From positions 1 through 46,428 of the forward strand of contig JBPOGI010000009.1 in the NCBI GenBank assembly GCA_051251855.1: a stretch of 46,428 nt of DNA. The letters run 5' to 3'. Below the pieces are notes generated by a model. It saw only the letters and a program-made list of their open reading frames with translations, searched no databases and had not been told where the DNA came from. Below are positions 1 through 46,428 of this stretch, in pieces. Source of the DNA: Roseibacillus sp. GTDB taxonomy: Bacteria > Verrucomicrobiota > Verrucomicrobiia > Verrucomicrobiales > Akkermansiaceae. A program made the position numbers and the translations under genes. Position 1 is the first letter of the stretch; each line of letters opens with the position of its first letter.

Positions 1-792
1 GGCGGAGGTATCTCCAATTTCGGCACTCTCACCCTCCATCATTCCACCCTCGCTCACAACTCCACCGGCGACGGCGGCGACGGCGACGGCGGCAACGGCG
101 GAGGCATCTTCAATGAAAAAAAACTCACCCTCCACAATTCCACAATCTCTCAGAATTCCGCACGCGACGGCGGCGGCGGCGTCTTCAACGACACGAACGA
201 CACCCTCACCCTCCATAGCTCCCTCATTGCCCAAAACACCGCCACGGGTTTCGGTCCAGACATCAGTCAGCGTGGTAATTATGGCACCAACTCAGGCGTC
301 AACTTCATCGGCGACCCCACCAACGCAGGCACCATCCCCGGCACCCAAGGCACCGACTACCTCACCGGCAACGCCCTCCTCGCCCCCCTCGCCAACTACG
401 GCGGCCCCACCCAGACCATGCGTCCTCTTTTCGGCAGTCCAACCATCGACGCCGGTGGCTCCACCAACCCCGGCGGCACCGACCAACGAGGTTTCAACCG
501 CTTCGTCAACGAAATGCTCGACATCGGTGCTGTCGAATACAATCCAGCGACCGACGAGCCCCCCGTGATCACCGCCTTCACCAAAGCACCCGGCTTCCAT
601 CCCACCACCAACCCAATCTTCAACGTCACCTTCACCACCATCCCCGGCCTCGACTACACCCTCGAACACAACTCCACCCTCCAAGGAACCTTCACCCCCC
701 TCGGCCCCGCCCTAGAAGCCACCGCTCCCACCATGACCCTCCAAGTCCCCCTCGACCCCACCCAAGACTTCCTCCGCGCCCGCCGCGAATAA
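1..792 (+). CDS. 3' part of an exported beta-helix (GGxI-repeat) / choice-of-anchor Q domain protein with a Verrucomicrobia-type C-terminal domain; 5' end lies outside the window
   Basis: Frame 1 is open from base 1 to TAA at 790-792. It has GGGISN/GGGIFN/GGGVFN repeats, then LAPLANYGGPTQTMRPLFGSPTIDAG...DQRG...DIGAVE (choice-of-anchor Q signature), and ends ...DFLRARRE. Confidence 0.85.
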   Translation, partial: GGGISNFGTLTLHHSTLAHNSTGDGGDGDGGNGGGIFNEKKLTLHNSTISQNSARDGGGGVFNDTNDTLTLHSSLIAQNTATGFGPDISQRGNYGTNSGVNFIGDPTNAGTIPGTQGTDYLTGNALLAPLANYGGPTQTMRPLFGSPTIDAGGSTNPGGTDQRGFNRFVNEMLDIGAVEYNPATDEPPVITAFTKAPGFHPTTNPIFNVTFTTIPGLDYTLEHNSTLQGTFTPLGPALEATAPTMTLQVPLDPTQDFLRARRE

Positions 793-989
793 CTCGGGCT
801 CAAACCCTCTCCACCGACTCGCAAACCGATTGAACCAGAGAGGTCAGCCCCCACTTGAGAACGTCATCTCCCGCTGAATGCTAGCAATTGACGCCATCCC
901 GCAAGTCCCAAAAACCCATCATCTTGCAAAATCCTCCATTGCCTTCCCCTGGAGTCCCTGCCTAGCTTCTTTTCCCACGGACACACCGC

Positions 990-1742
990 ATGCGCCCACT
1001 TCTCAACCTGTATCGGAAAGAACTTAAAACCTACTTCTACACCCTCTTTGGATGGGTAGTTCTAGCCTTTGTGGCTCTGATGCAAGGGCTCTCTCTTTCT
1101 ACCGCCATGAAAGGCTTCGCAGACGCTCCCGTGGCGCAGTCCCTCGTCTATGTGACCTACCACACCCCGAACTTCTGGTTCTACTTTCTCTTCATCTTCC
1201 CCCTCATCACGATGCGGCTTTTTGCAGAAGAAGAGCGCTCCGGCACCCTTGAGACCCTCATGACCGCCCCAGTAAAGACCTGGCAGGTGGTTCTCGCGAA
1301 GTATTTTGCGGCTCTCACTTTCTACTTCGTGCTCCTCATTCCGTCCGCGCTGCACTTCATCATTTTCCCTCTCCTCACCGACATCCCCGCGCCCTACTCT
1401 CAAGGCTCCTTCGTTGGCGCACTCATAGTCCTCGCGCTCATGGGGGCCTATTTCACTGCCCTCGGGCTCCTCGGCTCTGCTCTCACCTCCTCTCAAATCG
1501 TGGCCGGCATCATCACCATTGGCCTCCTCGTGCTTCACTACTTCCTCGGCTATGTCCCTATCATTTGGGGTGACAGCTTCCAAGCTGCGGGACTTTTTCG
1601 CTATCTCTCCTCCCAACAGCACCTCTCGGAGTTCACCACTGGCCTCATCGATACGCGCGCCATCGCCTTCTATCTCCTCTCCGCCTCCTTTGTCGTCTTT
1701 CTCACCCACCACTTGGTGGACTTCCGCCGCTGGCGCAACTAA
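990..1742 (+). CDS. ABC-2 type transporter permease, GldF-like
   Basis: About six hydrophobic segments; motifs KELKTYF, PLITMRLFAEEERSGTLETLMTAPV...VVLAKY and GLIDTRAIAFYL. Confidence 0.9.
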   Translation: MRPLLNLYRKELKTYFYTLFGWVVLAFVALMQGLSLSTAMKGFADAPVAQSLVYVTYHTPNFWFYFLFIFPLITMRLFAEEERSGTLETLMTAPVKTWQVVLAKYFAALTFYFVLLIPSALHFIIFPLLTDIPAPYSQGSFVGALIVLALMGAYFTALGLLGSALTSSQIVAGIITIGLLVLHYFLGYVPIIWGDSFQAAGLFRYLSSQQHLSEFTTGLIDTRAIAFYLLSASFVVFLTHHLVDFRRWRN

Positions 1743-1757
1743 CGGAATCGCCTCGCT

Positions 1758-3251
1758 ATGAAACCTATCTCCCGTCTTGGCATCGGTAGCCGCTCTCTTA
1801 TTCAGCTCGTTCTCGCGCTGATCCTCTTTCTCTCTGCGGCCTACCTCTCTGCTAACTACTTCAAGGTCTGGGATTTCACAAAGGATCAGGACTACACCCT
1901 CTCCGACCTTTCCAACAAAATCCTCGCCAAGCCCTCTCTCTCCGAGCGCGAAGATCCCGTCCGTATCACTGTCGCTTTTCGTAAAAACTCCCCCTATTAC
2001 CAGCGGGTAAAGCGGTCCGTAGAGGAATTCGTCCGTGAGTCCAATGGTAATATTAAAGCCCAATTCCTCGATCCCATACGGGAACCCGACGCCGCTTCCC
2101 GGTTCGCCAGCACCTACAGTGTCACCCTCAACTCAGACCTCATTCTCATCGATGCCCGATCCAAAGGGGCCGCGCAACCCGACCCCAATCTCACTCGTTC
2201 GCTCTGGATTGACGACCTCATCATCTTCCGCACCGACCAAAACAATCAGCGCCGCCCCGTCGGCTTTCAGATCGAGGATCGCCTCGCCACCGCCCTGCTC
2301 TCCATCGCAGAAGGCGCGCCCCGCAAGCTCTACTTCCTCGCCGACAAGTCGCCCGTTGAATCCGGCAGCACTGAGTCCCCTTGGCTCATGTTGGCCGACA
2401 CTCTCTTGCGTCAGAACCTGATCCTAGAACCCATGAATCTCTCGGATACCCAGTCCATCCCCGCCGATGCCGAAGGGGTTGTTCTCGTCGCCCCCAGCTA
2501 CGATCTGGAAGACCGCGAACTTGCCATTCTAGACGAATATTGGGAGCGGCCCAGTTCCTCGATTCTCGCCATTCTCGACCCTAAGCATCGCCCAGCGAAG
2601 CTCCGCGCCTTTCTTCGCCGTCACGGTGTCACCCCTAATAACGATCGTATCGTGAGCGTGCAAAACGGACGCAGCATCAATCAAGTGCCAGCTATTTTCA
2701 CGGAGTTTGCAGACGTCAATGAAGGCCTGGCTGGTCAGTCCACCACCTTCGAGGGACCCACCTGCTCTCTTTCGGTTCGTGAAAGTGCCGAGGACCTCAA
2801 TTCGCAAAAGATCTTTCCCCTCAACCTTCTCCTCGCCAGCCCCGGCTTTTGGGGAGAGACTCGCTTTCAAGAGGTTGGCGTCTTGCCTAAATTCGACTCC
2901 TCTGAAGACCTCTCAAATAAAGAAGGCCTTCCCGTCGCCGCCGCTGTCATTGTCGGTGACGCCACTTCTGACGAATCCGCTTCCGCCGCCAGCCGCATGG
3001 TTGTCATTGCCAATAGCCACTTCCTTCACCCCGACCGCGTGCGAGAGGAGCAAATCGACTTCGTCAAAAACTCGGTTAACTGGCTCATTGGTCGCGAACA
3101 ATTGGTCGGCGTAGGGCCCCGCGGCTTGCGCACCTACAAACTGAACCTCATAGGTACCGAAGTTCGCTTCCTCAACAACCTCATTCTCTTTTTCTTGCCA
3201 GCAGCCCTTCTGCTATGGGGAGCGCTTGTTTGGAGTAATCGCCGGGCGTAA
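1758..3251 (+). CDS. GldG-like ABC transporter auxiliary component
   Basis: N-terminal TM, WDFTKDQDYTLS, a periplasmic domain with IPADAEGVVLVAPSYDL and RMVVIANSHF...FVKNSVNWL, and a C-terminal TM ending WSNRRA; follows the GldF-like gene. Confidence 0.88.
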   Translation: MKPISRLGIGSRSLIQLVLALILFLSAAYLSANYFKVWDFTKDQDYTLSDLSNKILAKPSLSEREDPVRITVAFRKNSPYYQRVKRSVEEFVRESNGNIKAQFLDPIREPDAASRFASTYSVTLNSDLILIDARSKGAAQPDPNLTRSLWIDDLIIFRTDQNNQRRPVGFQIEDRLATALLSIAEGAPRKLYFLADKSPVESGSTESPWLMLADTLLRQNLILEPMNLSDTQSIPADAEGVVLVAPSYDLEDRELAILDEYWERPSSSILAILDPKHRPAKLRAFLRRHGVTPNNDRIVSVQNGRSINQVPAIFTEFADVNEGLAGQSTTFEGPTCSLSVRESAEDLNSQKIFPLNLLLASPGFWGETRFQEVGVLPKFDSSEDLSNKEGLPVAAAVIVGDATSDESASAASRMVVIANSHFLHPDRVREEQIDFVKNSVNWLIGREQLVGVGPRGLRTYKLNLIGTEVRFLNNLILFFLPAALLLWGALVWSNRRA

Positions 3252-3918
3252 ATTGCTCCCATCGCTGCCAGTTCCAAACCCAGGACGGCTTAACCTCCTT
3301 CTTGTAATCGTAGGGCGACGGCTCCACGCAAGCATAGCCGAGATAGTAAAAGTCCATCCCTATCTCGCGCGCATATTGCATCTCTAACAACATCGTTAGA
3401 ATTCCCAACCGACGAGAGCTCAACTCGGGCTCGAAAACTCCATAGATGCTTGAGCACGCGCGTAACCCCAAGTCCAAAAAGCTCGCGGCCACCAAACGGT
3501 CCCCATCCCTCACCGTCAGCTGCAAACAAGGGGTGGGCACTCCATTAGGCTCGTCACCTAGAAAGTCCGAGAGCGACTCCGGCACATTATCGCGAAACCG
3601 CTTCTTGTGCCGCTGAAAGAGAGCCTCCTCAGCCTCACCTGGTTGCGCGGGTGCGAACTCGAACTGGAGATCCTGATTTTTTCGAAGAGTCCGACGCTGA
3701 CTCTTTGATGGCATCCACTCTTGCAAAGGCACCCTCAGATTGAGAACCCTCTTCCAAGACTCTTCTTGCCACATCAGGCTATACCTAAAAAAACGCGGCC
3801 CAAAATGCCTCCATCCCTCAGCCCACAACTCATCCATTCGTCCTCGAGAAACCGACTCAGCCTCCCCGATTTCATTAATCAGCGGCCAAAACGCTTCCCT
3901 GTCTTCGTTGGCTGCCAT
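3181..3918 (-). CDS. ate: Bacterial arginyl-tRNA-protein transferase family (Ate/Bpt, N-degron pathway)
   Basis: LWAEGWRHFG, PSKSQRRTLRKNQDL, SSIYGVFEPELSSRRLG and YYLGY...YDYK motifs. Confidence 0.85.
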   Translation of the reverse strand: MAANEDREAFWPLINEIGEAESVSRGRMDELWAEGWRHFGPRFFRYSLMWQEESWKRVLNLRVPLQEWMPSKSQRRTLRKNQDLQFEFAPAQPGEAEEALFQRHKKRFRDNVPESLSDFLGDEPNGVPTPCLQLTVRDGDRLVAASFLDLGLRACSSIYGVFEPELSSRRLGILTMLLEMQYAREIGMDFYYLGYACVEPSPYDYKKEVKPSWVWNWQRWEQFTPGDYSKQALPIAEGLLARKRE

Positions 3919-3970
3919 CTCGTGGAAAAGAGTCTGCCCTTAGACTCGACTCGAAAAGGAGAAAAGAGGA

Positions 3971-4005
3971 GAAAAGAAAAAAGCCGCTGGATTTCTCCAG
4001 CGGCT
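3971..4005 (-). terminator. Intrinsic terminator
   Basis: Minus strand reads AGCCGCTGGA-GAAA-TCCAGCGGCT (10-bp stem) followed by TTTTTCTTTTC. Confidence 0.8.
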
Positions 4006-4075
4006 CAAACATTTTTCCGAATAACTGAAAGCTGAACCAAGTTCGCGAAGGTTACCGCCTTCGCGAGGTCGCTTT
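3971..4075 (-). ncRNA. Candidate ~100-nt small RNA or attenuating leader
   Basis: A 9-bp perfect hairpin (4043-4066), an A/U-rich linker and a terminator, with no ORF ending just upstream on this strand. Confidence 0.4.
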
Positions 4076-4528
4076 ATGTAAGAATGAAAGCACCGTCTCC
4101 GGACCTCGACAAACATTCCCTATGTCCTTATTGTCATCCAATAATCAGGAAAATTTAAAGGTTTAGAAGACTTCGCAAGTTTAGAGCCCACAACTATCAT
4201 TGCTTCTCTACTAATAACTCATTTCAACCAACGAAAACCCCTGATTATAAGGGGTTAAAATGTCCCCCCCGATGAAAATCGCCTCCAAAAATGAATTATC
4301 AGTTTCCTAACCCCTACCACTATTCAAGATTTCATGATTATTGAAGAGACTCGGTCATTCAGGGCATTCTGATTATCGAAAACATTTGAGCGATGTGTTG
4401 TTTTGGACAGAAATGAAGCCTTTCGTCAGATTTACCCTTACCACTCGAGCCGATTCCCACTCCCTCTTTCAGTTCGAGACAGCCTTTCCCATTTGCTTCC
4501 TCCCGATCACACGTCATCTTTTTGAACC

Positions 4529-5311
4529 TTGGCGACACGACTGACATTTCTTGGCACCAGCACCTCCGTGGGAGTTCCGGTCATCGGTTGCACTTGCAAA
4601 GTCTGCACTTCCACCGATCCAAGGAACACGCGAACCCGCTCCTCCATTTTCCTCCAAACAGACGAGGTCAAAATTCTCGTAGACACCGGTCCGGACCTCC
4701 GCGAACAGGCCCTCCGAGAGGGGCTCACCGAAGTCGATCACGTCCTCTACACCCACGATCACGTCGATCACATCGTCGGCTTCGACGAGATTCGGGCCTT
4801 TTGTTGGCACCGCGAAGACCCCATTCCCATTCACGGCTCGGCCCATACTCTAGACACCTTAGAGCGGATGTTTCCGTGGGCCTTTGGCAATACCGCCCGC
4901 AACTATGTGCGCCCTGATTCCCGTCCATTCGAGGATCTATCCGAACTCACCCTCGGCAACGTCAAGGTCCTCCCCCTCCCCGTTCAACACGGCATTTCCC
5001 CCACCCATGGCTTCCTTTTCACTCTGCCAACGGCAGAACGAATCGCCTACATTCCCGACGTCAAAGTCATTCCCCCAGAGTCTCTCCAACATCTTATGGA
5101 ACTCGACCTCCTCATTATCGATGCTTTGCGACATGAACCCCACCCCTCCCACATGTCATTGGAGGAAGCGCTCGCGACCGCCTCCCAACTCTCACCCAAA
5201 CGCACCGCCTTCACCCATCTCACCCATGATCTGGACTTCATAGAAACGACTAGTAAGCTCCCAGCCAACACCTTCGTCGCCACCGACGGACTCACGATAG
5301 ACTTTCCCTAA
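4529..5311 (+). CDS. MBL-fold metallo-hydrolase, PhnP/YycJ-like phosphodiesterase
   Basis: FLGTSTSVGVPVIGCTCKVC, DTGPDLREQ, THDHVDH (HxHxDH), HPSH and THLTH. Confidence 0.92.
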   Translation: MATRLTFLGTSTSVGVPVIGCTCKVCTSTDPRNTRTRSSIFLQTDEVKILVDTGPDLREQALREGLTEVDHVLYTHDHVDHIVGFDEIRAFCWHREDPIPIHGSAHTLDTLERMFPWAFGNTARNYVRPDSRPFEDLSELTLGNVKVLPLPVQHGISPTHGFLFTLPTAERIAYIPDVKVIPPESLQHLMELDLLIIDALRHEPHPSHMSLEEALATASQLSPKRTAFTHLTHDLDFIETTSKLPANTFVATDGLTIDFP

Positions 5312-6900
5312 TGACTTCGCCCCTTCCCACTTTTGTCCACTGGATTCTCGCGACCCTCCTCGCCACCTTCCCTATTGCCGCGGCTCCGCCCGCACCTATC
5401 GAACCCGACCAAGTAGCGATCGTCTACCGCATGGAGAGCAAGGAGTCCCAGGAACTCGCCGTCAACTATGCGCGCGCCCGAGGGATTCCTTCCGGCAACC
5501 TAATCGCCCTCAACCTCCCCGACACCGGAACTATTACCCGCTCAGTCTACGACTCACGAATTCGCAAACCTCTCGTCAATCACTTTGACCGCGAAATCTG
5601 GTGGAATCGAAGTGAGGACGCCCAAGGAACCCAAGTCCCCACTCGAAACAAGATTCGCGTTCTACTTCTCATGAAGGGCGTCCCCTATCGTATTCAACGG
5701 AACCCGCTACCCAAAGATGAAAACGGGAAGAGTGTTTCTCCCGATCAGGGCAAACAAGACGAGTCCTCGGTCGACTCCGAATTGGTTTACTTGGGGCTTT
5801 CCAAATATGAGATCGCAGGACCTCTCAATAATCTCTACTACAAAAAGGAAACAGGCATCAACGACCCCTCGCTCACGCCTCTTCTCTTTACCTGTCGCAT
5901 CGACGGGCCTTCTTACGAAATTTGCCAACGCATCATCGACGACTCCATCGCCGTCGAGGAGACCGGCCTCTGGGGCATGTGTTATCTCGACCTTGCGTTT
6001 AAGGGAAAAAACTACGAACTCGGCGATGAGTGGATCCGTAGTATTGCTCGCCTCAATCGCAAGGCCGGCATCCCTACCGTCGTCGAGGAATTCCGAGACA
6101 CCTACCCCACAAACTACCCTATGACCGAGGCCGCCCTCTACTACGGATGGTATTCCCACAACGTCAGCGGCCCTCTCCTCAACCCGCGCTTTCAATTCAA
6201 AAAAGGTGCCGTCGCCGTTCACTTGCATTCATTCTCCGCCGCCGACATGCACAACCCCAAAACGAAATGGGTTGGCCCCATCCTCAACAAAGGCGCCGCA
6301 GCCACCGTAGGGAACGTCTGGGAGCCCTATCTCACCGCAACTCACAACTTCGATGTGCTCCAAGAGCGCCTCCTCCAAGGCTACTCTCTTGTGGAAGCTG
6401 CGCACATGGCCATCCCTTGTCACTCATGGCAATCATTGGTCATTGGAGACCCCCTCTACCGCCCCTTTCTCGTCCAAAATCAAAGACCTGTTGCCTCCGA
6501 AGACGACAAAGACTTTCGCGCCCTCAGACTCGCAATCGAAAAGTGGGGAACCGAACCTGACACTCTCACCGTCAAGCTTCGCAGTGCCGCCGCCCGCATG
6601 GGTTCTGGCCTTCTCTACGAAGCAATGGGACTTCGCCTATTAGAAGAAAACAAAATCGAGGAGGCAAAAGCCTTTTTCCAATCTGCCGCCAAAAGCTATC
6701 CCGGAGCTCCGGACAAACTGCGTCAAACCCTTCACCTCATCGCCCTACATCGACGCTTCGGCGAGAGGGAAGCAGCCCTCCAAACCATCGCCGAAGCGCA
6801 ACAACGATTCGGCGATATCCCCGAGGCCAAAGCTCTCATTGGCCTCAAAAACATCATCCAACCACCCGCCCCGCCCGCCGCAACCAGCAAGGCGCAATAG
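5311..6900 (+). CDS. TIGR03790 family exported protein
   Basis: Signal peptide; YARARGIP, SSVDSEL, RIDGP, YYGWY, GAVAVHLHSFSA, GAAATVGNVWEPYL and SWQSLVIGDPLYRPF; TPR-like C-terminus. Confidence 0.88.
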   Translation: MTSPLPTFVHWILATLLATFPIAAAPPAPIEPDQVAIVYRMESKESQELAVNYARARGIPSGNLIALNLPDTGTITRSVYDSRIRKPLVNHFDREIWWNRSEDAQGTQVPTRNKIRVLLLMKGVPYRIQRNPLPKDENGKSVSPDQGKQDESSVDSELVYLGLSKYEIAGPLNNLYYKKETGINDPSLTPLLFTCRIDGPSYEICQRIIDDSIAVEETGLWGMCYLDLAFKGKNYELGDEWIRSIARLNRKAGIPTVVEEFRDTYPTNYPMTEAALYYGWYSHNVSGPLLNPRFQFKKGAVAVHLHSFSAADMHNPKTKWVGPILNKGAAATVGNVWEPYLTATHNFDVLQERLLQGYSLVEAAHMAIPCHSWQSLVIGDPLYRPFLVQNQRPVASEDDKDFRALRLAIEKWGTEPDTLTVKLRSAAARMGSGLLYEAMGLRLLEENKIEEAKAFFQSAAKSYPGAPDKLRQTLHLIALHRRFGEREAALQTIAEAQQRFGDIPEAKALIGLKNIIQPPAPPAATSKAQ

Positions 6901-7048
6901 CAGATCCTCAGCCGTCTACTCCAAACAATGTTTCCTCTGCGCCTTTCTAACAGGTATCCGCCAGACAAAACCGCCTTCTCGAACCTCAGGACCTCTACCT
7001 TGTCAAATTTCCGGTTCCAAACCGTTCAAATCAAAACTATCTTCCTTC

Positions 7049-7861
7049 GTGCCGACACCCGAACAACGCGCCCAGCTCAAGTCCATCATCAAGGGGCTCG
7101 ACCGAGTCCTCGTCGCCTACTCTGGCGGTATTGACTCCACCCTTATTCTCAAGCTCGCCCACGACTACCTCGGCGACAACGCCGCCGCCGCCATCGCCGT
7201 CTCTCCTTCCCTTGCCAAGCACGACCTCGCCGACGCCCGCCAAGTCGCCGACGAAATCGGCTGCCAACTCATCGAGCTTTCCTCCACCGAGACCGAGGAC
7301 CCGCGCTACCAAGTCAACAACCCCGATCGTTGCTACTTCTGCAAAACCAACGTCTACGACACCCTCATCGCCCACGCCGGCGCCGAAGGCTATCGCTGGA
7401 TTCTCGACGGCACCAATGCCGACGACCTCGGTGACCACCGCCCCGGCCTCCGCGCCGCCCGCGAACACGGCGTCCGCTCCCCCCTGCAAGAAGCCAAAAT
7501 CGACAAAGCCACCATCCGCGCCTACGCGCAAGAACTCGGCCTCACCAACTGGGACAAACCCGCCAACGCCTGCCTCTCCTCGCGGATTCCCTACGGTTCC
7601 GAAGTCACCCCCGCGAAACTCGGCCAAGTCGAGCAAGCCGAACTCATCCTCAAGACCCTCGGCTTCATTGGCCACCGTGTTCGCCACCACGACACCATCG
7701 CGCGGTTAGAAATTCGCCCCGAACAATTTCAAAAAGCCTTCGACCAACATCAAGCTATCGTCGAAGCCCTCAAGCCCATCGGCTTCCTTTACATCACCCT
7801 CGACCTCGGCGGCTACATCTCCGGTTCCCTCAATAAAACTCTGACCTCAAGCGAAAGGTGA
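7049..7861 (+). CDS. larE: ATP-dependent sacrificial sulfur transferase LarE (PP-loop)
   Basis: VAYSGGIDS, RCYFCK, DGTNADDLGDHRPG, WDKPANACLSSRIPYG and GSLN. The in-frame GTG at 7049 is the likely start, not the 6839 start in the ORF track. Confidence 0.92.
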   Translation: MPTPEQRAQLKSIIKGLDRVLVAYSGGIDSTLILKLAHDYLGDNAAAAIAVSPSLAKHDLADARQVADEIGCQLIELSSTETEDPRYQVNNPDRCYFCKTNVYDTLIAHAGAEGYRWILDGTNADDLGDHRPGLRAAREHGVRSPLQEAKIDKATIRAYAQELGLTNWDKPANACLSSRIPYGSEVTPAKLGQVEQAELILKTLGFIGHRVRHHDTIARLEIRPEQFQKAFDQHQAIVEALKPIGFLYITLDLGGYISGSLNKTLTSSER

Positions 7862-8985
7862 GCTCACCAACACTCCCCCCAGCACTACCTCCACTGCAGC
7901 GTCGTCACGACGTCGATTGGTTGCGGACAGTGGCCCTCCTTCTCCTGATCTTTTACCATATTGCGATCAGCTTCCAGCCTTGGGCGCATCTCATCCACAT
8001 GCCTCAAAATAAGGACTCCCTCCCTTGGTTGTGGCCTCCCATGTCAGCGCTCAACATTTGGCGAATTCCCCTTCTTTTTTTAGTTTCCGGGATGGGCGTC
8101 CGATTTGCTTTGGAGCGCCGCAACGGCAAACAACTTCTGCAAGAACGGGCTCGCCGTATTCTTGTTCCGCTCACGTTTGGCTTCTTCTTTGTTTGCCCGA
8201 TCTGCGCCTTTTTTACCCTCCTCTACTACAAGCAACCTCTCGCCTACTACCCCAACACCGCCCACCTCTGGTTCTTGGTCAATCTGATCGTCTACACCGT
8301 GGTGTCCCTCCCTCTTCTTCTTTTTCTCAAGAACCACTCTGAAACAGGCCTCCTTCGATTCATCAGAAAAATTGTTGCGACTCCTTGGTCACTGCCTCTG
8401 CTGGGGCTGCCCTTCATTATCGAGTCTGTTCTTCTTCGCCCCCTCTATTTTTCCAGCTTCGTGAATAGCTGGCACGGCTTCTGGTATGGCTGGATTGCCT
8501 TCCTCACCGGATTTCTCATGACCATCTCCGGAGGCGATTTCCGGAAAAATTCGGAACGCGGCCGCCACGGATTCATCGTGATAGCCTTCCTCTTTTTTCT
8601 CTACCGCACTCTCGCCCCTGCACCGGACCCAAGTCGCGCAGCCCTCCTCGCTCTCGAGAGCTTCTTCTGGATCCTCGCTGTTCAAGGATACGCTTCCCGC
8701 CACTTTGACAAACCATCACGCTTCCTCACTTTTCTAAGTCCGCGAGTCTTCCCTCTCTACATTCTCCACCTCCCCGTTCAATACGGATTCTCTCTCTTGA
8801 TTTTACCGCTGAACACTTCAGCCACTTTAAAGTTCGTTACCCTCATCACTTTAACCCTAGGCACCTCATTGCTACTCACGCTGCTACTTGAGCGAGTCTC
8901 ATTTCTCCGCCCTCTATTCGGAATGACCTCTCATCCTAAAAGCCCAGAGCAAAAGAACCCTCTTGAACGAACAAAAGAAGCTTGA
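7858..8985 (+). CDS. Acyltransferase family 3 membrane protein (OpgC/MdoC-like)
   Basis: RRHDVDWLR...IFYH, WRIPLLFLVSG, ERARRILVP, HLWFL and PLYILH; multi-TM; GTGA overlap with larE. Confidence 0.88.
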   Translation: MSSPTLPPALPPLQRRHDVDWLRTVALLLLIFYHIAISFQPWAHLIHMPQNKDSLPWLWPPMSALNIWRIPLLFLVSGMGVRFALERRNGKQLLQERARRILVPLTFGFFFVCPICAFFTLLYYKQPLAYYPNTAHLWFLVNLIVYTVVSLPLLLFLKNHSETGLLRFIRKIVATPWSLPLLGLPFIIESVLLRPLYFSSFVNSWHGFWYGWIAFLTGFLMTISGGDFRKNSERGRHGFIVIAFLFFLYRTLAPAPDPSRAALLALESFFWILAVQGYASRHFDKPSRFLTFLSPRVFPLYILHLPVQYGFSLLILPLNTSATLKFVTLITLTLGTSLLLTLLLERVSFLRPLFGMTSHPKSPEQKNPLERTKEA

Positions 8986-9015
8986 GCTAAACAGCCAAAA
9001 GAACAAATAAAGGAG

Positions 9016-9288
9016 ATGAACATTGGCCAAAAAGTCGTCTGCGTAGACGATCAAAACTTCCTCGCTCCCCAACTCATGGAAGAATTCCCCAAGAAAGGCG
9101 TCGTCTACACCGTGCGCGGCTCCTTCCCCGCCATCGACAAATACGGACACACCGAAAACCTTCTCCTCGAAGAACTCAGCAATCCCATTGCCAAGAACGG
9201 TCTCGAACACGGCTTCAATCAAAAACGGTTCCGCGAGTTACAAACCGAAGAAATTAAACTTTCGAAGAAAGAAGAAGCGACGCTTTAA
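9016..9288 (+). CDS. Small hypothetical protein (90 aa)
   Basis: Host-like codon usage; the MNIGQKVVCVDD...PKKGVVYTVR start suggests a small beta-barrel; no function assignable. Confidence 0.75.
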   Translation: MNIGQKVVCVDDQNFLAPQLMEEFPKKGVVYTVRGSFPAIDKYGHTENLLLEELSNPIAKNGLEHGFNQKRFRELQTEEIKLSKKEEATL

Positions 9289-9484
9289 CTCCTCCACCAA
9301 GTCGCCTTGGTCACAAAGCGGGCTAATTCGAGTCCCCATACACCAGGGACAACTTTAAATTCGACGTCTTGTTCTATCCAAAGAAGATGTAATCTTTTAG
9401 ACTTAAATTGGAGCAGAGCGACTGCACGAGAATTTTCCACTAAAGCCAGAATTAGGCTACAGTTCCTATCCCTGATGGGCCGGA

Positions 9485-10984
9485 TCAACGAAAGACCGGC
9501 GGACCATTTCCCGTCACCAAGAACTTGAGAACACTCATCTCCTGAACTCGTTCGCCTTTGACGAACACGCCATCAATCGACACCTCACTAATATGGTTCT
9601 TACCAGTGATCGATTGGAGTTGAGAACGAGATTTCAAATCTTGGAGATGGAGATTCTTAAATCTTACTCGCTGAATTCTCCCCCGCTGTGCCATGAGCTC
9701 CTTCTGTTCCTCAGAATTTAGCTGCTCAAGCGAAAGCCATTTCCCATATCGCATCGGAAATTCACGGCTTTTCCCTCGCTTAAAGCGCTTGGGCAAATCC
9801 CAGCTATATCGGGAAATCCCCACTTGCAGCTCGATCAGTTGCTCTCGGACATCTTCAAAGCGGAGATTCTTAAAAAGAATGTCCGAGACCACCGCCCGTC
9901 CCCCATTGTGGATACTCATCGCAGCCCCTTTCTCCACTCGGATGATGTCGTTGTCATGGAAATGAATCTGCCCAGTTTCTTGACTCCGTAGCTCAAAGCC
10001 AATTTCCAGCGCATTCCCCCACACCGTATTCCAAAAGACAGAGCGGGTAATTTCAATATCTTTGGTCGGCCACTCGTTCTCAGAATCATCGACGTAGCCT
10101 TTTACGGCAATGTTATCGTCCTTGGTATGGAAAAAGCACTGATCCACCAAGACCTCACGGGAGTTACAAATATCGAGTCCGTCGTCATTATCGCGATTCG
10201 AAAACACCTTTACATTCCTGATCCGCACATCCCGACATTTCACGGGTACAATAGTCCAGCCATAACTCCCAATGATCCCCACTCCATCGATGGACACCCT
10301 TTGGCACTCTTCAAAGCTCAGAAATCGACGCTTCTCCTCTCCGTCTTGCCGATGAGAGGAATCAAAAAAACCTGATCCCGTGATCGAGATATCAGACACG
10401 CCTTCAGCCCTCACCACTCCTCGGACGATCGCTCCCGGCTCGAGAAAAATTTGTTCCCCATCTGCCAGATGAATCTCTCCCGCATCATGAATTTTTCCAG
10501 AAGTAAATACGCGCGCTGAGGGCGACTTCACTCTCGCTCTCACCTCTATCGGATCATCAACAAAAAGGAGAATAGGATGACGGATATCCCCATCGAACTC
10601 AACACTCAATGAACCCGTCGTCGGAAGTTGAAATTTCACCACATTTCCCTGCAACCTTGCCTCAATCCCCCTCGCCAGTGGACGGACGACGACGCTCTTG
10701 GGTGACCGCTCCAACTCAATGGTCACCCAACTCCCGGGAGAGGCGGCAAACATGGAAAAATCCCCGTAGTCTGTCGTGAGTATGGCCAGCTCGGTCTCAT
10801 CAACTTTCAGCTGGCGACCTTCCGCTCGTGGAAACTCAGGAGCGAAAGGATAAGCCAGCACCTTCGCGCTTGAATGAGAGAACACACAAAGCCAGCACAG
10901 AAGTGCAATAGGAAGTCGAACCATGACCCATCTGGACGAACTATAATGAGCGACTCTTTCATGTAGAGTAAACTTTCGAAGCAC
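9485..10984 (-). CDS. Glycoside hydrolase family 28 / pectin-lyase-like beta-helix protein, exported
   Basis: FLEPGAIVRG, NDDGLDICNS, HTKDDNIAVK and NALEIG motifs. A signal-like segment follows MVRLP, so the true start may be near 10924. Confidence 0.8.
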   Translation of the reverse strand: MLRKFTLHERVAHYSSSRWVMVRLPIALLCWLCVFSHSSAKVLAYPFAPEFPRAEGRQLKVDETELAILTTDYGDFSMFAASPGSWVTIELERSPKSVVVRPLARGIEARLQGNVVKFQLPTTGSLSVEFDGDIRHPILLFVDDPIEVRARVKSPSARVFTSGKIHDAGEIHLADGEQIFLEPGAIVRGVVRAEGVSDISITGSGFFDSSHRQDGEEKRRFLSFEECQRVSIDGVGIIGSYGWTIVPVKCRDVRIRNVKVFSNRDNDDGLDICNSREVLVDQCFFHTKDDNIAVKGYVDDSENEWPTKDIEITRSVFWNTVWGNALEIGFELRSQETGQIHFHDNDIIRVEKGAAMSIHNGGRAVVSDILFKNLRFEDVREQLIELQVGISRYSWDLPKRFKRGKSREFPMRYGKWLSLEQLNSEEQKELMAQRGRIQRVRFKNLHLQDLKSRSQLQSITGKNHISEVSIDGVFVKGERVQEMSVLKFLVTGNGPPVFR

Positions 10985-11217
10985 AGGAACCCTTCACCTC
11001 TTTCAGCCGAAGACAGTAAAAGCAGTCCCCGAAGAACTCTTGGTTTGAATCATCAAATCGATTTCAGAATCTTCTAGAGGAACATCGCAAAGTCCTCCGA
11101 CCTCCTTCCAAATTCGAGAACACCAGAGCTCTCCAAGAGAATCTCACTTTTCGAGTATAGCTTCCGACACAGCATAAGGAGCGTCGAAGAATCCTCTATT
11201 CGTAAGGTTCTGAGAAT

Positions 11218-11277
11218 TGGTAGCACTGGGCAGATTTGAACTGCCGACCAACCCCGACGAGTCGGGGCTGCTCTACC
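11218..11277 (-). pseudogene. Partial tRNA copy (D-loop to CCA) with the anticodon arm replaced by the hairpin CCCCGACTCGTCGGGG
   Basis: 11218-11251 is identical (34 bp) to 11525-11558, and 11268-11277 is identical (10 bp) to 11574-11583. The 15 nt between them in the tRNA are replaced by a 16-nt inverted repeat. The 5' acceptor strand is missing. Confidence 0.9.
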
Positions 11278-11515
11278 CTTCGAGACACGTGATTGCCTTG
11301 CCTGGATTTTTCCAAGACTTCAGCTTCTTCTCCACGGCGAACGCTTCAACCTTGGTCGAAAACTCTTTGGTCACGACTACTTCCAGCGGTAAGCCCAATC
11401 GTTTCGTCGAGTGAACACCCCCACTTTGATGCTTCTTGAGGCGTTGCTCAAAGTTTTCCGTCGCTCCAATATAGTAGCGACCGGACTGCCCCTTCAAAAT
11501 GTAAACAACAGCCAT
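11273..11515 (-). CDS. Stand-alone GIY-YIG nuclease (80 aa, YhbQ/UPF0213/Slx1-like)
   Basis: [16 protein letters not shown] (GIY...YIG), RLKKH (conserved Arg/His), STKR and [10 protein letters not shown] (metal-binding Glu). Confidence 0.92.
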
Positions 11516-11524
11516 TTAAAAAGA

Positions 11525-11599
<75 letters not shown>

Positions 11600-11619
11600 A
11601 TTTACCCGTAGGGGCAGGC

Positions 11620-11648
11620 GGAATACTTGATATCGGCGCATCTGTCTA
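11620..11648 (-). promoter_or_regulatory. Putative sigma70 promoter of the tRNA
   Basis: TAGACA-17 bp-TATTCC, 20 nt upstream of the tRNA 5' end. Confidence 0.5.
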
Positions 11649-11727
11649 TGGAAAAAGCACCCTTTTCGAGTCTGCCGGAAATAACACTCGCCAGCTTGCT
11701 CTTGAATGTCCAAGGTCCGCCTTCGCG

Positions 11728-12873
11728 ATGCGCAAAAAAGCTCTTTTGGCACTTGAAGACGGGCGGACTTTCCAAGGAACCGCCTTTGGACACGATGGGA
11801 CAACCACCGGCGAGGTTTGCTTTAATACCTCCATGACCGGTTATCAGGAAATTTTGACCGATCCCTCCTACCGAGGACAAATCGTGACGATGACCTACCC
11901 TCAAATCGGAAACTACGGCGTCAATCCCGAGGATGCAGAATCTGACCAAGTTCAAGTTCGCGGCTTCGTTGTTGGCGAGCTCTGCGACATCCCTTCCAGC
12001 TGGCGCTCTACTCAAAGTCTCAGCGACTATCTTTCGGAACATAAGGTTCTCGGAATCGACGACATCGACACCCGTGCCCTGACTAAGCATCTTCGCTCAG
12101 CGGGCGCCATGCGCTCTTGTCTGACCTCCGAACTTTCCGAAGACGAGGCCGTCAAAGCCGCGCAAGAATCCGACTCCATGCTTGGAGCTGACTTCGTAAA
12201 AGAAGTCACCACTGCCAAGCCCTATCACTGGGAAGGCGAGTCTCGCCCTTGGACCATCCCCTCCGTTTCTCAAGGCATCGAGGGCAACTACCTTCCCCTT
12301 GCTGAAGCCAAATACAAGATCGTCGCCTACGACTTTGGCATCAAACGCAACATCCTGCGCCGTCTCCGCCAAGAAGGCTTCGACGTCACCGTCGTTCCTG
12401 CCACAACCTCCGCCAAAGAGGTCCTCGCCATGAATCCCGAAGGCGTCTTCCTCTCCAACGGCCCCGGCGACCCCGCTTCTCTCGACTACGTCCATGCCGA
12501 AGTGCGCGAACTGATTGGCCGCACCCCTCTCTTCGGAATCTGCCTCGGTCACCAACTCCTCACTCACGCCTGTGGCGGAAAGACCTACAAACTCAAGTTC
12601 GGTCACCGTGGCGGCAACCAGCCCGTGCAAGATTTGCGCACCGGCAAAGTCGAAATCACGGCCCAGAACCACGGCTTTGCTACCGATGGCGAAAATCTCC
12701 CCGCAGACACCGAGGTCACTCACATCAACCTGAATGACCGCACTGTAGAAGGCACTCGCTCGACCAAAGACCCCGTCTTCTCCGTTCAGCATCACCCCGA
12801 AGCCGCTCCTGGCCCCAACGACTCCAAAGAATTCTTCGTCGATTTCGCGAAGATGATCGAATCCGTTCGTTAA
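11728..12873 (+). CDS. carA: Carbamoyl-phosphate synthase small subunit
   Basis: [37 protein letters not shown] and HPEAAPGP. Confidence 0.98.
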
Positions 12874-12935
12874 GTTGGTTCTTCGCTCGCATTTTGCAGT
12901 CCGGCCCCCGAGCGGGTTCGTGTTAGCCTCCTGCC

Positions 12936-13628
12936 ATGGCCCAAGGCTTTCCAGAGACACGGTGGACCCTTATCCAAAAGGTGCGCACCGAGGCTTCTTC
13001 GACCGAAGCTCTCGAAGAATGGTGCCAAAACTACTGGCCCCCCGTCTTCTCCTACGTTTGCGCCCAAGGCTACGATAGCGAAATGGCGCGGGAATTGACC
13101 CAGACTTTCTTCGAGCGCCTCCTCAGCAAGGGTCCTGAAAAGGTTCTTCCCAACCACCTTTCTGGAGCCTTCCGAGCCTACCTGATGCGTTCGGTGAAGA
13201 ACTTTCTCACCGACCATTGGCGGAGCCAGCAATCGAAACGTAAGGGCGGCGGAACCCATACTGTCCCCGAGGAACAACTCGAAAACATCGGAGACCAGTC
13301 CGCCCATCCCGACCGTGCCTTTGACCAAAGCTGGGCCCTCACCATTCTCAATCTTGCGATGCAAAATTTAGAAAACGAAATGGCCTCCAAGGGTCGCAGC
13401 GACTTTTTTCATGCCGCAAAATCACTCCTTGATGGTCGCTCCGTCACCGACGAAGACCGGCAAGCCCTTGCCCAATCGTTGGACATGCAAGATGGAGCCT
13501 TCCGCGTGGCACTTCACCGATTGCGAGGCCGCTTTCGTCAGCTCATCGAAGCCGAAGTGCGCGAAACCGTTTCGTCGGAAGAAGAATTTCAGGAAGAACT
13601 TGGTTATCTCTTCAGCGTTTGGTCGTGA
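12936..13628 (+). CDS. ECF-type sigma-70 factor of the kinase-associated PVC type
   Basis: FPETRWTLI N-terminus; region 2 YWPPVFSY...ARELTQTFF...FRAYL; region 4 LAQSLDMQDGAFRVALHRLRGRF; directly followed by a Hanks kinase. Confidence 0.88.
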   Translation: MAQGFPETRWTLIQKVRTEASSTEALEEWCQNYWPPVFSYVCAQGYDSEMARELTQTFFERLLSKGPEKVLPNHLSGAFRAYLMRSVKNFLTDHWRSQQSKRKGGGTHTVPEEQLENIGDQSAHPDRAFDQSWALTILNLAMQNLENEMASKGRSDFFHAAKSLLDGRSVTDEDRQALAQSLDMQDGAFRVALHRLRGRFRQLIEAEVRETVSSEEEFQEELGYLFSVWS

Positions 13629-13640
13629 ATAGAAAATAAG

Positions 13641-16274
13641 ATGAAGAACCCTTGCAGCGAATGCGGCCAACCCATCCCGAAGGAAAGCCCCTTCGGGGTC
13701 TGTCCGCAGTGCTGCTTCGCGACCCTTCCCAAAGACGAAGACCAGCTCATCGAAGGCATTGAGCTCGGTGAAAAAATTGGGGAAGGCACCTTCGGCGAAG
13801 TCTATGCCGGTATTCTCCTTGATGGCACTCTCTCAGAAGTCGCAGTCAAAATTTTGCGCGAGTCCCACCTCGAACGCGCGCGGTTCATGGAAGAGATGCA
13901 AATTGTCTCCATGCTTTCTCACCCCCATATTGCACAGCTCAAGACCTCAGGCGAAACCCGCGATGGCCGCCCCTACTATGCCATGGAGTTCATTGATGGC
14001 TCACCCATTCATCAGGCCGAGGTCTCTCCCCTGCCCGTCATGATCCAGCTCGCTGAAGCCATGGCCCACGCGCATCAGAACGGCATCATTCACCGCGACC
14101 TCAAGCCATCTAACATTCTGGTCACTCAGGACGGCACAGTCAAAGTCATCGACTTCGGCATCGCACGCGTCTTCTCAGGCCCCCTCGCCGTCGGTCATCA
14201 ACCGACCCAGAACCTGCGCTTGGGCACCCTGCCTTACATGAGCCCCGAACAACTAGAGGGCGCCCCCCGCATCGACACCCTCTCCGACATCTACGCTCTC
14301 GGACTCATTTTCTACGAGCTTTGTCTCGGCCAACCGGTCTTAGAAAAAGTGGTCACTCCCGCAAATTCTTGGTCCAAAAACGAACGCCTACTTCGCGACT
14401 TCACCTTTCCCCGTCTCGGCTCCAAAGAATGGAGCTGGGTGGCGGCCAAAGCCTGCGCCTACGACCGCCAAGAGCGTTACCAAACCGCCGAGGCTCTCCT
14501 CACAGACCTACGAGCCATCGAAAGCGGAACGATGGTGACCGCTGGCAAGAACGACCGCTTCTACCGAATTCAAAAGTTTAGCCGTAAATACCGGACCGCC
14601 ATCCTCGCGATTACAGGAGCAATGGCTTTCCTCGCTACAGTAGCGTTTATGGGTGTCCAAATGGCAACCAGAGAACACGAAGCTTCTACTGAAATTCGCG
14701 AGGCCATGGTCAAGCGAGAGAAGGCCGAAACTGCGACTCGCATCGCCGCCTCCGATGCTCGACTAGGGGAGGCCAATCTCGCGCTCAGTCGCAATGAAGG
14801 CGCCAAGGCTTTGCAAATTGTTGATTTGGCCTTGGAGCTGAATCCCGAGAACGAACAAGCCATCTACTTTCGTAACTTCCTTCTCGCCACTCGGTCCTTC
14901 GCGAATCCCCTGCCCTCGCCCGAGCTGTCCCTGAAGGTCGCAAAGGTCGAATTGCACCCTGAAGGGTTCCTAGCGACTTCCACTCAAAACAAGACCGCAA
15001 TAATCCCCCTAACAACCCAAAGCTCAAATCCCCCCCCGAAAGACGTGCTAGTCCATAATGATGAGCGAGGCCTCCTGACCTTCACGAGTCGCACAACGGG
15101 CGAGAGTTTACTGGACCCGTTAGTCTACGGCTCTGGATTTGAGCAAGCCTGCTACTCTTCAGCTCACAGCACGGTGGCAGCAACCACCGCCGAGGGCGGA
15201 CTGAGACTTTGGGACGTCTCCCAGCTGAGTCCCCCTTGCGACACCGTAAAGGTCTCTCCCCAAATCACCTGGCTGACCTTCGAGCGAGGAAAGGACACCC
15301 TTTGGCTCTTAGATTATAAGGCCGGTCTTCGCTGGTGGCCCTCTTCTCTGAAGCCTATCCGGCTCGGTAAGGTGGAAGGATTCGAAGACCAGTTTTTCGA
15401 AAAAGTGACCTTGGACGAGCGCCGCGAGTACCTCTGGACCTTTTGGCAAGGCGGCAATCAACGGGGTCTGGCCGGCAGCAAGAAAGAATCTTTCCAAGCC
15501 ATGCTCGCTGTCGATAGGCACACGAAAAAGCATCGCTCCTCAGTGATGATCTCGACCATGGCCCGCAATCAGGATGTCGTCGTCTTTGCTGATTCAGCAG
15601 GATGGATCGGGATACGCAATTCGAAGGGGGGCTATGACTTCTTACCTGAACCTAGACTACCCGTCCGCAGGTTGACTCTCTCTTCAGAAGGAGAGTTGGG
15701 CGCGATTGTCTTTGAAAATGGAGAGGTAGCAACCTTTAGCCCTGCCTCGCAGAGGTATCTTTCTCGCTGGAAGCCTGCGGTTGCCTTACGTAGTCTCGCA
15801 CTGTTAGATTCCGGAGACCTTCTCATTGCAGGAGATACGGAAGGAAGAATCCACCTTTACGATCCCCTCACCGGAGAAAAAATAGCACCAAGCATCACAA
15901 CACCTGCTCTTGATACAGAGGTCATGGCCGTTCCACATCGGAATGAATTTCTAACGTGCTCTGCTGACGACCTTCACATCAAGCGATGGAACGCGCGCAC
16001 CGGTGAACTCTTGCACTCGGGAATGCGCCATCGCGACGGAGTCTTATGGTTTTCTTGCTCATTGGACGGACAGTTTCTCTTCTCTATTGACCAAAAAGAG
16101 CCCTCCCCCACAAGGAGCGCTCTCCGCGTTTGGTCGCTTCGCACGGGACAAGAAATCGTGCCCCCCCTCGAGCATGACTCCCCCATCAACTGCGCCACGA
16201 TTTACGAAAACGGCCGCAAGATTGCCACCGCGAGTGCCGATGGCAAGGTGCGGCGGTGGACGATTGAGCACTAA
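13641..16274 (+). CDS. Ser/Thr protein kinase with N-terminal Cys motif, one TM segment and C-terminal WD40 repeats
   Basis: CSEC...CPQC, GEGTFGEVY, VAVK, HRDLKPSN, DFG, GTLPYMSPE and DIYALG; WD-like repeats such as LRLWD and IATASADGKVRRW. Confidence 0.93.
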   Translation: MKNPCSECGQPIPKESPFGVCPQCCFATLPKDEDQLIEGIELGEKIGEGTFGEVYAGILLDGTLSEVAVKILRESHLERARFMEEMQIVSMLSHPHIAQLKTSGETRDGRPYYAMEFIDGSPIHQAEVSPLPVMIQLAEAMAHAHQNGIIHRDLKPSNILVTQDGTVKVIDFGIARVFSGPLAVGHQPTQNLRLGTLPYMSPEQLEGAPRIDTLSDIYALGLIFYELCLGQPVLEKVVTPANSWSKNERLLRDFTFPRLGSKEWSWVAAKACAYDRQERYQTAEALLTDLRAIESGTMVTAGKNDRFYRIQKFSRKYRTAILAITGAMAFLATVAFMGVQMATREHEASTEIREAMVKREKAETATRIAASDARLGEANLALSRNEGAKALQIVDLALELNPENEQAIYFRNFLLATRSFANPLPSPELSLKVAKVELHPEGFLATSTQNKTAIIPLTTQSSNPPPKDVLVHNDERGLLTFTSRTTGESLLDPLVYGSGFEQACYSSAHSTVAATTAEGGLRLWDVSQLSPPCDTVKVSPQITWLTFERGKDTLWLLDYKAGLRWWPSSLKPIRLGKVEGFEDQFFEKVTLDERREYLWTFWQGGNQRGLAGSKKESFQAMLAVDRHTKKHRSSVMISTMARNQDVVVFADSAGWIGIRNSKGGYDFLPEPRLPVRRLTLSSEGELGAIVFENGEVATFSPASQRYLSRWKPAVALRSLALLDSGDLLIAGDTEGRIHLYDPLTGEKIAPSITTPALDTEVMAVPHRNEFLTCSADDLHIKRWNARTGELLHSGMRHRDGVLWFSCSLDGQFLFSIDQKEPSPTRSALRVWSLRTGQEIVPPLEHDSPINCATIYENGRKIATASADGKVRRWTIEH

Positions 16275-16283
16275 TCCACCCCC

Positions 16284-17309
16284 TCAAGGCAAGCTGCTCA
16301 CAAATCGGAAAAAGCGACGCCCAACACTCGCTTTCGGGACCACCACATCCCCGGTCCATCCTTGAGGAATCGGGTCAAATCCAGATACCGGCAACCAACC
16401 TGTTGGGGACAGATCTGCGCTCGCCTCCAGCGTCACTGGATGCCGAGTCGTTCCCGAGAGAGGGAACACCATCGCTTCCCCTACCGCATCCCAAACAGGT
16501 ATGGGAACTTGCTCCGATGCGCCCGCAGCATACCCCAACGCCCACGAAATCCCGTCGGCTACTCCGTCGCCATCGGCATCAGCATCAAAGGCGAGCCCCA
16601 AGCCAGCCTCCGGCGCGTTCGCTGCCGCCCACTCGTAGAACGGATGCAGGTAGTCCAACACAAATCCCTGAGCAGTCACCGTCCCCGTCGTCACAGTGGT
16701 GACTGTAATTTCGCCCTCAGTTTGGATTGCCGTCGAATCGAGGTTCAAACTGAAACAAACAGGATATTGCTCAACGATGGGCAGATTCGTGATCGTCGAG
16801 TCCAGAGCCACAGCAGAACCGAGCGAGATGGAACCCACATCTACTCCAGCGGCATCAAATGGATCTTCTGAAATCTGATTTTTGGAGTATCCAAACGCGC
16901 CATCAGCTTCAATGCAGCCATCATCAAAGCGAAAGACATGCTGCGGCGCAGAAAAAGTCCCCGCAGACACGAGCACTTCCTCACCCAGTGGCGAAATTGG
17001 AATCGCAGTGGCTCCGATAAAATCGACTGTTTGCGCCGTCCCCGGAAAAAGCTCAAAGAAAAAACTGACATCGGAAGCACTCACCACCCCTCCCGTCATT
17101 TCAAAGGCCGAGACTTCCCCGCTCACAATCTCCAAAGCGACTTCAATCGTCCCTGTATAGGTAGTGGTCTGGCTATCGAACACGATGCTGTTGATATCGG
17201 ACGCAAAGAGAATCGCGTTCTGCCCCGCCCCCTCGTCCAGAACTAAAGTCGCCGGCACGCCGAGCACGCCCCTCGCGGCTACCAATGAGATAAGAAGCGC
17301 CTTTTTCAC
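16284..17309 (-). CDS. Exported hypothetical protein with a DxDxDG motif and a Verrucomicrobia-type C-terminal domain
   Basis: Likely GTG start (VKKALLISL signal peptide; the ORF track extends to 17345); DADADGDGVADGISWALG; LEASADLSPTGW...RRFFRF. Confidence 0.78.
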   Translation of the reverse strand: MKKALLISLVAARGVLGVPATLVLDEGAGQNAILFASDINSIVFDSQTTTYTGTIEVALEIVSGEVSAFEMTGGVVSASDVSFFFELFPGTAQTVDFIGATAIPISPLGEEVLVSAGTFSAPQHVFRFDDGCIEADGAFGYSKNQISEDPFDAAGVDVGSISLGSAVALDSTITNLPIVEQYPVCFSLNLDSTAIQTEGEITVTTVTTGTVTAQGFVLDYLHPFYEWAAANAPEAGLGLAFDADADGDGVADGISWALGYAAGASEQVPIPVWDAVGEAMVFPLSGTTRHPVTLEASADLSPTGWLPVSGFDPIPQGWTGDVVVPKASVGRRFFRFVSSLP

Positions 17310-17384
17310 CTCCCTTTTGATATCATGATGAAAGAAAATATACAATCTCTGTAACGCACGCCCAAGAAAGGTCGTGAACCTCGG

Positions 17385-20333
17385 GTGATGAAACGCTCGT
17401 TCCTTTTCCTACTTGGCCTAGTCATTGCCACCTTTACGCTGGCAACACCTGCAATCGCCATCGCGATCCTAGAAGTGGATGGCACTCCCCATCCCACGAA
17501 CAACAATACCTTCGCACAACTCTCCAACGATGAGGCTTCGAACTACGCTAAAGGAACCGACTTTCTCAGCACTCCCGTCTCCGGTGGGGTGGTGACTCAT
17601 CGGCTCCGTCTCCGCAGCACGGGCACCTCTAACGTCACCTACACGGTGAGCGAGAGTAGCCCACACTTCCGAGCCATCAGCGTTGGAAGCGTCTTGGTCG
17701 CAGTCACCGGTGAACGTATTTTCGACATCGAGTTCAATCCCACCTCGGTCGGACTCAAAACAACGGTATTGACCATCAACTCGAACAGTATCGTCAACCC
17801 CTCTTTCGAAATCAACTTGCGTGGGGTGGGAACCGCCCCCGAGGCTGACATTTTGGGCGGCTCGTCCTTGAACTTCGGCATTTCTGATGGCGACACCACA
17901 CCCAACTTCACCGACCGCACCAACTTCGGCTCCCGAGACATCTTCGATGGTGGGGACTCGCGATTCTTTCGCCTCTACAACAGCGGCACCAGCGACCTTC
18001 AGTTTATCAATGGCAGCGTGACCCCTGACCAAGGTTTCACCATCTCCAGTCTACCTGCAAACGCCTCCTTTCTGGGCAGCGGTGCTGGACACAACTTCAT
18101 ACTCACCTTCGATCCTTCCACTATTGGTACCAAGAACGCTACCGTCACCATACAAACCGATGACTCTAACGAGGGAATCTACACCTTCGCCGTCACCGGA
18201 ACAGGAACGGTCACTCCGGATATTGAGGTAAAAGGTAGCTCAACCACGGTCTCTGCCCTTACCAACATCACCCGATTCTCGAATAGTCCCCATCCCATCC
18301 ATGGAACAGACTTTGAGAACCATGAAGTCAATAGCTCGACTAGTAATATCGTCCGCCTACGCAATGTTGGCACCGCCACCTTGAACGTCACCCCCAGCAT
18401 CCTCTCGGGAGCCAGTAGTGACCAGTTTCGACTCTCCTCGACGGCCACAAGCAACATCGGACTCGGCTTCTCAGGATTTAAGGACGTCTTCATCTTCTTC
18501 GAACCCACCGAACCAGGAGAACACTTTGCTACAATTCGAATCGATAGTAACGACCCTGACGAAGACCCCTACGATTTTCTCATTCGAGGCTTTGCCACTG
18601 CTCCGGAAGCTACCGTTCTTGGCGACACCGATTTCTCCGAAGAAATCGTCAATGGAGACGACACCCCACGCGTGGGAGACGGCACCAACTTCCTAGACGT
18701 CGACGTCGATGGTCCTTCCGAAAAACGCACCTTTCGCATCAAAAACGATGGCACGAGCGACCTCATCTTCTTGGATGCCGACATTACGTCCGAGCCAGGA
18801 TTTAGCATTTCCCACCCTGCCTCCAATACCACCATCCCTGCACCAGGCTATATCGAGTTCGACGTCTTCTTCAACCCCAGCACCGATGGTCAAGTCACTG
18901 CCACGGTAACAATCATCACCACCGATGCCAACGAAACTCCCTACACCTTCGACGTCACTGCGAATGGAGTAGGTGATCCCAATGCTCAAGTGCGCGGGAA
19001 CTATGTAGGCAGTAACAATCTCGGCGACATCATACCGGCTGGAACCTACACCACATCCTATGACCTCGGAACCCAGTTCGGGGAAGTCGAATTGGGAGAG
19101 AGCGAAACTGAAATTTTTGTCTTAGAGAACATCGGAGACGGCACTCTCGACTACAACATCACAGTATCCGGGGCGGGCTTTACCGTCTTCGATGACACCA
19201 TCACATTAGAGCCCAACCAAGGCTCAAACTCACGCGACGTCTTTGGTATCGTCTTTGAACCTACCACCCGAGGCGTCAAATCAGCTCTCGTCACCGTCTC
19301 CAGCAACGACCCCGACACCCCGAGCTACATCTTCGCGGTAGAGGGAACAGCTGTCGGTCCCGAGCTCGATGTCTTTGGCGGGCAGTCTGTTCAAAACATG
19401 AGCATCAAGGACGGTCGAACCTCCACCAACACGAGCGATGGCACCGACTTCGGCACTCTCAATGTCGGAGCACCCGGAACCACTCACACTTTTCTCCTCC
19501 GCAACGATGGAGAAGAAAACCTCATCATCGCCAATCAGAACTCTGCTCTCAGCGACGACACCCACTTTACGGTGACGGGTCTTCCCAACCCCACCCAGCC
19601 CATTCTTCCGCAGACTAACTGGCCCATCCAGATCACCTTCGAACCCCAAAGCGCGGGAACGAAAACGGTCGAAGTCACCCTCATCAGCAACGACTTCGAT
19701 GAGAATCCCTACACCTTTAATATTACCGGAATTGGTCTCGACGGACCAGAGATCAACCTTCTCGGAGGCGCCGGAGGAGTCGTCATTCCCGACGGTCACG
19801 ATACCCCGTCAGTCACGGACGGCACCGATCTCGGCACTGCTGAAGTCGGGCAATCCGTTTCCACGACCTTCACTATCGAGAACAATGGCAATCAATCGCT
19901 CAATATCAGCAACCCTGCCCCCGGCGGAGACTTTAGTGCGGTTCTGGGCAACACCAGCGTCGCTGCTGGCTCAACCACAACCCTCACAGTCACTTTCACC
20001 CCCTTGGCCACTGGCCCTCAAGTCGTCTTCGTCACGATTCCCAACAACGATAGCGACGAGAATCCATACTCCTTTGCCGTGCGAGCCGAAGGCTTCCTCA
20101 ACCAGCCCCCCAGCTTCGACTCCTTTACCACGAGCGGAGACACGGGCACCTTGAAGTTCCAGACCATTGCCGGAGTCAGCTACCAGCTTCGCCAAAGCAC
20201 GGACCTCGAGAGCTGGGCGAACTCAGGCACCCCCATCGCCGGAACCGGCAGCCTCACCACCCTTACCGTCTCGAATATCACCAATCCCGGGCAACCCCAT
20301 CTCTTCTATCGCCTCGAGATCGTTTCCCCCTAA
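17385..20333 (+). CDS. Exported protein with seven tandem choice-of-anchor D (ASH/HYDIN-like Ig) domains plus the C-terminal domain
   Basis: Signal peptide; seven ~125-aa repeats with DGxxTP...DGTDFG, I/LxNxG, FxP...G, SNDxDExPYxF; ends YQLRQSTDLESW...LFYRLE. Confidence 0.88.
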   Translation: MMKRSFLFLLGLVIATFTLATPAIAIAILEVDGTPHPTNNNTFAQLSNDEASNYAKGTDFLSTPVSGGVVTHRLRLRSTGTSNVTYTVSESSPHFRAISVGSVLVAVTGERIFDIEFNPTSVGLKTTVLTINSNSIVNPSFEINLRGVGTAPEADILGGSSLNFGISDGDTTPNFTDRTNFGSRDIFDGGDSRFFRLYNSGTSDLQFINGSVTPDQGFTISSLPANASFLGSGAGHNFILTFDPSTIGTKNATVTIQTDDSNEGIYTFAVTGTGTVTPDIEVKGSSTTVSALTNITRFSNSPHPIHGTDFENHEVNSSTSNIVRLRNVGTATLNVTPSILSGASSDQFRLSSTATSNIGLGFSGFKDVFIFFEPTEPGEHFATIRIDSNDPDEDPYDFLIRGFATAPEATVLGDTDFSEEIVNGDDTPRVGDGTNFLDVDVDGPSEKRTFRIKNDGTSDLIFLDADITSEPGFSISHPASNTTIPAPGYIEFDVFFNPSTDGQVTATVTIITTDANETPYTFDVTANGVGDPNAQVRGNYVGSNNLGDIIPAGTYTTSYDLGTQFGEVELGESETEIFVLENIGDGTLDYNITVSGAGFTVFDDTITLEPNQGSNSRDVFGIVFEPTTRGVKSALVTVSSNDPDTPSYIFAVEGTAVGPELDVFGGQSVQNMSIKDGRTSTNTSDGTDFGTLNVGAPGTTHTFLLRNDGEENLIIANQNSALSDDTHFTVTGLPNPTQPILPQTNWPIQITFEPQSAGTKTVEVTLISNDFDENPYTFNITGIGLDGPEINLLGGAGGVVIPDGHDTPSVTDGTDLGTAEVGQSVSTTFTIENNGNQSLNISNPAPGGDFSAVLGNTSVAAGSTTTLTVTFTPLATGPQVVFVTIPNNDSDENPYSFAVRAEGFLNQPPSFDSFTTSGDTGTLKFQTIAGVSYQLRQSTDLESWANSGTPIAGTGSLTTLTVSNITNPGQPHLFYRLEIVSP

Positions 20334-20614
20334 CCCCTTTCGCAACGCAATCCCATTTTCAGCCGTCAGGAATGTGAAAGCATCTTCTGGCGGCTGAATT
20401 TCCCTCTGCTGGCAAACCCCACTCACAAACTTCAAAATCAATCATCATCATAAGCATAACTTAAACTAAATAGACCTACTTCGCCCATTGACTCAATTCT
20501 GCTTGCGGTCCACCGAATTTCAAAACCATACTCCTCACAACCTATAATAGATAAATTCTATGGGTTGACACCCCCGAAGAGCCAAATCGAACAACCACTC
20601 ACACGCCCAAGAAA

Positions 20615-23600
20615 ATGTCCCAAGATCACCTACTCCGCTTCAAAGCAGTTAAAGTCATTCTTTTCATTGCACTTACCAACCTCACCGGAGGGGTAGCTCA
20701 CGCTCAAGTTCCAGCGACCCTTCATCATCAGGGCCGGATTGTTTCGAACAACGTCAACTTTGACGGAACAGGACAGTTCAAGTTTTGCCTCTATCATGGT
20801 ACTTCTCCGGGAGTCATCACCACCCCTATCTGGAAGAACGATGACTCCTCGCCCGCAAACGGCAGCGAGCCCGCAACTGCTATCTCTATTGCAGTAACGA
20901 AGGGCCTCTATTCTCTCGCACTCGGAGCATCTCCACAACAAGCCATTACCGCTCCCCTGACTCCGGCAGCGAATTCGGACCTTTATCTTCGTATCTGGTT
21001 CAATGATGGGTCCAATGGATTTCAGCTTCTCTCCCCGGACAGGAAGATCTCTTCCGTTCCCTTCGCTCGCCATGCAGGAGGCGGCATCCTATCGGACTTT
21101 ATCAATGACGTCGGCTTCTTAGGTTCGGACGACTTCGCCTTCGCCGTTGAAAGCGATGTCGTCGATTTTTCCCAGACTCAACTCGGTGGCACGACAGGAG
21201 CCTTTTCCACCTCCTTCACCTTTGCCGAAACCTTCCCGGAAGCTCCGACGGTCACCCTCGACGCCCTAACAGGTATTACCAATCCCGCGGTCTCAAACGT
21301 GACGACCACCGGCTTCGACCTCGATTTCGATTTTGATATCGTTAACCTCACCCGCCCCGTTCCAACCACTGAACAATGGCCCTATTTTGACCTCCTTTTG
21401 CTAGACGGCAAACCCTCTGCCTTTCATCTCACGGCACCCTACACGACCTTTCCTGGGAACTCTGAGATTAACCTCTCAGAACCCCCATCTCTACTCCTCA
21501 CTCGCGCTGAAGATAGCGCAGGCTCTCTTTGGAAAGCGCCTGTCGAACTCGGCTACAATGCCGCGCAATCGGGTGAATCGTTCGTGGGTTATTCGCAGCC
21601 ATTGAACAGCTTCGATGCCGCGGTTGTGGCGGGAACCCCTAGCTTTGTTGCACTCACTCCCACCCCTCTCCTTGAGAACGGATTAGGTTGGTGGAATGGT
21701 TCCCTCAGCCTCGAGTTTCGAAAGGCCATTGGGACTTCCGGAGAAAACTGGCAGCCTCCCATTCCCATCGACACCTATTACGATGGCTCATCAGCAGGAA
21801 CCGCAAGCATTGGTGCTCTGACCGGCTTTCTTGCAGGAGTAAACCTGAGCCTCACTGAGGTTGACGGGACCGCTGCCGTTCTCGCTTCCAGCCCTGTTTT
21901 CGCCATCTACTACCGCGCTTCCAACGCCAATGGCGTCAACTGGTCAGAGCAGGAACTCTCTGCAGTGCTCTCGGCTTCTGGCTCCCGCGTGGCAACATCC
22001 AATTTGCTCAGTCTCTCAGGAAAACCAGCGATAGCATACGCGGAAGCTTTTGCCCCCTCTAACAACACCACCCCTTTTCTCTTTGTAAGACTTGTTGTTG
22101 CGAACAATGCCAATGGTACTTCTTGGAACTCCCCCATCACCATCTGGTCAGCCACGGTTAATGACCTGAGTGCTGGAGGAGCCACCGCCCAAGACGTCAC
22201 TCAGGCCTCGATCCGAGCGGGACTCATCCCCAGCCTCAACCTCAGCCTTCTTGGGGGTAAACCTGCAGTCACATTCTCCAGCCAAGCTTCCTCAGCCCAC
22301 GGCCTCTTTGTCTCTACCTCCACAAACACCAGCGGAACAGCATGGTCAGCTGCGACTCTCGTCGATTCCAATGATTCAGCCACTTTCCCTCAACCCGGAA
22401 GTCTCATCTCCCGTCTCGATGCCACCTCCCAAGCATCCCGACTCCATGTCATCTACAAGAAAGGGAACGCCGCCTTCCGAAGTAGCGCCACCAATGCGGC
22501 TGCTACCGCCTGGACCCCACCAACTCTCATCTCTGCCGATGCTCGTGGCGTGGTTAAAATCGCAAAAACCGCTGATTCCATCTTTTACGGATTCTCTCAA
22601 TTTGCCTCTACCCCAGCCCCAATTGTGGCAGCCGGACTCGGAACTCTTCCCTCTTTGCCCACCCAAGGCAGTCTTTGGATGGACATCCCACAAGAGCCCT
22701 CGCTCAATTGGAACGCCGACGACCCAGCCGAAGTTCCGATTCAACAACAAGTCCTGAGCCTCAACGGTAGCGACCTCACCATCTCGGCCGGAAACACCAT
22801 CGATCTCGCGCCTCTCGTCGTGAACGACCATGGTGCATTGACCGGCCTTCTCGATGACGATCACCCGCAGTACTTTCTCGGCAATGGCTCTGAGCCCCTG
22901 GGCGGCAACCTCGATCTCGACAATCACAACATCACTGGCATCTCAACCTTGGATACCGGCGGAATATCAGTCTCCGGTTCCATTTCTCTTCCAAGCGCCT
23001 CCGTTAGCAACAACGCCTTGCAACCAAATGTCATGCTCGAGAACGAGTTCGTCTCCCTGCTCACCAATGACGCCAACTACCTCATCCGCGACACAGACGC
23101 CTCCATAACCAATGCAACAATCACCGGAAATGCTGCCATCAACGGAAACAATCTTATCGAAGGAATCAGTACTTTCAACGGAGACTCTACCTTTAACGAA
23201 GACGCGACCATCAATGGTATCACGAGCCTCAACGACGATACCTCCATTATGGGAGACCTTCTCATCAGCGGAAACACAACCACAGGAGGCCTGAACACTT
23301 TCAACGGAAACGCCATCTTCAACGGTCTCACCACCTTGAACGACGATGTCACCCTCAATGGAAATATGCTTCATACTGGAAACTCGACCATCGACGGCAC
23401 CAGCACCTTCGAAGGAGACGCAACCTTCAATGAAGACGTGACTGTTGACGGCATCACCACCCTCAACGATGACACCACTATCAACGGCGATCTCATCGTC
23501 AATGCCACCGACGGCCTCCTCGCCGGAGGTGCGCGTGGCACAGGAACCATCCTCACCTCTGGAGTTGGAACTCGCATGCTCTGGCACCCCTACAAGGCTG

Positions 23601-24471
23601 CTTTCCGAGCGGGAGAAGTTCTCTCCTCCATCGATGCGACCGCTTGGGACGAGACCAATATCGGCCAATGGTCCACCGCCTTTGGGTTGAGCACGATCGC
23701 CAGTTCAAACGCCTCCTTTTCAGTTGGTAGCAACAACATCTCCAGTGCACTCGCATCTGTGACCTTGGGCGAAGGCAACGAAGCGGAATCTCGTGCCGAA
23801 ACTATCATCGGACGCAATGCTACCCTGCAACCACGCGTCGGCTCTGCCACCACCTGGTCAACTTCGGATCGCCTCTTTGCCATCGGCAACGGCACCTCCA
23901 CCTCCAGCCGCTCCGACGCTTTCAGTATTCAAAAAACAGGTGACGCCACCCTCAATGGTGAACTTTGCGTCAACGACGACGTCGTCGTCTCAGGCAACTA
24001 CAAATACAAAACACCTAAGAATCTAAAACTACAAATTGCAGGCAGCGCCTTCGCTCCTCTCCTTGGGACTGACTCCAGACCCGAAACTGGCAAAATGCGA
24101 TTTACCAGCACTTCCTCTGCTCATGGATACACCGTGCAGGCAAATCTTCCTCCGGGAGCTACTGTCACCAACGTCACTCTGCGCTACTATGCAGCCCCAG
24201 ACGGTTCAACCGGAAAAGTCACCTCCCTCAACGCTACCTTGAGAAAACGAGACCTCCTAGCAACTTCTGCAACGGGCTCAACTTTGATGGCAAGCTTCGA
24301 CGAATCTGACGATGGTTCCCTTTCGATGACCTACGGAGATGACTCTATTGCCAATGCCACCGTAACCTCCAATGAAGCGGTCTTCTTCGAAGTCACCACA
24401 GACGTCAACAGCACAATTGATATCGGAATCCTCGGCCTCACCATCGACTACACCCTCGACACCCTCAACTA

Positions 24472-24472
<1 letters not shown>
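20615..24472 (+). CDS. Large exported fibre/adhesin-like protein
   Basis: Signal peptide then QVPATLHHQGRI...FDGTGQFKF...LSPDRKISSVPFA; BNR-like W-x-x-P repeats; DHGALTGLLDDDHPQY; hexapeptide beta-helix repeats; GTRMLWHPYKAAFRAG and YadA-head-like STAFG/SFSVG/SVTLG; RLFAIGNG. Confidence 0.78.
23108..23503 (+). repeat. Coding hexapeptide (18-bp period) repeat tract with an internal 78-aa duplication
   Basis: STFNGD/STFNED/ATINGI/TSLNDD... ; STFNGDSTFNEDATINGITSLNDDT at 23168 recurs as STFEGDATFNEDVTVDGITTLNDDT at 23402 (234-nt offset). Confidence 0.8.
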
Positions 24473-26770
<2,298 letters not shown>

Positions 26771-26775
26771 TCACC

Positions 26776-27489
26776 ATGCCCACGCCCAACAACGACACCC
26801 CAGAACACATCGCCATCATCATGGACGGTAACGGTCGTTGGGCAAAAGAGCGTGGCCTCCCCCGTCGCGACGGTCATCGCGCAGGCGCGGAATCGGTGCG
26901 TGAAGCGGTAGAAACCTGCAAAGAACTCGGCGTCAAATACCTTACCCTCTACGCTTTTTCCTCTGAAAACTGGAATCGACCTAAATCAGAAATCGACGCC
27001 CTGATGCTCCTGTTAGACCGCTTCCTCGCGGACAAGACCTCGGAGCTCAACAAACAAGACGTTCGACTCCACACCATCGGCGATATCGAGCGTCTCCCTC
27101 AGAAAAATCAAAAGCGACTCGCCAAGACCAAAGAGGAAACAGCCAACAACACCTCCCTCAATCTCATTCTCGCCTTGTCCTACGGTGGCCGCGAGGAAAT
27201 CACCAAAGCAGCAAAGCGCATCGCCCTGCAAGTCCAAGCCGGCGCTGTGAATCCTGACGAAATCACCAAAGACCTCGTCGCCGCCAATCTCGACACCGCC
27301 GACTTTCCAGACCCAGACCTCCTCGTCCGCACCTCCGGTGAAATGCGACTCTCCAACTTTCTTCTCTGGCAACTTTCCTACGCCGAAATCGTGACTACCA
27401 AAAAGTTCTGGCCCGACTTCAAGCGCGCAGACCTCCAAGACGCTGTCAACGAATACTCCCGCCGCCACCGTCGCTTCGGAGGACTTTAG
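26776..27489 (+). CDS. uppS: Isoprenyl transferase / undecaprenyl diphosphate synthase
   Basis: HIAIIMDGNGRWA, YAFSSENWNRP, RTSGEMRLSNFLLWQ and RRFGG; ATG at 26776. Confidence 0.97.
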   Translation: MPTPNNDTPEHIAIIMDGNGRWAKERGLPRRDGHRAGAESVREAVETCKELGVKYLTLYAFSSENWNRPKSEIDALMLLLDRFLADKTSELNKQDVRLHTIGDIERLPQKNQKRLAKTKEETANNTSLNLILALSYGGREEITKAAKRIALQVQAGAVNPDEITKDLVAANLDTADFPDPDLLVRTSGEMRLSNFLLWQLSYAEIVTTKKFWPDFKRADLQDAVNEYSRRHRRFGGL

Positions 27490-27502
27490 GGACAAGAGTT
27501 CA

Positions 27503-28036
27503 TCATCCCTCCTCCCGTCTCGCCAGCAACCAAAGGTAGTCCGAGACTCGATTTAAAAAGAGAGTCACAACTGGCAACGGATTCGTAGCAGACAGCTCCA
27601 AGACCCTTCTCTCACCGCGCCTCGCCACTGTCCGAGCCTGATCCAAGAACGCCGCAGGCAAAGAGCCCGCCGCCCCAGGTCGTGCCCACCCCTTAAAGTC
27701 CACTCCCTCATCCTCAATCGCCTTGGCTCGCTTCTCCAGCTTCGCCACATCGGCCTCCAATACCCTCGGCATGCCATCCCTCTCGTATCTCTCTAAATCC
27801 TCCGGCAGCAGGGCCAGCTCCCCCATCAGACCCACCAGCTTCTCCTGCAGCCAATCCAACTCCTCCCCCAAAGACTCACTCCCATGGCAACGCACTAGCC
27901 CAAGAACCGTATTCAGTTCATCAATCGCTCCCAAAGTCTCGACTCGAAGATCCGTTTTCGAAATCCGTTTCCCATACAACAGGTCCGTCTCTCCCTCGTC
28001 GCCCCGCTTGGTGATGATGCTCATATCCCTTTCCAT
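27503..28036 (-). CDS. ATP:cob(I)alamin adenosyltransferase, PduO type
   Basis: ITKRGDEGET, GAIDELN, ARTVARRGER and FLNRVSDYLWLLAR; the start may be the ATG at 28024. Confidence 0.92.
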   Translation of the reverse strand: MERDMSIITKRGDEGETDLLYGKRISKTDLRVETLGAIDELNTVLGLVRCHGSESLGEELDWLQEKLVGLMGELALLPEDLERYERDGMPRVLEADVAKLEKRAKAIEDEGVDFKGWARPGAAGSLPAAFLDQARTVARRGERRVLELSATNPLPVVTLFLNRVSDYLWLLARREEG

Positions 28037-28102
28037 AGCCCACTTTCCTCATCAAATCCACCCTCGACAATTGAGGCCCTACTTGCCAGCGTCTGAGCTT
28101 CT

Positions 28103-28894
28103 ATGAAAAAGAAATTCCTTCTTCTGCTCCCTCTCTTTTTGGCGGCTGTGTCCCTTTCGGCGCAAGAACCCACTGCCCCTGCAGAACCTGCGGCTGAAAC
28201 CGACCCTGCCGTCATCAAGACAAACTCCTCATACGGATTCGGTTTCAACAACGGCAACAGCTTCAAGCAGCAGATGAGCCGCTTCGGCCTTACCGTGGAA
28301 GATATTGACCGCGATGAATTCATCAAAGGCTTCATGGACGCTCTCGACGGCAAAGAGCCAGCCAGCGGCCAAGAAGCACTCAACGCCGCCATGCTTGGTT
28401 TACGTAACCAAGTCCAGGAGCGCGAAAAAGTTCTCGCCGAGGAAAACCTCAAAGCCGCCGAAGAATTCCTCGCCAAAAACAAAGAGCGCGAAGGCGTAAT
28501 CACCACAGAATCAGGTCTTCAATACGAAATCCTCAAGGCAGGTGAAGGAGAAAAACACGATGGTTCCGAAGGAGCTAAGTTCATGGTCAACTACAAGGGA
28601 ACACTCATTGACGGCTCCGAGTTCGACGCCTCGCCAGAAGGTTCTCCCGTGCCCCTGAACCTCAACCGTATGGCAGGCATCCGCGAAGCCCTCACCAGCA
28701 TGCCTGTCGGCTCCAAGTGGAAGCTCTTCATCAAGCCCGACCTCGCCTATGGTCAAACTCGCCGTAGCGAGAAGCTTGCTCCCAACTCCACTCTCATCTT
28801 CGAAATCGAACTTGCAGAAATTCAAAAAGCTCCCCCTCGTCCCAAAGCGGTTTCTCCTCCCATCCAAATCCCTCCCGCTCCTAAAAGCGAGTAA
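28103..28894 (+). CDS. FKBP-type peptidyl-prolyl isomerase (FkpA/Mip-like)
   Basis: Signal peptide, SYGFG dimerisation domain, TTESGLQYE, VNYKGTLIDGSEFD, PDLAYG and NSTLIFEIEL. Confidence 0.93.
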   Translation: MKKKFLLLLPLFLAAVSLSAQEPTAPAEPAAETDPAVIKTNSSYGFGFNNGNSFKQQMSRFGLTVEDIDRDEFIKGFMDALDGKEPASGQEALNAAMLGLRNQVQEREKVLAEENLKAAEEFLAKNKEREGVITTESGLQYEILKAGEGEKHDGSEGAKFMVNYKGTLIDGSEFDASPEGSPVPLNLNRMAGIREALTSMPVGSKWKLFIKPDLAYGQTRRSEKLAPNSTLIFEIELAEIQKAPPRPKAVSPPIQIPPAPKSE

Positions 28895-28931
28895 GACAAG
28901 CGAGTCCGCTCAAAACCAATTTCCCCATCTC

Positions 28932-28960
28932 AAAAGCCGCAGTTACTCTGCGGCTTTTTT
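28932..28960. terminator. Bidirectional intrinsic terminator
   Basis: AAAAGCCGCAG-TTACT-CTGCGGCTTTTTT between convergent genes. Confidence 0.85.
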
Positions 28961-29033
28961 GATCCAGAAAGGCAGACCTTCTTGCCGCTTTACTCGTTCT
29001 CTCGTCGGCAGAAGATACCGAAGCGCCATCACT

Positions 29034-30179
29034 CTATTCGAACTTTAGCCTTAGCCCGTTCACATTCCAAGCGCTAGCCACCGCCTTCTCTAATTGCTCA
29101 TAGCTCCGCCCAGCTAACAGGAGCTTTCTCGCATCAGCTTCCGGCGTTCCATCCTGCAACGCCGCCACATACTGAGCCAACCGAGCACCATTCTTTTGCC
29201 CATCGAACTTGGCGAAATAGGTATAAAGCACGAGAGCATAGGCATACGCATCCTTCTGCATTTGGAACTGAGCATAGTTCGGCTGCATGAATGATTCCAA
29301 TCGCCCAAAGGTGATATTTTTCCCCAAATTGTGACCTCGGCGTTCATTCCAACCATAAGCACTCACGTAGGAAGCCACTGCGCTGAGATGCCTCCCTGTG
29401 AGCATTCTCGTCTTATCGTAAGGAACCGTTGCCACATAATCCGCGGAACCTTCAATGAACCATCCCGCCTGCTGGCTTTGCCCGGTCATCAATTGGTGAG
29501 TAACCTCATGCCGCAAAGTATTATTCGCATCCTTAAGTCCTCCCCCCTGCCCCAAGTCCAAACTGCTAAAAGGGATTAAAACGATATCCTGAGAAGGAAT
29601 ATAAACTCCAGCGGTCCGAGGCACCCCTCCCATCTTTACGTAATCAGCATAGTTCTTAATAAGATAGGTTTTCATCCGAACCTTCTGCTGCGCTCTCAAC
29701 CGCGGAATATCATAGGGCATCGTACTACAGAACTGCCAAACGGACTCGAACATCCACGCAAATCTCCTCACAGAATTCAGGCCAAGGTCTTCGTCACAAA
29801 TAAACTCAAAGTTCGGACTCCCATAGACCCACCGATTGTTCTCAGGCTCAGCACGCAAGCGCTTAATTTGAATACTCACATCCGCCTGAATCTGCCCGTT
29901 CTTTGGCAAATCACGAGCTACTGGATTTTCACGTTGTGGAGCTCGAGGAGTCGGACTCGGCGTTCCACCCGACTTCAAAAAACTCTGATCGGCTGCGCTC
30001 AACTGACTCAGCTCGAAACTCCGTTGCCGCCCCGACACATTCAGAATCACCTTACTTCCATCCAGCCTAATCAACGTCGCCTCAAACGCCCGTCCGCTTG
30101 AATCAGTCCATTTACGCCCTTGAGCGGTTGCCGAAAGACAACAGAAAACCAAGATCGCAATACTCTTTCTTGTAATCAT
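29034..30179 (-). CDS. Exported SHD1-domain protein with a zincin-like (HExxH) domain
   Basis: RKWTDSSGRAFEATL...LSAADQSF (SHD1); LRHEVTHQL followed by WFIEGSADY. Confidence 0.78.
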   Translation of the reverse strand: MITRKSIAILVFCCLSATAQGRKWTDSSGRAFEATLIRLDGSKVILNVSGRQRSFELSQLSAADQSFLKSGGTPSPTPRAPQRENPVARDLPKNGQIQADVSIQIKRLRAEPENNRWVYGSPNFEFICDEDLGLNSVRRFAWMFESVWQFCSTMPYDIPRLRAQQKVRMKTYLIKNYADYVKMGGVPRTAGVYIPSQDIVLIPFSSLDLGQGGGLKDANNTLRHEVTHQLMTGQSQQAGWFIEGSADYVATVPYDKTRMLTGRHLSAVASYVSAYGWNERRGHNLGKNITFGRLESFMQPNYAQFQMQKDAYAYALVLYTYFAKFDGQKNGARLAQYVAALQDGTPEADARKLLLAGRSYEQLEKAVASAWNVNGLRLKFE

Positions 30180-30264
30180 GACTGACTATCTACTAAAGTA
30201 AGATAAAAGCCCAGCAAGAAGTCCCACCCAAGAAGTGTTCCGAAGCCCCTTCAGTATAGCTCCT

Positions 30265-31257
30265 CTAAAGGCGCCCCTCGGCTTCGAAACTGACCATCTC
30301 TCCGGTCATGGGGTGCGGGAACGAAATCTTCCAAGAGCGCAGCGCCAGAGGCTCCGCGCCCAACCCCGCGATCTCCGCCTTCCCTAATTTCCCTTCCGCC
30401 AAATAGAGTCGATCTCCTATAATAGGTAATCCCTCTTGCCAAAGATGGACCCGAATCTGGTGCGTCCGCCCCGTGAGCGGACGCGCTTCAATCAGCGTAG
30501 TGCCATCGTCCAGTCGCTCCATCACCTTCATCTCGGTCTGGGCCTCAAGAGGTTTCCCCCAAACCCTCCCCTCAGCTGGCACAGTGTTCTCTATCAGCTT
30601 TTCCTCCCACCGAGGATAACCTTGAACGCGCGCCAGGTAAACCTTAGAGACATCGCCTTGTTCGAACGAAGTTTGGATAGCGCTTCGATACTTACGACCT
30701 TTCACACAAACTAGGGCACCGCTCGTCTCCGCATCGAGACGATGAGCATAACGAACGTCTAACTCCGGCCAAGCCGTATTCATTAGCCACATCAAAGTAT
30801 TCTTACAAAAACGCCCTCCTTCATGCATCGGTAAGGGAGCCGGCTTATCGATGATGAGGAGTACTTCGTCCTCATAAATCACCTTTAAATCCGTCCCCAC
30901 CGGAGGCTCTACCCACTCAGGAAGCAACCGCACATATTGATGTCCAGTCACCACTTGTAACTCAGGATCGTCGATGACTTCGCCAGTCCCATTGGAGACA
31001 ATGAGGCCGTCCCGAAAGACCTTTCTCCATTCTTCATCACTCAGCTTTCCCGGAAACCGACCTGCCAAAACCTCAATAAAAGTCAGCCCATCCTCCGCAG
31101 CTTTGATTCGACAAGGCCGCCGGTTCAAATACGGAACACCTCCAGGCAAAGGATGACAGCACGACCTCCAACGCGCCTCCAAATCTTCTTTTCGCCTCTG
31201 CTGCACAAATGCCTTTTGAACGACATCGTACAAATTGCAGCACAATTCCTTCCTCAA
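30265..31257 (-). CDS. RluA-family pseudouridine synthase
   Basis: IDKPAPLPMH, HRLDAETSG, KVYLA, TGRTHQIRVH and IIGDRLY; the start position is uncertain. Confidence 0.92.
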   Translation of the reverse strand: MRKELCCNLYDVVQKAFVQQRRKEDLEARWRSCCHPLPGGVPYLNRRPCRIKAAEDGLTFIEVLAGRFPGKLSDEEWRKVFRDGLIVSNGTGEVIDDPELQVVTGHQYVRLLPEWVEPPVGTDLKVIYEDEVLLIIDKPAPLPMHEGGRFCKNTLMWLMNTAWPELDVRYAHRLDAETSGALVCVKGRKYRSAIQTSFEQGDVSKVYLARVQGYPRWEEKLIENTVPAEGRVWGKPLEAQTEMKVMERLDDGTTLIEARPLTGRTHQIRVHLWQEGLPIIGDRLYLAEGKLGKAEIAGLGAEPLALRSWKISFPHPMTGEMVSFEAEGRL

Positions 31258-31289
31258 CCTCTCACTAATTTTAATAATAAGCTAATAAT

Positions 31290-31327
31290 TATAGCTCGAA
31301 CATCCGAATTTCAAAATTCTTGTTAAA
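31290..31327. promoter_or_regulatory. Duplicated upstream element, copy 1, with palindrome GAATTT-CA-AAATTC
   Basis: The 29-bp AACATCCGAATTTCAAAATTCTTGTTAAA (31299-31327) is identical to 32248-32276. Confidence 0.7.
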
Positions 31328-31416
31328 CCTTAAGTGATATTTCAGAAGATTATGAGTGTGAGGCCTACCTCAGCTTTCACACCGCTTGACCCCCCTCTTC
31401 ATATCCCCCTTTAGCT

Positions 31417-32034
31417 ATGAAAATCATCCCTCTGTTTTTTGGAACCAATCTCGTATTGGCGACCACTGGGTTCGCCCAGCTTTCCCTCGAACCAGCTTCG
31501 AACTCACTCTCGTTTACCAGCCTCAGCGAAAGCCAGTTCAGCGTAAGTGAAGCCAGTAATAAGAACTCCGCACCCATGGGTTGGTCTTTCGATACTACGG
31601 AACGTTCTGGCACCTCACCAATCGATCAATCCTCTGGCATCAAAGGATACAGTTACATCAATGCTACCTTTGCTATTGGCGCCAACTTCTCCACCACATT
31701 CTTTCGAGGGAACGAGCAAGCAAGCGACTTTGCTCTCCTCAACCTAAGGGCCTCTTCTGAGTGCAGACTCTTGCCCCTCGCCTCTCGCGTCACGAACCCT
31801 GCAGATAACACATACTTCCTCTCAACCGATGAAGGAACGTATCTTGAATTTGGCTTCCATCATATCGACAGCCTGCTTTCGGGCCAAGATTGGGCGAGCG
31901 ACCTCCCTGCCCGTATTTCCACCCTAGAAATCGACTCAAGGGATACTGATTACCAAGAGACCTACGACCTGCCCCTGCTCTACGAACCCATCTCCATGGC
32001 TGAAGCTCAAAGAGGTCTCACCATCTCATTTTAA
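31417..32034 (+). pseudogene. Diverged, truncated paralogue of the downstream PEP-CTERM protein (possible pseudogene)
   Basis: Shares QLSLEP..SLS..SL and YFLSTDEGTYLEFGF with 32353-33192; stops at SF* where the paralogue continues SFQNAA...IPEPS. Confidence 0.55.
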
Positions 32035-32238
32035 TAACGCATCCAAAAGCGTGGCCGTCCCACCATCGGTTTAGAACAGCCAAAGGTAATCTCCTAGTCT
32101 CGAGAGACTTCCAAAAATTCCAACAACCGCTCCTCTTCTCCGCGGTCTCGTTCCGAGTGGTTCACCTCCTCTGATCTTCTTTCTCTCCTTAGCTAACGCA
32201 CCATATTCTCTAATCTTTTCTGATAATATGGCGGGAAA

Positions 32239-32276
32239 TATAGCTAAAACATCCGAATTTCAAAATTCTTGTTAAA
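32239..32276. promoter_or_regulatory. Duplicated upstream element, copy 2
   Basis: 29-bp identity to 31299-31327, preceded by TATAGCT in both copies. Confidence 0.7.
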
Positions 32277-32352
32277 GGAAGCGTGACCTTTCACAAACTA
32301 GAGGGTGCGAAGTTCGTTTCATCTTTCGCCCATAACAACAACTACCCTTCCT

Positions 32353-33192
32353 ATGAATGCTACCATCTCACTTCTAGGCGTGAGCCTTGCGTTGTCAGCT
32401 ACAGGCCTGACTCAGGTCTCACTCGATCCCTCTTGGGGCTCACTGTCCTCCGCTAGTCTTGCAGACCGTCGATTCAGCTCCACTTCAACCAATTTCAATT
32501 TTGCTCCCAGCGTCGGCGGTGCAGGTTCACTCACCAGTAGTAACTTTCTCACCGAAAGCAGAGGAACAGCCTCTAGCTTCGGTTCTCTTGATGCTTCGGA
32601 TGGCCTTTCAGTTCCCGTCATCCGCACTTTCGCGACCACCGGCCCATCGAACTCAGCGGCACGTGGCAGTTCCGTTGTGATTGAGGGCTACACTTATGAC
32701 GGAGTTGGAACCGCATCCTTCAATCTAGACGCCAACCTCACCGGCTCGTTCTCCAACATGGATAATGACTTTGCCGGCAACTTTGCCACCCTCAGTATCT
32801 GGAGTCCAGGAGACGGATTCTTTCCTCCTATCGTTGGACGAGCAGCGGCTCCCGATGATGACTTCTTCTTCTCAACTGACGAAGGAAGCTATCTTGAATT
32901 TGGATTCAACCGCCTCGATACTCTTCGCCTCGAACAGAACGGTATTGGCACAGACGACGTCCTTTCCGGAACCCTTTCTTGGAACATGGAGCCAGGTGAC
33001 ACCGTCTACCTCTGGGTATCTGGTCGTTCACAAGTCTACGGACCTAATTCCACAGCAGACGCTCGCAACACCCTGACCACTTCCTTTCAGAACGCCGCTG
33101 GTCTCACCTCCCTTTCAGGAGGAATTCCAGAGCCTTCAACCACTCTCCTCGGACTTTTAGGCGTCTTCGCCTTGGCACGTCGCAAGCGCTAG
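32353..33192 (+). CDS. PEP-CTERM sorting-domain protein
   Basis: Signal peptide from the ATG at 32353; C-terminus IPEPSTTLLGLLGVFALARRKR. Confidence 0.93.
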   Translation: MNATISLLGVSLALSATGLTQVSLDPSWGSLSSASLADRRFSSTSTNFNFAPSVGGAGSLTSSNFLTESRGTASSFGSLDASDGLSVPVIRTFATTGPSNSAARGSSVVIEGYTYDGVGTASFNLDANLTGSFSNMDNDFAGNFATLSIWSPGDGFFPPIVGRAAAPDDDFFFSTDEGSYLEFGFNRLDTLRLEQNGIGTDDVLSGTLSWNMEPGDTVYLWVSGRSQVYGPNSTADARNTLTTSFQNAAGLTSLSGGIPEPSTTLLGLLGVFALARRKR

Positions 33193-33218
33193 TTTCGTTT
33201 CCTAGAATGAACTTTTCC

Positions 33219-33248
33219 AAAGCCGGACCAACCTAGGTCCGGCTTTTT
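33219..33248 (+). terminator. Intrinsic terminator
   Basis: AAAGCCGGACC-AACCTA-GGTCCGGCTTTTT after the PEP-CTERM gene. Confidence 0.85.
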
Positions 33249-33309
33249 CGTGACCATACTCGATGAAAACTGTGCCCAAGAACCGACGTAGAATCTTCCA
33301 TCAAAAGCC

Positions 33310-34101
33310 ATGAAGCTACTTACCCTTCTGACCCTCCTTCCCGCTCTCTTATACGGTCAGCAAAAAGAAGAAGTGGGACTCGACCTCAGTCTTGTCGCCG
33401 AGAACAAGTCCATCGTTCTTGGTGAAGCTTTCACGGTGGGAATCCATATTCAGCACGAACCAGGTTACCACACGTATTGGAAGAACCCAGGTATCGTGGG
33501 AATGGCCACAAACTTGGAATGGGACCTTCCCCTGGGATTCACGGCCTCCCAAACACTCTGGCCCTACCCAGAACTCTGTGACATGGCAGGACACCCGTGC
33601 CACGGATTCGAACGCGACGTCACTCTCCTCACCACCATTACGCCTCCTGAGAATACAACATCAACGGAGATCAATCTCAAAGTTTCCGTCGCTTGGATGT
33701 GCTGTGCCCAAGGTTGCTACCCGGGAAGCAAGGAGCTTTCGCTCGCCCTTCCCATATCTTTAAAGAGTCATCCCCATCCCAAACATTCGCTCATCATCAA
33801 GAAGGCCAAAAAGGAAGTCCCTCAGCCATCCAACACGTGGACTGCTCATCTTCTCTCCCGGTCGGATGAAGCGCCTCTCACCCTAACCTTCAAAGGCCCT
33901 CCAGGAGAAGAACCTCAATACTTCTTCTCTTCAGACGGCCAAATATCTTCCGATCAAAAGCAAGCCTTCCGAAAGACCGATTCTGGCACTTGGGAGCTTT
34001 CCATCACTCGCGCAAAGTTTTCCCCTCGAGGAAAAAAGAGCCTCCCCGGCATTCTTAAGACCTCCCTAACCTTCCACCAAGTAAGCGTCTCGCCCCAATA
34101 A
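33310..34101 (+). CDS. DsbD N-terminal-like (protein-disulfide reductase) domain protein
   Basis: Signal peptide; GYHTYWKNPG..G, WDLPLGF...WPYP and WMCCAQGCYPG. Confidence 0.82.
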   Translation: MKLLTLLTLLPALLYGQQKEEVGLDLSLVAENKSIVLGEAFTVGIHIQHEPGYHTYWKNPGIVGMATNLEWDLPLGFTASQTLWPYPELCDMAGHPCHGFERDVTLLTTITPPENTTSTEINLKVSVAWMCCAQGCYPGSKELSLALPISLKSHPHPKHSLIIKKAKKEVPQPSNTWTAHLLSRSDEAPLTLTFKGPPGEEPQYFFSSDGQISSDQKQAFRKTDSGTWELSITRAKFSPRGKKSLPGILKTSLTFHQVSVSPQ

Positions 34102-34153
34102 CACGAAGTATCCTCGCCCCCTTCTCATCGCGTGCTATCTTTTAGCCACAACA

Positions 34154-35008
34154 ATGACTTCTTCTGCCAAGCCCGATTCAATGGCATCTCGACGCGATTT
34201 TTTAAAATCAGCGCTGGCGGCTTCCATTGCCACCTCCCCTGCCACTCTCTTCGCTCACGAGATTCCCTCACCACCCACAAAGAAAGGACTCGGGCTAGCC
34301 ACTAAGAATCCGCAATGGGCCAAGCTGCTCAGAGAACTCGACGCAAAGTGGGTCTATACTTGGGGCTCCGACATCCCCAAAGACACCCCCAAGAAAATCG
34401 ACTTCGTTCCCATGATCTGGGGCTACTGGGGCCAAGCTGAACAGATCCGCAAAAGCGCCCTTGCCGCCAAAGAAGCGGGCATCACCGAACTTCTCGGATT
34501 CAACGAACCCGACGGCCGCCACCAAGCAAACATGAGCGTCCAAAAAGCGCTCAAGAACTGGCCCGTCCTCATGGAATCCGGCCTCCGCCTCGGCTCCCCT
34601 GCCTGCGTCCATCCCGACAATGATTGGATGAAAGAGTTCATGGCCACCGCAAAACGCAAAAGCCATCGCGTCGATTTTGTCTGCGTCCACTCCTACGGCG
34701 GCGCGAATAGTAAGACCTTTCTCAAGCGCATGGAAAAAATCCATCGCATGTATCAAAAACCCCTCTGGATCACCGAGTTCGCGGTCGGAGATTGGGATGC
34801 CAAATCCCCAGAACAGAACCGCCACAAACCCGACGCCGTCCTTAAGTTCATGGAAAAAGTCTTCCCCGCCCTCGACAAACTCGATTATGTCGAGCGCCAT
34901 GCTTGGTTCCCGTCCTCCCAAGACAACAACGCCCTCGGCACCAGCGCCCTCTTCAAGACCAATGGAAACCTCACTCGCCTAGGTGAATTCTACCGCGACT
35001 ATCAGTAG
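34154..35008 (+). CDS. Tat-exported glycoside hydrolase, GH128-like (Glyco_hydro_cc)
   Basis: SRRDFLK Tat motif; KKG, WVYTW, FVPMIWG, LLGFNEPD, VHSY, KPLWITEF and VERHAWF. Confidence 0.85.
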   Translation: MTSSAKPDSMASRRDFLKSALAASIATSPATLFAHEIPSPPTKKGLGLATKNPQWAKLLRELDAKWVYTWGSDIPKDTPKKIDFVPMIWGYWGQAEQIRKSALAAKEAGITELLGFNEPDGRHQANMSVQKALKNWPVLMESGLRLGSPACVHPDNDWMKEFMATAKRKSHRVDFVCVHSYGGANSKTFLKRMEKIHRMYQKPLWITEFAVGDWDAKSPEQNRHKPDAVLKFMEKVFPALDKLDYVERHAWFPSSQDNNALGTSALFKTNGNLTRLGEFYRDYQ

Positions 35009-35129
35009 GCAACCTCCTATACTAATATTCCCACTCAGAGCAAGAACTTGGAAAATATCAAACTGAGAGCAGGTCTTTAAAGAATCTTTAGAAAGAAATA
35101 CCCTTCTTCAAAACGAAGAAAGCGACACC

Positions 35130-36269
35130 ATGAAATCAATAACAAATCCATTCACTCAATCTGCCCTCATGATCTCCCGCAGACGCTTACTGAACACCTT
35201 CGGCTTGGGCTCCGCAGCAATCCTCCTGCTAGGAACTCTCGGCATCAGCGCTCAAGAAGAAGCCAAGGAGCCTCAACCCATTCGCTGGGGTTTTGTCGGC
35301 ACGGGGTCCATCGCGAACCAAATGGCCCGAGCAACGAAGGAAGCACCCAATACCGTCCTAACCGCCAGCTCAAGTCGAACCCTCGAGAAAGCGGAAGCCT
35401 TCGCCGCCAAATACGAAGCCTCCAAAGCCTTCGACTCGTGGGCCGAGATGTTCCAGTGGGACGGAATCGATGCCGTCTACGTGGCTACTCCCACCTCAGT
35501 CAAAGAAGAGATCTCAATCGCTGCAGCCAAGGCCGGCAAACACGTCTTCTGTGAGAAACCCCTACCCAGCCTTCCGGCCACCCAAAGAATCTTAGCCGCC
35601 TGCCGCGAGAACAACGTCGCCTTCATGGACGGCACTCACTTCTCCCATCATCCCCGCACCCTTCAACTTCAGGAGCAGATCGACACTCTGGCCGGCAAAC
35701 GCCGCACCCTCGACACCATCTTTCAATTCAAGCTCGGGAACAAAAACAACATCCGAGTGAACCCCGAACTCGAACCCATGGGAGTCTTGGGAGACCTCGG
35801 TTGGTACAACATGCGAGCCATCGTCGATTACCTCGACCCTGCGGCCGAACTGAAATCCGTTTCCGCGGTCATGCGACGCGATCCCGAAAGCCAAGCCGTC
35901 ATCGGAAGCACCGGCCTCCTGGTCTTTAGCGATGGATCCACCTCCACCTTCAGTTGCGCCTTCGATGCCGGCGACTCACGAAACGATGCCCGCATTGTCG
36001 GAGACCAGGGCACTCTCGAAATCGACAAATTCGTCGGTCACGACAAAGACAACTCCGCGAGCTACACCCACTCCGCGAAAACAAACAAGCCCGCGAGCAA
36101 AGTAGTCAAAGTCGAAGCCGACCGCCCCGACGCCGCCATCCTCTTCGAAAACTTCGCCGCCCAAGTCCACGACCCCAGCCTCCGAGCCCACTGGGAAACC
36201 AAAGCCGAACACACCCAAGCCCTCCTCGACGCCGTCTGGAAAAGCGCCCTCGCGAACGAAGGCTCTTAA
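35130..36269 (+). CDS. Gfo/Idh/MocA family oxidoreductase with a Tat-like signal
   Basis: SRRRLL; WGFVGTGSIA, DAVYVATP, GKHVFCEKP and GVLGDLGWY. Confidence 0.9.
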   Translation: MKSITNPFTQSALMISRRRLLNTFGLGSAAILLLGTLGISAQEEAKEPQPIRWGFVGTGSIANQMARATKEAPNTVLTASSSRTLEKAEAFAAKYEASKAFDSWAEMFQWDGIDAVYVATPTSVKEEISIAAAKAGKHVFCEKPLPSLPATQRILAACRENNVAFMDGTHFSHHPRTLQLQEQIDTLAGKRRTLDTIFQFKLGNKNNIRVNPELEPMGVLGDLGWYNMRAIVDYLDPAAELKSVSAVMRRDPESQAVIGSTGLLVFSDGSTSTFSCAFDAGDSRNDARIVGDQGTLEIDKFVGHDKDNSASYTHSAKTNKPASKVVKVEADRPDAAILFENFAAQVHDPSLRAHWETKAEHTQALLDAVWKSALANEGS

Positions 36270-36305
36270 TCTCTTTATCAACTAGAAACGGCAGAGTTAT
36301 TTGGC

Positions 36306-39300
36306 TTATCGGGGAGATTTGACACGTATGAAGCACTTGTTCTGGGTCAAGTCTGGGGCCCATGTGCTTGAGGGCAATTGCATGACTTCTCCATCGCCGA
36401 TGAGGTTGTCCATTCCTGGAATCGTGTCCCAAGTCTGGAGGTCATAAGTGTACTCTACCTTATAGGTCGCACCATTCGTTGTTTTCCACGAAAGAACGGG
36501 CTGCACTCCTTGGAAGACACAACCAACCATCTCGATTGAACTTCCGGCATGTGGAGTCGCAATCCCTGTTCCACTCACAGCAAAGGTATATGCGGCTTCA
36601 TCAGAGTCATTGGAGCTTAGAGTGATTTGTCCTGTTTTGACGCCAAGGCTACTTGGGTTGAATGAAATCCAAAAGGTAGTGGCGCTTCCAGCAGGAAGCC
36701 ATGCTGGGAGTTGGCTAACGTTGAACTCCGCATTGTTTGATGTGAGGCCTGTCAGCGACAAGGGACTATTCCCAGAGTTACGGACAATAAACGAATGCAT
36801 GGCAACCCCAGTAATCGCATCTACCGATCCGAAATCTGTTCCATTCGCGACCTGTGTGGATCCACTTCCATCTGGAATCGACGTCGTTGTGAAATAGACA
36901 TCCGTTTCAGGTTGCGCCCCCTCACCTCGAACTAGGAAAGAGAGGGTGGGAATTTCTGGATCATTCGTATTAAAGCTGATTGTGGCTTGTCGAGACCCCA
37001 AAGACGAAGGGTCGAATGTCACGGTGAGAATCGTGGCTTGCCCCGGTTGTATCGAGCTTTGATTGGCTGTTACGGTGAAATCTGAGTGAGTGGAAGATAG
37101 GTTCGACAAGCTTAAATCTCCATTCCCTAAATTCCTGAGAGCGTAGGATCGAGTGACCATTCCAGAGTGATAGTTCAAGAGACCAAACTCCGTACCGCTT
37201 GTTGGCGAAATCAGTGCGCCTTCATTTTCAATGGGAACTGCTCCGTAGAAGAGGCCAGCCTCGGGTATTAGGGCCGAGGAAAGATCGTAAATACATACTC
37301 GACCTCTTCCCGTCGTGACATTTTGCCTTGGAGAACCAACAACCAATTTGGAACCTCCGAGCGCAACAGAAGACCCTGAGAATGCAGTGTTACTCGTGTC
37401 ATCGGGCACGAGCTTGTACAGCATCTCATAAGATTCTCTGTCGAACACGTAGGTCGCTCCAGCACTGGGCGCACGAAAGTCCTCCTGAATCGCGCCGACT
37501 GCAATAAACTCATCCGAAATTGCGACATCGTAACCAAATTGATCGCCTGTGTATCCTTCGGGTGCGATGAGCCGTTTCACGAACTGTTGTGTAGGCAGAT
37601 CATAGAGATGGATTTCTCCGAAGCTCTCAGAATCATGGCCGATTGCCAGGGTGTTGCTTTGGATCGCGAGGGTTCGGCCGTAGCCTTGGCTAGCTGCACC
37701 TGTGAGTGAACCAAAGCTGTCCACCAACGAATAGTCGTCTAAGCGAAAAATATGCACAGAGCCATCGTTGCTTCCCAAAATATCGCCATACTGCTCCGTG
37801 ATCGCACAATAGTCTTTCCCTAATGCGACCTCAAAGCCAAAGTGGTTGCTGCCGCTACCACTAACGTTCGTAAATTTGTGTAACTCCTGCCCAGTTTCGA
37901 CATCGAACAAATAGGCCGAGCCACTCGAACCTCCGTGGTCATCGTCGCCCTTTGACCCAACCAAAAGTTTGCCCGTATTGGCGGACAGCGATGTTCCAAA
38001 ATAGTCAAATGAGGTTCCGTCACTGGCAGTAAGAGTTCGAATCAGGTCTCCGTTAATAACACTGTAAATGTGGACCGCGCCCGCATGCGCTCCGCTGACG
38101 GAGTCAAACTCGGATGAAACGAAGGCAAAATTTCCATCGATAGCCACGGCAGAACCAAACTCCAAAATTCCGCTAAGAACTGGGGGAAGAAGGGTGTGGA
38201 TAATATTTCCATTCTCAACGTTCAAGATGTAAGCTACTCCCGTTCTTCCTCCGACGGGGACCCCATAGTAATCACCCACGACAGCATATTCACCATCAAT
38301 AGCGACAGATTCTCCGAACTGGCCAGCAGAATATGATCCCGGATCCCCGACGCAGGAATGAGCCAAGTCCTCGCCGTAGTTGGTTACCACAAGCTCGCCG
38401 TCCGCGATGAAGTGATACTCGTGAAAATACCTCGACCCCCTGTATGTCCCAGACACATAGAACGTATGGTCACCTGGGGTCGTGGGAACTCCATATAGCC
38501 GGCCGTTGGAGTAAGACATCCCATCTGGCAACTGAAACAACTCCGCCTTACTGTCAGTCGAATCGAGAAATGGGCGGGAACTCCCTACCGGTGTTGGACT
38601 CGCCACACCATACAAAAAATTGGGATCAGCTTGTCGCCCATAATCTAGACTAGAATAGATCGACGCGTAGCCAATATCATCATCAAACTCTACGAAGGAG
38701 TCAGCAATGTATTCATTTTCTTCGCTCCAAGCAATGAGGTAACTCTCTTCCAAACCCAATGATACAATTGAAGCTCCGCCTTGATCATCATCGAAAACTG
38801 TTGGCACCGAAACCTCTTGTTGCGCCCCCCAACCCAGCCCAGAAACATATTTCGAAAACAACAATGACTGGTCATTTGCTCCTCTGATTCCGTCCACTGA
38901 CCATGTCGCTATGAATCCTCCAAATCCATCGCAAGCCAACTGCGGCGCTCTTTCGTTCTCAATATCTGAGCGAAAATTAGAGTTCACGACGCCTTTGTGC
39001 GTCCAATTGCCATTCAGAAATTCAGCCGAATAAACCTCCTCATCCATTTCTCCCAAGTCATCATCATCGGGATCTTCTTCTCCAACATACACGAGCATAT
39101 ATTTGGTGCCGTTTCCGACTACGACTGGCTCGGAAAGGTCACGGCCATCACCTAGTCTGATCGATGTAGGGACTCGTTGGCTGCTCGAACCTTCGTAGTC
39201 AGCAGACCAAGAAAGACCGCCATCACTAGAAACGGACCAGAATATTTCGTCGTCACCGTCTCGATCACTGTCAGTACGGTGAATAGTGTCATCATCATAT

Positions 39301-40403
39301 CCACCTTCCCAGACGGCCATAATCTGTCCGTTTATGTTTGTGGTCAGTGATACATCCTTATCGGTGTCATCCTCGGACACCAAGTAGGCTGACTGATTTA
39401 GAACGCTAGGTGAGGACCAGCTTTCTTCAAGATTTAACAAGCGTGCAGAAACAATATCGCCGTCAGTGCCAGGCTGCCAGTCGATGACATGGCGTCCCTC
39501 CCATGCGCAGACCCACACCCCGCTGCCCGCCTGAGCATAGATAATATCTGGGTCTGTATCCGATTCGCCATCCGTCATCCCGTAGGTATTAAGGAGCGTT
39601 GGCTCCGTCCACTCCGGATTATTGAAGTCCGTCAAATAGCTGTAGTAAATATCCGTATCTGCTCCCCCAGTGGAACCAGCTTGATGCCACACTACCATCC
39701 AATTCCCTTTGCAGTCGGTCTCGATAGCGGGGATGCCAAGTGACTCGAAACCTGACTCCATACTCGGGTGGAGTATCTTCTGAGGGGCCCATGTTGCTCC
39801 ACTATTGTCAGACGTTGAAAAAACCAATCTCCGGAACGAAGTCGATATGCCGGGCTTGTAGAATCTCTGATACCAGACACAGACAACCTTACCCATCTTG
39901 TCCGAGGACAACCTTGGAAACTCATCATAATGTCGATAGGGCTGTAGATGGTCGACTTCGGAGAGATCGTTGAGGGCTTGAGCCTTTGATATTTCTCCAA
40001 GCACTGGCTCTGGACGAAAAGTGACTTTAATATCTGACCCCGATAAGACTGCTCCCACCTCCAAAGTGTTACCTCCAGACATGATCGATTGTCCATCGAG
40101 ATACCAGTGTTCAACGATCCATCCGTCGTCGGGCGTTGCTGTGAATATTACGTTCTCATCCTCCGAAAACCCAGCGAAGGAACTAGGATTCACTGTCCCC
40201 CCTGTTCCGGACTCAGCATTGACGACGTGGTCAAAGCGTTCGACGATGCGCCCGGTGCGATTGCCCGCATCGTCAAATGTATACGTGGTTTCATAAGCAT
40301 CTTCAGTCGTCGCCGAGACAAGCCGGTCGATCGCGTCAAAGTTGTTATGGGTTTCCGCGGCCAGAGAGACGGAGAGGAGAAATGAGAGACCTGAGCTTTT
40401 CAT
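36306..40403 (-). CDS. Multidomain exported protein: lone RHS/YD repeat, BNR/sialidase-like propeller, putative Ig, FG-GAP propeller, two choice-of-anchor D domains and the C-terminal domain
   Basis: FDAIDRL...YTFDDAGNRT; STSDNSGATW and SSDGGLSW (Asp-box); LPDGMS...GVPTTPG; FGESVAIDG/FGSAVAIDG/FGYDVAIS; NGTDFG...SNDSDEAAYTF; YKVEYTYDLQTW...FIRV. Confidence 0.85.
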   Translation of the reverse strand: MKSSGLSFLLSVSLAAETHNNFDAIDRLVSATTEDAYETTYTFDDAGNRTGRIVERFDHVVNAESGTGGTVNPSSFAGFSEDENVIFTATPDDGWIVEHWYLDGQSIMSGGNTLEVGAVLSGSDIKVTFRPEPVLGEISKAQALNDLSEVDHLQPYRHYDEFPRLSSDKMGKVVCVWYQRFYKPGISTSFRRLVFSTSDNSGATWAPQKILHPSMESGFESLGIPAIETDCKGNWMVVWHQAGSTGGADTDIYYSYLTDFNNPEWTEPTLLNTYGMTDGESDTDPDIIYAQAGSGVWVCAWEGRHVIDWQPGTDGDIVSARLLNLEESWSSPSVLNQSAYLVSEDDTDKDVSLTTNINGQIMAVWEGGYDDDTIHRTDSDRDGDDEIFWSVSSDGGLSWSADYEGSSSQRVPTSIRLGDGRDLSEPVVVGNGTKYMLVYVGEEDPDDDDLGEMDEEVYSAEFLNGNWTHKGVVNSNFRSDIENERAPQLACDGFGGFIATWSVDGIRGANDQSLLFSKYVSGLGWGAQQEVSVPTVFDDDQGGASIVSLGLEESYLIAWSEENEYIADSFVEFDDDIGYASIYSSLDYGRQADPNFLYGVASPTPVGSSRPFLDSTDSKAELFQLPDGMSYSNGRLYGVPTTPGDHTFYVSGTYRGSRYFHEYHFIADGELVVTNYGEDLAHSCVGDPGSYSAGQFGESVAIDGEYAVVGDYYGVPVGGRTGVAYILNVENGNIIHTLLPPVLSGILEFGSAVAIDGNFAFVSSEFDSVSGAHAGAVHIYSVINGDLIRTLTASDGTSFDYFGTSLSANTGKLLVGSKGDDDHGGSSGSAYLFDVETGQELHKFTNVSGSGSNHFGFEVALGKDYCAITEQYGDILGSNDGSVHIFRLDDYSLVDSFGSLTGAASQGYGRTLAIQSNTLAIGHDSESFGEIHLYDLPTQQFVKRLIAPEGYTGDQFGYDVAISDEFIAVGAIQEDFRAPSAGATYVFDRESYEMLYKLVPDDTSNTAFSGSSVALGGSKLVVGSPRQNVTTGRGRVCIYDLSSALIPEAGLFYGAVPIENEGALISPTSGTEFGLLNYHSGMVTRSYALRNLGNGDLSLSNLSSTHSDFTVTANQSSIQPGQATILTVTFDPSSLGSRQATISFNTNDPEIPTLSFLVRGEGAQPETDVYFTTTSIPDGSGSTQVANGTDFGSVDAITGVAMHSFIVRNSGNSPLSLTGLTSNNAEFNVSQLPAWLPAGSATTFWISFNPSSLGVKTGQITLSSNDSDEAAYTFAVSGTGIATPHAGSSIEMVGCVFQGVQPVLSWKTTNGATYKVEYTYDLQTWDTIPGMDNLIGDGEVMQLPSSTWAPDLTQNKCFIRVKSPR

Positions 40404-43400
40404 CGGAGGTAAGGGTCGTTCGCATTGGGGTTGATATTCATCATGACGGGGTTGTAGAATACGGTATCACGAAACTGTTGGCCTGTGACCCCACTTTGGA
40501 TCGTATTCAGTATTTGGCCAGCACCGCCATCTCCAAACTCCATTCCAGTAATCCCCTGAAAAAGATTCACCATAAGTGGAGCTGGGGTTAGATTCACAGC
40601 TAGGTTGACTAATCCTGCGTTAGCTTCCCATATTGCAGCATCAAGAGAATTCACACCACACATCAAGGTTCCTTTACTGCAGTCAACTCTTACGCTCTGA
40701 ATATTTTGGACAGAAGTTTGCAATGTGCCTGCCACCGCCACGACGTTTCCAAATAGTCCTGCAGCTTCACCAATTGCAGAAACTCCGCCCCGTGAATTGA
40801 TAAAGGTCTTTAGAGACATTCCAGGCGGCCGCCGTTTTGCTACCCATAAAATCACCTCGCGAAGTTCGTGATGTGATGCCTCAAACCCGGCAAGAAGAAG
40901 TTCACTTTTAAGTTCGTCCCTCACTTCATCAAGTTCCTGATCACTAAGTTTACTAGTGAGTGTATTCGATTCACTTTGATCAAGTTGGGTTGAAGGACCC
41001 AACTGTGAAAGATTGTTGTTTGCAGCCTGGCTGATAAATCCACTTGGATCAACGTACCGCCGAGGATTGTTCAATCCGTAGACATACCGGTTTAGCGTCT
41101 GCGGCTGCTCCGATTCTCCAGTATAGAGATCCTTCGAAACGAAGCGCCCATTTTCGGAATCATAGAACCTAGCACGGACATGACTTAGGCTTGTCTCCCT
41201 TTCCGAGAGGACACCATAGCGACCGAGGAACGAAATCTCAGGGTTGTAGATAGCAGGACTAGCTTGTCCAAAATCACCAAACTGCCGGGTTTCGAGAATA
41301 TCTCCGTTTGAATCGAAGACTTGAGTCGCATTGCCAGTATAGTCGAAGCCGAAGGAACGAAATTCGGTCCCCGAGTAGGCATGTGTGAGTCCTGCTCCAT
41401 AGACGTATTTCGTGATTGTGCCTGTGAAGTCACGCCTCACAAGTTGGCGAGCAAGTCCAGTGTTAGGATCCCAAGTGGTAGCTTCGTCTGCGGGATACAT
41501 GACACCGAGGCCATCGTATTGGAAGTGACGAGTTGAACCAGAAACGGTGGTGGAGGTGAGACGGTTTTCGTAGTCCCAAGTGAAGAGGTCTGAATCGCGA
41601 TTGATCAGGTTCCCATTTTGGTCCCATTGGTAAGGGGTCTCATCTACGGAGATGAGGCGGTTGTTGTCGTCGTAGGAATAGGATGTTTCTCCCACTTGCG
41701 GTGAGAGGCGAGAATTACCGATCAACTGCTCGGTAGTGGGGTTGCCATTCGGGTCATACTCCAGTGCGTATGACTCGACTGCGGTGCCAGTGCCGTCGCG
41801 GTTCTCGAGAGAAGTCAGTTGGTTGGATACGTTATATTCGTAGTGAGCTGAGTTTGCTCCTGAGTGCGCGATTTGGGTGAGGCGGCTGAGGTTGTCATAG
41901 CTATAACTGACGGTATGGTCGGTCCAGTCTATGAGTGAGGTCATGCGATTGCGGTCATCGTAGGTGTAGGTGACCTGAGTATCGTCGGGATAGGTGAGAC
42001 TGCGGAGGTTGCCGTTTTCATCGTGGCCATATTCCAAGGTTTCGGTGAAGGGGTTAGTATAGGAGGTAATCCTGCTCAACTTGTCATAGTCCCAGGTTGA
42101 GGTTCCAAGGCCGTCTTGCATCTGGGTACGGCGACCGAGAGCGTCGTAGGTGAAAGTAGTGTCCGCTCCAGCGGGGTAGCCGATTTTGGTCAGGCGGTTG
42201 AGTGAGTCGTATTCGTAGTTCGTGGTGACATTGTTCGGATCCCGGCGGGTAAGCCGATTGCCCACCGCGTCGTAGGTGTAGGCATAGAAAGTTCCTTCGG
42301 GTTCGGTTTCCTTGATGAGCCTCCCAAGGTTGTCGTATTCATAGGAGGTCTCTTTGCCTCGCGGGTCGAACATGGAAAGTCGGTTCCCGCTTTCGTCGTA
42401 GGTGTAGCGAGTGACATTTTCGTGAGCATCGAGGACTTCGATGAGCCTTCCAAGGTCGTCGTAGGTGTATTCGGTCGCATGATTTCGAGCGTCGGTTATC
42501 TTTCTGACTCGTCCGAGGGTGTCGTAAGTCGAGTAGGTGGTGCGGCCGAGCGGATCAATTGTGCTGATGAGTCTCCCGAGGGCATCGTAGCCAAACTCAG
42601 AGAAATTACCGTCCGCATCGAATTGCTTGAGGACATTGCCTTCCTCATCATACTCGTAGCGTGCAATGGCCGTCATATCTGGCGCTCGCGTTTCGAGGAC
42701 CCTTCCTGCGGGGTCATAGAGGGTGGTGGTGCGGTGAGAACGCTTGTTAGTGACAGCGAAGCGACGGTCTAACTTATCGTATTCATAGCTGATTTCCTGT
42801 TCGAGAGGATCAATGGTCTTAACCAAGCGATCTTTCGGATCATACTCGGAACGAATTTCGTGGCCGAGGGCATTGCGGGTAAGGATTCGTTTGCCTTTGG
42901 AATCATATTCGTAGCTGGTTGTCTCGTCCTGATCATTGGTAATGGAGAGAGTCCGATTGGCATCATCGTAGACGAAGAATGTTTCAGCCTCCCGGGCATT
43001 GATACGCTTGAGAAGGCGCCCTGCGAGATCGTATTCGAAGAGGGTCTCGTCTCCGGCTGGATTGACTTCCCGGGTGAGGTTGCCATGGCCGTCGTAGAAT
43101 CGCTGCGTGGAAAAACTACGAGCGTTGGTCAATACTTTAGGGAGACCATTGGGCCAATAGGATACGGTGGCTTGAAAGTCCATGGCATCGGTGGTTCGCC
43201 AGAGGTTCCCATTCGCATCGTATTCGAATTGAGTTTGATTGCTGTCTGCATCCGTGCGGAGAATGGGATCGTTGTTTCCGTTATACTCAATTAAAGTGTT
43301 ATTGAGGTAAGGGTCGGTCTTTTTGGTGACGTTTCCTCTCTCATCGTATTCATAGCGTGTGATAAATCCTCGTTTGTCGACAATGAGAGTGCGATTTCCT

Positions 43401-46120
43401 TGCTCATCGTATCCGTAGAGGTCGCTGTGCCCCAGCTCGTTTTCGATGGCGACAATGCGGAGATTTTGATCGTGGAAGTGTCGCGTGGAGCCGCCTTCTG
43501 GATCGGAAACGGTTGTGATGCCGTTGGCAAAGTCATATTCGAAGAGCCATTCAAAGTCCAAGGCATCTCTTTGGCTGCTGACCACTCGATTGAGAGCATC
43601 ATAGGTGTTGTCTACAAACTCATGACCGTTTGGGTCTGTAATCGTCAGAATCTGATGGTCAGCGTCGTAGGTGTAGTCGGTCTCCCCGCCACCCAAATCA
43701 GTGACTTTGGTAAGGTCCCCATTGGCATCGTATGTATAGGTGACTTTTCTACCGAGCGGATCGGAGATTTCAGTAATTCGACCTGAGGCGTCGGAGGTGA
43801 AATCGACGACTCGACCTGCCGTGTCGATGATAGTGTCGATGAGCCCTCCCATATCGTAGTTGAGTGTGAGGGTGTTGTTGTTTCGGTCGGTGATTCTTTC
43901 GAAGCGATGGCCTCCGCCGAAAGGAGCGAAGTGGTAGGTGAGCTGAGTTTTACTGCGGAGAGTGAACGAGCCGTCGGCCTGCTTAGACAGGGTTCGGTAG
44001 TTACTGACTTCTGGGGTGTAGGAGCCGTCAGCTTCTTTTGTGTAGGTGTGGATATTGGCGTCATTCCAACTGATATTGACGTCGCCTGAAGTCTCTTCCG
44101 TAAAGAGGATGTTGTAGGTGTGAGTCCAGCGGTGGCCGACGGTTCCATTGAGGTGCTTATCATCCTTTGAGTTGTAGTGACGAGAGAAGCTGAATCCGAA
44201 TCCAATGCCAGGGAGGGTGAAGTCGGTCTTGTCAAAGTAGAAGTTTCCGGTGGCAAGGTTAACGGGATCAGCAGCGCTTGACTGTGGAGTCTGGCCTCCG
44301 TAGGTGTCGGTGCCTAAGTTAAAGGTGAGAGCAGCGATATCTGATTCGCCCCCACTGGAAATCACTTTCAATCTTACGAAATATTGCCCAGTAGCAGAGA
44401 GTGGAATGGTATGATTTTGACTGGCATTACCACTCTGGAAAGGAGAGCCATTAAAGCTCCACTGGAAATCGGTGATGGTATTGTTCGTACCTGGGCTGGA
44501 ATCGGTCCCGTCTAAGAAGACAGTGTCTCCAGGCTCTGGAGCTTGATTTGAGGTGTCAAGATCGGCTGCGGGGAGGCCATTGACTGGGCGAATATCAAAT
44601 CCGGAAATTTCTGATTGAGAAATCAATGTCCCTACACTGTTGTAGGCAATCACTCCGATGGTAAGGTTTGAAGAATCTAACGAGCTAGAACTACTCCAGC
44701 TATAGTCTGTCGAGGCACCCGACGGCTGCAGATTGAGCTCGATGTTTGAGGTCTGACTGTTCGCCCGATAATACAGGCGGTAGTAGCTGATTTCAGCAAT
44801 GTCCCCCGTGGCTTCAACCCTGAGGTCGATTGTTTGACCCGGTCCGTGTTCGGTGAGCCCCGAAACATTCACAAGCTGGATGGCAGCATCATCACTTCCG
44901 CCAGGAACGAGCGGTGTTTGGAAGTAGAGGGCATCGCTAAACTCCTCCCACTGACCGTTGACATAGGCTCGCATATTCCAGCGATATTTTTTCCCATACT
45001 GCAGGGCCTCGGCAACCTCCAAGGTGTATGAGGTATCATCGCCTTGAATTTGTCCCCATTCATTATCGACGACAATATTTGAGGATCCGTAGGGTTCACG
45101 ACTGACGTATAAGCCGTAGTAAGAAGCCCCAGCGACTGGGGTCCACTCAAACGTTGTCCTGAGTGTTCCCGCTGCGGCATTTCCAGTGTCTGTGGCTGTC
45201 CCTGGACTAATCAGAGATGGAACGAGTGCTCCGAATTCCAAGCTCCTCAGTGAAGTTTTCCCTGATGGACCATCGCTATTCTGAGCGTAGACCCGGTAGG
45301 AATAGGTTTCACCGACTACGATTGCAGTATCCTGAAAGCTCGACGTGTTTGCTCCAAGAGTTTGATAGGTTTGCAGGACTCCAGCGTTTCCCACTTTCCG
45401 CTCAATTACGAATTCTGCTTCGTTGTTTGAATTGTCATCCCAGGTGAGGGAGATCCCAGCAAGTGATTGAGAAAGACTAAGGCTGTCGGGAGAATCGGGA
45501 ACGTTTAAGTTTTGATTCGCATCGGTTTGAAAGTAGAGAACTCCGCTGAAAGAAGACGGGGTTGTGCCGTTGAAAGATCGGAGGTTCCAACGGTAGCTGG
45601 AGCCGGGCTCAAGCCAGCTGGCTGGAGGAGAGAAGGAACTGGCGGTGACATTTTCGTCCTCGAAGAGTTCGTTAGTATCGAGATTCCTGACATAGATTCC
45701 GTAGTGCGTCGCTTGGAGAAGGCCCGTCCAGTTAAAGCCTATAGTGGTAGCGACTTCTGGTCCGGGAGATCCCGATGTGCCTGGGGTCCCGGGGGTTGGG
45801 GTAATCGGGGCTGGAGCCGTGATGTAGTTTTGGACGACCCACCCAGTCTGATGGCCAGGGCTCACCCAGTCGATTTCCCACCAAATATAGGAGGTTCCGT
45901 TGTATGCTGCAGTAACTGGTCCGTCGGTGACATCACCCCAGACTCCAAAACTCGGGACTGTCCAGACGAGGCTTCCAGCTGGATTGTCCCGAACATTCAA
46001 GCCGCCGTCAGTTGTGTAAATCCGTTCACCCACCGAAATTGCTTCTAGTCTTGAGAAACTCGATAAAGTGAGGATCAAGATCAGAAATGCGAAGTATCTC
46101 GTCTTAGTTCTTGGGGACAT
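40400..46120 (-). CDS. RHS-repeat protein: signal peptide, SH3b-like, FN3-like and PKD domains, DUF6531-like segment, YD repeats, RHS core and a ~210-aa unknown C-terminal extension
   Basis: LNVRD...GP...WWEI...GWV (SH3b); ADPVNLATGNF; many YxYDxxGR/GN repeats; RARFYDSENGRFVSKD...NRYVYGLNNPRRYVDPSG. Confidence 0.93.
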   Translation of the reverse strand: MSPRTKTRYFAFLILILTLSSFSRLEAISVGERIYTTDGGLNVRDNPAGSLVWTVPSFGVWGDVTDGPVTAAYNGTSYIWWEIDWVSPGHQTGWVVQNYITAPAPITPTPGTPGTSGSPGPEVATTIGFNWTGLLQATHYGIYVRNLDTNELFEDENVTASSFSPPASWLEPGSSYRWNLRSFNGTTPSSFSGVLYFQTDANQNLNVPDSPDSLSLSQSLAGISLTWDDNSNNEAEFVIERKVGNAGVLQTYQTLGANTSSFQDTAIVVGETYSYRVYAQNSDGPSGKTSLRSLEFGALVPSLISPGTATDTGNAAAGTLRTTFEWTPVAGASYYGLYVSREPYGSSNIVVDNEWGQIQGDDTSYTLEVAEALQYGKKYRWNMRAYVNGQWEEFSDALYFQTPLVPGGSDDAAIQLVNVSGLTEHGPGQTIDLRVEATGDIAEISYYRLYYRANSQTSNIELNLQPSGASTDYSWSSSSSLDSSNLTIGVIAYNSVGTLISQSEISGFDIRPVNGLPAADLDTSNQAPEPGDTVFLDGTDSSPGTNNTITDFQWSFNGSPFQSGNASQNHTIPLSATGQYFVRLKVISSGGESDIAALTFNLGTDTYGGQTPQSSAADPVNLATGNFYFDKTDFTLPGIGFGFSFSRHYNSKDDKHLNGTVGHRWTHTYNILFTEETSGDVNISWNDANIHTYTKEADGSYTPEVSNYRTLSKQADGSFTLRSKTQLTYHFAPFGGGHRFERITDRNNNTLTLNYDMGGLIDTIIDTAGRVVDFTSDASGRITEISDPLGRKVTYTYDANGDLTKVTDLGGGETDYTYDADHQILTITDPNGHEFVDNTYDALNRVVSSQRDALDFEWLFEYDFANGITTVSDPEGGSTRHFHDQNLRIVAIENELGHSDLYGYDEQGNRTLIVDKRGFITRYEYDERGNVTKKTDPYLNNTLIEYNGNNDPILRTDADSNQTQFEYDANGNLWRTTDAMDFQATVSYWPNGLPKVLTNARSFSTQRFYDGHGNLTREVNPAGDETLFEYDLAGRLLKRINAREAETFFVYDDANRTLSITNDQDETTSYEYDSKGKRILTRNALGHEIRSEYDPKDRLVKTIDPLEQEISYEYDKLDRRFAVTNKRSHRTTTLYDPAGRVLETRAPDMTAIARYEYDEEGNVLKQFDADGNFSEFGYDALGRLISTIDPLGRTTYSTYDTLGRVRKITDARNHATEYTYDDLGRLIEVLDAHENVTRYTYDESGNRLSMFDPRGKETSYEYDNLGRLIKETEPEGTFYAYTYDAVGNRLTRRDPNNVTTNYEYDSLNRLTKIGYPAGADTTFTYDALGRRTQMQDGLGTSTWDYDKLSRITSYTNPFTETLEYGHDENGNLRSLTYPDDTQVTYTYDDRNRMTSLIDWTDHTVSYSYDNLSRLTQIAHSGANSAHYEYNVSNQLTSLENRDGTGTAVESYALEYDPNGNPTTEQLIGNSRLSPQVGETSYSYDDNNRLISVDETPYQWDQNGNLINRDSDLFTWDYENRLTSTTVSGSTRHFQYDGLGVMYPADEATTWDPNTGLARQLVRRDFTGTITKYVYGAGLTHAYSGTEFRSFGFDYTGNATQVFDSNGDILETRQFGDFGQASPAIYNPEISFLGRYGVLSERETSLSHVRARFYDSENGRFVSKDLYTGESEQPQTLNRYVYGLNNPRRYVDPSGFISQAANNNLSQLGPSTQLDQSESNTLTSKLSDQELDEVRDELKSELLLAGFEASHHELREVILWVAKRRPPGMSLKTFINSRGGVSAIGEAAGLFGNVVAVAGTLQTSVQNIQSVRVDCSKGTLMCGVNSLDAAIWEANAGLVNLAVNLTPAPLMVNLFQGITGMEFGDGGAGQILNTIQSGVTGQQFRDTVFYNPVMMNINPNANDPYLR

Positions 46121-46357
46121 GCTGATGAGTGGAAGGGTTTGTATCTTCTCTAATTGAATTTGCCTTTAAAGACAAAAGTGTCGCTTATGAGAAACTGGAT
46201 CCTTGTAAGACATCTTCGCCAAAATTTTCCATGCTTGGACCTCTTCTTGGTGGGCCGGACCCGTAGGCTTTGAAGGATCGCTGGGGGTGGCAGTAAAGGC
46301 CGCCGCTCCAGTGGTGTCTTCATTGGCTCTGATGAGCCTCGGATGCTAAAAGCAGGC

Positions 46358-46397
46358 AAAAAAAGAGCCCGACTGAGTCGTTAGACTCAATCGGGCT
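46358..46397 (-). terminator. rRNA operon terminator
   Basis: Minus strand reads AGCCCGATTGAGTC-TAAC-GACTCAGTCGGGCT then CTTTTTTT, immediately after the 5S 3' end. Confidence 0.85.
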
Positions 46398-46402
46398 TAT
46401 AA

Positions 46403-46428
46403 CTGGCGACGACCTACTCTCACAGGAC
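46403..46428 (-). rRNA. rrf: 5S rRNA, 3' end (partial)
   Basis: Reverse complement GTCCTGTGAGAGTAGGTCGTCGCCAG matches the conserved 5S 3' terminus (GAGAGTAGGxCxxCGCCAG) and is followed by a terminator. Confidence 0.85.

Follow-up and report, generated by a model that had tools for sequence, protein, structure and literature searches.

A GIY-YIG nuclease gene and a conserved DNA hairpin form a 307-bp unit nested in bacterial tRNA genes

The window, a 46,428-nt stretch of Roseibacillus sp. (contig JBPOGI010000009.1) to which unprefixed coordinates refer, carries on its minus strand an intact tRNA gene with a CAT anticodon and an encoded CCA end (11525–11599), the sole Rfam match in the region. 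We take this gene to be elongator tRNA-Met from its identity elements (G2:C71, C3:G70, A73); the Ile2-type and initiator-type CAT genes of the genome are separate and both lie on contig C1. The tRNA is followed on the same strand by a T-rich spacer of 9 nt that runs from the CCA to an ATG (11516–11524), by the 80-codon ORF P0001 (11273–11515), by a D-arm piece of 10 nt identical to the tRNA, GGTAGAGCAG (11268–11277), by a hairpin CCCCGAC-TC-GTCGGGG (11267–11252) and, finally, by a tRNA 3′ half of 34 nt covering tRNA positions 43–76 (11218–11251, repeat family D2). P0001 encodes an 80-residue single-domain GIY-YIG nuclease with a UPF0213/Slx1-like fold (PF01541, E 2e-15), and its TAG stop codon (11275–11273) lies inside GGTAGAGCAG. 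The 3′ half is identical to 11525–11558, and the resulting 34-nt direct repeat bounds a unit of 307 bp (11218–11524), with carA upstream and a GH28 gene downstream. Between the repeats, the only ORF of at least 70 aa is the GIY-YIG gene, and an integrase gene is absent. No Shine-Dalgarno sequence is visible in the spacer ahead of the nuclease ATG, which suggests that the gene rides on the tRNA transcript; a scan of the locus found no terminator-like site and a single weak promoter-like match, within the ORF. Thus, as read from the sequence, the nuclease gene is likely expressed as part of the tRNA transcript.

The preliminary description had claimed that the anticodon arm of the tRNA copy is exactly replaced by a hairpin, and this proved correct: the flanks of 10 nt and 34 nt are identical to the tRNA (11599–11525), and a 16-nt hairpin stands between tRNA positions 27 and 43 in place of the 15-nt interior of the native arm (positions 28–42; 11559–11573, minus strand), which is missing from the copy. 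The hairpin (11252–11267, general form CCCCGAC-NN-GTCGGGG) reads CCCCGACGAGTCGGGG on the plus strand and CCCCGACTCGTCGGGG on the minus strand, with 7-bp arms around 2 nt. It folds with a 4-nt loop (DNA z-score −4.55 for a 31-nt stretch), and none of 200 shuffles folded as well. The strict hairpin motif was found 7 times in the genome against 0.1 expected and, because the swap also recurs at the same junction elsewhere, the hairpin is not a product of chance. The preliminary description had remarked that the hairpin still contains GACTC. That hairpin and native arm share it is a coincidence, since the same hairpin is found in Lys and Arg copies whose native arm lacks GACTC: GAC belongs to the conserved stem and TC is one of many loops.

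Behind the orthologous tRNA of a same-genus genome (G169), which matches the window at 88% identity over the carA-leader-tRNA region, the site is empty, as it is behind the same tRNA in G388. These two genomes make up the empty-site comparison; regions from G401–G404 and G166 were without the tRNA motif searched. Contigs from eight sequencing runs contained no joint skipping the unit, and no RNA run was listed as containing it. A 337-nt contig that spans the unit does not speak for a circle: it is the expected assembler product of a 34-nt repeat, and its depth is that of the flanks. In a related strain (run X6), 9 of 337 positions differ. Of the changes within the ORF, three are synonymous and two alter codon 2 from Ala to Ser, a hint that P0001 is under purifying selection; the hairpin is unchanged, which is uninformative at 2.7% divergence.

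Other tRNA-derived sequences occur in the genome. Ten divergent tRNA genes form an array at G000 C10 114076–115599. Ordinary partial copies of the initiator Met, Cys, Ser and Thr tRNAs lie at C1 949299, C1 1309086, C6 84346 and C6 215193, 7–62 kb from their genes, and are typical island ends. Two 19-nt 3′ ends, each preceded by unrelated GC-rich sequence, are possibly relics of another unit: one of tRNA-Pro (G000 C8 386616–386634), ~100 nt past the tRNA-Pro gene, and one of tRNA-Ser (C6 84552–84570), ~200 nt past an island-end Ser copy.

P0001 consists of one GIY-YIG domain, with PF01541 as its only match, and its structure model is a single 80-residue domain with a mean pLDDT of 95. Residues Y5, Y15, G17, R25, H29 and E62 are invariant in an alignment with 30 relatives, and all of these but G17 are of catalytic type. 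By sequence, the best solved relatives are the UPF0213 proteins 1zg2 (E 3e-12) and 1ywl (E 2e-9), and a Foldseek search with the model returned 1zg2 at the top, followed by HIGLE and Slx1. The best named protein relative comes from an uncultured Verrucomicrobiae genome, and searches of NCBIfam and PHROGs gave no family above cut-off.

Does the swap occur elsewhere? We searched blindly with the P0001 protein alone, making no use of the hairpin, and obtained 11 other loci at ≥52% identity. The hairpin was present at the same junction in 9 of them; of the remaining two, one contig ends inside the gene and one carries a frameshifted gene without a hairpin. A further search, with a profile built partly from hairpin-found proteins, covered 401 genomes of this class and matched 94, of which the best 30 loci were used. 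The protein-found set comprised 38 loci, the window included, in genomes that are kin and not independent. A CCCCGA..TCGGGG hairpin sits in a partial tRNA copy at 35 of the 38. An intact tRNA lies upstream in 30, and in 28 of these 30 a copy has positions 28–42 replaced (27 downstream, 1 upstream only); the swap is not confined to this locus. The remaining two are accounted for by a contig that breaks off early and by a hairpin that a later insertion has split, and in 7 of the other 8 loci the hairpin and the 3′ half stand directly behind the gene. A pattern scan of metagenomes gave 84 loci, with a GIY-YIG match within the available stretch in 64. Viral contigs were searched as well and the unit was not found there: 0 of 19 pattern hits lay in a tRNA context and 0 of 13 protein hits lay beside a tRNA.

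Several features of the arrangement are fixed. The junctions lie at tRNA positions 27|28 and 42|43, and of 30 related ORFs that have a hairpin nearby, 25 end in a stop codon 5 nt ahead of it. The target varies: Met, Ile2, Lys(CTT), Lys(TTT), Arg(CCT) and Arg(TCT) tRNAs are used, as is Asn(GTT), there without a gene in view, and the 27:43 pair and the flanks track the local tRNA (G-T, A-T or G-C) with a few exceptions (L009, L011, L205). The 68 downstream copies retain medians of 7.5 nt of 5′ and 33 nt of 3′ sequence, and in 49 of them the 3′ half is complete; in the 17 upstream copies the medians are 12 and 8 nt, and the T arm and the 3′ end are lacking. Tandem units with the gene occur at four loci (L008, L109, L196, L206), with a hairpin at every junction.

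Variant arrangements were also seen. At L204 (G775) and L210 (G828), arrays of 5–6 gene-less units, each made of a tRNA-Met 5′ half, hairpin and spacer and repeating with periods of mostly 94 and 78 nt, lie upstream of the intact tRNA. The order is mirrored at L126/L145 and L130, where a 5′ half with hairpin precedes the GIY-YIG gene and an intact tRNA-Lys. At L208 (G763:C15), foreign DNA interrupts the loop region of the hairpin that follows the first gene, and the second half of this hairpin comes ~200 nt further on, ahead of a second gene.

We compared the stems of 24 distinct hairpins, selected for a stem of at least 4 bp. Pairs 1–5 are identical in all of them and pair 6 is A-T in 23. Further in, pair 7 is C-G in 16 and A-T in 7, and pair 9 is C-G in 3 and T-A in 2. 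The outer 6-bp stem (CCCCGA..TCGGGG) is thus near-invariant, and the inner pairs covary; loops vary freely and have no consensus. This stem sequence is constant across the nuclease clade, whose members range down to ~36% identity with the window protein. An invariant stem sequence argues for a protein that reads it, since mere immunity or decay would not maintain it. In our reading, the hairpin forms the conserved DNA end of a unit of 307 bp, a small GIY-YIG gene with a partial tRNA copy, found repeatedly in tRNA genes.

In a protein tree, all hairpin-bearing rows fall in one clade of 93 rows (support 95), and the hairpin is found in none of 21 more distant GIY-YIG rows; the tree was made by a quick method on 82 columns, and 41 of its 111 inner branches are unresolved. 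The window protein nests among Ile2 units, which suggests that the unit switched its tRNA target. More distant small GIY-YIG genes lie beside other palindromes, which stand ahead of partial tRNA 3′ copies or inside long reading frames (L017, L022, L028 and L033, with tRNA-Pro and tRNA-Val; L019, L021, L023–L027, L029 and L031).

The hairpin is also dispersed outside tRNA genes. Five gene-carrying genomes contain 44, 20, 7, 5 and 2 dispersed copies (reversed-pattern controls: 0, 1, 1, 1 and 0), versus 5, 0, 2, 1 and 1 in five same-genus genomes without the clade gene (controls: 2, 0, 3, 4 and 0). The copies are oriented: a G lies just 5′ of the hairpin (a C just 3′ on the other strand) in 59 of 65 and is missing in 6 against 33.5 expected, although many of the 65 belong to the same repeat subfamilies and the insertions in REP-like repeats may descend from few events. 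Such insertions, consisting of the hairpin and exactly four bases, were found in 10 of ~53 REP-like repeats of this genome. In the main REP-like family, 5 of 37 copies have the hairpin and GAAC after GTGGGG and 32 lack them; related REP subtypes contribute five more insertions with tails GAAC, GATC, GAAG or TAAC. The insertions at G000 C1 320467, C6 518914, C9 149002, C10 145074 and C12 34979 and at five more sites occupy one position in the repeat. At six other loci, extra hairpins, again each with four bases, lie in the D loop or T arm of tRNA copies, and at L007 the four added bases are GAAC, as in the REP-like repeats. Of 120 further genomes of the family, just 3 yielded the hairpin joined to GAAC. 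A second palindromic family has 8 copies (G000 C1 1768014, C6 141094, C6 473945, C8 294693, C9 348501, C10 144363, C10 327130 and C11 292549), all ending in a CCGAC-NNN-GTCGG-like core, and no copy without the core was found.

The variants of the dispersed hairpin partly follow those of the gene-linked one. Five genomes with an A-T-type gene-linked hairpin contain 25, 10, 4, 5 and 34 A-T-type copies and 0, 0, 0, 0 and 1 copies of the short C-G type. In family f73, genomes with a long C-G-type gene-linked hairpin contain 9, 1, 1 and 32 copies of that type and also 12, 14, 1 and 77 A-T-type copies, so the matching of hairpin variants is not one to one. The densest case seen is a 3-Mb genome of this family (G700), with 77 A-T-type and 32 long C-G-type hairpins. 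Strict hairpins, 2–4 per genome, also occur in five genomes that lack a clade gene, and just 1–2 strict or loose copies were counted in four genomes that carry one. Across 301 genomes, a bare hairpin was matched in 38, versus 24 for the reversed control, so that a single bare hairpin is at chance level and is not diagnostic without its context. None of 30 loci taken from this search belonged to a tRNA copy or had a clade gene close by, and many of these matches look like terminators or chance.

Of the roles offered in the preliminary description, that of a cis signal of the element itself is supported by an invariant stem across the clade, flanks that follow the tRNA and dispersed copies enriched in gene-carrying genomes. 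It had asked whether hairpins sit in anticodon-arm positions beside GIY-YIG genes; they do at the protein-found loci, and copies are also dispersed elsewhere. The match that it looked for between hairpin and nuclease clade holds for the clade, to which the hairpin is confined among the tree rows, and is not one to one for individual variants. As to the concern that the hairpin might be an abundant, unrelated genomic repeat, it is indeed a dispersed repeat, evidently a related one.

How might hairpin and nuclease work together? We consider it probable that the hairpin is the site recognized in single-stranded DNA by the unit's own nuclease and that a nick, followed by repair on a tRNA gene, copies the unit. 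The nuclease would be made from the tRNA transcript, its ATG lying 9 nt past the CCA. The protein would bind the extruded hairpin and nick the DNA within a few bases of its foot, in the manner of SsnA at its NTS, and the four extra bases beside inserted bare hairpins may be the trace of this nick. The nicked end would then be repaired by pairing with a tRNA gene through the flanks that the two have in common, while hairpin and anticodon stem-loop bulge out from opposite strands, an arrangement that would put the swap at the foot of the anticodon stem. Such repair would duplicate one tRNA half, so that a working essential gene survives; it would also account for tandem arrays, for spread to alleles that are still empty and for an occasional jump to a tRNA whose flanks are alike. 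At other stem-loops, the reaction would give rise to the bare hairpins seen in REP-like repeats and in D and T loops. The four-base tails suggest a cut at a set distance; however, four bases are found on either side of the G-marked end, and one fixed cut site cannot explain all cases.

This mechanism is modeled on the Ssn nucleases. SsnA binding needs the stem sequence and a C after the palindrome, and the enzyme cuts a few bases upstream (PMC11893778, section 8); its authors raise a mobile-element origin and, in the sections cited here, show cutting and not movement (Chenal et al. 2025, PMC11893778). The likeness to the NTS-SRM pairs described there is close: in both, a single-domain GIY-YIG gene of <100 residues abuts a GC-rich, oriented hairpin that is dispersed in the genome, and in both a C adjoins the palindrome on one strand (PMC11893778). 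Ssn proteins are defined as single-domain GIY-YIG proteins of <150 residues with intact Tyr, Tyr and Glu, which describes P0001 (80 aa; Y5, Y15, E62), with an oriented hairpin repeat that adjoins the gene and has dispersed copies in carrier genomes, as found here, and with a blastp E <1e-10 to SsnA. On this last point the two part: with six NTS-adjacent GIY-YIG proteins as a proxy for SsnA, P0001 shares 30–35% identity at E 0.008–0.32 (database size 1e9 letters), short of that threshold. The degenerate SRM motif had 0 matches in 10901–11900 of the window and coincided with the hairpin at 0 of 120 loci. P0001 thus belongs by proxy to another protein clade and has no C-terminal tail, and its unit sits in tRNA duplications, where it replaces positions 28–42; the main text of the Ssn paper makes no mention of tRNA (PMC11893778). 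The unit appears to work like an Ssn/NTS pair but is not classed as Ssn. Because P0001 falls outside the Ssn clade in the proxy test, the behavior of SsnA serves as an analogy; binding, cutting and mobility of the unit are inferred.

Judged by the features tested, the unit can be classed neither with integrase islands nor with RAYT/IS200 elements or SegB-type enzymes. In integrase-driven tRNA islands, a duplicated tRNA 3′ half bounds the insert and the intact tRNA is preserved, much as a 34-nt tRNA 3′ direct repeat bounds the P0001 unit; but the unit is only 307 bp long and has no integrase, a foreign hairpin replaces the anticodon arm, and mirror-image 5′-half duplicates occur. Compared with REP/RAYT and IS200/IS605 systems, the unit has no HUH/Y1 transposase, and the linked protein is a GIY-YIG enzyme, whose domain is not known to form a covalent DNA link. 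The likeness is that a subterminal hairpin in single-stranded DNA serves as the handle of a small enzyme and that non-autonomous copies are dispersed (PMC11893778, section 12). Unlike in REP/RAYT systems, the hairpin inserts into REP-like repeats and is not the REP itself. SegB-type homing endonucleases carry an extra DNA-binding domain behind the catalytic domain, which is absent from P0001, modeled as one 80-residue domain. SegB, a free-standing GIY-YIG homing endonuclease of phages T4 and T6 with preferred inheritance and segmental amplification (PMC13096335; PMC2330249), resembles the unit in that a GIY-YIG gene lies among tRNA genes; it differs as a phage enzyme that cuts double-stranded DNA, and the account in PMC13096335 contains no hairpin-substituted tRNA copy as far as its cited parts go. 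P0001's best sequence and fold matches are the stand-alone prokaryotic Slx1-like/UPF0213 GIY-YIG proteins (PDB 1zg2, 1ywl). Dunin-Horkawicz et al. (2006) describe a stand-alone Slx1-like domain recently inserted into an HsdR gene, and the passages of PMC1564403 used here name no hairpin, tRNA target or mobility mechanism for this group. A literature search, with subscription journals largely outside its coverage, turned up no account of hairpin-substituted tRNA copies associated with GIY-YIG genes.

Alternatively, the nuclease could be a homing endonuclease that cuts the native anticodon arm, the hairpin merely immunizing the copy, with double-strand-break repair via the 3′-half repeat spreading and amplifying the unit. 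All seven target tRNA types have an anticodon that ends in T and is followed by AA, the tandem units are what repair of a break in an intact arm would be expected to give, and SegB drives segmental amplification among phage tRNA genes (PMC13096335). If the anticodon arm were the cut site, however, the carrier would keep it intact in 28 of 30 loci, where the intact tRNA stays beside the gene, and the tRNA exposed in the window is the only elongator-type Met gene outside the tRNA array of this genome. The same unprotected neighbor fits poorly with the suggestion in the preliminary description that the hairpin shields the copy from cleavage. Immunity, moreover, needs no invariant sequence and leaves the dispersed copies and the D- and T-loop insertions unexplained. 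The T36 rule is itself weak, as 7 of the 9 tRNA genes of the genome with a matching D arm have T36 anyway; a preference for anticodons with a final T could not be told apart from similarity of the D arm. Homing is thus an unlikely account of the unit.

Even less probable, in our judgment, is that another mover, a RAYT/HUH transposase or host repair, shifts the hairpin and that the GIY-YIG gene is a passenger between the tRNA halves. The genome contains three ORFs, on other contigs than the unit, that are RAYT-like by motif, and bare copies lie inside REP-like repeats; hairpins persist in some gene-less genomes, and A-T-type copies abound where the gene-linked hairpin is of another type. Against this, the gene retains its catalytic-type residues and is followed, in 35 of 38 protein-found loci, by a hairpin at a fixed place overlapping the stop region. 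More distant GIY-YIG clades have other hairpins alongside, and 32 of 37 copies of the main REP family do without the hairpin.

A role in RNA is improbable on several counts. The copy might yield an anticodon-less tRNA mimic or decoy, as the preliminary description had proposed, or the hairpin might stabilize the nuclease mRNA at its 3′ end. In favor, the copy would share a transcript with the tRNA, and in the window it ends in an encoded CCA; a G27-U43 pair lengthens the stem on the transcribed strand, and an RNA fold allows pairing between the D-arm piece of this locus and the 3′ end. Yet this pairing buries the CC of the CCA, and the mimic fits poorly with copies that lack the 5′ acceptor strand, the downstream ones retaining a median of 7.5 nt of 5′ sequence. 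No acceptor stem is rebuilt: in 102 copies, the 25 nt upstream can form with the acceptor strand a longest helix of 4.4 bp on average, versus 4.3 bp in controls, and a helix of at least 7 bp occurs in 6 of 102 versus 2.5% of controls. Nor does an RNA role fit loops without consensus, upstream copies without T arm and 3′ end, or dispersed copies without any tRNA sequence. Finally, local decay, in which a spare tRNA copy from ordinary integration had its arm made palindromic by a template-switch mutation, could appeal to the GACTC of the native arm and to the ordinary partial copies at four island ends, but is already refuted, as the preliminary description had argued from the exact flanks and new stem, by recurrence of the same stem at the same junction in many families, including Lys and Arg copies with unrelated native arms, and the four island-end copies lack the hairpin and have a native anticodon arm where they reach it.

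Returning to nicking at the hairpin, a stronger form of this proposal is conceivable, which we put forward tentatively and do not expect to hold in full: the 80-residue GIY-YIG nuclease would be the sole element-encoded mobility factor of an autonomous element of ~300 bp, among the smallest. It would cut single-stranded DNA four bases from its own hairpin, and host repair would paste the hairpin-bearing ends into other stem-loops. The base-exact exchange of hairpin for anticodon arm would allow life in essential tRNA genes, isotype switching, arrays and dispersed palindromic repeats, and no integrase, DDE or HUH transposase would be needed.

The nuclease-plus-hairpin pair nested in tRNA genes is a real and conserved feature. 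The locus offers a clean test pair, in which an 80-residue protein meets a 16-nt site with natural stem variants and a candidate four-base cut distance. Recognition of the hairpin by P0001 would mean that hairpin-directed GIY-YIG nucleases are found outside the Ssn clade too, in the Slx1/UPF0213-like group, which is given no substrate in the cited passages of PMC1564403, and, if true, would define a new family of sequence-specific single-strand nucleases that could serve as a tool resource. The unit is a testable candidate for the spread of short palindromic repeats in bacteria without a matching HUH transposase.
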